64,000 nt of DNA from Candidatus Latescibacterota bacterium (GCA_965248355.1 OZ252098.1:1344001-1408000); one strand, 5' to 3'; positions 1 through 64,000 are shown, numbered from the stretch's first letter. Translations and numbers: made by a program. Notes: generated by a model not told the origin, from the letters alone.

Positions 1-573
1 CCCGAAACCGTGGCCGCCCTGCTGGCCGAATTCGCCGCTATCGACGGCTTGCCGCCGGTCTTCCTGAAGGTCACGGCCCGCACCGATCCCGGCCCCATCG
101 AGGCTCTGCTCCAGGCCGTCGACCCTTTTCCTCTCGTGGCCGGCTTCGTCTTCAACCTGCCGCCGGGCAAGGACTACGCCCTGCGCACGCCGGCGGCCGA
201 GGTCGACCCCCTTCCCGGGACCCTCTGCGGCCCACCGGCCCGGGGGCTGCTCGACGACACCATCCGCGCCTGGTACGGCCGCATCGACCGCCGCCGGTAC
301 CGCATCATCGGATCGGGGGGCATCGCCTCGGCCGAGGACGCCTGGCGCAAGATCCGCCTCGGGGCCTCGCTGCTGCAGCTCTACACGGGCCTGGTCTACC
401 ACGGCCCCGGCCTGGTGGGGCGGATCAACCGTGGCCTGGTGCGCCGACTCGAGGCCGACGGCCTCTCCAATGTGAGCGAGGCCGTCGGGCTGGACGCACC
501 CGCGGCCGGCGGCGATCCGGCCGGGCTCTCCCGGAAGCCGCGCCCGGCACCCCGCCTGGCGCCGGCCCGCTGA
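1..573 (+). CDS. pyrD: Dihydroorotate dehydrogenase (class 2-like), C-terminal part; 5' end runs off the window
   Basis: [38 protein letters not shown] matches the DHODH FMN-binding C-terminus; upstream motifs are divergent. Confidence 0.75.
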
Positions 574-1382
574 TGGCTGCCCCCCGGCCCAGCGTGCGGC
601 TCGAGACCGCTCCCGACCTGGCCGGCCGCGAGCGGGCCGTCCGGCAGCAGGGGTTCGCCTACCTGCCGGCCCTGCTCGACGGGCCCCGGATCGCCGCCCT
701 GCGCGAGGCCATGGACCGCGCCGGGCCGCTGGCCGACAGCTTCGACCGGCTGGAGGAACCGCCCGCCCACCCCTTCTACCACAAGGTGATCAACAACGCC
801 TTCAACCGGGACCTCCTGTTTCTCTCCTACCTGGACTACCCGGGGGTGATCGAGCTGGCCGAAGCCCTCCACGGCGGCGACTGCCACGTCATCGGCATGA
901 CCGCCTGGCTCACCGGCCCGGGACGCCCGGACCAGGGCCTGCACGCCGACTGGCAGCCCCTGACCCTGCCCGAGGACGTGATGGACGATCCCCGCGTCGA
1001 GATCCCGGTCTTCATCACAACCGCCCACTTCTACCTCGACGACGTGACCGAGGAGCTGGGGCCGACGGTCTTCGTTCCGGGCAGCCACCGCGCCGCCCGG
1101 CCGCCCGACGGCGACCGGGCCTGGCGCGGCGCGGGGGAGCACAGCGTGCTGTGCCGCGCCGGGGACGTGGTCGTCTTCCGCTCCGAGGTCTGGCACCGGG
1201 GCACGGCCAACCGCGGCGACCGCATCCGCTACCTGCTGCAGGTCCACTACGCCCAGCGCATGATCACCCAGAAATTCCCGCCCTATCTGAACCGCTTCCG
1301 CTTCGACCCGGGCATCCTCGAGCGGTCCACGCCGCGTCAGCGCCGGCTGATGGGCGACCACCGCCCGAGCAACTACGACTGA
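573..1382 (+). CDS. Phytanoyl-CoA dioxygenase (PhyH) family protein
   Basis: HxD (LHADW) plus distal His (VWHRG) and the GPT.FVPGSH motif. Confidence 0.85.
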   Translation: MAAPRPSVRLETAPDLAGRERAVRQQGFAYLPALLDGPRIAALREAMDRAGPLADSFDRLEEPPAHPFYHKVINNAFNRDLLFLSYLDYPGVIELAEALHGGDCHVIGMTAWLTGPGRPDQGLHADWQPLTLPEDVMDDPRVEIPVFITTAHFYLDDVTEELGPTVFVPGSHRAARPPDGDRAWRGAGEHSVLCRAGDVVVFRSEVWHRGTANRGDRIRYLLQVHYAQRMITQKFPPYLNRFRFDPGILERSTPRQRRLMGDHRPSNYD

Positions 1383-1398
1383 ATCGACGGAGATCTCC

Positions 1399-2049
1399 AT
1401 GCACTCCTCCACCCTGCGCGGCACCGACTTCGCCCTGACCCTCGAGGGAGCCCCCGTCTCCCATGCCGACTTCTTCGATGGCTTCGCGCGCACCCGGCGT
1501 CTCGGAGTGCTGTGCCCGTCCCCCCTCGACGGCCTCGGCGCCGCGGCCCTGGTCATGGCTCACGTCACCGCCTTCTACGACGACTACCGCGCCGCTGGCG
1601 GGGAGTTCTTCGCCTACCCCGACTTCTTCACCCTCCAGCGCGCCCCCGGGACCGCCAACTACTCCATGCTCGACATCTGGCCGAACCGCAAGAACGTCAG
1701 CATCGGCCCCGGCCCGGGGGACGCCGCCGACGCCCTCACCGACCGCGGCGTCGACGTGCTGCTCGTGGCCGAGGGGCGCACCCGCGCGCCGGAGCTGCAG
1801 CCGGTGCAGGAGGCCGCCCTGCGCCGGCAGGTGCGCGACTGCTACCTCTACGGCCCCGGCGGCGCCGTCGGCGACCCGGACCTGACCGTCAGCTGTCCGC
1901 GGGACCCTGTCAGCGCGTGGATGCAGAGCGTGCGCTCCAGCCTCGACGGCGGCAACGGCGGCGGGAGTCCGGCCGGGGAGGACGGATCCAGCCCCATCGC
2001 CCAGTCCTACCGCCGGCTCTCCCTCGACCAGGCCATGGCCCATCTCTAG
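1399..2049 (+). CDS. Hypothetical protein
   Basis: 216-aa ORF, GGAG RBS, host-like codon usage, packed in an operon. Confidence 0.7.
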   Translation: MHSSTLRGTDFALTLEGAPVSHADFFDGFARTRRLGVLCPSPLDGLGAAALVMAHVTAFYDDYRAAGGEFFAYPDFFTLQRAPGTANYSMLDIWPNRKNVSIGPGPGDAADALTDRGVDVLLVAEGRTRAPELQPVQEAALRRQVRDCYLYGPGGAVGDPDLTVSCPRDPVSAWMQSVRSSLDGGNGGGSPAGEDGSSPIAQSYRRLSLDQAMAHL

Positions 2050-2052
2050 CCC

Positions 2053-4572
2053 GTGACCTCCCGACTTGCGCAATCCCCGGCCGGGGCCGCCTCCGTGCTC
2101 CACCCGCCCGAGCTGCTCGACCGCTTCCGTGCCGACGACCGGGTCCGCGCCCGCGCCGAGGAGCGCGCCCGGCCCTGGCGCGATCTCTCCCTCGACGATC
2201 TGTGGTCCCTGGTCTTCGGCCCTCGCATCACCCGCTCGTGGATGGTCTGGTCCGACGGCGACTGTCCGGCCTGCCGCCGGCCCGTGAACATGTACGGCTG
2301 GGAGATGGAGCCCTTCGCCGAGCCCTGGAAGCTGCGCTGCCCCCGCTGCGGCGAGCGCTTCCCGAAGAACGACTTCGCCGCCTTCCACGCGTCCGGCCTG
2401 GACGAGGCGGGCCTCTTCGATCCGTCCCGCGCCGACCGCGGCCTCCTGTTCAACACCGGGCACCCGGAACCCGGCGACCGGCTGCGGACCTTCGGCGTCG
2501 ACGACGGCGAGGGGGTGCCCGGCGAGGGCGGGCGCTGGCGCTTCATCGGCACCTGGCTGGTCTACGGCCAGTGGAAGCGGCTCATCGTCGACGGCGTCGA
2601 GCGGCTGGCCGCCGCGTACGCGGCCACCGGCGATGGTGGTTACGCCCGCAAGGCGGGAGTGCTCCTCGACCGCGTCGCCGACGTCTACCCCGCCTTCGAC
2701 TTCGGCGAGCAGGCCGTTCTCTACGAGCGCAAGGCCGACCGCGGCTACGTGTCGACCTGGCACGACGCCTGCGAGGAGGTGCAGCGGCTGGTGCTGGCCT
2801 ACGACCAGGTGCGCCCGGCGCTGCGCGAGGACGAGGAGTTCCTGGCCTTCGCGGCGGACAGGGCCCGGCGCTGGGAGGTCCCATCCGCAAAGGACTCGGG
2901 TGCCGCGATCTGCGCCCACATCGAGTCCCGCATCCTGCGCGACACCCTTCAGAACACGCCCAAAATCCAGTCGAACTTCCCCACCACCGACGTGGCCGGC
3001 CTCCTGATCCGGACGGTCCTGGAGGGGCGCGAAGGCCTGGAGGAGGTCTACGGCCTGCTCGACGAGGTGATCGAGAAGGCCACCCGCGTCGACGGCCTCA
3101 CCGGCGAGAAGGGGCTGGCCGGGTACTCGGCGATCTCGCCGCGGACCCTGGCCCGCTGCCTGGCCCTCTTCGCCCGCGTCGACGAGGGCTTCCTGCCGCG
3201 CCTGCTGGAGCGCCACCCGTCCCTGAGCCGGCACTGGCGGTTCCACGTCGACGCCTGGGTGGGGCAGCGGTTCTACCCCAACCTCGGCGACAGCGGCGCC
3301 ACCGGAAGCGTCCACACCTCCTATTGCGGCGCCGTCTTCGACCGGGAGCGCGGCGATCCGCTGGCGCCCTCGGCCTTCACCCTCTTCCAGCAGCTGTACG
3401 AGGCCACCGGCGACGCCGCCTTCTGCCAGGTCCTGCACCACGCCAACGGCGGCACCGTGGAGGGCCTCCCCCACGACCCGGGGCACCCCGACCCGGCCGG
3501 CTTCCGGCGCGCCGTGAGCCAGGTCGTCGAGGCCCGGGGCCCGCGGCCGGAGGCGGGCTCCCTCAACCGGCCCCGCTGGGGTCTGGCGGTCCTGCGCTCG
3601 GGGGACGACCGCCGGGCGCCCACGGCCTGGCTCGACACCGACTCCGGCGCCCCGGACAGCATCTACGGCGCCATGGACCCGTCCGTGAGGGGGCGCGGCG
3701 CCCACAGCCACGCCGACGGCCTCAACCTCGGCCTCTACTACCGCGGCGTCGACCTCATGGTCGACCTCGGCTATCCCCCCGTGAACTACGGCGGCTGGAG
3801 CTCGGCCCAGGCCGAGTGGTACCGGCGCACGGCGAGCCACAACACGGTCTGCGTCGACGGCCTCGACCAGGCGACGGCGGCCGGCGACACCCTCTGGTGG
3901 CTCGACGGGGAGCAGGTGCGGGGGATCTGCGTCTCCGCGCCCGGTCTGGTCGACGGCGGCCGCTGCGAGCGCACCCTCGTCATGGTCGACACCGGCGAGG
4001 AGGACGCCTACCTGGTCGACGTGCACCGCGTGCGCTCCGGCCGCGACCACGCCCGCTTCCTGCACGCCACCTTCGGGAGCCTGGCCACCGCAGGGCTGCG
4101 ATTGCAGGCCGCCGAGGACTACGGCCACGACACCCTGATGCGCAGCTTCCGTCTGGACCCGCACCCCGCCGAGGGCTGGACCGCCGACTGGCAGGTGGAG
4201 GACGTGCACGGCCTGGCCCCGCCCGGCGCCGAGCTGCACCTGCGCTACACCGACGTGAGCCGCGGACCGGCGGCGGGCACCTGCGAGGGCTTCGCCCTGG
4301 CCGGCTACTACGGCGACCGGGACGAGCGCTGGCTCCCCCGCGTCGTGCAGCGCCACCGTTCCGCCGATGCGCCACTGACCTCGGTCTTCGCCGGCGTCCT
4401 GGAGCCCTGCGACGGCGCCCCGGCGGTGCGCGGCGTGCGCCGCCTGGACGAGGGCGACGGCACCGACGTGGACGAGCCCGTGGAGCTGGAGATCTCCCTC
4501 GCCGGCGGCGGAGTCGACCGGATCAGCGTCGGCGTCGGGGACCGCGTGCAGGTCCGGCGGAGCCGGCCGTGA
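2053..4572 (+). CDS. Heparinase II/III-like polysaccharide lyase with N-terminal CxxC...CxxC
   Basis: AHSHADGLNL, DLGYP and ASHNTVCVDG motifs; CPAC and CPRC near the N-terminus. Confidence 0.75.
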   Translation: MTSRLAQSPAGAASVLHPPELLDRFRADDRVRARAEERARPWRDLSLDDLWSLVFGPRITRSWMVWSDGDCPACRRPVNMYGWEMEPFAEPWKLRCPRCGERFPKNDFAAFHASGLDEAGLFDPSRADRGLLFNTGHPEPGDRLRTFGVDDGEGVPGEGGRWRFIGTWLVYGQWKRLIVDGVERLAAAYAATGDGGYARKAGVLLDRVADVYPAFDFGEQAVLYERKADRGYVSTWHDACEEVQRLVLAYDQVRPALREDEEFLAFAADRARRWEVPSAKDSGAAICAHIESRILRDTLQNTPKIQSNFPTTDVAGLLIRTVLEGREGLEEVYGLLDEVIEKATRVDGLTGEKGLAGYSAISPRTLARCLALFARVDEGFLPRLLERHPSLSRHWRFHVDAWVGQRFYPNLGDSGATGSVHTSYCGAVFDRERGDPLAPSAFTLFQQLYEATGDAAFCQVLHHANGGTVEGLPHDPGHPDPAGFRRAVSQVVEARGPRPEAGSLNRPRWGLAVLRSGDDRRAPTAWLDTDSGAPDSIYGAMDPSVRGRGAHSHADGLNLGLYYRGVDLMVDLGYPPVNYGGWSSAQAEWYRRTASHNTVCVDGLDQATAAGDTLWWLDGEQVRGICVSAPGLVDGGRCERTLVMVDTGEEDAYLVDVHRVRSGRDHARFLHATFGSLATAGLRLQAAEDYGHDTLMRSFRLDPHPAEGWTADWQVEDVHGLAPPGAELHLRYTDVSRGPAAGTCEGFALAGYYGDRDERWLPRVVQRHRSADAPLTSVFAGVLEPCDGAPAVRGVRRLDEGDGTDVDEPVELEISLAGGGVDRISVGVGDRVQVRRSRP

Positions 4573-6401
4573 GCCCGGCAGCGGGCGCCCCGGCCCGGGA
4601 GGCGGCCGAGCGGCTGGCCGACGGCCTCTACCCCCACCAGGTGGAGGGCCTCGCCTTCCTCCTCGGCCGGCGGCGGTCGATCCTGGCCGACGACATGGGC
4701 CTGGGCAAGACCCGGCAGTCCGTCCTCGCCCTGGTCCACGCCGAGCCCCGGGGCCCCTGGCTGGTGGTCTGCCCCGCCTCGGTCAAGCGCAATTGGGAGC
4801 GCGAGATCCGTCTCGTGCTGCCGGACGCGGCCACGCACGTCGTCGGTCCGGCCCCGGTGCCGGAGCCCGGCTTCGGCGGCTGGGTGATCGTCAACTACGA
4901 CATCCTCAAGCGGACCTTCGACGAGCTGCTGAGCCACGAGTTTCGCGGGCTGGTCTTCGACGAGGCCCACTACCTGAAGAACCACACCTCCCAGCGCTCG
5001 AAGCTGTCGACGCGCCTGGTGGACCGGACCCCGGGCGACCCCATGGTCCACGCCCTGACCGGCACGCCCCTGACCAACCGGCCCCGCGACCTGTTCCCGC
5101 TTCTGCAGCTCGTGGACCACGCCCTGGGCCGCTCCTTCTTCGGCTTCGCCAGGCGCTACTGCGCCGCCGAGAAGAACGACTACGGCCACTGGATCACCTC
5201 CGGGGCCAGCAACCTGGAGGAGCTGGCCGTGCAGCTGCATGGCATCATGCTGCGGCGCAACAAGGACGAGGTCCTGGACCTGCCCCCCAAGGTGCGCTCC
5301 TGGATCGACATCGACATCCCGGAGCGGGTCCGGGAGTCCCTCGACGAGGCGGTGCGCGCCTTCCTCGGCGACGGCGTCGAGGAACCGCAGCGCGACACCC
5401 GGGGCCGGCGCATGGGGATCGGCATGCTCGCCTCGGCGCGGAAACACCTGGCCATCGCCAAGAGCCGGCACACCCTGGAGTACGTGCAGGGCGCCGTCGA
5501 CCAGGGCGAGAAGGTGCTCGTCTTCACCGGCTTCACCAACCCCGGCCGCCGGTTCTTGCGCCACTTCGGGGACCAGGCCGTGTCGGTCACCGGAAAGACC
5601 CCGGTGAGCCAGCGCCAGGAGCAGGTGGACCGCTTCCAGGAGGACGAGTCGGTGCGCGTCTACGTGGGGCAGATCCACGCCGGCGGCACGGGCGTCAACT
5701 TGACGGCGGCGCGGCAGGTCGTGTTCAACGACCTCGACTGGGTGCCCGCCAACCACTGGCAGGCCGAGGACCGGGCCTACCGCATCGGCCAGACGGGCAC
5801 GGTGAACGTGACCTACATGGTCGGCCGGGGAACGATCGAGGAGTTCGTGCGCACCGTGCTGGAGAACAAGGCGCGCATCGTCGACGACCTGGTGGAGGGC
5901 CGGTCCCTGGGCGACCTCGATGCCGACGTGATGAGCGAGCTGCAGCGCATGCTCAAGAGGCTGGACGTGAGCGCCGAGAGCCTGCGCGCCGGGGATCACG
6001 GCCGCGAGCACCTGGCCCGGGTGCTGAGGGACGCCGGCGAGGAGTACATCCGCGACCAGGGGGAGCGGCTCGGGCCGCAGACCCGGGCCGCCCTGGTGCC
6101 GGTTTCGGAGGGGGCGATCCAGGCCCTGGCGGCGGTCCTGGCCGGCCCCCGGCAACAGGTCTACCGCATCGCCAGCTCCCGAGACCCCGGCCTGCGCTAC
6201 ACCCTCGAGGTGCACGGCGCCGACGTCACCTGCGACTGCCGCGGCTTCCACTACCGGGGCGCCTGCACCCACGCCCGGGTCCTGAAGGAGCACCTCGTGG
6301 CCGGCGCCACCGTGCCCCCGGCCTACGAGCGGGTGGAGGATCCCCCGGCCTCGGCGGGAGCCGCCGCCCCGGACCCCGGAATCCACGCCCCCCACCGATG
6401 A
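4569..6401 (+). CDS. SNF2-family (HARP/SMARCAL1-like) helicase with C-terminal SWIM zinc finger
   Basis: LADDMGLGKT, DEAH, LTGTP, QAEDRAYRIGQ; CDCRGFHYRGACTH. GTG start overlaps the upstream TGA; the 1512 start in the ORF track is spurious. Confidence 0.85.
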   Translation: MSPAAGAPAREAAERLADGLYPHQVEGLAFLLGRRRSILADDMGLGKTRQSVLALVHAEPRGPWLVVCPASVKRNWEREIRLVLPDAATHVVGPAPVPEPGFGGWVIVNYDILKRTFDELLSHEFRGLVFDEAHYLKNHTSQRSKLSTRLVDRTPGDPMVHALTGTPLTNRPRDLFPLLQLVDHALGRSFFGFARRYCAAEKNDYGHWITSGASNLEELAVQLHGIMLRRNKDEVLDLPPKVRSWIDIDIPERVRESLDEAVRAFLGDGVEEPQRDTRGRRMGIGMLASARKHLAIAKSRHTLEYVQGAVDQGEKVLVFTGFTNPGRRFLRHFGDQAVSVTGKTPVSQRQEQVDRFQEDESVRVYVGQIHAGGTGVNLTAARQVVFNDLDWVPANHWQAEDRAYRIGQTGTVNVTYMVGRGTIEEFVRTVLENKARIVDDLVEGRSLGDLDADVMSELQRMLKRLDVSAESLRAGDHGREHLARVLRDAGEEYIRDQGERLGPQTRAALVPVSEGAIQALAAVLAGPRQQVYRIASSRDPGLRYTLEVHGADVTCDCRGFHYRGACTHARVLKEHLVAGATVPPAYERVEDPPASAGAAAPDPGIHAPHR

Positions 6402-6447
6402 CCCCGACATCCCCCAACCGCCGGCCCGGCCGGCGCCCGGAGAACCC

Positions 6448-7803
6448 ATGACCACACTCGACGCCGCCGAGCTCAGACGCCTCGACGGAGACCACTGCTG
6501 GCACCCCCTCTTTCAGCACGGACCCCGCGGATCGGACAACCCGCTGCTCGTCTTCGAGCGCGGCGAGGGCTGCACCCTGTACGACGCCGAGGGGCGGGCC
6601 TACCTCGACGCCGGGGGCGGGTTGTGGAACGTCAACGTCGGGTACGGCCGCCAGGAGATCGCCGCCGCCGCCTTCGAGCAGCTGCAGCGCCTGCCCTTCT
6701 ACCCGCACTCGCAGATCAACGCGCCGGCGGCGCGGCTGGCGGCGCGGCTGGCCGAGCTGCTGCCGGGAGCGCTGTCCCGCACCTTCTACACCAACAGCGG
6801 CTCCGAGGCCAACGAGACCGCCTTCAAGATCGCCCGCCAGTGCCAGCGCCAGCGCCACCCGGGGCAGGACCGCTACAAGATCCTGGCCCGCTACCAGGGC
6901 TACCACGGCTTCACCATGGGGGCCCTGTCGGCCACCGGCCAGGTCGGCCGGCGGCTGCCCTACGAGCCCCTGGTGCCCGGCTTCCAGCACGTGGATCCGC
7001 CGTACTGCTACCGCTGTCCCCTGCACCTGCGCTACCCGGAGTGCGGCATCGCCTGCGTCGACGAGTTCGACGAGCGCATCCGCCGCGAGGGGCCGGAGAC
7101 GGTGGCCGCCGTGGTCGTGGAGCCCGTCATCGGCGGCGGCGGCGTCATCGTGCCGCCCGACGACTACCTGCCGCGGCTGCGCCGGATCTGCGACCGCTAC
7201 GACGTGCTGCTCATCACCGACGAGGTGATCACCGGGTGGGGGCGCACGGGGCGGCTCTTCGCCTGCGAGCACTGGGGGGTGGTCCCCGACATCATGGTGT
7301 TGGCCAAGGGCATCACCTCCGGGTATCTGCCCCTGGGGGCCACGGTGGTGACCGAGGAGATCTTCGACGCCTTCCGCGGCGAGCCCGGCGACGGCCGCGA
7401 GTTCGCCCAGGTCTGCACCTACGGCGGCCACCCGGCCTGCTGCGCCGCGGCCCTGGCCAACATCGACATCCTCACCGCCGAGCGGCTGTGGGAGAGGGCC
7501 GAGGAGGTCGGAGCGCACCTGCTCGAGGGCCTGAGGAAGCTCTCCTCGCCAGTGATCGGCGACGTTCGCGGCCTCGGCCTGATGCTCGCGGTGGAGCTGG
7601 TCGACGAGAGCGGCGCCCTGCTCGATGCGGCGCGCACAGCGGCGGTCAAGGGGGCCCTGCGGGAGCAGGGCGTGCTCGTGGGCCAGATGAGCCACGCCGT
7701 GCAGGGGCCCAACAGCGTCCTGACCCTGTCGCCGCCGCTGGTCCTCGGCCTGGAGGAGGCGGACCGCATCGTCGAGGCCTTCGAGCGGGCCCTGCCCGGC
7801 TGA
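6448..7803 (+). CDS. Class III PLP-dependent aminotransferase
   Basis: SGSEANE, DEVITGWGRTG, AKGITSGYLP, TYGGHP. Confidence 0.92.
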   Translation: MTTLDAAELRRLDGDHCWHPLFQHGPRGSDNPLLVFERGEGCTLYDAEGRAYLDAGGGLWNVNVGYGRQEIAAAAFEQLQRLPFYPHSQINAPAARLAARLAELLPGALSRTFYTNSGSEANETAFKIARQCQRQRHPGQDRYKILARYQGYHGFTMGALSATGQVGRRLPYEPLVPGFQHVDPPYCYRCPLHLRYPECGIACVDEFDERIRREGPETVAAVVVEPVIGGGGVIVPPDDYLPRLRRICDRYDVLLITDEVITGWGRTGRLFACEHWGVVPDIMVLAKGITSGYLPLGATVVTEEIFDAFRGEPGDGREFAQVCTYGGHPACCAAALANIDILTAERLWERAEEVGAHLLEGLRKLSSPVIGDVRGLGLMLAVELVDESGALLDAARTAAVKGALREQGVLVGQMSHAVQGPNSVLTLSPPLVLGLEEADRIVEAFERALPG

Positions 7804-7824
7804 GGTCGGGTGGGGCGCCTCTCG

Positions 7825-8193
7825 TCAGGCGTACCCCAGGGCCTCCAGCTGGTCCTCGTCGAAGCCCATGTAGTGGGCGATCTCGTGGACGAGGGTGATC
7901 TCCAGCTCCGCCTCCAGGTCGGCCAGATCCGGGAAGTCGTACTCCAGCGCGCTCTGGTAGATGCGGATGACGGCCGGCAGGTCGCCGGAGTCCTCCACCC
8001 GGCGCTCCGGCAGCGGCGTGCCGGTGAACAGCCCGTACACGTAGGTCTCCGGATCGCCGTACATCTCGTCCATCAGCTCCGCCTCGGGCCAGTCCTCGAC
8101 GATGACGGCGAGGTTGTCCATGGCTTGCCGGAACGGCTCGGGGATCCGCCGCAGGGCGGCCTCGACGAGGGTTTCGAAACGCTTCCGGTTCAT
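7825..8193 (-). CDS. Zincin-like metallopeptidase (small Zincin_1 type)
   Basis: YGLFTG.PL, ITLVHEIAHYMG.DED.L..LGY. Confidence 0.85.
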   Translation of the reverse strand: MNRKRFETLVEAALRRIPEPFRQAMDNLAVIVEDWPEAELMDEMYGDPETYVYGLFTGTPLPERRVEDSGDLPAVIRIYQSALEYDFPDLADLEAELEITLVHEIAHYMGFDEDQLEALGYA

Positions 8194-8230
8194 GGCTCGC
8201 TCACGGACATGGCGGCTGCACCCGGCGCTC

Positions 8231-10981
8231 TCAGCGCAGCACCACCAGCCGCCGGCGCAGGTAGAGGCCGCCCACGGCGAACTCGTAGTAGTAGAGACCG
8301 CTGGCCGCCTCGAGGCCGGCGTCGTCGCGGCCGTCCCACTCGACCTGGTACACGCCCGGCGCGGCCTCCTGACGCATCAGGCGCCGCACGAGCCCCCCGA
8401 GCAGGTTGCGCACCTCCAGGGTCATGAGACCGCTGCCGCCCAGGGAGGCCGGCAGCGGAGGGACACTGAACTCGATCACCGTGCCGGCGGCGAAGGGGTT
8501 CGGGTAGTTCTGGGCCAGCTCGAACTCGACGGGTATGCGCGGGTCGTGGTTGAGGAAGGGGGTCCAGTCCACCGGCCCGGTCATGCCCGCGGCGATCTCC
8601 CCGGCCTCCCCCGTCCCCCACCAGTTGCGCTTCGCGTCGATCCGGTGCGGGGTGGTGTTGACCACCAGGACCCGGGGCTCGACGACGCTGTTGAGCAGAA
8701 GGGAAACCGGCACCGGAAAGCCCTCCACGGCGAGCACCGTGTCGACCTGGACGAAGCGGTTGCGCAGGATCCGCGGCGCGGCGCTGCGGGACCTCGCGGC
8801 CAGCCGGTAGCCGGACAGGGAATTCCCTTCCAGCACCACGAGCCCGCTGTGTCGAAAATGGACGCCGACGCCCGATCCGGTGAAGCGGTTGCCCTCCACC
8901 GTGCCCCAGGCGCCGTCTCCCATGAGCAGGTCGGCCCCTCCCGCACCCTCGCCGTTGCCCCGCAGATCCGAACCGGTCAGGAAGAGGGCGCCGCCCTCGC
9001 GCACGAGCCCGTAGCCGGCGCAGTCCCGCACGGCGAGGGCGTCGGCCTCGACCGCGGCGCCGCCGAGGATGACGATCCCGGCGCCGCCGGCGCCGGTCAC
9101 CTCCACGGCGTGCAGGCGGACCCGGCCCTCGGCGGATTCCAGGCGCAGACCCGTGCCCGCCACCTCCCGCACCGTGACCCGCCACAGCTCCTGGTCGGCA
9201 GACGACCCCTGGATGGTCAGCCCGTCGGTGGCGTGCTCGATGACGGCCCCGTTCAGCCGCAGGCGGGCCGGGATCGAGACCTGGATCCCGACCCAGTCCC
9301 CCGGCGCCGGTTCCGGGGCCGCGGAGGTGAAGAGCACGGGGGCCGAGGTGGTCACCGTGCCGTCGAAGACGATCTCCCCCCGGTCGGCGTCGGTCCCGCT
9401 CCGCAGGCCGTCCGGCCCGACGAGGACGACGGTGCCGGCCTCGATATGCAGGTCGGACCCCGCCAGGATGCGGACGTCGCCGACGATCTCGATCGTGTCC
9501 CGCCACACCGGCTCGTGGACCAGCCCCGCCCGCCTCGGGTCTTCCACTGTCAGGTCGGCGGCGAAGCCGTCGCCCGTGGGCCGGATGCCGTTGACGTTCA
9601 CCCGGTTCAGGGCCGGATTGGTCAGCGGCGAGAGCTCCGTGAAGCGGATCCCGTCGAAGGGGTCGGTGGCGTCGCCCAGGTTGCCGGCGTGCTTCTCGGC
9701 GTACTCTTCGTCGAGGGACCAGTAGTCGAGGTTGTCCAGTCCCCGGGACGGCGAGGCGAGGGCGCCGAGGGGAAACCCGGCGTCGGTGTAGCGTCCGTCG
9801 GCGCAGACCAGATCCACGAGCTTGTGCCCCTCCAGGTCGTTGCCGCCGGCCGTTTCCCGGATGTGCCAGATCAGCACCCCGCTCGCCGGCAGGTCGCGGT
9901 CGTAGTGGCTGCCCTCGTCGCTGCGATGCTCGACGAGGAGGTACTCCCTCTCGCCGAGGGGCATCTCGTAGACCTGGCCGCCCCGGTTCACGTCGATCAG
10001 CGGCGCCCCGTCGATCGACCCGGTCACCAGCACGAGGCGCTCGTTGTTCACGCCCAGCCACCCGAGCTTCCTGAGGCTCCAGGCGCAGAACGGGTTGGGT
10101 CCGCGGCCGTTGTCGTTCCATCCCCTGGCGCCGTGGCCCATCAGCCCCCAGTAGCCGATCCCCGCCGAGTGCCGGTCCTGGTCTTCTTCGGGGGAGTGGC
10201 GCCTGGCGTCGAGGTCGTAGAGGTCGGGAAGGCCGAAGAGGTGTCCGATCTCGTGGGCGATGATGCCGGCCGCCTCGCCGAAGCTGCGCCCGCGCTGCAG
10301 GGTCCCGCCGCGGTCGGAATCGGCGCGGATCCGGATGGGGAGCCCGGAGGACCTGCCCACGTCCGAGGTCCGGAAGTGCGTGAGGAGCCCGAGGCTGGCC
10401 ACGCCGTTGGCGTCTCCCCGGATGAACCCCGTCGGCGTGGACTGCAGCACGAGGAGCACGAGGTCCACGTAGCCGTCGTCGTCGCCGGAGTCCGGCACGC
10501 CGTCCGGGCCGTCGTCGTCGAAACGGCTGAAGTCGACGCCGGGGTCGGCGGCGGCGGCGGCGAGGATCTCGCGGCTGAAGTTCCCGAAGTAGCCCTCGTC
10601 ACCCCGGGACAGGTAGGCCGCGGCCGGGCCCGCCGAGGTGTAGACCTTGCCGAGGGCCTCCCCCTCCAGCCGGAACTGTCCGCGGGACATCTCGTGGAAG
10701 AAGTGGGACAGGCTGCCCGGCCGATCGGGGTCGAAGAGGTCCCGCGCCCAGGAAGGGGCCGCCGAGGGCCCTTCCTCGTCGAGGAAGCGGGCGAAGATGA
10801 CCACGGCCCGCAGGCGGCCCTTCGAGGGCAGCGCCGCCACCGCCGCCGGACGCGCCGCCGCGTCGAAGCCGGGCCCGCGGACTTCGGCGGGAGCCGGCCC
10901 GGAGGCCAGGAGGATCCCCCCGAGCAGGAGGAGGGCGAGACGGGTGAGGGAGTTCCTGCGGGTCGGCGAGCCCGTCACCAT
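8231..10981 (-). CDS. Secreted M6 (immune inhibitor A) family metalloprotease with beta-helix region and FlgD/T9SS-like C-terminal domain
   Basis: Signal peptide; HEIGHLFGLPDLYD; WGLMGHG; QNYPNPF...WDGRDDAG..AASGLY. Confidence 0.85.
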   Translation of the reverse strand: MVTGSPTRRNSLTRLALLLLGGILLASGPAPAEVRGPGFDAAARPAAVAALPSKGRLRAVVIFARFLDEEGPSAAPSWARDLFDPDRPGSLSHFFHEMSRGQFRLEGEALGKVYTSAGPAAAYLSRGDEGYFGNFSREILAAAAADPGVDFSRFDDDGPDGVPDSGDDDGYVDLVLLVLQSTPTGFIRGDANGVASLGLLTHFRTSDVGRSSGLPIRIRADSDRGGTLQRGRSFGEAAGIIAHEIGHLFGLPDLYDLDARRHSPEEDQDRHSAGIGYWGLMGHGARGWNDNGRGPNPFCAWSLRKLGWLGVNNERLVLVTGSIDGAPLIDVNRGGQVYEMPLGEREYLLVEHRSDEGSHYDRDLPASGVLIWHIRETAGGNDLEGHKLVDLVCADGRYTDAGFPLGALASPSRGLDNLDYWSLDEEYAEKHAGNLGDATDPFDGIRFTELSPLTNPALNRVNVNGIRPTGDGFAADLTVEDPRRAGLVHEPVWRDTIEIVGDVRILAGSDLHIEAGTVVLVGPDGLRSGTDADRGEIVFDGTVTTSAPVLFTSAAPEPAPGDWVGIQVSIPARLRLNGAVIEHATDGLTIQGSSADQELWRVTVREVAGTGLRLESAEGRVRLHAVEVTGAGGAGIVILGGAAVEADALAVRDCAGYGLVREGGALFLTGSDLRGNGEGAGGADLLMGDGAWGTVEGNRFTGSGVGVHFRHSGLVVLEGNSLSGYRLAARSRSAAPRILRNRFVQVDTVLAVEGFPVPVSLLLNSVVEPRVLVVNTTPHRIDAKRNWWGTGEAGEIAAGMTGPVDWTPFLNHDPRIPVEFELAQNYPNPFAAGTVIEFSVPPLPASLGGSGLMTLEVRNLLGGLVRRLMRQEAAPGVYQVEWDGRDDAGLEAASGLYYYEFAVGGLYLRRRLVVLR

Positions 10982-13672
10982 GGGTCAGGCGGCGGGGCTC
11001 GCGTAGTATGGGGAGGGCACCGAAGGATAGGCGCGGTACAGGTGCCGATACACCTCCTCGGCCCTGCAGTCGACATCGGCCTCGGAGTAGACGCGGGGCA
11101 GCCCGGTCTCGTCGCTCCAGAGGAAGTCGCGGACCTCGACCTTGACGGCCGCCCGGGTCGCTTCCCTCTCGCGCCACCGGTCGATGCGCAGCTTCTCCGC
11201 CTTCAACCTCTCCAGCAGCTCTTTCGAGACCTCCTTGACTCGCTCGCTTTCGTGGGGCCGCAACTCCGGTTTCTTCAGCAAGTCGAAGATGGCCAGTTCT
11301 TCCTCGTCCAACCTTTCCAGGACAGCCCGCTGCTCCTCCTGGCTCAGCTTCTGCACGAACTCCAGCAACTCATCGAAGGTCTGCTCGATGGCCACGCGGT
11401 CCTTCTCGCGGTTGTACCTGTCGACGATCTCCTCGTAGTGCTTCTGCAGATCGGTGCGCAAGGGGTTCCGCTCCAGCAGGCGCCGGAGCCTCTGCTCCAC
11501 GGCGTCCTTGAGGGCCTGCACCGTGGTGCTCCTGGCGGGACTGCGCTCGAATTCCCGCTTGAGCCGGTCGAAGTCGATCCCGCTGATGTCCAAGGGGTCC
11601 ATCGGCCCCTCGCCCACTCCCGGCTGCACGTCGATGGCCTCGTCCACCACCTCCTGCAGGGCCCGCAGGATGCCGCTGATGTCGGCCTGCTCGAGGTCCT
11701 GCTGCAGGCTCCGGTAGATCACGTCCACGGCGTCGCGGTCCTCCCGATGGGCGTTGACCTCCTGAAGACCTCGCGGCACATCACCTCGAAGCGTTTCCGG
11801 GTCTGGTCGCTCCTGTTGGCCGCTTCCTTGCAGGCCACGATGGCGGCGTTGCGCTCGAAGCCCGCCGCGTCGATCACGCCGTCCAGCGGGGCCCTGCGCT
11901 TGTCGAGAAAGGCCCGCACGAGACCGATCGCCTCGGCGAGGCCCCCGAGCAACTCCTCGTCCGGTTTCACCGGGCCGATTTCCCCGCCGCCTCCGCCCGT
12001 GCCGCCGTCCGGTGTACCGGCAAAGGTCGCCAGGGCCCTGCGCAAGTGCCTGAGGATGCCGCAGTAGTCGATGACCAGGCCGTTGTTCTTGCCCTCGTGG
12101 ACCCGGTTGGCGCGGGCGACAGCCTGCATGAGGGTGTGGGCCTTGAGTGGCTTGTCGAGGTAGAGGGTGGAGAGGCTGGGCACGTCGAAGCCGGTCAGCC
12201 ACATGGCGCAGACCATGGCGATGCGGAAGGGATGCTCCTCCTCCTTGAAGGCATCGTCCACCGCCATCCGCTGCATGTTGCGGAATCGCGGCCTGCGGCG
12301 CATCGACTCGGGCAGGTCGAGGCCTTCCTTGATCAGCCTGCGGTGCGGCGTGATGTCCAGATCCCACTTGCGGAACTTGCCCACCTCCCCCTGCTCCTCG
12401 CTGACCACGACCGCCATGCGGGTTTCCCGCATCCACTCGATCCGCCGGGCGAGATGGCTCTCCTCCTGCTCGTCCTCCGTCCGCGACTTTGCCCGCTCCA
12501 ACTCCTCGACCCGCTCCTTCCAGTAGCGCTCGATCAGGGCGTGCATGCGCACGCAGGTGACCTTGTCGATGCAGACCACCATCGCCTTGCCGGTCTCCCA
12601 TGCCGCCGAGTAGTGGCGCACGAAGTCGCGCGCCACCTGGTCGAGCCGTCTCTCCGCGGTGATGACGTGACAGTCGCGCTTCAGATCCTGCTCCAGGCGC
12701 TGCTGCACGTCGATGGCCTCGATGGCCAGCTCATCCAGCTTGTCGGCGAGACGCTCGTTCAGGTCGCCGATGGCGAGGCCCAGCCGGTCGCCCCGGGCCT
12801 CGTAGTACAGGGGTACGGTGGCCTCATCCTCCACGGCCCGCTGGAAGTCGTAGGTCGAGACGTACTCGCCGAAGACGCGTCTCGTAATCTCGTCCTCCGT
12901 GAACAGCGGCGTGCCCGTAAAGCCGATGTAACTCGCCTCGGGCAGGGCGTTGCGCATGTTGAGCGCCAGGGAGCCGTACTGTGTGCGGTGGGCCTCGTCG
13001 GTGATGACGACGATATCGCCGCGCCGGGTGTAGGCGGCGGCGGGATCCACGTTGAATTTCTGGATCAGTGAGAAGACGTGGGACTTGTGCTCGGCCAGCA
13101 GCCGGCCGAGGTGCTCTCCACTCGACGCGCGGCAGGGGTCGCGGTCGTGGTCCACCACCCCGCAGCCGGCGAAGGTCTTGTAGATCTGCCCGTCGAGATC
13201 GTCGCGGTCGGTGAGCACGAGGAAGGTGAACTGGCCGCCTACCTTGCGGTGCACCTTGCGCGTGAACATCACCATGGAGTAGCTCTTGCCCGCCCCCTGG
13301 GTGTGCCAGAAAACGCCGAGCCGCCCCTGCCGGTCGCGACGGTCCCGCACCGCCGCGACCGCCCGGTTCACGCCGAGGAACTGGTGATTTCGGGCCAGGA
13401 TCTTCCGCGTCTCCCCGGCCGAGTCGTCGAAGAGAATGAAGTTCTCCACCAGGTCCATGAAGTTGCGTTTGCCGCAGACCCCCTTGAGCAAGGTCTCCAT
13501 GTCGACCGCGCCCGGGGAAGTGTACCCCGTCAACTGGACAGGAATTGGGCTTGTACAAGCGAGAGTCTCGAGATGTAATGGAGCCGTACTGCGCCCCGGC
13601 GCTGGGACCGAAGCCCCGCCTCCCGGACTTGCACCCAGGCCGGGCCACCGAGGCCGTGAGGAGCCCCCGCGC

Positions 13673-14500
13673 TCAGGCCGCCCGGTGGTAGACATCGCTG
13701 GGGGTCTCGTAGTCGAAGGCCTGGTGCGGCCGCTCGAGGTTGTAGAAGCGGAAGTAGGCCGCCACGCCCTCGATCAACTCGGGGACGCTGTCGTAGGCCT
13801 TCAGGTAGATGTCCTCGTACTTCAGGGAGCGCCACAGCCGCTCGATGAAGATGTTGTCCAGCACCCGGCCGCGGCCGTCCATGCTCACCCGGGCCCCGGC
13901 CGCCTCGACCCGCCCGGTGAAGGCGGTGCTGGTGAACTGGGCCCCCTGGTCGGTGTTGAAGATCTCCGGCCGCCCCTGGCTCAGGGCTTCCTCCAGGGCC
14001 TCCAGGCAGAAGGCCGCGTCGAGGGTGTTGGAGACCCGCCAGGCCAGCACGTAGCGGCTGAACCAGTCCATGACCGCCACCAGGTAGACGAAGCCGGAGG
14101 GCATCGGCAGATGGGTGATGTCGCTGCACCACACCTGGTCCGGCCGGTTCACGGTCACCCCTCGCAGCAGATACGGATAGACCCGGTGCTGAGGGTTGGG
14201 GGTGGTCGGTCGCGGCCGGGGATAGATCGCCTGCAGGCCCAGGGCCTTCATCAGGCGGTGCACGCGCTTGGGATTGACCGGGTAGCCGTCCCGCCTCAGG
14301 GCCGCGCAGATCCGGCGCACGCCGTAGACCGGGTGCTCGGTGTAGATCCGGTCGATGGCGTTCATCAGGTCGAGGGTGAGCCGATCCGGCGCCTCCGGGC
14401 GGTAGTAGAAACTGGAGCGGGCCAGCCCGAGCAGTTGGCACTGCCGATGCACGCTCAGCGGGCCGGGGTGCGGCTCGATGAGGGCGCGGCGCTCAGCCAC
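13673..14500 (-). CDS. IS3 transposase OrfB (DDE)
   Basis: [37 protein letters not shown]. Confidence 0.92.
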
Positions 14501-14786
14501 CGAGAGCCTCGTGTTTTTTTTGAAGCCACTCCAGTTCCATCTGCAGCCGCCCGATCTGCTGGTAGAGCTCGGGCACCAAGGCGGCCTCGTCGTCGGCCCG
14601 GCGGGTCCCGGGGCCCCGGAAGACCTCGGGCAGCCGCTCCAGCAACTGCTTCTTCCAGCCGTGGATCTGGCTGGGGTGGACGGAGAACTTGTGGGCCAGC
14701 TCGTTGACCGTCTGCCGTTCGCGCAGAGCCTCCAAGGCCACCTTGGCCTTGAACTGCGCCGAATGCGTCTTGCGTTTCCTCGTCAT
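14493..14786 (-). CDS. IS3 transposase OrfA (HTH), with an A8 slippery site for -1 frameshifting
   Basis: [13 protein letters not shown]...[19 protein letters not shown]8 at 14514-14521 on the + strand. Confidence 0.9.
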
Positions 14787-15546
14787 CCAAGCCCCTCCGG
14801 ACAGTGGGTCGGTGGACGCAAAGTCTCGCTTAGCCACCTGTCCAGGATTTGGGGTACACTACCCGGCTCCTCCTCGGCCAGGCGCTTCCACTCGTGGAAG
14901 TGCTCCCACCGGCTGGTGATGGAGCCGATCTTCGCCTTCTCGCCGTTGGCGAACATCACCACCGCGTTGTGGTGGAAGAGGTGAGGAATGGTGTCCCTGT
15001 AGTCGGAGTAGTTGTTCTCGAAGGCGGACCTCAGGTCGCGGTGGATGTTCTTGCACTCGATGAACAGCAGTGGCAGGCCGTTGACGAAGCCGACGATGTC
15101 GGCGCGGCGGCGGTAGAGGTCCCCCTTCACCCACAACTCGCGCACGCACAGGAAGTGGTTGTTGGCCGGCTCGTCGAAGTCGAACAGGCGCAGGAGGCGC
15201 GACTCCCGCTCTCCCCGGTCGTTGGTGAAGGCGACCCGCACGCCGTCGCGCATCAGGGCGTACTTCTCACGGTTGGCGGAGACGGGAGTTTGGGAGGCGG
15301 AGACAGCGGTGATCTGCCGCACCGCGTCGTCGTACGCGGCATCCGGCAGACGCGGGTTCAACTCAGCCAGCTTCGCGCGCAGCGGGCGCTCGAGCACCAC
15401 GTCGCGGTCCGAGGCTCGCCCGAGGAGGCTCTCCGGCCCGAAGTCCTCGCGGTTGTACGCGTAGACCGACTCCCACTCAAGTTGCTGCTCCAGGTAGTCG
15501 GCGGCGGTCTGCTGAACGAGGGTGTCCTCGGTGTAGGGGGCAGGGG

Positions 15547-16689
15547 TCAACCCGGCTCTCTGTCCAACTCCGCCAGCAGTTCCCTGCCCTTGGCGGTCAG
15601 GCGGTACTTCTGCTTGCTGCTGCGGGGCTTGTCGGGGATGGTCATCTCCAGCAACCCTTCCTCCAGCAAGGGCCTGAGCACTTGGTGCCTGAACTTGGTG
15701 CGGTCACTCTTCCCGGCCAGCTCCATCAACTCCCCTATAGGCCTCTCGAACAAGGAGTTACGGAGGATCTGGACTTGGTGCCGACTTGGTGCCAAGCCGG
15801 TCCTGACCTGGGCCCCAACCTCTGCGGCCGGGCGACTGAAAGTCGTGGTCACCTAGTGCTCGGAGACCTCGATGACCGGCGCCGCCACCCCGTGGTCCCG
15901 GCAGAGCTCCCGGATCCGCCGGATGCCCGAGCCGATCTTCTCCACCGCCTCCATCCGATGCAGCATCCCGAAGAGCAGCGGGTTTCGCGGAACGCTCTTC
16001 ACGCCCAGGTCCGCTTCCGTCATACCGGCGGGCAGTCCGCCCGGGCTGACGATCTCGATCCGGTCCTTGAAGACGTACACCTGGACATTGGCGGTGGAGC
16101 GGTAGTCGCGGTGGGCAAGGGCATTGACCACGGCTTCCCGGATGGCCTCCTCCGGCAGCTCGGGCCGTTCCTCCCGTCGCACGTGCTTGATGATGTACTC
16201 GACGTTGATCTTGGAGAGGATCCACGCCACCACCTCGTCGATCTGGGAATAGACATCGCCGTGGAAGTCCCGGCGGTCCAGGATGCGCACCTTGTCCGTA
16301 CCCATGAACAGCGCACAGGCCACGTCGCCGCTGATTCGGAACTTGCGCACGTCCCGGGCCAGCAGCCAGGCCCCGGCCTGGGTCATGCAGCCGTCCTCCC
16401 CCATCAGGTGCAGGTTGCGCAGGGCGATTTCGGTGGTCATGCTCTCGGGAATCTTCGCCCGGCGGCAGAAGAGCGCCCAGCCGGCTTCATCCAGATCCTC
16501 TTCCAGCGAGAACGCCGGACAAGGGGTCTCGTCGAAGTAGATCAACCCCTCGGCGTAGAACAGCTCGCGAATCTCCTCGCGCGACAACTGCTGGCTGCTC
16601 GCCCCCTCCCGCATGAAGAACTTGCCGCCGAAGGAATAGGGCTTGTTGTGCTGGACGGGGCCCATGGCGCTCAGGGAGCGAAGAGCCAT
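15547..16689 (-). pseudogene. AlbA_2/Schlafen + HATPase_c_4 (RecG-C-like) + HTH protein; N-terminally truncated, with an internal stop at 15853-55
   Basis: AIREAVVNALAHRDY, IVSPGGLP, EKIGSGIRR; in-frame TAG in EH*VTTTF; C-terminal MTIPDKPRSSKQKYRLT. Confidence 0.8.
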
Positions 16690-16934
16690 TCAACTGTTGA
16701 TTCCTTCAGACCGTCAAGATTTGCTTCCGCTCGACTCCAGTCGGCAAAACGATAGCGCTTTCGAATCTCGGCTCCCGACTTGTCCTCAGGGTGCCAGTCC
16801 AAGATCCTGATTGGAGTCTTCTTCCTACCTTGAAACTCAAGTTCCGGCTGGTAGTTTACGTAGTTTGAAAAGACACGGTAGAGGGCCTGTCGCGCATATT
16901 CGTCGTACGTCGGTAGTGAATAACCAACAACACA
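16671..16934 (-). pseudogene. Orphan C-terminal fragment of a probable SIR2-like (SIR2_2) protein
   Basis: VVGYSLPTYDEY motif; AT-richer segment joined directly to the hsdM stub. Confidence 0.45.
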
Positions 16935-17119
16935 GTCGGCAGGCTGGCTTCGACCTTGTCCTTGACCGCCAGGTAACGGCTGTAGGCGTGGCGCAGGAAG
17001 ACCAGCCCCATGACCGGCAGGAAGTACTCGTTGCTGGCATACTCGGAGTTGGCCCGGAGCGTGTCCGCCGCGCTCCAGAGGCGCCTCTCGATGGCGCCGA
17101 TGTGCTCGAGTTGGGCCAT
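16934..17119 (-). pseudogene. hsdM: Type I methyltransferase HsdM, N-terminal ~60 aa only
   Basis: IERRLWSAADTLRANSEYASNEYFLPVMGLVFLR, then abrupt loss of similarity. Confidence 0.85.
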
Positions 17120-17647
17120 GCGTCGAAATTAGGCTTCCCACCGCACCCAGGCCAAGTACTGCTGCGGACTCGGGTACCCCCGGCTACCCCTCGGACCCTC
17201 TCCCGAGACGGCCGCCTCCCCAGGAGGCGGGGGTTTTCCATCCCGCGAGCTCGCCGCCCGCCCTCGGCCCCTGCAGACCCCGGACCCGATCCAATAGGAC
17301 CGGCCATAAGTCCTTCCCGATCTCTCCATCCCGTACCGCCTTGCCGCCGGGTGGCTCGCCACCCTGATCCTTCTCGCCGCGGCCCCGGCGTCGGCGCAGA
17401 TGCCCTGGGGATGCGCGTGGGCCTGCCCAACACCACCAGCTCCGACCTCTTCGCCAACGCCGCCCTGCCCCTCGGGACCGAGATCCGCGGCGGCATCACC
17501 ACCCCGGCCCCCATCGCCGAGGCCGGCTTCGAGATCTTCGACCGCAAGAGCGGTCGCGCATCCTCACGGCCCGGCCGAAGAGCAAGATCCTGCTCCGGGC
17601 CGCCTGCACGTGCACCTGCGCATCCGGTTCTGAGGCCGTCAACCCAC

Positions 17648-17696
17648 AAAAAACGCCGGTACTGGTCCGGAGCGATCCGGCCAGTACCGGGGAAAA
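17648..17696 (-). terminator. Rho-independent terminator (possibly bidirectional)
   Basis: Long stem CCGGTACTGG.CCGGA-gcga-TCCGG-CCAGTACCGG flanked by A tracts; gives a T6 tail on the - strand. Confidence 0.75.
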
Positions 17697-17726
17697 GTGG
17701 TGTTGCGGGCCTGGAAGTGGCGCCTG

Positions 17727-18371
17727 CTAGCGGGCCCAGTTCGCCTTCAGGCCGCCCCACGTCGTTTCGGTGACTGCGGTCATGTCGTCGGAGACGCGCT
17801 GGAACTGCGTGGTCTCCTCTCCCCCGTCCTCGGTGGGGGCCGTGATGGTCAGGGTGTCGCCGTCGACGGACCAGGTCACATCCTCCCCGGAGAAGTCGGC
17901 GAGAAACTCCTCCTCGTCCATGCCGGCGAGGAACTCGTTGACGAAGTTCGCCTCGAAGGCCGGGTAGTCCTCGTCCGAGACCCCGGCGAAGCCCGCCGCG
18001 AAAGCGGCCAGGGCCTTGGCGACCTCGGTGAGGACCTCCCGGAAGTCGCGGCCGTCGACGAGCATCTCGAGCTCGGTGATCTCGACCTGCAGCTTGTCGC
18101 CGTCGACCTGGTAGGTGCCGGAGCCCTCGGCCGTGAACTTCTCCACGGGGATGTCCGTGGACGCGACGACGGACTGGAAGGCATCTCCCAGCGTGATCTC
18201 CTGATAGAGCTCGAAGGCGCCGCCGTCCTTGAAGGTGAGACGCACGGTGGCGTTGTTGCCCTCCTCGTCGACGAAGCCTCCCTCCCAGGTGCCGTGGAGG
18301 GCCTCGTCCTGGGCGGAGAGGGGAAGGGCGAGCAGGCAGATCATCGGGATGAAACACAGAATCCGGCGCAT
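17727..18371 (-). CDS. Secreted acidic protein with C-terminal TAVTETTWGGLK motif
   Basis: Signal peptide MRRILCFIPMICLLALPLSA; lipocalin-like GTW motif. Confidence 0.75.
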   Translation of the reverse strand: MRRILCFIPMICLLALPLSAQDEALHGTWEGGFVDEEGNNATVRLTFKDGGAFELYQEITLGDAFQSVVASTDIPVEKFTAEGSGTYQVDGDKLQVEITELEMLVDGRDFREVLTEVAKALAAFAAGFAGVSDEDYPAFEANFVNEFLAGMDEEEFLADFSGEDVTWSVDGDTLTITAPTEDGGEETTQFQRVSDDMTAVTETTWGGLKANWAR

Positions 18372-18408
18372 GTGGTACCTCCTGATTGGGATTGCGTTCA
18401 TGCGGATG

Positions 18409-18708
18409 CTACATCTGTTTCGCTTCCGCCACTTCGACGGGAGCGATGACGAGGAAGGGGCAGGACCTGGCGATCTCCACCGCCGCCTCCAGGCTGTCGG
18501 CCTTGACGACGGAGAACCCCATGAGGTTCACGCCCCCGTCCTCCGATACGCCTTCAGAGGTCACCACCTTGGAGGGCCCCAGAGGGGTGCCGGGGTTGAC
18601 CACGGCGTCGCCGAGACCGGCGATCCAGGCCATGAACTGCGCCTGATACGCCTCGGGATCTTCGGGCATCTCGCCGCCGCCGTGATAGGCTATGATGTAC
18701 TCGGCCAT
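18409..18708 (-). CDS. YciI/DGPF-like protein
   Basis: GFSVVKADSLEAAVEIARSCP. Confidence 0.75.
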   Translation of the reverse strand: MAEYIIAYHGGGEMPEDPEAYQAQFMAWIAGLGDAVVNPGTPLGPSKVVTSEGVSEDGGVNLMGFSVVKADSLEAAVEIARSCPFLVIAPVEVAEAKQM

Positions 18709-18924
18709 GGGATCTTTCCTTTGAAAGGGCCCGGGAAAATGAGCGGGGGGCGTACACGCGGCAGCGGCCGGCGACCGGGGACGGTTCTCGTCCGCCGCGC
18801 CGACAGGTCCAAGGGCAAGCCCATCGCGATCTGATCAAGGGGATATGCCAAAGGAAAGGGGTATCCCGTAAATTGTCAAAGCGATGGCCGCCGCCGTGGC
18901 CCACCCGGGACGAGGAGAGATCCC

Positions 18925-19788
18925 ATGCCCGCCCAGCTGCTGAAAGGAGCACCGGTCGCCGAGAGAATCCTCGCCGAGGTCGCCGCCAGGGTCTCCCGGC
19001 TCGAGGAGAGAGGGGTCTCCGTCGGTCTCGGTACGATCCTCGTGGGAGAGGACGCGGCGAGCGCCGGCTACGTGCGCAAGAAGCACGAGACGGCGCGGCA
19101 GGTGGGCATCGAGTCGTACCATCGCGAGCTGCCCTCGAGCGCCTCCCCCTCCGACCTGATGGAGGCCGTGCGCGCGTACAACGAAGACGACGGCGTCGAC
19201 GCCTACCTGATCCAGCATCCCCTGCCCCGCGGCTTCGACTATTTCGCCGCCGTGAGCGCCATGGCGCCGGAGAAGGACGGCGATGGTCTCCACCCCGAGA
19301 ACCTGGGACGACTGGTGCTGCAGGAGCCGGGCCCGGTCCCGGCGACGCCGGCGGGCATCCGCGAGATCCTCCTCCACTACGGCATCCCCGTCGAGGGGCG
19401 GGAGGTCGTCGTCGTCGGCCGCGGGCCAACCCTCGGCCGCCCCCTGGCCCTGCTGCTGTCCCAGAAGGCGCCGGGGGCCAACGCCGCGGTCACCGTGGTT
19501 CACACCGGTGTCCGCGACATGGCCCGCTGCACGAGGCGGGCCGACGTCCTCATCGCCGCGGCCGGCGTCCCGGGTATCGTCACCCGGGAGATGGTCCGCG
19601 AGGGAGCGGTGGTGGTCAGCGGCGGCATCACCTGGAAGGGGAAACGGCTGATTCCCGACGTGGCGGAGGACGTGGGCGAGGTCGCCTCGTGGATCACGCC
19701 GCGCCTCGGCGGCGTGGGGCCGACGACGGTGGCCATGCTGCTGCGCAATGCCGTGACCTGCGCCGAGCGCCGCCGGGGACTCGCCTGA
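18925..19788 (+). CDS. folD: Bifunctional methylene-THF dehydrogenase/cyclohydrolase
   Basis: YVRKK, QHPLP, PEKDGDGLHP, PATPAG, GGVGPTT. Confidence 0.95.
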   Translation: MPAQLLKGAPVAERILAEVAARVSRLEERGVSVGLGTILVGEDAASAGYVRKKHETARQVGIESYHRELPSSASPSDLMEAVRAYNEDDGVDAYLIQHPLPRGFDYFAAVSAMAPEKDGDGLHPENLGRLVLQEPGPVPATPAGIREILLHYGIPVEGREVVVVGRGPTLGRPLALLLSQKAPGANAAVTVVHTGVRDMARCTRRADVLIAAAGVPGIVTREMVREGAVVVSGGITWKGKRLIPDVAEDVGEVASWITPRLGGVGPTTVAMLLRNAVTCAERRRGLA

Positions 19789-19882
19789 GGACTGCGGCGC
19801 CGTAAGGGCCGGGAGCCGGAGGCCCGCCTGGAGTCGGGCGGCGCCTCCGCACCGTCGCCGGCGGCGCCGTCCCGGCAGCCGG

Positions 19883-21250
19883 TCAGCCCGTCCAGGGTCC
19901 GGTGATGGCGAGCGTGATTCCCGGCGACTGGATGTTCGCGTACAGGGTGCGGCCGTCCGGCGAGAACACGCCGCCGGCGAACTCGGACCCGTTGAAGGCG
20001 TTGCGTCCGAGCTTGTAGATCCGCCCCTCGGGCGTGACCCCCACGAGGTGGTTGTCGCCGCCGCCGTCCTCGCAGAGCACGAGGTCGCCCCAGGGCGCCA
20101 CCGTCAGGTTGTCGCAGTTCTCCACCAGGTCGCCGTCGTCGGGCTCGATGAACAGCTCCAGGACGCCGGGCGAGGCCGCCTCCTCGGGCGTCCCTTCGCC
20201 GGGACTCGGCTCGTAGCGCCACACCTGCCCCTTCTTCTTCTTGCCGCCGCTGGTGCAGGCGAAGTACACGGCCTCCCGGCCGTACCACATGCCCTCGCCG
20301 CGGGCGAAGCAGGCGGCGCCCTTGTCGAACCCCTGGTCGCGCAGATCCTCGCCGGGGGACTCCACGTCCTCCACGTCCACCCAGGCCGCGGCCAGACGGT
20401 CCCCGGGAGCCACGGTCCGCGACTTGTGGTTGCTCGTGTCCAGGCTCGCCCGGTCGAGGGCCATGAGCGCCTGCAGCCGGCCCCCGGCGGCCAGCCGGCC
20501 GGGCTCCTCGGGCAGGTAGCGGTAGATGAGACCGTCGCCGGCGTCCTCGGTCTGGTAGACGATGCCCGTGGCCGGGTGCACGGCCACGGCCTCGTGGTTG
20601 AAGCGGCCCATGGCCCTCAGGGCCACCGGCTCCACCGGCCCCGTGGCCGCCGCCGGCACCTCGAAGTTGTACCCGTGATCCTTCTCGTGGTGGTCGTCGT
20701 CGGCGCGCTGCGTCGTCTCCTCGCAGGTGATCCAGCTCCCCCAGGGTGTCAGGCCCCCGGCGCAGTTGCGCACGGTACCGGCCAGACTGAGGTAGTGTTT
20801 CTCCAGCTCGCCGCCGGGGCCCAGCACGAAGGTGGTCGTCCCGCCCTGGGGCGGGTCGCCGCGGCCCCAGTCGTAGAACCGCTCCCGCGGCAGCTTGTCG
20901 AGACGCTCGTTCTCCTCCCCGAAGGCGCCCACTTTGCGGGCCCCCGCGGTCAGCTCGTGGTTGCAGACCAGCAGGGTCCGTCCCTCCGCCCCGGAAAAGG
21001 CGGCCATGGCGTCGGGCAGCCCCGGCACCCGCAGGCCGTCCTCCATCTCGTCGCCGGTTCGGGAGATCACGCGATAGGTGAAGCCCACCGGCAGGTCGAC
21101 GATCCCGCCGGGGTCCGGCCGCATGGGGCCGTAGCCCGCGGCGATCCCCTCCGCGGGCGCCTCCCCCCAGGCCACGTGGCGCTGCAGGCCGTGGAAGCCC
21201 ACGGTGACGGCGGCCGCCGACTTCAGGAACTGCCTTCTGGTCACGGGCAT
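19883..21250 (-). CDS. PhoX/DUF839 alkaline phosphatase, Tat-exported
   Basis: TRRQFLK Tat motif; NCAGGLTPWGSWITCEE; MGRFNHEA; SEFAG..FSPDG.TLYANIQ. Confidence 0.88.
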   Translation of the reverse strand: MPVTRRQFLKSAAAVTVGFHGLQRHVAWGEAPAEGIAAGYGPMRPDPGGIVDLPVGFTYRVISRTGDEMEDGLRVPGLPDAMAAFSGAEGRTLLVCNHELTAGARKVGAFGEENERLDKLPRERFYDWGRGDPPQGGTTTFVLGPGGELEKHYLSLAGTVRNCAGGLTPWGSWITCEETTQRADDDHHEKDHGYNFEVPAAATGPVEPVALRAMGRFNHEAVAVHPATGIVYQTEDAGDGLIYRYLPEEPGRLAAGGRLQALMALDRASLDTSNHKSRTVAPGDRLAAAWVDVEDVESPGEDLRDQGFDKGAACFARGEGMWYGREAVYFACTSGGKKKKGQVWRYEPSPGEGTPEEAASPGVLELFIEPDDGDLVENCDNLTVAPWGDLVLCEDGGGDNHLVGVTPEGRIYKLGRNAFNGSEFAGGVFSPDGRTLYANIQSPGITLAITGPWTG

Positions 21251-21305
21251 CTGCTCGATCCTTTCTCCGCGGTGCACGACTGCTGGAAAAACTACCGGTT
21301 CCAGG

Positions 21306-22193
21306 TTACGGCGGCGAGACGAGGCGCAGGGCGTTCCGTGAGAACAGCTTGCCCAGGACCGGCGGCGCCAGCTCCAGTCCGAGGAGCCAGGACCGCAACT
21401 CGTCGCCGGGCGCGTCGCGGCCGAAGAGCAGCCGGTCCTGGTAGCTCTGGAGGAACCAGCGCGCGTGGGCCGGGTCGCGCCGCATCGCTCCCAGGCCGGA
21501 GCCGGCCGACAGATCGGCCCAAAGGGTGTCGAAGGTGTCCAGGAGCCGGATCAGCTCGCCTCCCGGCCGCACCGGTCCGGTGGGGTACACGGCCGCCTCC
21601 GTGGCCTCGTCTCCGGAGATGTAGCGCCAGAACCCGGGGGCGTGGCCGATGAACACGGTGTCGGGGCAGGCCCGCAGGGTGCGCTCCAGGGGACCGGCCC
21701 CGCCGCCGTACCAGCGCGGCTGGTACCGGGGCCGGCCGCCGGCCGGATCGGGGAGGAAGGGCACGTCGAGGTGCAGGACCACGGGCATGCCGAGCTCCCC
21801 CGCCTTCCAGAACACCTCCCAGGCCCGGGGGTCGTCGAGGAGCATGCGATAGCTCCACTCGCCGCAGACCCGAAAGCCGTGGACCTCGTGGGCGCGCTGC
21901 AGCTGCTCGGGCGCCGAGTCCTCCCTCGGACAGGGGCAGAACCCGCCCACGAAGCGGTCGGGAAAGTCCCGGCACGCCTCGATCACGTCGGGCAGCGGAC
22001 ACCCGGCGTGGGTGCCGTCGGCGCGCAGGTTCCTCGGGCTGAAGCCGCCGTGCCCGGGCACGTCCTCGTCGGGGGGCAGGTACCAGGTCAGGGCCCAGCA
22101 GCGCTCGATGCCGAAGGCGTCCATCTCCCCCACCACGTCGGCCGGTCCGAGGCCGTGGTACCAGACGTGGTTGTGGGCGTCGATGATCCGCAT
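21306..22193 (-). CDS. Amidohydrolase_2 family protein
   Basis: IIDAHNH, VVLH, FIGH, RLLFGRD. Confidence 0.85.
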   Translation of the reverse strand: MRIIDAHNHVWYHGLGPADVVGEMDAFGIERCWALTWYLPPDEDVPGHGGFSPRNLRADGTHAGCPLPDVIEACRDFPDRFVGGFCPCPREDSAPEQLQRAHEVHGFRVCGEWSYRMLLDDPRAWEVFWKAGELGMPVVLHLDVPFLPDPAGGRPRYQPRWYGGGAGPLERTLRACPDTVFIGHAPGFWRYISGDEATEAAVYPTGPVRPGGELIRLLDTFDTLWADLSAGSGLGAMRRDPAHARWFLQSYQDRLLFGRDAPGDELRSWLLGLELAPPVLGKLFSRNALRLVSPP

Positions 22194-22194
22194 C

Positions 22195-23376
22195 TCAGGC
22201 CGTCCTCCGGCGCAAGGTCTCCGGCACGAGGGTGGCCAGGAGCACGGCGCCGAGGACGCCCACCGCGGCCACCACCAGCGGCGCCGTGTGCAGGCCGGCC
22301 ACCTCGGCCACCTCGCCCACGACCATTGGGCCGGCCGCCGAGCCGCCGTCGCCGACGAAGCGCCACATGCCGAGGAACTCCCCGCGCCCCCGGTCCGGCG
22401 ACAGGTCCGCCCCCAGGGTCAGCATGGTCCCCGAGCCGAGGCCGTTGGCGACCCCCATGGCCATGGTGGTCAGGGCCAGGGTCCAGAACGTCTCCGTCAA
22501 GGGGATCAGGGCCATGGCCGCCGACTGCAGCAGGAAGGAGGGCACGTAGGCGTACTTGCGTCCGCGGCGGTCCATGATCTGCCCGGCGGGGACGAACATG
22601 AGCATGTCCAGGGCGTAGGACAGGCTGAGCATCAGCCCCACGGCGCCCGTCTCCAGCCCCAGCACTTCCGCGGCGTAGAGCGGGATCACCGCCGTGCGCG
22701 CGCTGCGGATCGTCTGGCCGCAGAGCTGCCCCGAGCCGGCGCTCACCAGCACCTTCCAGTGGGTCCGCAGGGCCTGGGCCTGGGCCCGCAGGGCCTGCGC
22801 CGCGGAGAGGCTGCTCCGCGGCCCGGCCCTCTCCTGGACCCACAGGGCCGCCGCCGCCACGCCCGCCAGCCTCAGGAGGGCCACCAGCAGGAAGGGCACG
22901 CGCAGCCCGAGGGCCTCCGCCGCCAGCCCCCCGAGGACCGGTCCCGCGAAGGAGGTGATGCGGCCGATGCCCCCGAAGGTCGAGTAGATGCGCCCCCGCT
23001 GGGCCACCGGCACGACGTCGGTCATGTAGGTGTGGCGGGCGATGTTCCACAGGGCCATGAAGGCCCCGGCCAGGAGCCCGCAGGCGAGCAGCTCCAGCAG
23101 GCTCCGGGCCTGGAACATGGCCGCGGACATGGCCGCCATCCCCAGGCCGCCCACCATCATGGTGCGCTTCTGCCCGAAGCGGCGCGTGGCCATGCCCGCG
23201 GGCACGTCGAAGAGCAGGTTGCCCAGCCCCTCGGCGGCCAGCACGACGCCCACGAGGCCGTAGCCGGCCTCGAAGGAGAGGGCGAAGAAGGGGAGCACGG
23301 GCATGATCAGCCCGCGGCTGAGGGCCATGCAGCCCGAGGGCAGCCAGATGGAGAGCACCACCCGGCGGTTGACCAT
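22195..23376 (-). CDS. MFS transporter
   Basis: About 12 hydrophobic segments; G..MDRRGRK motif. Confidence 0.9.
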   Translation of the reverse strand: MVNRRVVLSIWLPSGCMALSRGLIMPVLPFFALSFEAGYGLVGVVLAAEGLGNLLFDVPAGMATRRFGQKRTMMVGGLGMAAMSAAMFQARSLLELLACGLLAGAFMALWNIARHTYMTDVVPVAQRGRIYSTFGGIGRITSFAGPVLGGLAAEALGLRVPFLLVALLRLAGVAAAALWVQERAGPRSSLSAAQALRAQAQALRTHWKVLVSAGSGQLCGQTIRSARTAVIPLYAAEVLGLETGAVGLMLSLSYALDMLMFVPAGQIMDRRGRKYAYVPSFLLQSAAMALIPLTETFWTLALTTMAMGVANGLGSGTMLTLGADLSPDRGRGEFLGMWRFVGDGGSAAGPMVVGEVAEVAGLHTAPLVVAAVGVLGAVLLATLVPETLRRRTA

Positions 23377-23399
23377 CCGGGCCTCGGGCGGCCGGGAGG

Positions 23400-24782
23400 T
23401 CACGGGCGGGCGGATGGCGCGTTGTGCTCGTTGTTGCGGAAAGCCTCCGACTCGTAGTACGCGAAGTCCCGCCCCCCCGTATCCCGCCACCAGGCATCGG
23501 CCTGCTCCGAGAGGCGGCTCTCCACCCCGGCGTGGTCCGGACGGCCGGCGAGATTGGTCAGCTCGTGGGGATCCGCCGCCAGGTGGTAGAGCTCGGCGGC
23601 CCCCGCCTCCCCTTCCCCGAAGTAGCGGACGAACTTCCAGTCCCGGGTGCGCATTCCGTAGAACGGATGCACGCCCCAGTAGGCGGCGTAGTGCTCGAAG
23701 AACACGGCCTCATCGGCGGGACGGGCGTCGGAGGCCAGGGCCGCGCACAGGTCCCCGTGGGGGAAGTCGGCCTCGACCCCGGCCAGGTCGGCCAGCGTGC
23801 CCGCCACCTGCACCGAGGAGACCAGATCGTCGACCCGCCGCCGGCGAAGGCTCACGCCGCGGGGCGGTTTGAGGAGGAAAGGCACGCGGTACAGCTCGTC
23901 GTACGGCAGGGTCCCCTTCAGGCGCAGGCCGTGGGCGGCCATCATGTCCCCGTGATCGCTGATCGCCGCCACGACGGTGTCCTCCCACAGGCCGAGCCGG
24001 CGGAACTCGGCGGCGACCTCGGCGAACTGCGCGTCGGTCCGGGCGATCATCGAGTAGTACCGGGCCAGCATGTCCCGCGCCTCCTCCTCGGAGCCGGCTC
24101 CGTGCCGGCCGTCGCCCGCGTGGGCGGCCTGGAAGGAGGGTTTGCCCTCGAAGCTCTCCGTCCCGTAGCTGGCGGGCAGCTCCAGGGAGGAGGCGTCGAA
24201 GCGATCGCGGAAGGCGGGCTCGTGGAAGAAGGGCGGATGCGGGAGGTTGGTTGAGAAGGTGAGGAACAGGGGCCGGCCGTCCGGCTCGTAGCGGCGCAGC
24301 CACTCCACCGCGTCCCGGAGGGCCACGTAGTCCCTGCGCAGCCCCTGGGGCACGTGGCCGAGGCCGGTCCGGTCCGCCTCGCCGTCGTCGACGCGGACCG
24401 GGTCGTGATCGATCCCCTCGTCATAGCCCAGATCGGGCAGGGGCACGCCGAAGTGGCACTTGCCGAACCAGGCGGTGCGGTAGCCGGCCTCCCGGAAGAC
24501 CTGCCCCAGGGTCGGGAATCTCGTCGGGGACAAGCGGTTCTGGTGACCGTGGAACCCGTAGTTGACGATCACCCCGCACTCGTGGGGGTAACGCCCGGTG
24601 ACCAGCGACGCCCGCGACGGCACGCACTGGCCTTGGGCGCTGATCATGTGGGTGAAGCGGACCCCCTCGCGGGCCAGGGAGTCGAGGAAGGGGGTGTGCG
24701 CCACCGGGTCGCCGGCGCAGCCCATGCGCGCCGCCTGCATCTGGTCGCACATGAGGAGCAGGACGTTCGGGCGGGCGCTCAC
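23400..24782 (-). CDS. Sulfatase (formylglycine type)
   Basis: PNVLLLMCDQ, CVPSRAS..TGRY, GKCH, SDHG. Confidence 0.92.
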   Translation of the reverse strand: MSARPNVLLLMCDQMQAARMGCAGDPVAHTPFLDSLAREGVRFTHMISAQGQCVPSRASLVTGRYPHECGVIVNYGFHGHQNRLSPTRFPTLGQVFREAGYRTAWFGKCHFGVPLPDLGYDEGIDHDPVRVDDGEADRTGLGHVPQGLRRDYVALRDAVEWLRRYEPDGRPLFLTFSTNLPHPPFFHEPAFRDRFDASSLELPASYGTESFEGKPSFQAAHAGDGRHGAGSEEEARDMLARYYSMIARTDAQFAEVAAEFRRLGLWEDTVVAAISDHGDMMAAHGLRLKGTLPYDELYRVPFLLKPPRGVSLRRRRVDDLVSSVQVAGTLADLAGVEADFPHGDLCAALASDARPADEAVFFEHYAAYWGVHPFYGMRTRDWKFVRYFGEGEAGAAELYHLAADPHELTNLAGRPDHAGVESRLSEQADAWWRDTGGRDFAYYESEAFRNNEHNAPSARP

Positions 24783-24783
24783 C

Positions 24784-25701
24784 TCAGACCCGCAGCCGCT
24801 CGAGCTCGTCCTCGGAGAGCTCGTCGTCCCCGGCGGCGGCGTTCATGGCGGCCTGCTCCGGCGATTTGGCGCCCGGGATGGCCACGGGGTTCACGGGGTG
24901 GGAGATGACGTAGCGCAGGGCAGTGGAGACCATGTCCTGGGGCTCCACCCGTTCCCGCAGCCGGTCCACCTGCCGCAGTTGCTCCAGGTACTGCTCGCGG
25001 CCCTGCCCCCCCTCGTTGTACCCGGCGCGGATGTCGTCGGTGAAGACCGACCCCGGGTTGTAGCGCCCCGACAGCAGGCCCTTGGCCAGCGGCCCCCGCA
25101 CCATGACCGCGATCTGCTGGGCCCGGCAGTAGGGCAGCAACTCGGCCTCGCAGCGGCGCTGGATGATCGACCAGTCCACCTGCACGACCTTGCAGCCCCC
25201 GTCGCGGTTGAAGCGCTTGAGCACCTCCAGGCTGTTGGTGGAGATGCCGAAGCAGCGCAGCCGGCCCTCCTCCTGCAGGGCCCGGAATCCGTCGAGGTAG
25301 ACCGACGGATCCTCGATGCCGCCGTCGTGGCAGAGCAGGACGTCGTGGTAGTCGGTGCGCAGCCGGTGCAGGGAGGCGTGGGCGCAGAGGCGGATCATGT
25401 CCACCGAGGTCTTGGGCACGTCCTGGCCGCTGCGCTTGCCCCAGTTGCCGATCTTGCTGACCACGAGGACATCGTGGCGAAGGCCGCCCAGGGCCCGGCC
25501 AAGGCGCTCCTCGGAGAGGCCGTTGGGGAGGCCGTAGGACTCGGCCGTGTCGAAGAGGTTCACCCCGTGGTCGCGGGCGGCCCTCACGGTGGCGAAGGCC
25601 GTGGGGTCGTCCACCGGCCCCCACTGGTTGCCGATGTTCCAGGTCCCGAGGCCCACGGCCGAGACCTTCCATCCCGTGCGTCCGAAGTCCCGGTACAGCA
25701 T
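24784..25701 (-). CDS. Aldo/keto reductase
   Basis: GLGTW, FDTAESYG, SK, GPLAKGLL, IPGAKS. Confidence 0.92.
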   Translation of the reverse strand: MLYRDFGRTGWKVSAVGLGTWNIGNQWGPVDDPTAFATVRAARDHGVNLFDTAESYGLPNGLSEERLGRALGGLRHDVLVVSKIGNWGKRSGQDVPKTSVDMIRLCAHASLHRLRTDYHDVLLCHDGGIEDPSVYLDGFRALQEEGRLRCFGISTNSLEVLKRFNRDGGCKVVQVDWSIIQRRCEAELLPYCRAQQIAVMVRGPLAKGLLSGRYNPGSVFTDDIRAGYNEGGQGREQYLEQLRQVDRLRERVEPQDMVSTALRYVISHPVNPVAIPGAKSPEQAAMNAAAGDDELSEDELERLRV

Positions 25702-25823
25702 CAGATCCTCTCCTCCGAGGTATATTCCCTGGTCATGGAACGGCCATCCCAAGCGCGCGGCCCGAATCTAAGACCGCCCCCGGCCCGGCACCACGACCGC
25801 GGCGCCGGGCCCGCCGCCGCCCC

Positions 25824-26882
25824 GTGAGGGTCGCCCTCCTGCTCTCCGGCGGCGTCGACAGCTCCGTCGCCCTGCGCCTGCTCCAGGAGTCGGGAGAGCA
25901 CGAGATCACCGCCTTCTACCTGAAGGTCTGGCTCGAGGACGAGGTCCACACCTTCGCCGGCGACTGCCCCTGGGAGGAGGACCTGCGCTACGTGCGCGCC
26001 ACCTGCGAGGCCGCCGGCGTGCCCCTGCGGATCGTGCCTCTGCAGGCGGAGTACCACGAGCGCGTCGTCGAGCAGGTCCTCTCCGAGCTGCGCCGCGGCG
26101 GCACCCCGAGTCCGGACATCCTCTGCAACCGGCGCATCAAGTTCGGCGCCTTCCTCGACCATCTGGGGGACTCCGCCGGCCAGGTCGCCTCCGGCCACTA
26201 CGCCCGCGTCGAGCGGGGCGCCGGCGGCCGCTGCCGCCTGCTGCGCGGCGCCGACCCGGTCAAGGACCAGACCTACTTCCTCTCCCACCTGACCCAGGCC
26301 CAGCTCTCCCGCCTGCTCTTCCCGGTGGGCCACCTGGCCAAGAGCGAGGTGCGCCGCCTGGCCCGCGATTTCGACCTGCCGGCGCGCCAGCGCCCGGACA
26401 GCCAGGGGATCTGCTTCCTGGGCAAGATCGACTACCGGGAGTTCGTCGAATTCCAGCTGGGTCGGCGGCCGGGGGCGATCGTCGACGCCGACACGGGACG
26501 GCGCCTCGGCGACCACCAGGGCTACTGGTTCTACACCATCGGCCAGCGCTTCGGCCTCGGTCTGGGCGGCGGCCCATGGTACGTGGTGGGCAAGGAGGTC
26601 GAGGAGAACGTGATCCGTGTCGTCCACGGCGACCGCCGGCGGGAGCGCAGCCGCCGCGTCCTCGAGGTGGCCGGGGCCAACTGGATCGACGCGCCGCCCT
26701 CCGCGGAGAGGCTGCAGGTCCGGCTCCGCCACGGGCCCGGGAGCACCGGTTGCCGCCTGGCGCAGGTCGGGCCCGACCGCTGGCGCCTCACCCTCGACGA
26801 GGCCGACCCCGGGGTGGCCCCCGGCCAGCACGCCGTGCTCTACGACGGCGAGGTCTGCCTCGGCGGCGCCGTCATCTGCTGA
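25824..26882 (+). CDS. mnmA: tRNA 2-thiouridylase
   Basis: SGGVDSSV, PDILCN, SGHY, KDQTYFL, DSQGICF, PGQ. Confidence 0.95.
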   Translation: MRVALLLSGGVDSSVALRLLQESGEHEITAFYLKVWLEDEVHTFAGDCPWEEDLRYVRATCEAAGVPLRIVPLQAEYHERVVEQVLSELRRGGTPSPDILCNRRIKFGAFLDHLGDSAGQVASGHYARVERGAGGRCRLLRGADPVKDQTYFLSHLTQAQLSRLLFPVGHLAKSEVRRLARDFDLPARQRPDSQGICFLGKIDYREFVEFQLGRRPGAIVDADTGRRLGDHQGYWFYTIGQRFGLGLGGGPWYVVGKEVEENVIRVVHGDRRRERSRRVLEVAGANWIDAPPSAERLQVRLRHGPGSTGCRLAQVGPDRWRLTLDEADPGVAPGQHAVLYDGEVCLGGAVIC

Positions 26883-26884
26883 TC

Positions 26885-27664
26885 ATGGCGGCCATGGACA
26901 GGACCGGTCCCGAAGAGTTGGCGGCGCTGCTGCGCCCGGCCTTGCGGATCTTCCTGTTCACCGGCGCCGGGATCTCCACGGGCAGCGGCATCCCCGACTT
27001 CCGCGGGCCCCAGGGGGTGTGGAGGACCCGGCGCCCCGTGTACTACCACGACTTCCTGCGCTCCGAGGAGGCCCGCGTCGAGCACTGGGATTTCAAGCTC
27101 GAGGGCTGGCCCCTCTTCCGCGACGCCGCTCCGACCCCCGCCCACGACGCCATCGCCGCCCTGGAGCGGGCCGGCAAGGTGGCCCTCGTGGTCACCCAGA
27201 ATGTGGACGGACTGCACGCGCGGGCGGGCACCTCTCCGGAGCGGCTCGTGGAGATCCACGGCACCAACGCCGAGGTCGAGTGCCTCACCTGCGGGAGCCG
27301 CTCCGACCCGGAGCCGCATCTCGAGGCCTTCAGGCAGACGCGGGTCCCGCCCCGCTGCCCCTGCGGCGGGCTGCTGAAGACGGCCACCATCAGCTTCGGC
27401 CAGGACCTGGTGGCCGCCGACCTCGAGCGCGCCGCGGCCGGCGCCCGGTCCGCCGACCTGGCCGTCTCCCTCGGGTCGACGCTGTCCGTCCATCCCGCCG
27501 CCTCCCTGCCCCTGGCGGCGGCCTCGGGCGGTGCCCCCTACGTCGTCGTCAACCGCGGCGGCACCGAGCACGACGGGCGGCCCGAGGTCACCCTGCGCCT
27601 GGAGGGCGACGTGCAGGAGCTGTTCCCGCCGGCCGTGGAGGCGGCGCTGGCCGCCGGCGACTGA
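26885..27664 (+). CDS. cobB: NAD-dependent protein deacylase (sirtuin)
   Basis: TGAGISTGSGIPDFRG, TQNVDGLH, HG, CxxC..CxC. Confidence 0.9.
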   Translation: MAAMDRTGPEELAALLRPALRIFLFTGAGISTGSGIPDFRGPQGVWRTRRPVYYHDFLRSEEARVEHWDFKLEGWPLFRDAAPTPAHDAIAALERAGKVALVVTQNVDGLHARAGTSPERLVEIHGTNAEVECLTCGSRSDPEPHLEAFRQTRVPPRCPCGGLLKTATISFGQDLVAADLERAAAGARSADLAVSLGSTLSVHPAASLPLAAASGGAPYVVVNRGGTEHDGRPEVTLRLEGDVQELFPPAVEAALAAGD

Positions 27665-27725
27665 TCCGCTCCGAGCCCCTGCAGGCGCCGGACAGGCGGC
27701 CGCCGGTTCCCTATCTTCGGCCGCC

Positions 27726-28487
27726 ATGAAACCATCAGAGCACGACGCAGCGAACGACGACAGCCCCTACCGCGCCCTCTCGGCCGGGCAGGTCGAGGCC
27801 TTCCGGCGCAACGGGTTCGTGGTCCCCGGGGCCCGGCTGGAGGCGGAGGAGGCCGAGTCCCTGGGCCGCGAGTACGACCGCCTCTTCGCCGAGGCCCGCG
27901 GGTCCGAGCGCTACCGCAACCTCGCCGGCGAGGGCGCCGCCGAGGAGATGCTGCAGATCACCCAGCTCTGCGAGCGCAGCCTCGATTTCCGCCGCCTCCT
28001 CTATCACCCGCTCATCCTCGACGCGGTGGAGGACCTGCTCGGCCCCAACATCCAGCTCTTCCACGACCAGGCCCTGTACAAGCCCGCCCGCCACGGCGGC
28101 CCCATCCACTGGCACCAGGACAACGCCTACTGGCGGTGCCTGCCGGCGGACCTGGTGAGCTGCTGGCTCACTTTCGACGACGTGGACGCCGACAACGGCG
28201 CCATGCACCTGATCCCGGGCTCCCACCTGGCGCCGGTCGAGCACCGGCGCGGCGACGTCCTGCTCGACGCCGGCAGCGACGGCGCTGAAAGCGCCTTCGT
28301 CGCCGAGCTGCCGGCGGGCGGGATCATGTTCCACCACTGCCAGACCCTGCACCACACCCGGCCGAACCGCACCGGCCGGCGGCGGCGAGCCTTCGCCATG
28401 CACTACATGCGGCCGGGGACCCGATCCGCCAACGCCGGGGAGATGCCGATCAGCTTCTCCCGACCCTTGTTGCGCTGCCGCATCTGA
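27726..28487 (+). CDS. PhyH family dioxygenase
   Basis: WHQD, NGAM.LIPGSH, LHH. Confidence 0.88.
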   Translation: MKPSEHDAANDDSPYRALSAGQVEAFRRNGFVVPGARLEAEEAESLGREYDRLFAEARGSERYRNLAGEGAAEEMLQITQLCERSLDFRRLLYHPLILDAVEDLLGPNIQLFHDQALYKPARHGGPIHWHQDNAYWRCLPADLVSCWLTFDDVDADNGAMHLIPGSHLAPVEHRRGDVLLDAGSDGAESAFVAELPAGGIMFHHCQTLHHTRPNRTGRRRRAFAMHYMRPGTRSANAGEMPISFSRPLLRCRI

Positions 28488-28495
28488 GCCCTCAC

Positions 28496-29950
28496 ATGAA
28501 GCCGCGCCCCGCCCCTCCCGGCGCCCTCCTCGACGATCTCCGGGCAATCCTCGGGGACCGTCTGAGCACCTCCGGCGCCGACCGCGAGGCGCGCGCCCGG
28601 GACGCCTCCCACCACCACCCGGCGGCGCCCGACGCCGTCGCCTTCCCCACCTCCACCGCGGAGGTCGCCCGCCTCCTGGCCGCCTGCCGCCGCCACCGCT
28701 TCCCCGTCATCCCCCACGGGGCCGGCACCGCCGTGGAAGGCGGGGTCGTCGCCGTGCATGGCGGCCTCTGCCTGGACCTGCGTCGCATGGACCGCATCCT
28801 CGAGGTGAACGGCGCCGACATGGACGCCCGCGTCGAGGCCGGCGTGCGCCGCAAGCAGCTGAACCGCCATCTCGAGGAGACCGGCACGGGGCTGCACTTC
28901 CCCGTCGACCCGGGGGCCGACGCCACCCTCGGGGGGATGGCCGCCACGCGCGCCTCCGGCACCGAGGCCGTGGGCTACGGCACCATGCGCGAGAACGTCC
29001 TCGGCCTGACGGCGGTGCTCGCCGACGGCCGCGTCGTGCGCACCGGCACGCGGGCCCGCAAGTCCGCCGCCGGATACGACCTGACCCGCCTGCTGGTCGG
29101 CTCCGAGGGCACCCTGGCGGTGATCACGGAGGTCGGCGTGCGCCTCGCCCCGGTGCCCCCGGCCCAGGCGGCCGCCGTCTGCCCCTTCCCCACGGTGGCG
29201 GCCGCCGTGGACTGCGTGCTCGAGCTGCTCCCGGGTCCGGCGCCGGTTCGCTGCGAGCTGCTCGACGAGGTGCAGATGGAGGCCGTGAGGCGCTACGCCG
29301 GGCTCGACTACGATCCGCTGCCGACCCTGTTCCTGGAGTTCCACGGCACGCCCGAAGGCGTCGAGGAGGCGGCCCTGGAATCGGACGGGATCGCCTCCCG
29401 CTTCGGTGGCGGGCCTTTCCGCTGGGCGATGGAGCGGGCCGAGCGGGAGCGTCTCTGGCAGGCCCGGCACGACGGCTACTACGCCAGCCTGGCCCTGCGC
29501 CCCGGCTCGGTGGGCTACGTGACCGATGTCTGCGTCCCCGTGTCGAGCCTGGCCGAGTGCATCGAGCGCGCCCGGCGGGACGTGGCCGCTGGCGAGCTGA
29601 CCGCCCCCCTCTTCGGGCACGTGGGCGACGGCAACTTCCACGTGGTGGTGCTCATCGACCCCGGCGATCCGCGGGAGCTGGCCGAGGCCCGCCGCCTCGG
29701 CGAGCGCATCGTCGATCACGCCCTGGCCCTGGGCGGCACCTGCAGCGGCGAGCACGGCATCGGCCTCGGCAAGGTCGAGGCCCTGGAGCGCGAGTGCGGC
29801 GAGGCCGTGGAGGTCATGGCCGCCATCAAGGCGGCCCTCGACCCGGCCGGCATCCTCAACCCGGGCAAGGTGCTGCGGCCCCGTGGGGATTGTGCTATCG
29901 TAGGCCGCCCCGAAGCCGCCCCGAACCTCAGCCAGGCCCCGAATCCATGA
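28496..29950 (+). CDS. FAD-linked oxidase (D-lactate dehydrogenase/GlcD family)
   Basis: GSEGTL, GHVGDGNFH, GEHGIG, LNPGK. Confidence 0.92.
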   Translation: MKPRPAPPGALLDDLRAILGDRLSTSGADREARARDASHHHPAAPDAVAFPTSTAEVARLLAACRRHRFPVIPHGAGTAVEGGVVAVHGGLCLDLRRMDRILEVNGADMDARVEAGVRRKQLNRHLEETGTGLHFPVDPGADATLGGMAATRASGTEAVGYGTMRENVLGLTAVLADGRVVRTGTRARKSAAGYDLTRLLVGSEGTLAVITEVGVRLAPVPPAQAAAVCPFPTVAAAVDCVLELLPGPAPVRCELLDEVQMEAVRRYAGLDYDPLPTLFLEFHGTPEGVEEAALESDGIASRFGGGPFRWAMERAERERLWQARHDGYYASLALRPGSVGYVTDVCVPVSSLAECIERARRDVAAGELTAPLFGHVGDGNFHVVVLIDPGDPRELAEARRLGERIVDHALALGGTCSGEHGIGLGKVEALERECGEAVEVMAAIKAALDPAGILNPGKVLRPRGDCAIVGRPEAAPNLSQAPNP

Positions 29951-31164
29951 AGATCACCGACGTCGAGACGATCCTGATCAACCCGAAGCTGGCGGCGCGC
30001 AACGCCGGCCAGAAGCCCCGCTTCAGCGGCATCGACACGCAGACGATCTACAAGGTCGTCCTCAATGACGGCGTCGTCGGCTGGGGGGACACGCGCGGCC
30101 ACGCCGCCATGTCCGACGCGGCCAAGGCGGCCCTTGTCGGCACGAACCCGGTCCCGCACCTCTCCGCCGATCATCCCACCGGGCTCCACGGCGCCCTCTA
30201 CGACGCCGTGGGCAAGAGCCTGGAGGTGCCCGCCCACGCCCTCATGGGCCGCAAGGTCCGCGACCGCGTCCCGGTGGCCGCCTGGACCCGCCCCGCCTCC
30301 CCGGAGGACCTGGCCGCCGAGGTGCAGCGCGCCGTGGACGAGGGCTACATGCTCTTCAAGGTCCACACCTGCGCCTACTACTGCGTCATCGAGCAGACCC
30401 GGGCCGTGGAGGACGTGGCGCCGGCCGGCTTCAAGATGCACTACGACTTCAACCACAACCGCACCTCGACCTCGGTGATGCGCCTCGTCGACGAGATCGA
30501 GAAGTCGTGGGTCGTGGGCGTGCTCGAGGACCCCCTCGTCTGGCGCGACGTCGACGGCTGGCGGCGGCTGCGCGAGAAGACCTCCCTGCCCCTGCTCATG
30601 CACGTGCCCGCCCTCGGCGCCGGCCCCGAGATCATCAACGGCTGCGCCGACCTCTACATGGTGGGCGAGCACGGCATCCCCCTCTCCATCCGCCGGGGCT
30701 ACGCCTGCGCCGAGGCCAACGTCTCCACCGTCATCCAGCTCACCGGGGGCACCCTGAGCAAGGCCCTGGGCCTGCACCTGGGCGCCGTCCTGCCCAACGT
30801 CAGCCACATGACCAACCTCGACGACCAGTACGACGAGGACGTCACCGGGGGCCGCATCGAGGTCGCCGAAGGCAGCTCCCCCGTCCCCCGAGGGCCCGGC
30901 CTCGGCGTCGACGTGGACGAGGCCGAGCTCGAGCGCATCCGCCGGAACCCGCAGACCGAGATCCCCCGGCACATCGGCGTCCTGCACATGCCGCGGGGCG
31001 GCCGCTACTACACGAGGGGCTATCCCGGCGTGGAGAGCATGACCGGCTTCCCCGAGGGCAACGTCCGGGGCATCCGCCTTCAGGTCTGGGAGGAGGACGG
31101 CTCGCAGGAGTGGCGGCAGCGATGGGAGAGCCTGGCCGGCGGCTGGGTGCTGGAGACGAGCTGA
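29947..31164 (+). CDS. Mandelate racemase/muconate lactonising (enolase superfamily) protein
   Basis: MKITDVET start, KVH, DFN, EDP, P.GPGLGVDVD. Confidence 0.82.
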   Translation: MKITDVETILINPKLAARNAGQKPRFSGIDTQTIYKVVLNDGVVGWGDTRGHAAMSDAAKAALVGTNPVPHLSADHPTGLHGALYDAVGKSLEVPAHALMGRKVRDRVPVAAWTRPASPEDLAAEVQRAVDEGYMLFKVHTCAYYCVIEQTRAVEDVAPAGFKMHYDFNHNRTSTSVMRLVDEIEKSWVVGVLEDPLVWRDVDGWRRLREKTSLPLLMHVPALGAGPEIINGCADLYMVGEHGIPLSIRRGYACAEANVSTVIQLTGGTLSKALGLHLGAVLPNVSHMTNLDDQYDEDVTGGRIEVAEGSSPVPRGPGLGVDVDEAELERIRRNPQTEIPRHIGVLHMPRGGRYYTRGYPGVESMTGFPEGNVRGIRLQVWEEDGSQEWRQRWESLAGGWVLETS

Positions 31165-32021
31165 CGGCGCCCGGCGCCGGTCCCGGGGCTCCCGGGACCG
31201 TCTTCGAGCCGGAGGTCGTCCCCCCCGGAGGAGACCTGGGCCGCTGCCTGTTCCTCGCCTTCCGCGGCGACCGCCTGCTCTTCCGCCCGGAGCCGGCGGA
31301 CGGCGACGGCCTGCTGCCGAAGGCGGCCTCCTTCGACGAGATCGGCCCCGCCGCCGGGGACCCCCACTACCTCGGCCGCCGCGGGGACCTCCACTGCTTC
31401 GCCGTGGCCCTGCGCGACGGCGCCGAGCCTCCGCCGGGTCTGGAACTGCAGGACCTGCGCAGCCTCTACGGCGCCCTCGACGAGGAGACCTTCCAGCTCG
31501 CCGGGCGCGCCTTCCAGATCCTCGACTGGGACCGCACCCACCGCTTCTGCGGCCGTTGCGGCGCCGCCACCGGACCCCACGAGAGCGACCGCGCCCGCCA
31601 GTGTCCGGCCTGCGGCCTGCTCTGCTTCCCGCGGGTGGCGCCGGCGGTCATCACCCTGATCCACAAGGGGGAGGAGTTCCTGCTGGCGCGCAACGCCCGC
31701 TTCCCCGAGGGCCGCTACTCGATCATCGCCGGCTTCGTCGAGCCCGGCGAGACCCTGGAGGAGGCCGTGGCCCGCGAGATCCGCGAGGAGGTGGGCCTGC
31801 AGGTCACGGAGATCGCCTACCAGTCCAGCCAGCCCTGGCCCTTCCCGCACTCCCTCATGGTGGGGTTCCGGGCGCGCTGGGCCGGCGGCGAGATCGCCAT
31901 CGACGACGAGGAGATCGTCGAGGCCGGCTGGTACAGCGCCCGCCGCCGGCCGCCCTCCCTGCCCGACCCGATCAGCATCTCCCGGCGCCTCATCGACGAC
32001 TTCCTCGCCGAGCATCCGTGA
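31122..32021 (+). CDS. nudC: NADH pyrophosphatase (start uncertain, 31122-31161)
   Basis: FCGRCG..CPAC, GFVEPGETLEEAVAREIREEVG, SQPWPFPHS. Confidence 0.9.
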   Translation: MGEPGRRLGAGDELTAPGAGPGAPGTVFEPEVVPPGGDLGRCLFLAFRGDRLLFRPEPADGDGLLPKAASFDEIGPAAGDPHYLGRRGDLHCFAVALRDGAEPPPGLELQDLRSLYGALDEETFQLAGRAFQILDWDRTHRFCGRCGAATGPHESDRARQCPACGLLCFPRVAPAVITLIHKGEEFLLARNARFPEGRYSIIAGFVEPGETLEEAVAREIREEVGLQVTEIAYQSSQPWPFPHSLMVGFRARWAGGEIAIDDEEIVEAGWYSARRRPPSLPDPISISRRLIDDFLAEHP

Positions 32022-32674
32022 TGGCCGGGGGCCGGGCGCCGACCAAGGCCGAGAAGGCGGGCGTCATCCTGGAAACCCTCGACGGCCTCTACCCCATGCC
32101 GCCGATCCCGCTGTCCCACCGCAGCCCCTACGAGTTGCTCATCGCCGTCCTGCTCTCGGCCCAGACCACGGACGTCAAGGTCAACGAGGTGACGCCGGCC
32201 CTCTTCGCCCGCGCCGACACGCCGGAGAAGATGGTCAGGCTCGACGTGGAGGAGATCCTGGAGATCGTGCGCACCGTGGGGCTGGCCCCGGGCAAGTCGA
32301 GGAACATCCACCGCCTCTCCGAGCTGCTCCTGGAGCGCCACGGCGGGCGCGTGCCAGAGAGCCTGGAGGAGCTGGAGGCGCTGCCCGGCGTCGGCCACAA
32401 GACCGCCTCCGTGGTCGTCGCCCAGGCCTTCGGCCGGCCCGCCTTCCCCGTGGACACCCACATCCACCGGCTGGCCTTCCGCTGGGGGCTGTCGAACGGC
32501 CGCAGCGTGGAGCAGACCGAGAAGGACCTGAAACGCGCCTTCCCCGAGCAGACCTGGAACCGCCTCCACCTGCAGATCATCTACTTCGGCCGCGAGCACT
32601 GCCCGGCGCGCGGCCACGACCTCGCCTCCTGTCCGCTGTGCAGCGTCGTGGGGCGGCGGAGCCTGCTGAAGTAG
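32021..32674 (+). CDS. nth: Endonuclease III
   Basis: LLSAQTTD, LPGVGHKTA, VDTH. Confidence 0.92.
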   Translation: MAGGRAPTKAEKAGVILETLDGLYPMPPIPLSHRSPYELLIAVLLSAQTTDVKVNEVTPALFARADTPEKMVRLDVEEILEIVRTVGLAPGKSRNIHRLSELLLERHGGRVPESLEELEALPGVGHKTASVVVAQAFGRPAFPVDTHIHRLAFRWGLSNGRSVEQTEKDLKRAFPEQTWNRLHLQIIYFGREHCPARGHDLASCPLCSVVGRRSLLK

Positions 32675-32738
32675 CCTGGGCAAGACTCCCCCGACCTGCC
32701 ATCCGGCCCGGGCGGTGCCGGCATCGGCAGGAGCGGGC

Positions 32739-32770
32739 TTGCCCTTTCGGGAATAGTGATTACAATCACT
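32739..32770 (+). promoter_or_regulatory. Putative sigma70 promoter overlapped by a palindromic operator
   Basis: TTGCCC-16nt-TACAAT; inverted repeat AGTGATT-AC-AATCACT (32755-32770). Confidence 0.6.
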
Positions 32771-32777
32771 TATCGCC

Positions 32778-33467
32778 ATGGAAACCCGGGGAATGGAGGA
32801 TGTGTTCGTTGCCGCGGCCCGGCTGCAGGAGTTGGTGCCCGACGCCGTTCTGGTCGGTGGTTCCGCGGCCGTTCACCACGCCGGACACCGAATATCGCTC
32901 GACGACGACCACGTCGTCCGGCACCTGCGCGATCGCTTCGACGATGTTCTGGCCGATCTCGAGGCAACCGAGGGTTGGATCACGGCGCGAGTGCAGCGGC
33001 CGGTGCTGATCCTGGGACGTCTCGACGGTGTGGAAACGGGGATCCGGAACCTCGTCCGCCGGCGGCCGCTGGAGGTCGAAGAGGCAGCGGTCGGGGAACG
33101 CAGCTTGCGGGTACCGACCCTGTCCGAGATCGCCCGCATCAAGGCGTGGCTCTGCCTGATGCGGAATGCGACCCGCGACTATCTCGATTTCGCCGCCCTT
33201 GGCGACCGACTTGGCGACAGGGAGGCGGTTGGCGTGATCGTGGAGATGGACCGCTACTACGCCGATCAACTCGGTCCCGGCGGCCGCCGTGTCGCCACCC
33301 AAGTCGCCAGGCAACTGGCGGAACCCCGTCCCGACGACCTGTCGGAAGTGGATCTCGTTTCCTATCGAAGACTTGAACATCGATGGCGCGACTGGCGGAC
33401 CGTCGTCGACGCCTGCCGCCGAATCGCCGTCGAAGTCCTCGATCGGCTCGCAGAGGATTCGCCGTGA
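32778..33467 (+). CDS. AbiEii/DUF1814 (MenT-like) nucleotidyltransferase toxin
   Basis: VGGSA....GHRISLDDD; IKA..L.RNATRDYLD. Confidence 0.75.
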   Translation: METRGMEDVFVAAARLQELVPDAVLVGGSAAVHHAGHRISLDDDHVVRHLRDRFDDVLADLEATEGWITARVQRPVLILGRLDGVETGIRNLVRRRPLEVEEAAVGERSLRVPTLSEIARIKAWLCLMRNATRDYLDFAALGDRLGDREAVGVIVEMDRYYADQLGPGGRRVATQVARQLAEPRPDDLSEVDLVSYRRLEHRWRDWRTVVDACRRIAVEVLDRLAEDSP

Positions 33468-33955
33468 ACCATCGCCACCTGGAGGTCGTCTCCGGCACTC
33501 CGGCCGAAGCGCAACCGCTGGCTGCCATCGTCGATATTCTGCAACGAGGCGATCTCGATGAGTGGCGGCCGATCGCCAGGGCCATTCGCCGGGATCCGAT
33601 GGGTGAGTTGGCCGGCAAAGTGCTGCGCCTGGTGGACGCCTACCCGATGTACGGGACCTCCTCTCTCTGGCGGTCGTGGATCGACCGTTGCCGGGCGCGC
33701 GCCGAGGGCGCCGCGCCGTCGGAGGAGGTGGAACCTGCGGCCCTCCGGCGGCGGCTGGGGATGACCCAGGTGGAGGTCGCCGGGCGAATGGGCATCTCCC
33801 AGTCCGACCTGTCCAAGCTGGAGCGCCGGCGCGATCTGCGGCTGTCCACGCTGCGGTCGTATGCGCAGGCCCTCGGGGGCGGCATTCGAGTTCTCTTTGT
33901 CTCGGGCGACGGCCCGACAGCCATCCGGCTGGACGGCACGGACGTCAGGAGCTGA
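33464..33955 (+). CDS. Putative antitoxin: helical N-domain plus XRE HTH
   Basis: GTGA overlap; ILQRGDLDEW; GMTQVEVAGRMGISQSDLSKLE. Confidence 0.7.
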   Translation: MNHRHLEVVSGTPAEAQPLAAIVDILQRGDLDEWRPIARAIRRDPMGELAGKVLRLVDAYPMYGTSSLWRSWIDRCRARAEGAAPSEEVEPAALRRRLGMTQVEVAGRMGISQSDLSKLERRRDLRLSTLRSYAQALGGGIRVLFVSGDGPTAIRLDGTDVRS

Positions 33956-33996
33956 CCCCAGGGCGCCGGTTTCAGGCTGTGCTGGTTAAGCGCGTC

Positions 33997-35373
33997 ATGA
34001 CGATTCAGGACCTCGTCTTCCGGGACACCCGGCTGCCGGAGGAGCCGTCCCCGGACGACCTGCGGGCGGCAGCCGGCGACTACGAGGCGATCTGCCTGGC
34101 CAACATCCGCGCCGTGGTCGAGCGCTTCGAGCGCCACGACGGCGCCTATCCCTTCGTCGACACCAAGCTCGACCTGCGCACCGGGCGCGACCACCCGGCC
34201 GGCGACCTGGTCCGGGGCTTCGGCACGATCTACGGCTGGATCCAGGGCCGCGGGCTGGAGGCCGTGGCCGGCCACGCGCTCTGGGCGGAGGCCGACTCCC
34301 GCCCGCGGCTTCAGGAACTGGCTCCGCGGCTGCGCGCCATGACCGCGGCCGTCCTCGGCTCGGTGCGCCGGCTGCGGGCCCGCAACGAGGGCCACCTGTT
34401 CTTCTTCATGTCCCCCGACGGATCGCCCTTCGCCATCGGCCCGGGAGACCGCCGCGAGCCGGTGACGATCACCGCCGCCACGCCCAGCGGCTTCAGCGAC
34501 CTCTTCGGCGCCAAGGGCCTCTTCGCCGGCGCCCGGCTTCTCGGAGAGGCCGCCGCCGAGGCCGAGGCCGTGGAGTGGATGGGACGGGTCTCCGCCGACA
34601 TCTGGTCGAGGCGCTTCGCCAGCGACCAGCAGCCCCTCGACCCGACGAACCCGATTGAAACCCTCCCCGGCCGGCACGGCCACGGGGCCTACATGATCCA
34701 GCTCGGGGCCGCCGCCCAGGGCGCCCGGGCGGGGCTCCCCGGCGCCGTGGACGAGGGGCTGCGCCTGATCCGCCACGAGCTGGACAACCACGCCAACCTG
34801 GACGGCCGCCCGGGGTTTCAGGAGGGCGACTTCTGGGAGTTCGTCGACGACGAGGGACGGCCTCTGCGCGAGGAGGGCCGCATCCTCTCCGACCCGGGCC
34901 ACGCCCTGGAGTTCGTCGGGCTCGCCTTCAAGCTCCTAAGGGAGGCGGGGAGCCGGCCGGAAGGGGCCGACTTCACGGTGCCGCTCTTCCGGGTCCTGGA
35001 CCAGGTCTTCGGCTACGGCTTCCAGCCCGAGCCCGGCGGCATCTGCAAGGCCTACGACCTCGTGGCCCGCCGCCCCATCCACACCGGCATGCCCTGGTGG
35101 AGTCTGCCCGAGACGATCCGGGCCGCGGCCCTCTGCTGGCGGACCCTGGACGACGAGGAGGGGAAGCGGCGGTGCCTGCGCATCTGGGCGGCCTGCCACA
35201 ACGCCTTCTTCGAGCACTTCCTGCGGCCCGAGGTCCACCTGATGGCGGTGCAGATGCGCGCCGCCGACGGCTCGGTCTCGCCGGCGATCCCGGCCACGGC
35301 CGACGCCGACCCCGGGTACCACACGGGGCTGAGCCTGCTCGACGTGGTCGAAGCGGTGAGGAGCGAGGTGTGA
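33997..35373 (+). CDS. AGE (N-acylglucosamine 2-epimerase) family protein
   Basis: WIQGR, PGHALE, WWSLPE, GYH. Confidence 0.75.
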   Translation: MTIQDLVFRDTRLPEEPSPDDLRAAAGDYEAICLANIRAVVERFERHDGAYPFVDTKLDLRTGRDHPAGDLVRGFGTIYGWIQGRGLEAVAGHALWAEADSRPRLQELAPRLRAMTAAVLGSVRRLRARNEGHLFFFMSPDGSPFAIGPGDRREPVTITAATPSGFSDLFGAKGLFAGARLLGEAAAEAEAVEWMGRVSADIWSRRFASDQQPLDPTNPIETLPGRHGHGAYMIQLGAAAQGARAGLPGAVDEGLRLIRHELDNHANLDGRPGFQEGDFWEFVDDEGRPLREEGRILSDPGHALEFVGLAFKLLREAGSRPEGADFTVPLFRVLDQVFGYGFQPEPGGICKAYDLVARRPIHTGMPWWSLPETIRAAALCWRTLDDEEGKRRCLRIWAACHNAFFEHFLRPEVHLMAVQMRAADGSVSPAIPATADADPGYHTGLSLLDVVEAVRSEV

Positions 35374-36926
35374 GCTACGACACGATTCTCGTGGGCGCCG
35401 GCGCCGCCGGCTGCGTCCTCGCCGCCCGTCTGTCGGAGGCCGGGCGCCGGGTGCTGCTGCTGGAGGCGGGCCCCGACTTCCCCGACCCGGAGGACCTGCC
35501 CACGGAGGTGCGGCGGGCCTACGGCGAGCCGGGCATCTGGTCCCGGGCCTTCGGCTACCGCACCCGCTTCGGCTGGGGCTACCGGGCGCGGGCCACGGAC
35601 AGCCACCCGGACATGCTCGTCCCCCGGGGCCGCCTCGTGGGCGGCTCCAGCGCCGTCAACGCCCAGATCTTCCTGCGCGGCCTGCCCGAGGACTATGACG
35701 GCTGGGCCGCGGCCGGCAACCCGGAGTGGGCCTGGGCGAAGGTCCTGCCCTGCCTGAGGCGGATCGAGGCCGACCCCGACTTCGACGACGACTTCCACGG
35801 CGCCCGGGGGCCGATCCCCGTGCGCCGCTTCCCCTACGAGGCCTGCGCCGCCGAGCAGAAGGCCTTCTACGACGCCCTGCGCGAGCGGGGCCAGCCCGAC
35901 TGCCCGGACCACAACGACCCGGACTCGACCGGCGTCGGCCCCCTGCCCCTCAACAACGCCGGCGGCATCCGCTGGAGCGCGGCCCTGGGCTACCTGACCC
36001 CCGAGGTTCGGGCGCGATCGAATTTGGAGATCCGCAGCCAGGCCCCGGCCGGGCGGATCCTCATCGAGGGGGGACGCGCCGCGGCCGTGGAGATCCGGGG
36101 TCCCGCCGGCGTCGAGCGCATCGCCGCCGGGGAGATCATCCTCACGGGCGGGGCCATCGGCTCGCCCCAGCTGCTGCTGCTCTCCGGGATCGGTCCCGCC
36201 GCCGACCTGCGGGCCCTGGGCATCCCGGTGCAGGCCGACCTGCCGGGGGTGGGCGGCAACCTCCGCTGCCACGCCCAGTGCGGCGTCAACATGGAGGCGG
36301 AGCCGGCCTTCCTCGGCACCGGGGAGGAGCCGCCCTTACAGATGGGGTGCCGGTACACGGCCGCCGGCTCCGGCCTGCGCAACGACATGTTCCTCCACCC
36401 CGGTTCCGCCGCCCCCCGGGGCGGGTATTACGCGGACGCCGAGGTCGTGGGCTTCAACCTGGTGGCCTCCATCTACCTGGCCGCCGGGGCCGGGCACCTG
36501 GGCCTGGCGTCCACCGATCCCGGGCGCCAACCCCGGCTCGACTACAACTACTTGGGGGAGAGCGCCGATCTGGACCGCATGCGCGAGGGGGTGCGGATCC
36601 TGCTGGATCTGCTCGACCACGAGGCCTTCCGCGGCATCGCCCGGGCGCCGCTGAACATCACCGCCGCCGACACCCGCAGCGACGCCGCCCTCGACGACTG
36701 GATGCGCCGCGTCGTGGCCACCAGCCATCACGTCTCGGGCACCTGCAAGATGGGCCCGGACAGCGACCCCGCGGCCGTCGTCGACGAGTGCGGCCGGGTG
36801 AAGGGGGTGGAGGGCCTGCGCGTGGCCGACGCCTCCATCATGCACGACTGCATCCGCGCCAACACCAACCTCACGACCATGATGATCGCCGAGCGCGTGG
36901 CCGAGCTCATGGCGGAAGGACGCTGA
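35370..36926 (+). CDS. GMC oxidoreductase
   Basis: GAGAAG, GGSSAVN, H.SGTCKMG, LRVADASI, NTN. Confidence 0.92.
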   Translation: MSYDTILVGAGAAGCVLAARLSEAGRRVLLLEAGPDFPDPEDLPTEVRRAYGEPGIWSRAFGYRTRFGWGYRARATDSHPDMLVPRGRLVGGSSAVNAQIFLRGLPEDYDGWAAAGNPEWAWAKVLPCLRRIEADPDFDDDFHGARGPIPVRRFPYEACAAEQKAFYDALRERGQPDCPDHNDPDSTGVGPLPLNNAGGIRWSAALGYLTPEVRARSNLEIRSQAPAGRILIEGGRAAAVEIRGPAGVERIAAGEIILTGGAIGSPQLLLLSGIGPAADLRALGIPVQADLPGVGGNLRCHAQCGVNMEAEPAFLGTGEEPPLQMGCRYTAAGSGLRNDMFLHPGSAAPRGGYYADAEVVGFNLVASIYLAAGAGHLGLASTDPGRQPRLDYNYLGESADLDRMREGVRILLDLLDHEAFRGIARAPLNITAADTRSDAALDDWMRRVVATSHHVSGTCKMGPDSDPAAVVDECGRVKGVEGLRVADASIMHDCIRANTNLTTMMIAERVAELMAEGR

Positions 36927-36936
36927 GGGACACCCG

Positions 36937-38622
36937 ATGAGCGGCCGGGACCTGCGCATCCAGCTCGACCTGCGGATCCCCATGCGCGACGACGTCGAGC
37001 TGTACGCGGCCCTGTACCGCCCGCGCGCCGGGGAGCGGTTCCCGGTGCTGCTGATCCGCTCGCCCTACAGCACCCAGCATCCGCGCTACGTCGACTGGGC
37101 CGTGCGCTTCGCCGGGGCCGGGTACGCCGTGGTCATGCAGGACTGCCGCGGCCGCTACGAGTCGGAGGGCAAGTGGCGGCCCTACACCGACGAAACCCTC
37201 GACGGCTACGACACCTGCCAGTGGCTCGGCGCCCAGTCCTGGTGCGACGGCCACATCGGCACCTTCGGGGTCTCCTACCCCGGCTTCACCCAGATCCTGC
37301 CCGCCCACCTGCGCAGCCCCTACGTGAAGGGCCTGGTGCCGATCGCCAACCAGGAGGACAACTACGGGCACTTGCGCTGTGACGGCGTGCTGCAGCTGCA
37401 GAACGCCATGAACTTCATCTGGCTCGGGGACCGCACCAACCAGAACGCCCCCCGGGACCTGATCGACTGGGACCGGGTCTACCGCCGGCTGCCCCTGGTG
37501 AGCGCCCTCGACGACCTCGGCGAGCGCCCCTTCTACCGGGAGATCGTCCGCCACAGCCGCTTCGACGAGTTCTGGAGCTCCTGCAGCATGAAGAAGCGCT
37601 ATCCCGACGTGGAGACCCCGGCCTACTTCATCACCGGCTGGTACGACAACCTGCTGCACGAGGGCTTCAAGTGCTTCCGCGGCTTCCGCACCCGGGGCCG
37701 CGGGCCGGCCCGCCGGCATACCCGCATCCTCGTGGGGCCCTGGACCCACACCGCCATCGGCGACGCCGCTCCCTTTGGCGACTGCGCCCCCTTCGGCGGC
37801 GTTGGCTTCGGCCAACAGGCGGCGGTCGACATCCCCGCCGAGCACCTGCGCTGGTACGACCAGCGCCTGCGCGGCATCGACACCGGGATCGACGAGGAGC
37901 CGCCCGTGCGGCTCTTCGTCATGGGCGCCAACCGCTGGCGCTCCGAGAACGAGTGGCCCCTGGCGGGCACGCGGTGGACGCCCTTCTACCTGCACGGCTC
38001 GGGACGGGCCAACTCCCTCTTCGGCGACGGCCGCCTGTCGACGGAGGCCCCGGCGGAGGGCGAACCGCCCGACGCCTTCACCTACGACCCGGAGGACCCG
38101 GTGCCCACCTGGGGCGGGCCGAGCATGTTCGCCGAGAACACGGGTCCCCGGGACCGCCGGCCCATTCAGCGGCGCGACGACGTCCTGGTCTACACCACCG
38201 ATCCCCTGGAGCGGGGCCTGGAGGTCACCGGGCCGGTGGAGCTGGTGCTCCACGCCGCCTCCGACGCGCCCGACACCGACTTCACGGCAACCCTCGTCGA
38301 CGTGCATCCCGGGGGCGCGGCGATCCACCTGTGCGAGGGGATCGTGCGGGCCCGCTTCCGCGAGTCCTTCACCGAGCCGAGCCTCATCGAGCCGGGGGAC
38401 GTCTACGAGTACCGCATCCGCCTCTGGGAGACGGCCAACCTCTTCGCCCGCGGTCACCGCATCCGCCTGGAGGTCTCGAGCAGCAACTTCCCGCGCTTCG
38501 ACCGCAACCTGAACACCGGCGAGGATCCGGCCGATGACGACCAGCCGAGGCCCGCCGGGCAGAGCGTCTTTCACGACGCCGGGCGCCCCTCTCACCTGAT
38601 CCTGCCGGTGGTGCCCTCATGA
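36937..38622 (+). CDS. CocE/NonD family hydrolase
   Basis: PMRDDVEL, RSPY, GVSYPG, GPWTH, SSSNFPRFDRN. Confidence 0.92.
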   Translation: MSGRDLRIQLDLRIPMRDDVELYAALYRPRAGERFPVLLIRSPYSTQHPRYVDWAVRFAGAGYAVVMQDCRGRYESEGKWRPYTDETLDGYDTCQWLGAQSWCDGHIGTFGVSYPGFTQILPAHLRSPYVKGLVPIANQEDNYGHLRCDGVLQLQNAMNFIWLGDRTNQNAPRDLIDWDRVYRRLPLVSALDDLGERPFYREIVRHSRFDEFWSSCSMKKRYPDVETPAYFITGWYDNLLHEGFKCFRGFRTRGRGPARRHTRILVGPWTHTAIGDAAPFGDCAPFGGVGFGQQAAVDIPAEHLRWYDQRLRGIDTGIDEEPPVRLFVMGANRWRSENEWPLAGTRWTPFYLHGSGRANSLFGDGRLSTEAPAEGEPPDAFTYDPEDPVPTWGGPSMFAENTGPRDRRPIQRRDDVLVYTTDPLERGLEVTGPVELVLHAASDAPDTDFTATLVDVHPGGAAIHLCEGIVRARFRESFTEPSLIEPGDVYEYRIRLWETANLFARGHRIRLEVSSSNFPRFDRNLNTGEDPADDDQPRPAGQSVFHDAGRPSHLILPVVPS

Positions 38623-40712
38623 CGCAGGGCGCCGTGCGCATCGGCGCCGACGTGGGCGGCACCTTCACCGATGTCGTCCTCATCGACGGCGGGGGCCGGG
38701 TCCACACCCACAAGGCGCCCTCCACCCCGCCCGACTTCGAGCGCGGCGTCCTCGACGCCGTGGCCCAGCTGCTGGAGAGGGCCGGCGCCGAGGGCGGGCA
38801 GGTGCGGCAGGTCGCCCATGGCACCACGGTGGCCACCAACGCCGTCCTCGAGCGCCGGGGGGCGCGCACCGCCCTGGTCACGACCCGCGGGTTCCGGGAC
38901 GTCCTCGAGCTGCGCCGCATCCGGGCGCCGCAGATCTACGACCTGTTCTTCACCAAGCCGCCGCCCCTGGTGGAGCGCTCCCTGCGGATCGAGGTGGGCG
39001 AGCGCATGGCCGCCGACGGCGAGGTGCTGGAGCCGCTCACCGAGACAGGCTTGGGGGAGCTGGTCGACCGGCTGCGGTCCGAGGCCGTGGAATCGGTGGC
39101 CGTCTGCCTGCTCCACTCCTACGCCTACCCCGCCCACGAGCGGGCCGTCGGCGAGCGCCTGCGCCGCGACCTGCCCGGGGTCCCGGTGTCGCTGTCGTGC
39201 GAGGTGCTGCCGGAGCGCAAGGAGTACGAGCGCTCGGCCACGACCGTGGTCAACGCCTACGTCCGTCCGGTGATGGAGCGCTACCTGCAGTCGTTGCGCG
39301 CCGGCCTGCGCGGCCTCGGAGCCGAGGCGCCGCTGCTGATCATGCAGTCCGCCGGGGGCCTCACCCCCGAGGCCGACGCGGCCTCCCGCCCGGTCTTCGC
39401 CCTGGAGTCGGGGCCGGCCGCCGGGGTGCTGGCCGCGGCCCTGACCTCCGAGGCGGCGGGCGAGCCGAACCTGATCACCCTGGACATGGGCGGCACCACC
39501 GCCAAGGCCTCGATCATCGAGGAAGGAGCCCTCTCCTACAGCCCCCAGTACGAGGTCGGCGCGTCGCTGTCGACCGGCGGCCGGCTGCTGGGGGGCGCCG
39601 GGGAGCTGATCCGGGCGCCGAGCATCGACATCGCCGAGGTCGGGGCCGGCGGCGGCAGCGTCGCCTGGCTGGACCGCGCCGGCGGCCTGCAGGTCGGTCC
39701 GCGCAGCGCCGGCGCCGAGCCGGGCCCGGTCTGCTACGGCCGCGGCGGCACCGAGCCGACCCTGACCGACGCCAACGTCGTCCTCGGGTACATCCGCGCC
39801 GGCGAGCTGGCCGGCGGCGAGGTCCGCATCGACCCGGAGGCCGCCCGCCGGGCGATCCACGACCGCATCGCCGCCCCCCTGTCCCTGGACCTGCTGGAGG
39901 CGGCCGAGGGCATCCACCGCATCGCCAACGCCCGCACCATGCGGGCCCTGCGCTCGGTCTCCACCGAGCGGGGCCGCGACCCCCGGGAGTTCGCGCTCAT
40001 GGCCTTCGGGGGGGCGGGACCCGTGCACGCCGCCGGCCTGGGACGGGAGCTGGGGATCGGGCGCCTCTTCGTGCCCCCCATGCCGGGGCTGTTCAGCGCC
40101 TTCGGCCTGCTGTTCTCCGGGGTCGAGCACCACTCGGTGCGCAGCTGCCTGCTCTCGGGGGAGGAGCTGCGCGCGCCTTCGATCCAGCGGATCCGCGACG
40201 AGCTTTCGGCGGAGCTGCTCGAGCGCTTCGCCGGGGAGGGGTTCGCCGCTGACGAGGTGACCCTGAGCGCCGGGGTCGACGTACGTTTCCGGGGTCAGAC
40301 CTCCGACATCGCCGTCCCCCTCACCGGGGAGGCCCTCACCGCCGAGCGCCTGGATCGCGCACGGGCGGCCTTCGTCGCCGAGCACGAGCGCCTGTACGGG
40401 CACCGGTCCGATCCCGCCAACCCCCTGGAGGTGACGGCCGTGCGGGTCGTGGGCCGGGCCGGGGAGCGAGGCCTGCCGGGCTTCCTCGAGCCGGTCCGGA
40501 CCGGCCCCGGAGAGGGTAGCCGCATGGCCTGCTTCGAGCCCGGGCAGGGGGCCGTGGCGACCCCGGTGGTGTCGAGGGGCGACCTGGCGGATACGGCGGA
40601 GGGGCCGCTGCTGATCGACGAGTACGACTCGACCATCGTCGTCCCCCCCGGGGTGAGGGTGGGGACCGATGGCCTGGGCAACATCCTCATGGAGCTGCGG
40701 GCCGAGAGATGA
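38619..40712 (+). CDS. Hydantoinase A/5-oxoprolinase subunit
   Basis: DVGGTFTD, HGTTVATN, SGPAAG, DMGGTT, SAGAEPGP. Confidence 0.93.
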   Translation: MTQGAVRIGADVGGTFTDVVLIDGGGRVHTHKAPSTPPDFERGVLDAVAQLLERAGAEGGQVRQVAHGTTVATNAVLERRGARTALVTTRGFRDVLELRRIRAPQIYDLFFTKPPPLVERSLRIEVGERMAADGEVLEPLTETGLGELVDRLRSEAVESVAVCLLHSYAYPAHERAVGERLRRDLPGVPVSLSCEVLPERKEYERSATTVVNAYVRPVMERYLQSLRAGLRGLGAEAPLLIMQSAGGLTPEADAASRPVFALESGPAAGVLAAALTSEAAGEPNLITLDMGGTTAKASIIEEGALSYSPQYEVGASLSTGGRLLGGAGELIRAPSIDIAEVGAGGGSVAWLDRAGGLQVGPRSAGAEPGPVCYGRGGTEPTLTDANVVLGYIRAGELAGGEVRIDPEAARRAIHDRIAAPLSLDLLEAAEGIHRIANARTMRALRSVSTERGRDPREFALMAFGGAGPVHAAGLGRELGIGRLFVPPMPGLFSAFGLLFSGVEHHSVRSCLLSGEELRAPSIQRIRDELSAELLERFAGEGFAADEVTLSAGVDVRFRGQTSDIAVPLTGEALTAERLDRARAAFVAEHERLYGHRSDPANPLEVTAVRVVGRAGERGLPGFLEPVRTGPGEGSRMACFEPGQGAVATPVVSRGDLADTAEGPLLIDEYDSTIVVPPGVRVGTDGLGNILMELRAER

Positions 40713-42439
40713 CCCGGACCGATCCGATCACGCGCGAGATCGTCAGGAACGCCCTGGCCTCGGCCGCCGACGAGATGGCCGTCGCCCTCTACCGCACCGC
40801 CTACTCCACGGTGGTGCGGGACTGCCTCGACTACTCCACCTCTCTATGCGACGCCGATGGCGAGATGATCGCCCAGGGGGTGACGATCCCCCTGCATCTC
40901 GGCGCGGTGCCGTACGCCATGGAGACCCTCTTCGCCCGCTTCGGCGACGACATGGAGCCCGGCGACGTCTTCATCCTCAACGATCCCTTCGACGGCGGCA
41001 TGCACATCCCCGACATCTTCGTGGTGCAGCCCGTCTTCCGGGGGGATGAACGGGTCGCCTTTGCCGTGAGCACCGCCCATCACCTGGACCTCGGCGGCCG
41101 CCTGCCGGGCAGCTCGGCCTGCGACAACACCGAGATCTTCCAGGAGGGCCTGCGCATCCCCTGGCTCAAGCTCTACCGGCGCGGCGAGCCCGACGAGAGC
41201 CTCTTCACCCTGCTGAGGGCGAACGTGCGGGTGCCGCACATGACGATCGGCGACCTGCGGGCCCAGCTCGCCGCCTGCCACATGGGCGAACGCGCCATCC
41301 ACGAGCTGATCGACCGCTACGGCCGCGAGACCTTCCAGCGCTGCGCCGCCGACCTGATCGACTACACCGAGCGCCTGGTGCGAGCCGAGATCGCCTCCTG
41401 GCCCGACGGCAGCCGCACCTTCGTCGACCACATGGACGACGACGGCGTCGGCGGCGGGCCGGTGCGCCTGCAGGCGAAGATCACCATCGACGGGGACCGG
41501 CTCACGGCCGACTTCACCGGCTCGGCGCCCCAGGTGCGCGGCGCCCTCAACAACACCCTCTCCTTCACCGCCTCGGTGGTGGGCCTGTGCGTGCGCTCGG
41601 TCCTGCGCGGGGAGGTGCCGAACACGTCGGGCATGTTCCGGCCCCTGGAGATCATCGCTCCCAAGGGGACGGTGGTGCACGGGGCCATGCCGGCGGCCTC
41701 CTCCATGCGCGGCGTCACCGGCTTCCGCCTCGTGGACACGGTGCTGGGCGCCCTCTCCGGCCTGCTCCCCGACCGGGTGATGGCCGCCGGCGAGGGCGGC
41801 AACTCCCTCGTCGTCTTCGGCGGCACCCGCGACGACGGGGCGCCGTACGTCTACTACGAGCTGATGTCGGGGACCTGGGGCGGCCGCCCCGACCGCGACG
41901 GCAACGACGGCCTGTGCAACCCCGCCAACGTGGCCAGCAACATCCCGGTGGAACAGGCCGAGTCGGAGTACCCCATCCGCATCGAGCGCTACGGGTACGT
42001 GCCCGACAGCGGCGGCGCCGGCGCCTTCCGCGGCGGTCTGGGCCTGGAGCGGGAGTGGCGCCTGCTGGCGGGCGAGGCCCATCTGGCGATCCGCTCGGAC
42101 CGGCGCCACCACCCGCCCTACGGCCTCTACGGCGGGCGGCCGGGCCGGCCCTCCCACACCGTCCTCCACCACGAGGAGGGGGAGGAGGTGCTGCCGACGA
42201 TGATCTCCACGAGGATCCGCGCCGGCGAGCGGGTGTACCACCGGCAGGCCGGGGGCGGCGGCTGGGGCGACCCGCTGAGCCGGGACCCGCAGGCGGTGGC
42301 CGACGACGTGCGCAACGGCAAGGTCACGGCCGAGGCGGCGAGACAAGAGCACGGGGTGGTGCTGGAGGCGGAGACCGGTGAGGTCGAGACGGAGGCCACC
42401 GAGGCCCTGCGCCGGCGGATGTCCGGGGAGGAGGAATAG
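40709..42439 (+). CDS. Hydantoinase B/5-oxoprolinase subunit
   Basis: NDPFDGGMHIPD, HHLDLGG, GGAGAFRGG, GGGGWGDP. Confidence 0.93.
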   Translation: MTRTDPITREIVRNALASAADEMAVALYRTAYSTVVRDCLDYSTSLCDADGEMIAQGVTIPLHLGAVPYAMETLFARFGDDMEPGDVFILNDPFDGGMHIPDIFVVQPVFRGDERVAFAVSTAHHLDLGGRLPGSSACDNTEIFQEGLRIPWLKLYRRGEPDESLFTLLRANVRVPHMTIGDLRAQLAACHMGERAIHELIDRYGRETFQRCAADLIDYTERLVRAEIASWPDGSRTFVDHMDDDGVGGGPVRLQAKITIDGDRLTADFTGSAPQVRGALNNTLSFTASVVGLCVRSVLRGEVPNTSGMFRPLEIIAPKGTVVHGAMPAASSMRGVTGFRLVDTVLGALSGLLPDRVMAAGEGGNSLVVFGGTRDDGAPYVYYELMSGTWGGRPDRDGNDGLCNPANVASNIPVEQAESEYPIRIERYGYVPDSGGAGAFRGGLGLEREWRLLAGEAHLAIRSDRRHHPPYGLYGGRPGRPSHTVLHHEEGEEVLPTMISTRIRAGERVYHRQAGGGGWGDPLSRDPQAVADDVRNGKVTAEAARQEHGVVLEAETGEVETEATEALRRRMSGEEE

Positions 42440-42556
42440 ACCCCGCATGGCAGGGTCATCCGGCCGCCGGAGACCTCCCGCCGCGCGGAGGCATTGTAGT
42501 GGGCGGCACCGCAGGGCCGCCGGCCGCCGACCCTCGGGACAGGAGTAGACCCGACT

Positions 42557-44170
42557 TTGGCTGGCTCATCCGGCCGCCAGGCCGACCTCCTCCTGCGGGG
42601 CGGCACCGTCGTGGACGGCACGGGAGCGCCGCCGGTCACCGCCGACGTGGCCGTCGGCGGCGGACGCATCCTCGAGGTCGGTCCGGCCCTGGCGCTGACC
42701 GCCGCCGAGACGCTGGACGTCTCCGGCCTGCTCGTGACGCCCGGGTTCATCGACATCCACAGCCACTCCGACTTCACCCTGACCGTCGATCCGCGGGCGG
42801 TCAGCTCCATCGCCCAGGGGGTGACCCTGGAGGTGGTGGGCAACTGCGGCCACGGCTGCGCTCCCGTCGACGACCCGGAGGCCGTCAAGGGCAACGTCTA
42901 CGGCTACTCGGAGGAGCATCCCATCCGCTGGCGCACGGTGGCCGAGTACCTCGATGTGGTGGAGGCGGGAGAGCCGGCGGTCAACGTGCTGACCCTCGTG
43001 CCAAACGGCAACCTGCGCCTCGCCGCCGCCGCCGATCTCTCGCGTCCGAGCACCCCGACGGAGCTGGCTCGCATGGAGCGCCTCCTGGCGCAGGGCCTGG
43101 AGGAAGGCGCATTCGGGCTCTCCACCGGCCTGGAGTACGGGCCCGAGCGGGCCTGCTCCGAGGCGGAGGTGACCCGCCTGTGCCGGGTGACCGCCCGGGC
43201 CGGGGGCTTCTACGCCACCCACACCCGCAACCGCGCCGGCCAGCCCCTGGAGACCGTGGCCGAGGCGGTCCGCACGGCCGAGGCCTCCGGAGTGCCGCTG
43301 CAGGTCTCCCACATCTCTGTGGTGGCGCGGCTGGCCGCCGACGGGGGCCGGGCGGTGGCCGAGGCGGTCGAGCAGGTCGACGCGGCGCGGCGCCGGGGGG
43401 TGGACGCCGGCTTCGACATGCACACCCGGCTCTTCGGCACCACCAACCTGAGCGCCGTGCTGCCCCCCGAGGCCCTGGCCGGCAGCCGCCGGGAGATCGC
43501 CGCCCGGCTGTCCGGGGTCTCCGCCCGCCGGGAACTGAAGCGGTATCCGAGCATCGTCCACGCCTTGGCCAGGGACGACTGGAGCCGCATCCTGCTGGCC
43601 GAGTGCAGCGACCCGGAGCTGTGCCACCGGAGTGTCGCCGAGGTCGCCGAGGCCCGCGGCCTCGAGCCCCTGGACGCGGTCTACGACCTGCTTCTGAAGG
43701 AGATGGAGGATCTGCACCGGCCCATGATCCTGGCCTTCTGCTACCGCGAGGAGGAGATCCGCCCCGCCTTCGAGTACCCGGACTGCATGGTCGGCTCCGA
43801 CGCCACGGCCCTGGCCCCGGACGGTCCGCTGGCGGAGTCCGTCTTCCACGGCGCCTACACCTGGGCGGCCTGGTTCTACCGCCACTTCGTCACCGACCTG
43901 GGTCTGCTGCGGCCCGAGGAGGCGGTCCGGCGCCTCACCTCGCTGCCGGCGGAGCGCCTGGGGCTGTCCGACCGGGGGCGAATCCGCCCCGGGGCCTGGG
44001 CCGACCTGGCGGTGCTGGAGCCGAAGGGGTTCGCGGAAAGAGGCACGACCCGCGACCCGAACCGCACCGCCGCCGGGGTTCGCCACGTCCTGGTCAACGG
44101 CCGCCCGGCCCTGCGCGACGGCGCCCTCACCGGCGAGCGCGCGGGGCAGGTCCTGCGCCGGGCCGCCTGA
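42557..44170 (+). CDS. N-acyl-D-amino acid deacylase (D-aminoacylase) family
   Basis: PGFIDIHSHSD, GNCG, STGLEY, GSD, RG.IRPGAWADL. Confidence 0.9.
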   Translation: MAGSSGRQADLLLRGGTVVDGTGAPPVTADVAVGGGRILEVGPALALTAAETLDVSGLLVTPGFIDIHSHSDFTLTVDPRAVSSIAQGVTLEVVGNCGHGCAPVDDPEAVKGNVYGYSEEHPIRWRTVAEYLDVVEAGEPAVNVLTLVPNGNLRLAAAADLSRPSTPTELARMERLLAQGLEEGAFGLSTGLEYGPERACSEAEVTRLCRVTARAGGFYATHTRNRAGQPLETVAEAVRTAEASGVPLQVSHISVVARLAADGGRAVAEAVEQVDAARRRGVDAGFDMHTRLFGTTNLSAVLPPEALAGSRREIAARLSGVSARRELKRYPSIVHALARDDWSRILLAECSDPELCHRSVAEVAEARGLEPLDAVYDLLLKEMEDLHRPMILAFCYREEEIRPAFEYPDCMVGSDATALAPDGPLAESVFHGAYTWAAWFYRHFVTDLGLLRPEEAVRRLTSLPAERLGLSDRGRIRPGAWADLAVLEPKGFAERGTTRDPNRTAAGVRHVLVNGRPALRDGALTGERAGQVLRRAA

Positions 44171-44491
44171 GGAGGTCCGATGGTGACGTGGATTCGCGTT
44201 GGAGGACGACCTGCCGGCTCGGGTGAGGCGGTTGCAGGCGGGATGAGGCGAGGCGCCCTCGGCGACGCCATCGTCCGCTGGATTCGCACTGGACGACGGC
44301 TCCCCGTAGCCTGTAGAGTTGCCGTGACCGCGGCATGGAACGGCATAGAACAGGGACGGCCCATGCGGATCTTCAACCCGCCAGCGAATCGGCACGACGC
44401 TCATCTCGAGGTCATGAGACGTGGAAAAGCTAGTTGACCGGTCTCCGGACCGGCGCGGCGTGCGGCCCGGGGGGCGAGGCGTGAGGACGAG

Positions 44492-44817
44492 GTGACCAGC
44501 GGACGGATCATTCGGGATCGCATCTCGCGCACCGAACTGGCGAGCATGGCCGAGGAGCAGTTCGGGGACTGGATCAAGGCCGTGGTCGACGTGTCGCGCG
44601 AGGTCATGGCGGTCGGCGGGGATCTGCACGCGGACGACGAGGCGGCGCTCCTCGCGGATGGATCCGGCCAGCGGGATCTCTGGGGAATCACTGGATCGAG
44701 TTCGATTCGATGATCAACCTGCGCCCGAGCCAGGGCAACCGTTCGCTGGGTGTCGACGACGAGTCGATCCGGGCCCGAATCCGCGAGGTGGTCGAATCCC
44801 TGGTTCCACCGGAATGA
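44492..44817 (+). pseudogene. DUF5674-like protein, frameshifted by a short deletion near 44690
   Basis: IKAVVDV...GGDLHADDE..LL.DGS.Q.DLWGI, then in another frame WIEFDSMINLRPSQGNRS. Confidence 0.7.
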
Positions 44818-45215
44818 AGGATGTCGCTGTGACCAGAGTCCTGCACAGGAACGCCGCGGAGGGCTGGGCGCGACTGGAGCTCGTGGAGCAGCTCGGAAAC
44901 GTGGGCAGCGAGGTGGAGCGCGCGATCCGGGCTCGCGAGGCCGGCCGGCCTGACCGCTTCGAGAGCGCGCTCGAGCGGGCCCTGGAGCTGTTCGATCTGA
45001 CCGCCGGCGACCCCCGCTGGCGGGGTCACCGGTGCCAGGAAATCCTGCGCGCACGCGAGCAGTTCTGCCGTCTCTTCTTCGATCCCGACGTGCCGCCCGA
45101 CTCGGCCCGCGGGCTCAGGCGGTACTTCCTCGGATTCGCCTGGGCCGCCCGAGCGCTTCATCATCGCCGACAGGCCGGGGATTACCAGGTCGAACGGCAC
45201 GCTGGCCCCGGGTAG
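44814..45215 (+). CDS. Conserved helical hypothetical protein coupled to the DUF5674-like gene
   Basis: ATGA overlap; LVEQLGNVGSEVERA...RALELFDLT..DP...EILRARE. Confidence 0.65.
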   Translation: MKDVAVTRVLHRNAAEGWARLELVEQLGNVGSEVERAIRAREAGRPDRFESALERALELFDLTAGDPRWRGHRCQEILRAREQFCRLFFDPDVPPDSARGLRRYFLGFAWAARALHHRRQAGDYQVERHAGPG

Positions 45216-45289
45216 ACAACCAGTAGTCCAGGTGCGATGGACTAACCGCAGCAGAGGGAGCTTGCGCGTACGAACAGGTCCTCGGACGC

Positions 45290-45430
45290 ACCAGCCGGTA
45301 GTAAGCCCCGCTGGCCAGCGGCCGGCCCTGACCGTCGCGGGCGTCCCAGCGCAGGCGGTGAAAGCCCGCCTTCTTCGCCCCTTGGTGCAGCACGGCCACC
45401 TGCTGGCCGACCGGGAGCTGGACCGGCGGC
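45290..45430 (-). pseudogene. Orphan FlgD/T9SS-like C-terminal domain remnant
   Basis: GQQVAVLHQG..KAGFHRLRWDARDGQGRPLASGAY. Confidence 0.55.
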
Positions 45431-45479
45431 GGCGGCCTGGGCCACGCCGCGGCCTCGCACCGTCTGAGGAGGTCCAACC

Positions 45480-46964
45480 GTGACGGGAATCCGCATCGAC
45501 CGAGGAGTGGCCAAGGCCGCCGCCGTGACCCTGGCCGCGGCCGGGTTCTACCGCCTTCTCCAGCAACTCATCACCGTTCCCGGCCTGGACCTGTCGGTCC
45601 TGGCCGAGTGGTTCCCGGGCTCGGGCGCTCCCCCGGGGCTGCCCGAAGGCGGGTCTGTGCAACTCGCGGCGCTGTGGATTCCTCACGCCGTGTCGGGGAC
45701 GGCGGCCATCGGCACCTACGTCAGCGCCTCGGTCCTCGTCCTCCTCCTGAGCGGCGTCCTCCCCTTCCTGCGGCGCCTGCGGGAGTCGGGTGTCTCGAAT
45801 CAGGCCGGCTTCCAGCGGGTCATCGCCGCGGCGACGGCCCTCCTGGCGGCGGCCCACGGACTCGGGACGGCCCTCTACCTGGAGGGGATCTCCGGCCCGG
45901 TGTCCGGACTCCCCGCGGTTTCTGCCCCCGGATGGGCCTTCCGCGCGGGAACGGTGCTGACCCTGTCGGCCGCCGCCCTGCTGATCCTGTGGCTGGCCCG
46001 GCAGGTCACGGCCCGCGGTCTCGGCAACGGCGTCGTCGTGCTGCTGGCGGCCGACATACTCGGCCGGTGGTACTCGGCGGCGCCGGCCCAGTGGCGGGCC
46101 TGGTCAGGGGCCGGCGATCCCCTCCACCAGGGACTCCGGGCGGCCCTGTTCCTCCTGGCCCTGCTCGTGCTGGCGGTGATCCTGCTAAAGGCGCGGCGCC
46201 TCATGCCCCTGGAACGGGCCACGGGCGCCGCCGGGGCAGAGACCGGAGCGGCTCCGGCCCTGCCCCTGCGGATCAATCCCGCCGGGGCCTTGCCCGTGGT
46301 GGTAGCCCAGGTGTGGCTCGATCCGTCCCTGGTTGCCGCCATCGCCACCTGCCTTCTCGTGGCGCTGGCCGCCCACCTGTACGCGGTCGAGGTCTTCCAT
46401 CCGCGCGATGCCGTCGAGCGCCTGGGACGGCTCGGGTTCCGCCTCGCCGCAGCCGCCTCCCCGGAGGACGCCGTCCGCCGTCTGCGCGACACTCAGCACC
46501 GTGTCATGGTGCCCGGCACTCTCGGACTCTGCGTGCTGGCGCTGGCGCCATGGATCGCCGCCAGCGGACTGGACCTGCGCCCGGACTGGAGCCTCATGTG
46601 CGGTCTCGACGCGCTGGTCCTCGCCGCCGTGGGCCTGCACCTGCGGCAGCAGGTCCGGAGCAGGAGATCCCTCGCCGGCCGCGAGGTTGCGCCGGTGATG
46701 GCCGCCGAGACCCGGTTCGAGCTAGACCTCGCCGCCGACGTCCTGCGCCGCGCCGGCATCGACAGCCGGATCCGCGACGACCGGGTGATCGCCGCCACCG
46801 GCACCCTCGCCCTCTGGGAGGCGAGCCGGCCGCGGTGGCCGAGCCTGACGGTGTACCCGCATCTCGGCGGCGGTCAGGCCCAGCTGCTGCTGGACGCGGC
46901 CGAGGTAGAGGCCGCCGAGGGAGTGCTGCGGGAGGGCGGCCTGGCCGGGTCAGGCGCCGGCTGA
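45480..46964 (+). CDS. Divergent SecY paralogue with C-terminal DUF2007-like extension
   Basis: ITVPGLD; GTYVSASVLV; LWLARQVTARGLGNG; LPLRINPAG; FHPRDAVERL; C-terminal ELDLAADVLRRAGIDS...LLLD.AEVEAAEGVL. Confidence 0.75.
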   Translation: MTGIRIDRGVAKAAAVTLAAAGFYRLLQQLITVPGLDLSVLAEWFPGSGAPPGLPEGGSVQLAALWIPHAVSGTAAIGTYVSASVLVLLLSGVLPFLRRLRESGVSNQAGFQRVIAAATALLAAAHGLGTALYLEGISGPVSGLPAVSAPGWAFRAGTVLTLSAAALLILWLARQVTARGLGNGVVVLLAADILGRWYSAAPAQWRAWSGAGDPLHQGLRAALFLLALLVLAVILLKARRLMPLERATGAAGAETGAAPALPLRINPAGALPVVVAQVWLDPSLVAAIATCLLVALAAHLYAVEVFHPRDAVERLGRLGFRLAAAASPEDAVRRLRDTQHRVMVPGTLGLCVLALAPWIAASGLDLRPDWSLMCGLDALVLAAVGLHLRQQVRSRRSLAGREVAPVMAAETRFELDLAADVLRRAGIDSRIRDDRVIAATGTLALWEASRPRWPSLTVYPHLGGGQAQLLLDAAEVEAAEGVLREGGLAGSGAG

Positions 46965-46996
46965 GGCGGCCGCACTCGCGGGGAGTGGGCCTCTCG

Positions 46997-47383
46997 TCAC
47001 CAGTGCCGATTCACACCGTACCGGTCGAAAGCCCTGTCGATCGACACGATCACCAGATCGCGCGACAGGGCCTGGGCGATGAGCATCCGGTCGAAGGGGT
47101 CGCGATGTGGTCCGGGCAGGCGTCCGGCTCGTTCGGCATCGGCAACGCTGATGGTCAGTTCCTCGAAACCCTGGCTGGCGACGGCGCCGGCGATATCGAG
47201 CGCCACGGCTCCGCTTGCCTCCAGTCTTCCGAGTCGGAACTTGGTGGCGATCTCCCAGGCAGACGCGGCGCTGACAAGGATTTCGTTCGATTCGTCCGCG
47301 ATCGTGCGGCGCGCGGGGACCGACAACCGCTCGCTGTCGGCGAGCCACCACAGCAACGCATGGGTGTCCAGCAGCGCCCGCAC
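46997..47383 (-). CDS. vapC: VapC PIN-domain toxin
   Basis: LLDTHALLWW, SAASAWEI, HRDPFDRMLIAQA. Confidence 0.92.
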   Translation of the reverse strand: MRALLDTHALLWWLADSERLSVPARRTIADESNEILVSAASAWEIATKFRLGRLEASGAVALDIAGAVASQGFEELTISVADAERAGRLPGPHRDPFDRMLIAQALSRDLVIVSIDRAFDRYGVNRHW

Positions 47384-47385
47384 TG

Positions 47386-47619
47386 CTACCCGGCTTCCCA
47401 GACCTTCAGTTCGTCCTCCGGCAGCGGGTCGAGAAAACTGTCGGGAACGACGATCTGGCCCTTGAGGACATCGGGCTGCCGCTTGCCTGGGTGCTTGCAG
47501 CGGACGAGCCGTGCGACGGGCTCGCCCCGGCGGGCGATCACGACCTCCTCGCCGGTCTCGACTTGCGCCAGCAGCCGCGAGAGTTGGGTCTTGGCTTGAT
47601 GGACATTGACGACAACCAT
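47386..47619 (-). CDS. Phd/YefM antitoxin
   Basis: VNVHQAKTQLSRLL..V..GEEVVIARRGEPVARL. Confidence 0.92.
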   Translation of the reverse strand: MVVVNVHQAKTQLSRLLAQVETGEEVVIARRGEPVARLVRCKHPGKRQPDVLKGQIVVPDSFLDPLPEDELKVWEAG

Positions 47620-47640
47620 GGCTCTCCGCCTTCTTGAAGT

Positions 47641-47679
47641 GATCTTAGCTAAATAGATAGCTAAGATCGGGGAAGTCAA
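47641..47679 (-). promoter_or_regulatory. TA operator/promoter
   Basis: Perfect 11-bp inverted repeat GATCTTAGCTA-N6-TAGCTAAGATC; TTGACT -35 element on the - strand. Confidence 0.7.
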
Positions 47680-47819
47680 GGCAAGACCGCGTACCGAGCA
47701 GCAATCCCCATGCTCCGCCATCACCCGGACGGCATCGCCGGGAACGGGGATTGGCCCGCTCTGCCCGATGGCCTATGATGGACGACGCCCCACCCCTCGA
47801 TCCTCCACCACGGATGCTG

Positions 47820-48848
47820 ATGTCCAGAGTGAGACTCGCCCTCGTGGGCTGCGGGGGCATGTCCCGGGCGCACCTGCGCCGGTTCCACGTGCTCTCCGAC
47901 CGCCTGGAGCTGGCCGCCGCCGTCGACGTCGATGCCGGCAAGGCCGCCGCCGTGGCCGAGCTGATGCCCGGGGTGCGCGCGGCCTCCGACTACCGCGAGG
48001 TCCTCGACGACGTCGATGCCGTCCTCCTCGTGCTCCCCCACCACGAGCACCACCCGGTGGGGCTCGCGTGCCTGCAGGCCGGCAAGCACGTCCTGCTGGA
48101 GAAGCCCATGGCCATCACCGAGGCCGCCTGCCTGGAGCTGATCGACGCCGGCCGCGCCGCCGGGCGGGTGCTGATGATCGCCTACTGCATGCGCTTTCAC
48201 CCCCTCGTGTCGGGCATGAAGCAGCTCATCGACGACGGCGCCGCGGGCGACATCTTCCAGGTCTCGATCTGGACCGAGCAGCTCACCCGCTACCACGAGG
48301 GGCACTGGGCCCTGAAGGCGGCCACCCTCGGCGGCGGCCAGTTCTTCAGCCACGGCTGCCACTACGTCGACATCCTGCTGTGGTACCTGGGGCGGCCGGT
48401 GCGCGGCGTGCATCTGGGCACCAACCGCGGCACCCCCTGGATGGAGCGTGAGGGCACCAGCAACGCCGTCTTCGAGTTCGAGGGCGGCCGCCTGGGCTAC
48501 CACTTCGGCACCTGGGGCGCCCGCGGCACGCGCTTGGGCTACGCCTTCCACGCCCACGGCACCGAAGGCATGATCGAGGCCGACATCCGGGGCGGCGAGC
48601 TGCGACTGCTCAGAGACGGGCAGACGGAGGTCGTGGGCCGCCACGAGACGGGCAAGCACACGGAGAACGAGATGGCCCATTTCCTCGACTGCATCGAGAG
48701 CGGCCGGGAGCCGCTCACCGGGGGGCCGGCGAGCCTGCAGAGCCTGCGGGCGATCTGGCGCATGTACGAGGCCGAGGCCGCCGGCGGCATGGCCGACCTG
48801 AGGGGCCTGGGCCTGGACCAGGTCGACGAGCGCGGGAGGCTGAGGTGA
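47820..48848 (+). CDS. Gfo/Idh/MocA oxidoreductase
   Basis: VGCGGM, GKHVLLEKP, GGG...GCHYVD. Confidence 0.92.
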   Translation: MSRVRLALVGCGGMSRAHLRRFHVLSDRLELAAAVDVDAGKAAAVAELMPGVRAASDYREVLDDVDAVLLVLPHHEHHPVGLACLQAGKHVLLEKPMAITEAACLELIDAGRAAGRVLMIAYCMRFHPLVSGMKQLIDDGAAGDIFQVSIWTEQLTRYHEGHWALKAATLGGGQFFSHGCHYVDILLWYLGRPVRGVHLGTNRGTPWMEREGTSNAVFEFEGGRLGYHFGTWGARGTRLGYAFHAHGTEGMIEADIRGGELRLLRDGQTEVVGRHETGKHTENEMAHFLDCIESGREPLTGGPASLQSLRAIWRMYEAEAAGGMADLRGLGLDQVDERGRLR

Positions 48849-50119
48849 GAGTCGGGGTCTCCCGCCTCGACATCACCCCCCGGGAGCCGGTGTGGCTCAC
48901 CGGGTACGCGAACCGCGATCACCGCTCGGAGGGCTCCTACGCGCCGCTCTTCGCCGGCGCCCTCTACCTGGAGGGGGACGGGGACCGCGCCCTGGTGCTG
49001 ACCGCCGACGTCATCGGCTTCTCGCCGCCCTGCGACGCCGAGGCCCGGCAGGCGGTCTGCGACGCCACCGGCCTGCTGCCGCGGCAGGTGGTGCTCACCG
49101 CCACCCACACCCACTGCGGGCCCTTCTTCTCGCCCTGGAACATGCCCGGCGAGGTCGAGGCCGGGTACGCGGACTGGCTGATCGAGCGCCTCCAGGAGGC
49201 CGCGGTCACCGCCATCGGCGCCGCCGTCGAGGGGCGGGTCGAGTTCTCCCGGGGGCGCTCGGCCTTCGGCGTGAACCGGCGCCTTCCCGATGGCCGCGGC
49301 GGCGTCAGCTTCGCGCCGAATCCCGAGGGACCGATCGACCGCGACCTGGACACCCTGTGGTTCCGCAACGCCGGGGGCGAGCTGCTCGCATCGCTCACCG
49401 TGTACGGGTGCCACCCCACCAGCATCGGCGGCTACCTCGTGGGCCCGGACTATCCCGGCTTCCTCTGCCGCCACCTGGGGGCCCGCACCGAGGCCCCAGC
49501 CCTCTTCGCAACGGGATGCGCCGGCGACGTGCGGCCCTGGTTCGGCCGCGGCGACCACGACGGCTTCGCGCGTCCCACGCTGAAGGAGCTGGAGGCGGCC
49601 GGGGCGGGCATGGCGGCGGAGGTCCTGGAGACACTCGCCGCGGCCGAGGCTGTCGCCGCCGACGGCCTGCGCATCGATCACATGTACCACCGGCTTCCCT
49701 ACGCAGGGCTCCCCTCGATCGGGCGCCTCCAGGAGGCGGCGGACAGCCGCGACGACCACTGGCGCCGATGGGGCGAGATGATGCTGCCGCGCGCGAGGGC
49801 CGGCGGGCTCGCCGACGCCTGCGTCCACGAGATCCAGATGCTGCAGCTGAACCCGGACTTCCGGGTCGTCTTCCTCGGCGGCGAGGTGCTCTCCGAGATC
49901 GGCCTGCACATCAAGAAGGCCCTCGCCCCCGCCACGACAATGACGGTGGCCTACGCCAACGGCCTGATCGCCTACGTGCCCGGCGCCGCCGCCGTCCCCC
50001 TCGGGGGCTACGAGGTGGACGGATCGTTCCACTACTTCATGAGGCCCGCCCCCTTCACCGCCGACTGCGAGAGGCTCCTCGTCGAGGGGACCGCCTCCCT
50101 GGCCGCCAGCCTGGGTTGA
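48845..50119 (+). CDS. Neutral/alkaline ceramidase-like hydrolase
   Basis: DITP...LTGY..R, ATHTHCGP, NRR, GCHPT, GCAGD. Confidence 0.75.
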   Translation: MRVGVSRLDITPREPVWLTGYANRDHRSEGSYAPLFAGALYLEGDGDRALVLTADVIGFSPPCDAEARQAVCDATGLLPRQVVLTATHTHCGPFFSPWNMPGEVEAGYADWLIERLQEAAVTAIGAAVEGRVEFSRGRSAFGVNRRLPDGRGGVSFAPNPEGPIDRDLDTLWFRNAGGELLASLTVYGCHPTSIGGYLVGPDYPGFLCRHLGARTEAPALFATGCAGDVRPWFGRGDHDGFARPTLKELEAAGAGMAAEVLETLAAAEAVAADGLRIDHMYHRLPYAGLPSIGRLQEAADSRDDHWRRWGEMMLPRARAGGLADACVHEIQMLQLNPDFRVVFLGGEVLSEIGLHIKKALAPATTMTVAYANGLIAYVPGAAAVPLGGYEVDGSFHYFMRPAPFTADCERLLVEGTASLAASLG

Positions 50120-50122
50120 GAG

Positions 50123-51031
50123 ATGCCATACGATCCGGAGAACCGCACCTTCGACTGCGACCCCACCCTGAACGACTCCCAGGTCCTCGAGTTCTGCCGC
50201 GAGGGCTACCTGATGCTCCCCGGCGCCGTCCCCGACGAGATCAACGAGCGCGCCTGCCGCTACCTGAACGGGGAGATCCCCGTCGATCCGTCGTGGATGC
50301 CGGAGGGCCTGACCATCGAGGAGCTCGAGCGCATGCGCGGCACCCACGAGCCGAGCGGGATCCTGCTCGAGGACTGGTTCGTCGAGCACGTGCTGCTGAA
50401 CCCCGCCCTGGCCGGGGCCATGCGCTCCCTCCTCGGCGCCCACGTCGGCCTGCCGGTCCTCGTCAGCAACCACAGGGTCGAGTGTCCCGGCGAGGCTCAA
50501 CGCTGGCACCACGACGCCGACCGGGTCTTCGGCCCCGAGCTGGAGTTCGCCGAGGTCTTCTACTTCCCCCAGGACACGCCGCCCGAGCTGGGGCCCACCG
50601 AGATCGCCCCGCGCACCCACATCTCCCGCAGCGACGGCGACTTCACCGGCGAGGGCGTCCTCGCCGGGGGGCCCGCCGGCACCCTGGGCATCCACCACCA
50701 GAGCATCCTGCACCGCCGCGGCGCCTCCACAGCCACGGGGCTGCGCCACATGCTCAAGTACAACTACTGGCGCACCTCGCCCCCCTGCCGCGACTGGATC
50801 GACGACCCGGAGTTCGACCCGCGCACCGCCACGTACGGCGGCCACGCCCACTGCCAGTACGTGGCCCACATGTTCTGGTGGCTCCAAGGCAAGGGGGACG
50901 AGTACCGCATCATCGGGGGCCAGGGCTGGCCCTTCCGCACCCCGAACCAGATCGGCCCGTCCTACGGGTACGGACGGCCCGAGGGATACCAGCCCGACTG
51001 GCGCCGGAACCCGGACGGGTACTCGCGCTGA
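50123..51031 (+). CDS. PhyH family dioxygenase
   Basis: WHHD, YFPQD, GPT...P.TH, ILHR. Confidence 0.8.
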   Translation: MPYDPENRTFDCDPTLNDSQVLEFCREGYLMLPGAVPDEINERACRYLNGEIPVDPSWMPEGLTIEELERMRGTHEPSGILLEDWFVEHVLLNPALAGAMRSLLGAHVGLPVLVSNHRVECPGEAQRWHHDADRVFGPELEFAEVFYFPQDTPPELGPTEIAPRTHISRSDGDFTGEGVLAGGPAGTLGIHHQSILHRRGASTATGLRHMLKYNYWRTSPPCRDWIDDPEFDPRTATYGGHAHCQYVAHMFWWLQGKGDEYRIIGGQGWPFRTPNQIGPSYGYGRPEGYQPDWRRNPDGYSR

Positions 51032-51095
51032 GGCCAGGGTAGCCGGGGGCCCTTTGCGGGCAGCCGAGTCCCCGTGGGTCTCGTCAGCCCGGGGT

Positions 51096-51346
51096 GCCCG
51101 ACCTCCTACCGAATCAGGCCGAGCTTTCCGACCCGGACCTGCTTGCCGGCGACGAGGCGGTAGAGGTACAGCCCCGAAGCGAGGGGCGGCCGGCTTCGTC
51201 GGTGCCGGACCAGACGCGGGTGTGAAGCCGGGCGTCAGGATCTCGCCGCGACCAGTTCGGTGACCCGCTGACCCGCGGTGTTGTGAATGGCCAGAGTCAC
51301 CGGCGCGGCCTCCGGCAACTGGAAGCGCAAGGTGGTTTCGGAGTTT
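51096..51346 (-). pseudogene. Frameshifted FlgD/T9SS-like C-terminal domain remnant
   Basis: NSETTLRFQLPEAAPVTLAIHNTAGQRV ... WSGTDEAGRP/LASGLYLYRLVAG..*. Confidence 0.6.
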
Positions 51347-51506
51347 CTTCGCTACCCTCGAAACCGACTTGCCGGACCGTCATGAGCTACTATCGAAAGG
51401 TGTGGAAAAAGAGAAAAGGCGACCCTACCCTTCCTAATTAGCAGCACACCACGAACGGCCCGGGTGACGCCGGGCCTGGAAGGAGAGAGTCGCCGTGAAG
51501 GAATCT

Positions 51507-52871
51507 GGCTCATCCGGGATTACTGTGGGTAGCCCCAACATGTTGTGGTCGCGGGTAGAGGTCGAGTCCGCCGCAATGGAAGTAGATGGCGGTCTGGAAG
51601 TTCGTGCGGTTGCGATAGCCTCGGGCCAGGCGCTTGACCTTCTCCACCTGGGCGTTCACCGCCTCGTTGAGGGCGTTGGTGATCCGGTGTCGCAGGTAGG
51701 TCAGGATGTTGTCCAGGCGCCGCTTCAGCGTGCGGGCCACGGCGATCACCGGCGGCAGACGGCTATGGGTGGCCCAGAAGTACCAGCGTCGGAAGAAGCG
51801 ACGGGCCCACCCTTCCCGGCGGTAGGTCCACAGCTGGCGCAGATTCTCCTTCAGGGCCCAAGCGCGGCTGACCTGCAGGTCCATGGACCGCAACTCCTCG
51901 AACCGGGGCAGCAGGGCCTCGGGGATCCGGTCGGGGTGGTAGAGCCACAGATACTTGGTCCCCGTGAGGCACCTCGTCGTGCTGGGCCCGCAGCTTCTTG
52001 TGTTCTTGGCGGCGCACCCGGTCGACGGCCTCATTCATCAGTCGCAGGACGTGGAACTTGTCGAACACGATCTTGTCCTGGGCGTCGGGCACCCAGGCTT
52101 TCACGGCCGCGATGTAGGGGTCGTGCATGTCCAGGCAGATGGCCTCGATCCGCTCCAACTCCTCTTCGTCGAAGGGGAGGAAATACGCCTCCAGACTCTC
52201 CCGGCCCCGACCGTCGGCCACGTGTTCCACGCTCTGGGTCTGCAGGTCGCAGACCAGGGTCATGTACCGGTGGCGCTTGGCGAAGGCCTTCTCGTCGACG
52301 CCGAGATGGACCGGCACCTTCCACACCTTACGGCGCTGACCCCGGTCCACGGCGCGGCCCATGACCCCCCCACAGCGATCCCAACTGAGCCCGGTGAGGC
52401 GGCTCACCGCCTCGAGGCTGCACTCCTTGGCCAAGTCGATGACGTGGGCCTCCAGGGCCCGGGTCAGACCCGAGCCGGGCTCGGCCCACTCGGAGGCGAT
52501 GGAGAGCACGCCGTGGACCCGGCACTGGACCCGGGGCAGGCGGGTATGGACGTAGGTCGGCAGATCGCAGGTGTCCAGATGGCGCCATTCCCGCTCGGGG
52601 GCATGGTCGTAAACGGGACACCAAGCGTCACAGCGCGGGCAGCGCATTTTGACCCCGCGCTCATGGTCCACGTAGACATCGACCCGCTCCTGGTCCTGGA
52701 ACCGCACCTCGAGCACGATCCAGGGGCGCTCGATGCGAAGCAGACGGGCATAGAACTGCTTGAGGTCGTCCATGGGCGGCCCTCCCCGATGGCGGTGGCA
52801 AGGGACTGCGAGGCTCGATCCCTATGATACCACAACATCTTGGGGGTCCCCACTCTCAACCCGGATGAGCC
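51507..52871 (-). mobile_element. ISL3-family element
   Basis: IRs start GGCTCATCCGGG; 8-bp TSD AGGAATCT (51499-506 and 52872-79). Confidence 0.92.
51510..52773 (-). pseudogene. ISL3 transposase with a single +1 frameshift near 51970
   Basis: CPRC..WRHLD, LGVDE, CLDM, DKFH; then TKYLWL...TNALNEAVN..RGYRN. Confidence 0.88.
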
Positions 52872-53291
52872 AGGAATCTACGCTGGCGTTCCCCCCCGCG
52901 TCCATGCCCAGTTGGGAGACCTTGGAAGGCTGGGCTCGCTCTCAGATCCAGGACCTGCTGCAGCGAGTGTTGGAGGAGGAGGTGACCGAAGTGCTGGGGC
53001 GCACGCGGTATGCGCGCCGATCGGCGGTGGACGGCCCTCCGGGCTCGCGCAACGGCTATGGCAAGCCGCGGCGGCTGTCCCTGATGTCGGGCACCATCGA
53101 GGTAAGACGGCCGCGGGTCCGGGGGCTGGAAGAGCGCTTTGAGAGCCGCATCCTGCCGCTGTTCCAGCGACGCACCCGCGAGGTGACCCAGCTGTTGCCC
53201 GAGCTCTACCTGCACGGGCTGTCGCAGGGCGACTGGAGTTGCCCCCGTTTGGTGGACATCCCCGATATTTGGGCAAAAGGAGGATGTCCTC

Positions 53292-53606
53292 ATGCCACAG
53301 TCTCACCGTCCGTATCCGCCTGAGTTCCGCCAGCAGATGGTCGAGCTGGTGAGAGCCGGGCGGACCCCCGAGCAGTTGAGCCAGGAGTTCGAGCCCTCGT
53401 CCCAGGCGATTCGCAACTGGGTGCGCCAGGCGGATCGCGACGAGGGGCGGGGAGCCGAGGGAGTCACCCGCGCCGAGCGGGACGAGTTGCGGCGCCTGCG
53501 CCGGGAGAACAAGCGCCTGCGCACGGAGCGGGAGATTCTGTCAAAAGCCGCCACCTGGTTCGCTCGGGAGGCCGATTCGAGGTCGTCGAGGTCTTCGGAT
53601 TCGTGA
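53292..53606 (+). CDS. IS3 OrfA
   Basis: YPPEFRQQMVELV, IRNWVRQ, ELRRLRRENKRLRTEREIL.KA. Confidence 0.9.
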   Translation: MPQSHRPYPPEFRQQMVELVRAGRTPEQLSQEFEPSSQAIRNWVRQADRDEGRGAEGVTRAERDELRRLRRENKRLRTEREILSKAATWFAREADSRSSRSSDS

Positions 53607-55282
53607 GCGCTCACCAGGATCAGTATCCCATCGCCACCATGTGCCGCGTCCTGGGCGTCTCCCCCAGCGGGTACTATGCGTGGCGCCGCCGGCAGCCGTC
53701 GGCGCGCTCCTTGTCCGATGCGCAGTTGACGCCCTTGATCGACCAGGTCCACACGTGGTCGCGAGGCACCTACGGGGTGCCGCGCATGGTCCGGGAGTTG
53801 AGAGCTCGCGGACAGCCCGTCAACCCCAAGCGCGTGGCTCGCCTGATGCGGGAGGCCGGCTTGCAGGGCGTCAGCCGCCGCAAGTCGACGTGTACCACGC
53901 GGCGCGACGCGGACGCTCCGGCGGCGCCCGACCTGGTCGACCGCGACTTCGCGGCGGCCGGTCCGGACGCGTTGTGGGTGGCGGACATCGAGCGCCACGA
54001 GGCGCTGTGGCACCGTGCGGTGGTGAAAGGCCACCGCCTTCAGTCCGTCGCAGCGGGCTGACGTAGCTGAGGGCAGCCGGATCCCAGGGGACGCGGGAGA
54101 AGGCGACAAGCCGCCCTGACAAAGCCGGGACGGACCAGCACCGTCAGATGGGCCGGGTCCGGCGAGCGAGACAGGAAGGTGTACGCAAGGAACCAGTGTC
54201 AAACGCCCCTCAGGAGACCCACCAGCTCGAACCTGACGGATCCGGGCTGGGTTGCGGTGCGCACTGGCACCGGAGTGGTGCCGGAAACTCCCGCGTCGGT
54301 CGATGTCGCCGGCAGGGAGGCCACGGGGAAGGACTGCGGCGTAACCGTGGCGATACCGCAGGGGCATAGTTGGGCACCTCCCCTGTCGAACGGTGGAACA
54401 GGGAACGTGGGAACCCTCCCAGCGGCCCCACCCCGGTCCGCTTCGGGCGGACCGGCGGGAAGGCTCGTCGCCAGCTGATGCCGAGGGGAGGGGGCGGAGG
54501 GGCCGTAGTAGTCCGAGGCCGGGAAAGCCGGTCACATGGCGAAGGACCCCAGCGTGTTCGCAGCCACGATACATCCCATGGAGGCCGCTGATGAACATCG
54601 GCGCACCGTGGCCCGACCTCGAAGAGGCCGAGCCCCGGGTACGAGGAATGCAATCGAAGCTGCACCAGTGGGCGGTGGCCACTGAGCCGCCACCCATCGG
54701 CATGAACACGGGGAGAGCCGGATGCGGCGAGAGTCGCACGTCCGGTTCGGAGGGCGGACCGCAGAAACCCACTCGTTGCGAAACGAACAGGGCGCTGCGG
54801 TCCGACCCTACACCTACGTGCCGACGTGGTCTGGATTCCTGTATCTGGCCGTGGTCCTGGACGCCTGGAGCCGGCGCGTGGTGGGGTGGGCCATGGCCGG
54901 TCATCTGCGGACGGAGTTGGTCGTGCAGGCCTTGGACATGGCCCTCGGGCAACGACGTCGTCCGGAGGGGGTGATTCATCACTCGGATCAGGGATGCCAG
55001 TATTCGTCGCTGGCCTTCGGGCGCCGTTGCCGGGAGGCCGGGGTGCGGCCGTCGAGGGGCTCGGTGGGCGACTGCTACGACAACGCCCTGTGTGAGAGCT
55101 TCTTCGCCACCCTCGAGTGTGAGCTGCTCGACCGTCGCTGCTTCCCGACGCATGAGGTCGCCCGCCGCGAGATTTTTGACTACATCGAGTCTTGGTACAA
55201 CCGGCATCGCCGTCACTCGGCCCTCAACTACGAATCGCCGATGAACTTCGAACGCGCCCATGTCCAGCCGCAGGTTGCCTGA
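53603..55282 (+). CDS. IS3 OrfB transposase in two exons (53603-53989 and 54812-55282), 285 aa when joined
   Basis: Joining gives WVADI|TYVPTWSGFLYLAVVLD, HSDQG, DNALCESFF in one frame without stops. Confidence 0.88.
53990..54811 (+). ncRNA. Group II intron (IIB-like), RT ORF deleted
   Basis: 5' GAGCG; domain V GAGCCGGATGCGGCGAGAGTCGCACGTCCGGTTC (54715-48); domain VI hairpin ending CCGACCCTAC; EBS1 GATGTC (54302-07) complementary to the exon end GACATC; RT N-terminal stub from ATG 54591. Confidence 0.9.
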
Positions 55283-56574
55283 TGCGGGATCTGTTCGCCA
55301 TGAAGCGGATCTTCCCGGGCCCTCCCGGGACCAGCCGGTGCTCTCCCGACCACCCGGTCTCTCGCACCGGGCCGGGGCGCCACACCGGTACCCCGAGCTC
55401 CACCCGGGCTCCGGGGCCGGGGTACTCCCACTCTACAACTTCCACATTCGGCAAAACCTGCCGAAAGCACTTAACTGTCCACCGTACGGGGGTAGCTCCA
55501 GACTTCGAGTTGGCCTTGCGGGGTCTGCTGGGGGGCGCCCCTGTCGGCCTCGTCCATCGCCCGTCTGCGGGCCACGTGGGAAGAGCAGTTCGAGACCTGG
55601 CAGCAGCGGCGGCTGGACGACCGGGAGTTGGTCTACGCTTGGGCCGACGGTATCTACGTGAAGGCCGGCCTGGAGAAGGACAAGGCGGCGTTGCTGGTCG
55701 TCATCGGAGCCCTGAGCGACGGCCGCAAGGAGATCCTGGCGATCCGTGCTGCGCGATCTTCGGGACCGCGGGCTGCCGGCGCCGCGGTTGGTGCTGGCCG
55801 ATGGCGGCCTGCCGATCTGGAGCGCCGTCGACCAGGTCTGGCCCGAGGCCGCGCAGCAGCGCTGCTGGAATCACAAGATCCTCAACGTGCTCAACGACCT
55901 GCCCAAGCGCGTGCAAGGCGCCGCCCGGGCGCTGCTGACGCAGATCCCCACGGCCAAGACCCGTCTGCAAGCCCAGAGACGACGCGACCGCTTCGTGGCC
56001 CGCTACGGCGAGGCCTATCCGGCCGCGTCGGCCACCCTCGAGCGCGACTGGGAGCGCATGGTCACGTTTTGCGACTTCCCGGAGGCGCACTGGAGGCACC
56101 TGCGCACCACCAATCCGGTGGAGAGCCCCTTTGCCTCGGTCCGTTTGCGGACCAACGCGGGCAAACGCTACAAGCGGGTACAGGGAGCCACCGCCCTCAT
56201 CTGACGCGTGCTGAGGGTGGCCGAGACACGATTCCGCAAGCTCAACGCGCCGGAGCTCCTGCCGGCGGTCTACGCCGGACGGAGATGCCAGGACGGCCAA
56301 CCCGTCCAAGGGTTGTCCTCCACCGAGGAAGGAATCAAGAGGGCCGCCTGATCTCGTTTACACACCTTTTGACAGGACCTCCCGTCAGCGATTTGCCTGA
56401 CGCCGCTGCAGGCCTTCAAGAAGGGGGTCCCAACCAAGCCCCGAGCCAAGGAGGCTGCCATGCAGAAAATCGCCGCCTAACCCTCATCCCCGAGCAGGGG
56501 CGAGTGTCAGGTCATTACCGTCACTGTAAACCCCGAGCCCAGGTCATTACCATCACTGCACACCAGTTCGTTAA

Positions 56575-56724
56575 CCCTCTGGCGCTCGCGCAGGGCCTCC
56601 AGAGCCACCTTGGCTCCTTGACCTGTGCCGAATGCGTCTTCTTCCTCGCCATCCAGGCCCCTCCGGACAGTGGTTCGGTGCACGCAAAGTCTCGCTTAAC
56701 CACCTGTCCAGGACTTGGGGTGCA
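56575..56724 (-). mobile_element. Left-end remnant of an IS3 closely related to 13516-14863
   Basis: Near-identical to about 14716-14858 (GCCCCTCCGGACAGTGG...CGCAAAGTCTCGCTTA.CCACCTGTCCAGGA.TTGGGGT). Confidence 0.8.
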
Positions 56725-57906
56725 TCACTGCCGCCGAGTTCTACCTGCGTTCTCACACAAAGACCGCAGTTCCTTAACTCGATCCAGCATGTCCAGATCC
56801 CTGTAGGCATTCATCGCACCGTGCCATTGGGAAATGGCCTCTGGCACTCTGCCTATCCGGACGAGAAAGTAACCAAGGCTTGAACGCGAGTGTGCCACTC
56901 CCTCCTGATTCCCCTCTAGTTGGAAAGCCTGCACTGCGGCACGCCACAGCTTCTCCGCCTCTCTCACATCCCCGCTTTCAGTACTTAATGATGCTGCGCG
57001 CGCATACACCACTGCCGGTGCCCTCTCCCCCGCAGCCTCGTAAGAGTGTAATGCTTCAATCACCAGTCGGTCCGCTCTACGGGCCTCCCCTGATCTATCA
57101 CATATCCAGGCTAACCTCACGGCCGCCACTGCAACGTGCAATGGGCGCTGCAGAAGTCGCAAGACCCTGAGTGCTTCCTCGAACCTGCCCCGAGCCGACT
57201 CCCACTCCCCCCGTTCTGCGTGAATGTTGCCAATCTGCAAAGCCGTTAGGCCTTGAACGACCGACGGCTCCGCGTCTCTCAGCAGAGAGATCGCTCTGAG
57301 TAGAGCGCGCTCTGCCTCAGTCTCTCGCGATGACTCTAGGAAAAGCATGGCCAAGTCATGATATCCTCCACCCCTTGCCTCCTTACTCTCCTGTAGGCGG
57401 ATCGCTGCCCTTAGCCGCTTCTCTGCCTCCAGCAGGCGACCCTGCCGTCGATATACATTGCCCAAGTTCTGTTCATCTACGGCCTGTGCGGCTCGATCTC
57501 CAACCCCTCGGTGCCATTCGAGTGCGTATCCATGAAAAAGCTCCGCATCGTCCAAGTTCCCCTCAGAGCTTGCCAGCCATCCTAGGAAGCTGTAGTTGGC
57601 GGCAAGCCGGCCCTTGTCCTCTAGGTTCTTGTTGATCTCATAGGACTCCCAGACAAACTTCTCCGCCTGGATGCGGTTTCCTCGAGCCTCCTCTAGGTAG
57701 GCAAGCTCCAGGCACGCATCCGCAAAAATCCGCATCTCCTTCCCTTCAGAGGCAATCTCTCGGACTCTGCTCGCAAGCTCAGAACACCTTGCTAGGCCCC
57801 CCGCTTGCCTCTCTTGCTCCGCCTCCTTCAACCACTCCCTCAATTGCTGGACAGAACCAGATACGCGCTCCCTCTCAAGCCTTCGTGATTTGATGGATCG
57901 ACTCAC
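56725..57906 (-). CDS. Tetratricopeptide-repeat protein
   Basis: Repeated NLGNVY...G....AE helical units. Confidence 0.8.
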   Translation of the reverse strand: MSRSIKSRRLERERVSGSVQQLREWLKEAEQERQAGGLARCSELASRVREIASEGKEMRIFADACLELAYLEEARGNRIQAEKFVWESYEINKNLEDKGRLAANYSFLGWLASSEGNLDDAELFHGYALEWHRGVGDRAAQAVDEQNLGNVYRRQGRLLEAEKRLRAAIRLQESKEARGGGYHDLAMLFLESSRETEAERALLRAISLLRDAEPSVVQGLTALQIGNIHAERGEWESARGRFEEALRVLRLLQRPLHVAVAAVRLAWICDRSGEARRADRLVIEALHSYEAAGERAPAVVYARAASLSTESGDVREAEKLWRAAVQAFQLEGNQEGVAHSRSSLGYFLVRIGRVPEAISQWHGAMNAYRDLDMLDRVKELRSLCENAGRTRRQ

Positions 57907-58434
57907 TGTCTATTGCCCATAGCCCAAACTGACTGCGAAGATTGGACATTCCGCTACGTCGAGGATACCTGGCGTTCTTGAAGAAAAAGAGAAGAGAGGA
58001 TGGCCTCTTCCTTTGGGACGAAGAGTTGCACGGGGACGGAATGAACACGGGCTACCCACCAGCAACCCCACCCTGAGGACGCTCACCGCTTGCCGGCATT
58101 CGCACTGACCCGTCTGAGCCGGACTTCGGCGCCGTCGATGGCGGAACGATTCTCAAGCAAGCGGCCGGTCCATGCGAACCCGCCGTCGGGGAGAGCTCCT
58201 GCGGTGCGGACCATGAATCCGGGTGGGAGTGCTACAAGCGAGTCCAGAGGGCGACGAGCTCTCATGTGCCGGGTCCTGAGAGTGGAGCAACGATTCCGGA
58301 AGCCCAACGCCCGCGAAACTCTTGGCTGCAGATCTGCGCCGGTCGGAGATACCAAAGGCGGCCAACCGTTCCAGCAGGGGGCCTCAACCAAGGAACGAAG
58401 TCGAGGGTCGCCCGATCTCCTTCTTGGCCACACC

Positions 58435-59952
58435 TCAGAACGGCGTCCAATCTGGGTCCCTGTCTTCCCCAGGATGGTCGACAATATGCTCTTCGGCACC
58501 CCCCCCTATCGAGATCACGTAGATATCAGAAGCCCCTCCGTCTGCCGAGGAATAACCTGCGAAAGCTACCCGTGTGCCATCCGGTGCCCATGTGGGCGAC
58601 CTTCTCAAGGACCTATCGACAGTGAGTTGTCTGGCCCCTCCGCCATCGGCCGCCATTACCCACACATGGCTCTCGGCGGGCCTGAGCTGCTCGATAAAAG
58701 CGATTTGTGTGCCGTCAGGCGACCAGGAAGGATCCCAGACAGGCCAGTCGTTGGTGGAGAGGCGCCGGACATCACCGCTTGGTAGCTGAATGCGAAAGAT
58801 GGCCGAGAGGGTGTCCCGCAAGCTGACATAGGCGATGGACCGGCCGTCCGGTGACCACCTCGGATTGAAGGCACTCACCGGATCAATGGTTAGCTGCTCG
58901 GCGTCGGTGCCGTCGGCCTTCATCACAAAGATATCCGTGTTGTAGAAGCCACTTCCTTTCCGTTGCTCGCGCTCACCGTGACGATCCGATGCGAAGGCGA
59001 TTAGCCGACCGTCAGGCGACCAGCAGGGATGCCCGTCCCACGCCTCGTGCTGGGTGAGGTTTATCGGCTGGCTGCCATCGGCGCGCATCAGGTAGATCTC
59101 GGCGTTCCCATCCCTAAACGAAGTAAATGTCACTCTCAACCCGTCAGGCGACCGAGATGGATGAACTCCGTTCCCCGCCCCCGCTCCGTTTGGAGCAGGC
59201 TTCGTGCTATCCGGTTGCGAGCCATCCGATAGGGCGGTCATACTCAGAGCGGCGGACAGATCGGTGACCTCTCCTGTCTCCAGATCGAGAGAGTATAGTT
59301 CGAGATCGCCTCCAGGGATCGACCCGCTCCGCCGGCTTGAAGAGAACAGCAACTGCGTCTCCCTCAAAGGCGCGACATCGTCATTGGTGAAGCCTGACCA
59401 CTCCGGGGGTGCCTCGAAGTCCACGGTGACGCCCCGTTCACGCAACCCGGCCAGAAAGACCGCCGTTTCCCTGCTCAGCGGATTGCCAGCCAAACCCAGG
59501 CTCTGGAGGCTGTCCAGTCCCGCCACCGCCGACACATCCCGCACCCCATTGTCCGCTAGCAGCAGCACCTGCAACCGCTTGAGCGACGCCAGCGCCGAAA
59601 TGTCCTCGATCCGGTTGCTCTCCAGATCGAGAAAGCGAAGCTGCTGCAGTCCAGCCAGGGGAGAGATGTCGATGATCTCGTTGTGGGAGAGGTCCAGGGC
59701 CTCGAGCCGCGTAAGCTGTTCGATCCCGCCCAACTCGGCGATGCCCCGGTCCTCGGCACTCAGGGCGGTCATCTCCGCGCCCGCTTCAGACTCATGGACC
59801 GCCGCCTGCAGCGCCGAGTCCCGGAAGGCTAAGGCAACTCGGCCGGTTCCACCCGGGTCGGGTCCGCCTGGTCCACGACGGCTTGACTCGCAGCACGTAA
59901 GGGCGATCAATACAAGAAACCCCGTTGCCTTGATGCCCCATGTCGGCGCCAT
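58435..59952 (-). CDS. Lipoprotein with leucine-rich repeats and TolB/PD40 beta-propeller
   Basis: LIALTC lipobox-like signal; L..LDL..N.I.DIS.L repeats; WSPDG repeats. Confidence 0.85.
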   Translation of the reverse strand: MAPTWGIKATGFLVLIALTCCESSRRGPGGPDPGGTGRVALAFRDSALQAAVHESEAGAEMTALSAEDRGIAELGGIEQLTRLEALDLSHNEIIDISPLAGLQQLRFLDLESNRIEDISALASLKRLQVLLLADNGVRDVSAVAGLDSLQSLGLAGNPLSRETAVFLAGLRERGVTVDFEAPPEWSGFTNDDVAPLRETQLLFSSSRRSGSIPGGDLELYSLDLETGEVTDLSAALSMTALSDGSQPDSTKPAPNGAGAGNGVHPSRSPDGLRVTFTSFRDGNAEIYLMRADGSQPINLTQHEAWDGHPCWSPDGRLIAFASDRHGEREQRKGSGFYNTDIFVMKADGTDAEQLTIDPVSAFNPRWSPDGRSIAYVSLRDTLSAIFRIQLPSGDVRRLSTNDWPVWDPSWSPDGTQIAFIEQLRPAESHVWVMAADGGGARQLTVDRSLRRSPTWAPDGTRVAFAGYSSADGGASDIYVISIGGGAEEHIVDHPGEDRDPDWTPF

Positions 59953-60124
59953 GTTTGGGGCAATTCCAGACTTGCCCCTACAGGCGTCTTCTTCTCTCCC
60001 CCCGTGCGTCCCTTTCCGAAACCGTCTTGAACCCGTACAAATTGGATACAAGCCGATCATGCGGGGACCTCATGCCGATGGCTGGAACCCGCACTCGAGG
60101 GTACCCCTCCCACCTCGCTCTTCC

Positions 60125-61681
60125 TTAGAAGCTTCCACACTCCGGTTCCTCTATGTCCAATACGAAGCCTAGCTGAGTTGCTAGGCCTCGTCGCACTTCC
60201 CCAAGCCCTGCTCTAATCTCGGACGCTCTCACTCTCCGGGCAATTCGGCCATCTAGCCTAGCTATCAGGCTAATCGAATCTTCCGTCGCGCTCCCCTCCT
60301 CCCCCAACGAATGAAGAACCTCCCGCAGCAATGCAGTTCCCTCTAGGACCCGAAGCCGTGGATTTCTCTTTGCCCTAGCAAGCAATTCCTCTCTGCGCTG
60401 GACCGTCTCTTCTCTTCCTGCTCCAACGGGTACTAGGCTCCTGTATAGAGAATCAACCGAGACTCCCCTAGCCTCCGCTGCCGCTCCTACTGCGTATGCT
60501 TCCGCAAACTGACTAGTCGCCCTAACTATCTCCCGGTACACCATGTGATCGTGTTCACACACTTCCTCCATAGGTAGATCTGATGTTGAAACAGTCCCCT
60601 TCGCAGATACCGCAAGGGTATCAAGGCGCCGACTCGTGGCCAGCAGCCCTGGTCCATCGCCTTCCACCGCACGTGCCATGCTAGCCCTCAAGACCCCGAC
60701 CGTAATCTCACCGCGCACTCTCCTACCATTGACAAAAACGGTGGGCGTAGCACGAACGTCACATGCATGCCCAATTGCCATGTGGACACTTAGAGCATCG
60801 CTCAATTCTCCCTTGTCTCGCACCTCTTCATAGCCCTGCGAAGCTATCCCTGACTCCTCTATCACATCCCAAACGACGCCTTGATCAAGCATCCCTCGAT
60901 GGCCCATCAGACGGTCATGGAATTGCCAAAACACTCCCCGTTCCTCTGCAAAAATGGCCGCCTCATGCGCCGGAAAGGCGTTCTCATGAAAGGGTAGGGG
61001 AAAATGGATCAGTTCAAGCCTGACCATTCCCGGATCCTCACTAGCTAACACTTGCACCACGGAGTCAGCCCTAGCGCAGAACGGGCACTCGTAGTCGTAG
61101 AACACGGTCAATCTAATGGGCGCTCCGACGTCGCCAAACCCTGGGGCCACCTCCACCGGGCTTCCGAGGGCCTCACACCTAGGGCCCAGGGGTCGCCTTA
61201 TCAGATACCGCACACCAAAGCTCTCGCGAAGCTTGCGCAGAAGAGAAGCTCTCTCACTCCGCAAGTACTTTGCCGTCAGGGCCTCACGCACCAAGACTAG
61301 GAACCCCCGACTGGGATCATCCCAAACTCCCAGCCGGCTCAACAGCCGTCCCCGCTCCCTAGCGCTTGACGTATCAAACCTTCCTGAGGACCTCAGATCC
61401 TCAATAATCCCCCACAGCCGCTTTTCCACCTCGACATGAATTGCACTTCCCAGATTGTTGGCGGCCAGCTCATCGGAGAACAGAACGGAATCCACTAGCT
61501 CCACTTGGCGATCGAAGATCGAGTCCTTCGTGGAAATCACCCGAGCATCCTGCACCATCTCTTCATAAATTTCCAGGTCACCTACTCGGCCCACAAACCG
61601 AGACTCAGCGAAGCTCCGCACTCCCGACCCCGAGCCTGCCAAGAGCAAAACGACCAGCCACACCAACGGCAGCCGGCCCAC
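60125..61681 (-). CDS. Exported DsbA/thioredoxin-domain protein
   Basis: GGAGG RBS plus GTG and signal peptide; FYDYECPFC, HFPL.FH, ATPTVFVNG. Confidence 0.8.
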   Translation of the reverse strand: MGRLPLVWLVVLLLAGSGSGVRSFAESRFVGRVGDLEIYEEMVQDARVISTKDSIFDRQVELVDSVLFSDELAANNLGSAIHVEVEKRLWGIIEDLRSSGRFDTSSARERGRLLSRLGVWDDPSRGFLVLVREALTAKYLRSERASLLRKLRESFGVRYLIRRPLGPRCEALGSPVEVAPGFGDVGAPIRLTVFYDYECPFCARADSVVQVLASEDPGMVRLELIHFPLPFHENAFPAHEAAIFAEERGVFWQFHDRLMGHRGMLDQGVVWDVIEESGIASQGYEEVRDKGELSDALSVHMAIGHACDVRATPTVFVNGRRVRGEITVGVLRASMARAVEGDGPGLLATSRRLDTLAVSAKGTVSTSDLPMEEVCEHDHMVYREIVRATSQFAEAYAVGAAAEARGVSVDSLYRSLVPVGAGREETVQRREELLARAKRNPRLRVLEGTALLREVLHSLGEEGSATEDSISLIARLDGRIARRVRASEIRAGLGEVRRGLATQLGFVLDIEEPECGSF

Positions 61682-61785
61682 TCGACCTCCTGGAGTGAGA
61701 AACGCCCGGAAATACCTACCCGCCTCTCCGCAGCAATGCCGATGCCCATGGTTCACCTTCCCCCTGGCTTCTTCCATCTTGCTTT

Positions 61786-62571
61786 TCACTCCGTGAAACG
61801 AATACCCAAGAAGGTTGCTGGGGCGAACAGCAAGGGCCCGGTGTCGGCCCATGTACTCCAATCTGAGAATTCTGGCCAAAATGAGTGCGCCGCGAAATTT
61901 CCTCTCCAGATCTCACCTCTCGGTGCACCCGCCACGAAGAGGTCGCTAAACGGAATAGCCATCTCAACTACCCAGCTCTCCCTCATCCTCCCTACCCCAG
62001 TCAAGAGACCCTTCGCGTCCCACCGCACTCCATCCAAGAATGCCATCTCCACTAGAGTCTCGTCAGAAGGCGTTCCATCCCTTCGAATCTGCTCCACCGC
62101 CTGCTCTGACGGCCACCACCTATCGTATACCAGATTGTCTGCATTCACACAGATCTGGAAGAAAGGACCACTTCCACTAGCTTCTGGCTCCAGGAAGACT
62201 TCCACATCATCACTAGATAGCGCAATTTGCTCATCATCGCGCGCAATCCCTGCTCGTTTCACTTGCCCCTCAACACGATAGGGTGTCTGAAAAGACACAT
62301 AGAAATACGTAGAGTCAAACTGAACACACACATTCGTCCGAGCCATGGGCACGATGGCGCGGCCTGAGGTCGTCACCTTCAGATCAATACAACTTGCCCC
62401 TCCCCATTCCCCCGCACCTAGATCACCATCCACTCTTACCCCCTCAACGGCCACAGGCACTACCAAGTGCGGAGTGACTGTCCCGTCCATTGGCTTGCTC
62501 TCACCACTGACCATCCCGACTGAGCAGATGATCCCCCCGACAAGGGCCAATAGTACCGCATCCTTCCCCAT
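61786..62571 (-). CDS. Exported CBM9/DOMON-like protein
   Basis: Signal peptide; VDGDL..GEW, DDVEVFLEP, WVVEMAIPF. Confidence 0.7.
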   Translation of the reverse strand: MGKDAVLLALVGGIICSVGMVSGESKPMDGTVTPHLVVPVAVEGVRVDGDLGAGEWGGASCIDLKVTTSGRAIVPMARTNVCVQFDSTYFYVSFQTPYRVEGQVKRAGIARDDEQIALSSDDVEVFLEPEASGSGPFFQICVNADNLVYDRWWPSEQAVEQIRRDGTPSDETLVEMAFLDGVRWDAKGLLTGVGRMRESWVVEMAIPFSDLFVAGAPRGEIWRGNFAAHSFWPEFSDWSTWADTGPLLFAPATFLGIRFTE

Positions 62572-62725
62572 CGCCAGTTTCCTCCCCTCTCTCCTTACCG
62601 CCAGTTCCAACCCAGACGCCGAGGAGGCTCCCCCGGAAAGCAAGAAGAGGCGCGCGCGCTTTCCGACGGAGCCTCCCTTTTGGGCGTGCTCTGGCAAGTC
62701 TTGTCCTGGAACCTCCCAGATCCCC

Positions 62726-63082
62726 CTAAGGCACCAACACGCACTCCCAGTGGCAGAACATATCCACCATCGTATTTGGGCAATAGTAGGCATCTCCATT
62801 GCTACAGGAGTCCAGCACTGGTTTCCAACTGTATTGGGAATTGCAGTTGTCGTCACACTGCTGCTGCGCCGTGCCGTATATGTCCGCAGGCACGTCGCAG
62901 TTGTAGGTGCTGCAACTCAACGCCGCGCCGCACCGATACGTCAAGGGCGTCTCACCACAGGTCGGGTTGTTTCCAGCAACAGGTACGGCCACGCCGACAT
63001 ACGCGGCTGCCAACCCCAACCCAGCCATCATTCGGGAGACAACCCCCCGATTCTCCCTTGGGTCACCAGAAACGATTGCCAT
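62726..63082 (-). CDS. Small secreted cysteine-rich peptide (10 Cys)
   Basis: GGAGG RBS; 37-aa leader with hydrophobic core; 81-aa mature region with 10 Cys. Confidence 0.65.
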   Translation of the reverse strand: MAIVSGDPRENRGVVSRMMAGLGLAAAYVGVAVPVAGNNPTCGETPLTYRCGAALSCSTYNCDVPADIYGTAQQQCDDNCNSQYSWKPVLDSCSNGDAYYCPNTMVDMFCHWECVLVP

Positions 63083-63210
63083 GTGCGTACTTCCCTCCCT
63101 CTTCTAAAGGGTTATGTGGAAAATGCCTCTCCAAAAAAGCGCGCGCCTCATAACCAGAATTCCCTCACTCACAGTCCAAGTGGTTGGCCTAGCCTTCTCA
63201 AGGCCAATCC

Positions 63211-64000
63211 CTAATCGTTCACTCCGTTCACTCTTGGATGATTCCTAAACACCACGGCCGCATCTTCCAAGAGTGCAGCCGAAGGCTGCACGTAGATCTC
63301 GTGCAGATCCACTAGGGAAGGAATCCTCAATTCCTCTGGAGTCAACTCGTCTCCGAGAATGGCGGAGACCCACAGTGGAATCAGTAGGAACCGTTCATCT
63401 CGGTGAATCTTCGCCATGTATTCTATTGCGCGATGCCACCTCGCCATCTGACTTCCGGCTCCTCCACTGCGTCTGCCTTCCTGATCATGATACAAATGGT
63501 AGGTCCTAGCTTCTGATACATGGACGACGCCTACATCCGCCTGCATCAACCTGTACCCCAGCTCCCATCCCTCACTGAATTCAATCTGCTCATCAAATCC
63601 CCCTACCTCCAGAAACGCACTTCTTGGCACCGTCACATTATGAGGAAAAAAAGCCACCCAGGCAAGTCCGCTGTCTGGCCAAGCCAGGAGAAGTTCCTCA
63701 ATTTGCTTCTGTAGTACATCCTGCCCTGGAAAAGGATAGGCACCTTGCACGGACCTAGATCGTATCTTCTCGAAGTAACCTGTCACCATCTCAGGCGAGA
63801 CCCGGACATCCAAAGATCCATCCCTCAAGTGTCGCTTCACAACGCTGGAGATGACGACATCCGCCTTCAATTCCCCACTCGTAGGGTCATCGACAAACTC
63901 CAAGGTCGGTATACACCACAGACCTCCGGTCAACGCACAATGCCGGCGCATGTCGACAGTCCCCAAATAGACTTCCAACCATCCTGGGTCCGGAAGCGCG
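63211..64000 (-). CDS. Glycosyltransferase family 2, C-terminal part; runs off the window
   Basis: LPDPGWL, N....R..F.EVGGFDE, EGWELGYRL, HLYH; frame open to the window edge. Confidence 0.8.
   Translation of the reverse strand, partial: ALPDPGWLEVYLGTVDMRRHCALTGGLWCIPTLEFVDDPTSGELKADVVISSVVKRHLRDGSLDVRVSPEMVTGYFEKIRSRSVQGAYPFPGQDVLQKQIEELLLAWPDSGLAWVAFFPHNVTVPRSAFLEVGGFDEQIEFSEGWELGYRLMQADVGVVHVSEARTYHLYHDQEGRRSGGAGSQMARWHRAIEYMAKIHRDERFLLIPLWVSAILGDELTPEELRIPSLVDLHEIYVQPSAALLEDAAVVFRNHPRVNGVND

Follow-up and report, generated by a model that had tools for sequence, protein, structure and literature searches.

Several cytoplasmic glycosyltransferases (GTs), including the HMW1C-type N-glycosyltransferase, GtfA/B of the serine-rich adhesins, and OGT with its TPR, glycosylate proteins that are later exported. 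In cytoplasmic protein-glycosylation systems such as OGT with TPR, the TPR repeats capture the substrate. The lasso-peptide B protein is a transglutaminase-fold leader peptidase, and it provides a precedent for leader removal by that fold. Glycocins are about 40–50 amino acids long with 2–3 disulfides, and their leader is removed by the C39 domain of a cluster-encoded peptidase-containing ABC transporter (PCAT), as described in PMC12457901. A conserved signal followed by a hypervariable Cys-rich mature peptide has been presented as a pattern for bioactive peptides in general, and disulfide-rich peptides have been reported from sponges, according to PMC12426817.

The locus described here lies in a window of 64,000 nt from Candidatus Latescibacterota bacterium (GCA_965248355.1 OZ252098.1:1344001-1408000), and the region under study covers positions 60125–64000. 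This region is the downstream two-thirds of an IS-flanked, low-GC, foreign-looking island of ~10.3 kb with seven co-oriented genes in the order GT-B/transglutaminase-fold fusion, GT2, 118-aa ten-cysteine ORF, CBM9-like, DsbA-domain, LRR/beta-propeller, and TPR. The GC fraction is 0.52–0.59 within the island and 0.66–0.72 outside, and it drops from ~0.68 to ~0.56 at the left edge, at roughly 56.0–56.5 kb. Both flanks carry transposase genes identified with Pfam, and ISL3 and IS3 copies are found further left of the Mutator-family fragment, at 51.5–55.3 kb (Pfam). The features are given below; the export calls for the island proteins were made by sequence inspection.

55746..56204, plus strand: Mutator-family transposase fragment (Pfam), marking the left island edge
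56725..57906, minus strand: TPR protein, 393 aa, probably cytoplasmic (Pfam TPR_12, E 2.9e-22)
58435..60060, minus strand: LRR and PD40/TolB-like beta-propeller protein, 541 aa, predicted exported (Pfam, NCBIfam)
60125..61777, minus strand: DsbA-domain protein, 550 aa, predicted exported or membrane-anchored (Pfam DSBA; hydrophobic N-terminal segment)
61786..62571, minus strand: CBM9-like protein, 261 aa, predicted exported (weak Pfam CBM9_1; signal-like N-terminus)
62622..62677, minus strand: 20-bp stable stem-loop with no U-run, ~50 nt past the peptide stop codon
62726..63082, minus strand: 118-aa ORF, unannotated, with an ATG start, a leader and a 10-Cys part
62729–62971, minus strand: 81-aa 10-Cys part of the 118-aa ORF, as read from the sequence
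62972–63082, minus strand: signal-like leader of the 118-aa ORF, residues 1–37, read likewise
63092..63099, minus strand: Shine-Dalgarno-like GGGAGGGA, 9 nt ahead of the 118-aa ORF's ATG, read directly
63211..64000, minus strand: 3' part of the GT2 (GT-A) glycosyltransferase (Pfam Glycos_transf_2); the full gene reaches 64284
64281–66761 in window-equivalent positions (beyond the window), minus strand: GT-B and transglutaminase-core fusion gene, 826 aa, whose stop overlaps the GT2 start

The GT2 is a GT-A fold enzyme with a DxD motif. The full protein has 357 aa, starts at TTG with GGAGG upstream, and matches Pfam Glycos_transf_2 (PF00535) with an E-value of 1.7e-19. Asp93 and Asp95 of the DxD motif are invariant in 13/13 aligned sequences, and full-length homologues share 37–46% identity (alignment A1). 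The AF2 model of the GT2 has a pLDDT of 87, and its top Foldseek matches are all GT-A enzymes of a generic kind. By sequence and by fold, the leading matches are to chondroitin polymerase, TarS/TarP, RmlT, and PglI-type enzymes, and chondroitin synthase is the best match of the GT2 profile against the PDB (E 1.7e-30). The stop codon of the fusion gene and the start codon of the GT2 share TTGA. The transglutaminase core of the fusion has Cys683, His729, and Glu744, which are invariant in 51/51 distinct sequences. By its profile matches, the GT-B half resembles small-molecule GTs of the macrolide/EryCIII type. Judged from the sequence, signal and transmembrane segments are absent from both GTs, suggesting that they act in the cytoplasm, whereas the proposed substrate is exported.

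The GT-B/transglutaminase fusion, the GT2, and the TPR protein form a conserved module specific to one bacterial family. Loci were drawn from metagenomes (16) and genomes (38), some of them near-duplicates, and the fusion gene directly precedes the GT2 in 47 of the 48 other loci holding both; a TPR homologue adjoins the GT pair in 25/48 (tblastn). Among 168 genomes of the phylum, 33 carry the fusion gene, every one from a single family (32/75), with up to 5 copies per genome. No description of the module was found in the literature searched. The copy described here carries its own orphan cargo between the GT2 and the TPR gene. Unlike the usual layout, in which the TPR gene is immediately beside the GT pair, the GT2 and TPR genes of this genome are parted by four genes (5.3 kb). 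A comparable insertion has been observed only in the metagenome locus L015, where the GT pair is followed by a 6-Cys secreted peptide, three exported proteins, and the TPR gene, a layout as in this window. The island is without the regulators and ABC-2 transporters that the loci of relatives have.

The 118-aa ORF occupies an otherwise empty 640-bp gap. The cysteines of its 81-aa part are at positions 5, 14, 20, 25, 39, 43, 56, 64, 73, and 77, giving the spacing C-x8-C-x5-C-x4-C-x13-C-x3-C-x12-C-x7-C-x8-C-x3-C. Visual inspection of the leader shows a basic n-region (Arg9, Arg12, Arg17), a 19-residue hydrophobic stretch, and V-A-G before Asn38; its hydrophobicity heuristic is 1.95. The leader is a candidate Sec-type signal peptide, with which the product may be exported. 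A six-frame scan of the genome gave 5851 ATG-ORFs of 80–160 aa, 72 of them with at least 8% Cys; two of the 72 also have a Cys-free signal-like leader, and the 118-aa ORF is the only one whose mature part is poor in Arg and Pro as well, by criteria that were picked after the ORF had been seen. In the frame of the ORF, GC3 exceeds GC1 and GC2. Its codon score is -0.05, compared with 0.13–0.20 for the island genes, and is equal to that of an antisense frame. Several long ORFs in other frames overlap its position. The single-sequence AF2 model has a pLDDT of 46 with no confident fold, and the recognition value of a protein language model is low (1810).

Searches of ~5.8 billion clustered proteins and of 1.84 billion representatives found no homologue of the 118-aa ORF, nor did genome and metagenome scans in six frames and by pattern. 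Against the profiles A3, A5, and a 47-member A5-derived profile, hmmsearch gives negative bit scores, and the Cys-free A2 profile gives 4.6 bits; the ORF is also not among the genome-wide matches of A2, A3, and A5. By these profile comparisons, it is a singleton outside the leader-conserved peptide families. The ORF is missing from the protein collection, which has a 337-aa form of the downstream CBM9-like gene that, from the ORF coordinates, overlaps it. The 337-aa form looks over-extended, since a Shine-Dalgarno and a signal peptide of the CBM9-like gene itself are present at 62571. The stem-loop between the two genes is retained in the centroid structure, and the whole 157-nt spacer is no stabler than shuffled sequences (z 0.22).

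The CBM9-like protein matches Pfam CBM9_1 with an E-value of 0.0027 and 18 bits, under the cutoff of 23.4, while its protein-atlas features match CBM9_1 clusters at 0.96; a PDB sequence search gave no match. It has distant homologues (~30% identity) in 48/75 genomes of the same family and lacks close relatives, so that such a lack is not unique to the 118-aa ORF. The DsbA-domain protein matches Pfam DSBA (E 1e-13) and Thioredoxin_4 (E 2.5e-12), and provides the island with a thioredoxin-fold oxidoreductase, a feature of glycocin clusters. Its CPFC motif is formed by residues 231–234 (encoded at 61076–61087), and its central domain has homologues at 31–36% identity in 21/75 family genomes. The LRR/propeller protein matches Pfam PD40 (E 2.9e-30) and LRR_4 (E 2.9e-17), and the NCBIfam TolB propeller with an E-value of 2.9e-51, below the cutoff.

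Around the module, genomes of this family encode small secreted proteins whose leaders are conserved and whose mature parts vary and are mostly rich in Cys. A 6-Cys family (alignment A3) has 11 genes in 8 module loci; the leaders are near-invariant and the mature parts retain the Cys framework only. By hand count, in five genomes, 11 of the 16 strong genome-wide matches to this family are at most 7 kb from a module gene, compared with ~1% of the genome within that distance. In family A5 (4–10 Cys), 62 of 95 matches are at most 30 kb from the module where 3.3 are expected, and 34/95 are at most 10 kb away where 1.1 are expected. The co-location counts for both families take in tandem arrays and related genomes and thus overstate independence. 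At least one A5 match within 30 kb is found in 15 of the 36 module loci and none in the other 21. In the genus g14, module and A5 peptide family occur together in 20 genomes, the module alone in 2, the A5 family alone in 1, and 8 genomes are without both. Instead, the module subtype seen most often has a secreted protein of 80 aa that contains no Cys; the subtype with this kind of protein is sigma-54-regulated.

Based on these observations, we propose, tentatively and with a probability of roughly 0.45, that the island is a variant, with cargo of its own, of an undescribed two-glycosyltransferase module associated with disulfide-rich secreted peptides. The 118-aa ORF would be expressed, its product would leave through Sec, and the co-encoded DsbA-like protein would form up to five disulfides in it; this putatively glycosylated product would be the target or a partner of the sugar-adding GT pair. 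The TPR protein may present the substrate and the transglutaminase-fold domain may process it, while the CBM9-like and LRR/propeller proteins would be co-exported partners with a surface or host-directed role. The GT2 fold is an argument against this proposal, as its matches to polysaccharide and teichoic-acid enzymes are no weaker than those to peptide-modifying enzymes. The orphan status, low codon score, and unconfident fold of the peptide, the cytoplasmic look of both GTs, the macrolide-type GT-B half, the module loci that lack an A5 gene or have a Cys-free protein, and the possible decay of the island also count against it.

The same matches bear on a different explanation, in which a glycoconjugate that is not a protein (for example a glycolipid, a small molecule, or a glycan of the envelope or extracellular space) is made or edited by the module and the nearby exported proteins, including the ten-cysteine one, are unglycosylated cargo or lectin-like binders. 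Both the leading GT2 matches and the macrolide-type matches of the GT-B half are in line with it, as are the carbohydrate-binding-type neighbours (CBM9-like here, an F5/8 type C domain protein among the neighbours in locus L049) and GTs that look cytoplasmic beside exported neighbours. On the other hand, the island is without a flippase, polymerase, undecaprenyl-phosphate priming transferase, or sugar-nucleotide genes, which were likewise unseen in 10 related loci, in the part of the neighbour genes covered by Pfam/NCBIfam scans. An invariant papain-type triad fused to a GT, together with an obligatory TPR partner, points to a protein or peptide substrate, and a non-protein product would not explain why leader-conserved peptide families lie so closely and repeatedly beside the module. 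We consider this explanation somewhat unlikely. It is also conceivable that the 118-aa ORF is open by chance in 640 bp of non-coding spacer, and that the real content is only the GT module and three exported proteins. A Shine-Dalgarno at the right distance, a Cys-free signal-like leader followed by an even number of cysteines (10) in an Arg- and Pro-poor part, and a combination of features met by 1–2 of 5851 comparable ORFs genome-wide all speak against chance, despite the lack of homologues in protein, genome, and metagenome searches, a codon score no better than the antisense one, the low language-model value, and the overlapping frames. The absence of the ORF from the protein collection, which has only the 337-aa form of the downstream gene, weighs on the side of chance, but that form looks over-extended, and L015 has analogous small Cys-rich genes in the same slot. 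A chance frame is, in our judgement, quite improbable.

If this were a true glycocin-type RiPP cluster, its GT2 would be a SunS/GccA-like S- or O-glycosyltransferase that modifies a Cys-rich precursor with a leader. In favour of this, a GT2, a Cys-rich small ORF, and a thiol-disulfide oxidoreductase are adjacent, and three-disulfide glycocins are now known (PMC12457901). However, SunS (7msp, 7msn) matches the GT2 profile with an E-value of 0.009–0.012 (18 bits), behind 44 other PDB sequences and compared with 1.7e-30 for chondroitin synthase, and it is not among the Foldseek matches listed (ranks 1–50). The leader is Sec-like in appearance, the 81-aa mature part has 10 Cys, and the island has no C39 peptidase, PCAT, or other ABC transporter. 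Glycocin membership has been rejected as extremely improbable. A bolder version of the preferred cargo-carrying reading is that the fusion, GT2, and TPR protein form an undescribed machine that matures secreted, disulfide-rich ribosomal peptides, in which the TPR protein would capture the conserved leader, the GTs would glycosylate in the cytoplasm, and the Cys-His-Glu domain would trim or transfer the peptide. The lineage would have diversified dozens of venom-like precursor genes around this machine, the window holding a singleton, ten-cysteine, five-disulfide product with its own DsbA. We regard this version as rather unlikely.

A sequence-only reading of the region had described co-oriented genes for a GT2, a 118-aa ORF, a CBM9-like protein, and a DsbA-like protein with CPFC, and all of them are indeed on the minus strand; the leader and the 81-aa ten-cysteine part were reproduced with exactly the spacing it gave. 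It also correctly noted the lack of a C39 transporter, which extends to the whole seven-gene island, and anticipated that the cluster goes beyond the window, where the GT2 runs to 64284 and the fusion gene lies upstream. Upstream, where it suggested looking for a transporter or modifying enzymes, lies the GT-B/transglutaminase fusion, and the island has no ABC transporter. The GT could, in that reading, have belonged to an upstream polysaccharide operon; it does have a conserved upstream partner (47/48 loci), with no polysaccharide operon recognisable. Other expectations fared less well. The homologue search, for which non-conservation was named as a refutation, returned none in any database searched, no other locus was found in which relatives of the peptide co-occur with GT2 and DsbA, and structure prediction gave no confident fold for the peptide. 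The glycocin analogy failed on a GT2 that is not SunS-like and an island with neither C39 nor ABC transporter. The general idea of a RiPP-like or host-interaction module has been somewhat strengthened by the co-location of the GT pair with small secreted, mostly Cys-rich peptides in relatives and by the matching layout of L015.

If the module does decorate secreted Cys-rich peptides, it would be a glycopeptide pathway with enzymes unrelated to those of glycocins, and the related bacteria would hold a ready-made natural library of precursor variants, dozens per genome. If the maturation-machine version is true, the glycosylated peptides of this uncultured bacterial lineage would amount to a new natural-product class; disulfide-rich, protease-stable peptides are wanted as drug scaffolds. 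Even without glycosylation, three findings are new as far as the searched literature goes: a two-GT/TPR module that is strongly co-located with secreted peptides of conserved leader and variable core, a sigma-54-regulated subtype whose secreted protein has 80 aa and no Cys, and an invariant Cys-His-Glu domain fused to a glycosyltransferase. The value of the window alone is lower since the peptide is an orphan and the island, with IS elements on both sides, could be a remnant that no longer functions.

Compared with the clusters of sublancin, glycocin F, and thermoglycocin/orniglycocin, as described in PMC12457901, the island shares a small Cys-rich peptide beside a GT2 and a thioredoxin-fold thiol-disulfide oxidoreductase, as well as a papain-type cysteine-protease-fold domain (C39 there, transglutaminase-fold here). 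It differs in a GT2 that is not of the SunS/GccA type, in a second GT, a GT-B, that is fused to the protease-fold domain where glycocin clusters fuse C39 to the ABC transporter, in an apparently Sec-like rather than double-glycine leader with no PCAT, in a longer and more Cys-rich peptide than the two- to three-disulfide glycocins, and in a host of a Gram-negative-type uncultured lineage. The island can thus be called loosely glycocin-like in its working, by analogy, and not a member of the glycocin family. Like the lasso-peptide B protein (PMC9266682), the fusion has a transglutaminase/papain-fold cysteine domain encoded beside small precursor genes. Compared by description and not by sequence, it differs in its fusion to a GT-B and in a Glu that replaces the usual Asp, and the island has no macrolactam synthetase (C protein) or RRE. 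Soluble cytoplasmic GTs with a TPR protein may be likened, by function and not by sequence, to the HMW1C, GtfA/B, and OGT systems, although the HMW1C and GtfA/B substrates are large adhesins and not small Cys-rich peptides. The 118-aa ORF, a singleton with no family, stands apart from the venom-type peptide superfamilies, which are animal genes. The related loci resemble those superfamilies in their near-invariant leaders and mature parts with a Cys framework only, here in bacterial families linked to a glycosyltransferase module.

All four genes that the sequence-only reading had described, encoding a GT2 enzyme, a 118-aa candidate secreted peptide, a CBM9-like protein and a DsbA-like protein, are found on the minus strand. 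In the genome copy, the operon continues upstream with a fusion gene that joins a GT-B glycosyltransferase to a transglutaminase core (TGase). The seven genes are as follows, with window-equivalent positions continuing the same numbering past the window end.

Upstream of the GT2 gene, past the window, minus strand: GT-B/TGase fusion gene, 826 aa; N-terminal half GT-B, C-terminal part transglutaminase core
63211 to window end (full gene to window-equivalent 64284), minus strand: GT2, 357 aa, TTG start; Pfam Glycos_transf_2, E 1.7e-19
62726-63082, minus strand: candidate 118-aa ORF; ATG start 9 nt after GGGAGGGA (Shine-Dalgarno)
61786-62571, minus strand: CBM9-like protein; own Shine-Dalgarno and signal-like N-terminus
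60125-61777, minus strand: DsbA-domain protein; Pfam DSBA, E 1e-13
58435-60060, minus strand: LRR and PD40 propeller protein, downstream of the DsbA-like gene
56725-57906, minus strand: TPR protein, downstream of the DsbA-like gene

The GT-B half of the fusion protein matches EryCIII-like_C (E 5.5e-14), with further UDPGT and MGT-type matches, and its transglutaminase core is matched at E 2.3e-14. The stop codon of the fusion gene overlaps the GT2 start. The CPFC motif reported for the DsbA-domain protein is present at residues 231-234. The CBM9 likeness is weak in Pfam (E 0.0027, below cutoff) and has support from protein-atlas features, which score 0.96 to CBM9_1 clusters.

The GC content of the seven genes is 0.53-0.61, compared with about 0.68-0.72 for the genome. 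Transposase genes of the ISL3, IS3 and Mutator families lie to the left, and an ISL3-end remnant and transposase genes of IS630-type and DUF772 lie to the right. Transposase genes thus lie on both flanks, making the region an IS-bounded island of ~10.3 kb. Two 25-nt inverted repeats, which lie 10.9 kb from each other and show 88% complementarity, also bracket the island (window 56281-56305 and window-equivalent 67237-67261; 5781-5805 and 16737-16761 of L132, the same region of this genome). The IS3 orfA/orfB pair at window 53292-55282 is split by about 0.85 kb, as judged from the split ORFs and their Pfam matches.

Island DNA has been found in four sequencing runs, all from one sample and study, with no RNA run among them. 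In Logan contigs, the island between the IS copies forms a single 11,545-nt contig with zero variant letters, which offers no polymorphism usable for a selection test. The Logan contigs end at the IS on each side and are silent on the join of the island to the chromosome. One low-depth (2.4) contig of run X4 joins L132:10315 to 19387 (window 60815 to window-equivalent 69887), omitting 9 kb from within the DsbA-like gene to past the right-hand IS. It may come from a variant strain in which the island's GT part is missing, or be an artefact of repeats. Scans for promoters were at chance level, with 8 matches to the sigma-54 pattern against 8.3 expected and no excess for sigma-70.

The fusion gene, the GT2 gene and the TPR gene form a conserved module. 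A single-protein search of genome_contigs with the GT2 gave no relatives; full-length GT2 homologues share 37-46% identity, and in one homologue cluster the named members are Gemmatimonadetes/Gemmatimonadota MAG proteins (NCBI names). When metagenome contigs were scanned on the basis of an alignment, 23 loci were obtained, and in 16 the GT2 match was full-length. Within the phylum, the fusion gene is present in 33 of 168 genomes, all of a single family (32/75 within that family, this genome excluded, and 0/92 in other families), and a single genome can have as many as five copies. The locus set compared comprises the 16 metagenome loci and 38 genome loci, some of them near-duplicates. Both genes are present in 48 of these 54 loci, the other six being distant variants or fragments at contig ends. 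In 47 of the 48, GT2 comes directly after the fusion gene, and a 4.7-kb insertion separates the two genes in the exceptional locus. By tblastn, a TPR homologue adjoins the GT pair in 25 of the 48 loci (14 after GT2, 11 before the fusion gene), and Pfam detects TPR in more loci than this. Cys683, His729 and Glu744 of the transglutaminase core are kept in 51/51 distinct sequences, and the invariance of this triad suggests that the domain is probably catalytic.

Several loci depart from this arrangement. On the high-GC metagenome contig L026 (6557-8746 and 11257-12891), a distant variant has a GT2, rather than a GT-B, fused to the transglutaminase core, followed by a second GT2 and a putative lipoprotein of 544 aa containing 28 Cys, beside an Lgt gene. 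In two low-GC loci (L056:9319-11889 and, oriented, L078:9322-11892), the GT2 homologue is 856 aa with a long C-terminal extension, and small secreted proteins of 90-180 aa come after it. At L079 (4838-5383 and 5414-9199), a tandem pair of a 72-aa secreted protein accompanies a GT-B/TGase gene broken by a 316-aa ORF insert.

In relatives, the module is co-located with families of small secreted proteins with conserved leaders, and no such family, including a further 4-Cys family in L053 and L058, has a match in Pfam or NCBIfam. Examples of the three aligned families are as follows.

L014:7212-7451, L011:2778-3023, L022:7221-7466, L019:4072-4311 and others: A2, Cys-free
L050:12631-12816, L061:5403-5582, L073:5565-5744 and 8 more: A3, 6-Cys
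L052:1880-2206, L063:16235-16507, L072:11925-12125: A5, 4-10 Cys

In 13 loci (14 ORFs), the gene immediately preceding the fusion gene encodes an A2 protein (~80 aa). These proteins share a C-terminus with a Y-V-Q-V-G-like motif and a terminal P-P-x-P-E (Q at the end in two loci). Reg_prop/Y_Y_Y sigma-54 activators lie upstream in these loci, with a histidine kinase downstream; A2 has no homologue in this genome. The 11 A3 genes, in 8 loci, combine a nearly invariant 26-residue signal-like leader with a variable core of ~33 aa, and the GT pair lies next to them, along with ABC-2 permeases and exported proteins. A genome-wide hand count over five genomes places 11 of the 16 strong A3 matches at most 7 kb from a module gene. 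A5 proteins have a long conserved leader and reach 20 copies per genome, and some longer members carry T9SS-type C-terminal sorting domains. This genome has two A5 members, far from the island (2347961-2348926 and 2929778-2930086 of the genome, G000). The A5 count covers 14 few-contig genomes, with four second matches within one open frame dropped and fragmented assemblies and three further matches excluded. Of the 95 matches counted, 62 are no more than 30 kb from a module gene (3.3 expected) and 34 no more than 10 kb (1.1 expected). One or more A5 matches occur within 30 kb in 15 of the 36 module loci. In genus g14, 20 genomes have both module and A5, 2 the module only, 1 A5 only and 8 neither. 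The association of A5 with the module is far above chance, though the figures are inflated by tandem arrays and kinship. The layout of L015 mirrors that of the window, with the GT pair, a 53-aa 6-Cys secreted peptide, three exported proteins and TPR.

The 118-aa ORF is probably a real gene. Judged from sequence, residues 1-37 comprise a basic n-region, a hydrophobic stretch of 19 residues and V-A-G, and the remaining 81 residues hold ten Cys in exactly the spacing described earlier. Only 1-2 of 5851 comparable ORFs in the six frames of this genome share its combination of features (≥8% Cys, Cys-free signal-like leader, low Arg+Pro), by criteria set post hoc. The ORF also fills a 640-bp gap that is otherwise empty. 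That it is not a gene, which would fit either reading of the module given below, is unlikely, although it is not a member of the protein collection searched and has no homologue by any route. The word-indexed protein search, the pattern scans of genome_contigs and metagenome_contigs and the protein atlas gave no usable match. Full phmmer against 1.84 billion representatives gave two matches (1586 and 1894 aa), both rejected as spurious repeat or low-complexity proteins, and the best foreign matches in a six-frame search of 61 related genomes (E 0.001-0.01) are antisense to a sulfatase gene. Against this stand the Shine-Dalgarno, the filled gap, the rare feature combination and a CBM9-like gene with its own start signals. 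The collection has the CBM9-like gene in a 337-aa form only (region window 61786-62856), which from the ORF coordinates would begin inside the 118-aa ORF; this form is a probable over-extension, which would explain why the ORF is missing there. Codon-usage scoring decides neither way, and AF2 without an alignment gives the peptide a pLDDT of 46.

Membership of the ORF in A2, A3 or A5 was rejected by profile scores, and a MAFFT alignment that apparently matched its leader and C-terminus to these families has no profile score behind it. A 20-bp stem-loop without a U-run lies 50 nt past its stop (window 62622-62677, minus strand). It might influence transcript stability or act in attenuation downstream of a small structural gene, or be meaningless; the spacer folded whole is no more stable than shuffles.

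We propose that the cytoplasmic GT pair would modify the 118-aa product prior to export, with the TPR protein capturing the substrate and the Cys-His-Glu domain processing it. The exported product would be oxidised by the co-encoded DsbA-like protein, and the CBM9-like and LRR/propeller proteins would be co-exported partners. We give this mechanism as a whole a probability of about 0.45, and we infer the enzyme-peptide link from gene neighbourhood alone. The module may instead build a non-protein glycoconjugate, with the exported proteins as bystanders or binders, which we consider a serious but somewhat unlikely alternative. What is observed directly is the island's gene content, the conservation of the module, its position beside leader-conserved secreted peptide families in relatives, and that the four inserted genes of the island are orphans. 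Relatives of the peptide, the CBM9-like or the DsbA-like protein occur in 0/54 loci. The LRR/PD40 query matches L025 and L026 only among the 54, via its PD40 part, and elsewhere in the family's genomes the CBM9-like and DsbA-like genes have distant relatives only. No description of the module or the peptide families was found in those portions of the open-access full-text literature that were searched.

The cluster had originally been compared to those of glycocins. In every glycocin known, it is the C39 domain of a PCAT that takes off the leader (PMC12457901). Unlike glycocin clusters with PCAT, the island has no C39 domain or ABC transporter, and the leader of the 118-aa ORF resembles a Sec signal. 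Against the GT2 profile, SunS, the sublancin GT2, scores E 0.009 and chondroitin synthase 1.7e-30, and the structural neighbours of the GT2 AF2 model (pLDDT 87) are generic GT-A. A true glycocin cluster is therefore very improbable, with a GT2 that is not SunS-like, no C39/ABC transporter in the island and a Sec-like leader; the oxidoreductase is the sole glycocin hallmark that the island shares. The island works loosely like a glycocin cluster, and is not a member of that class.
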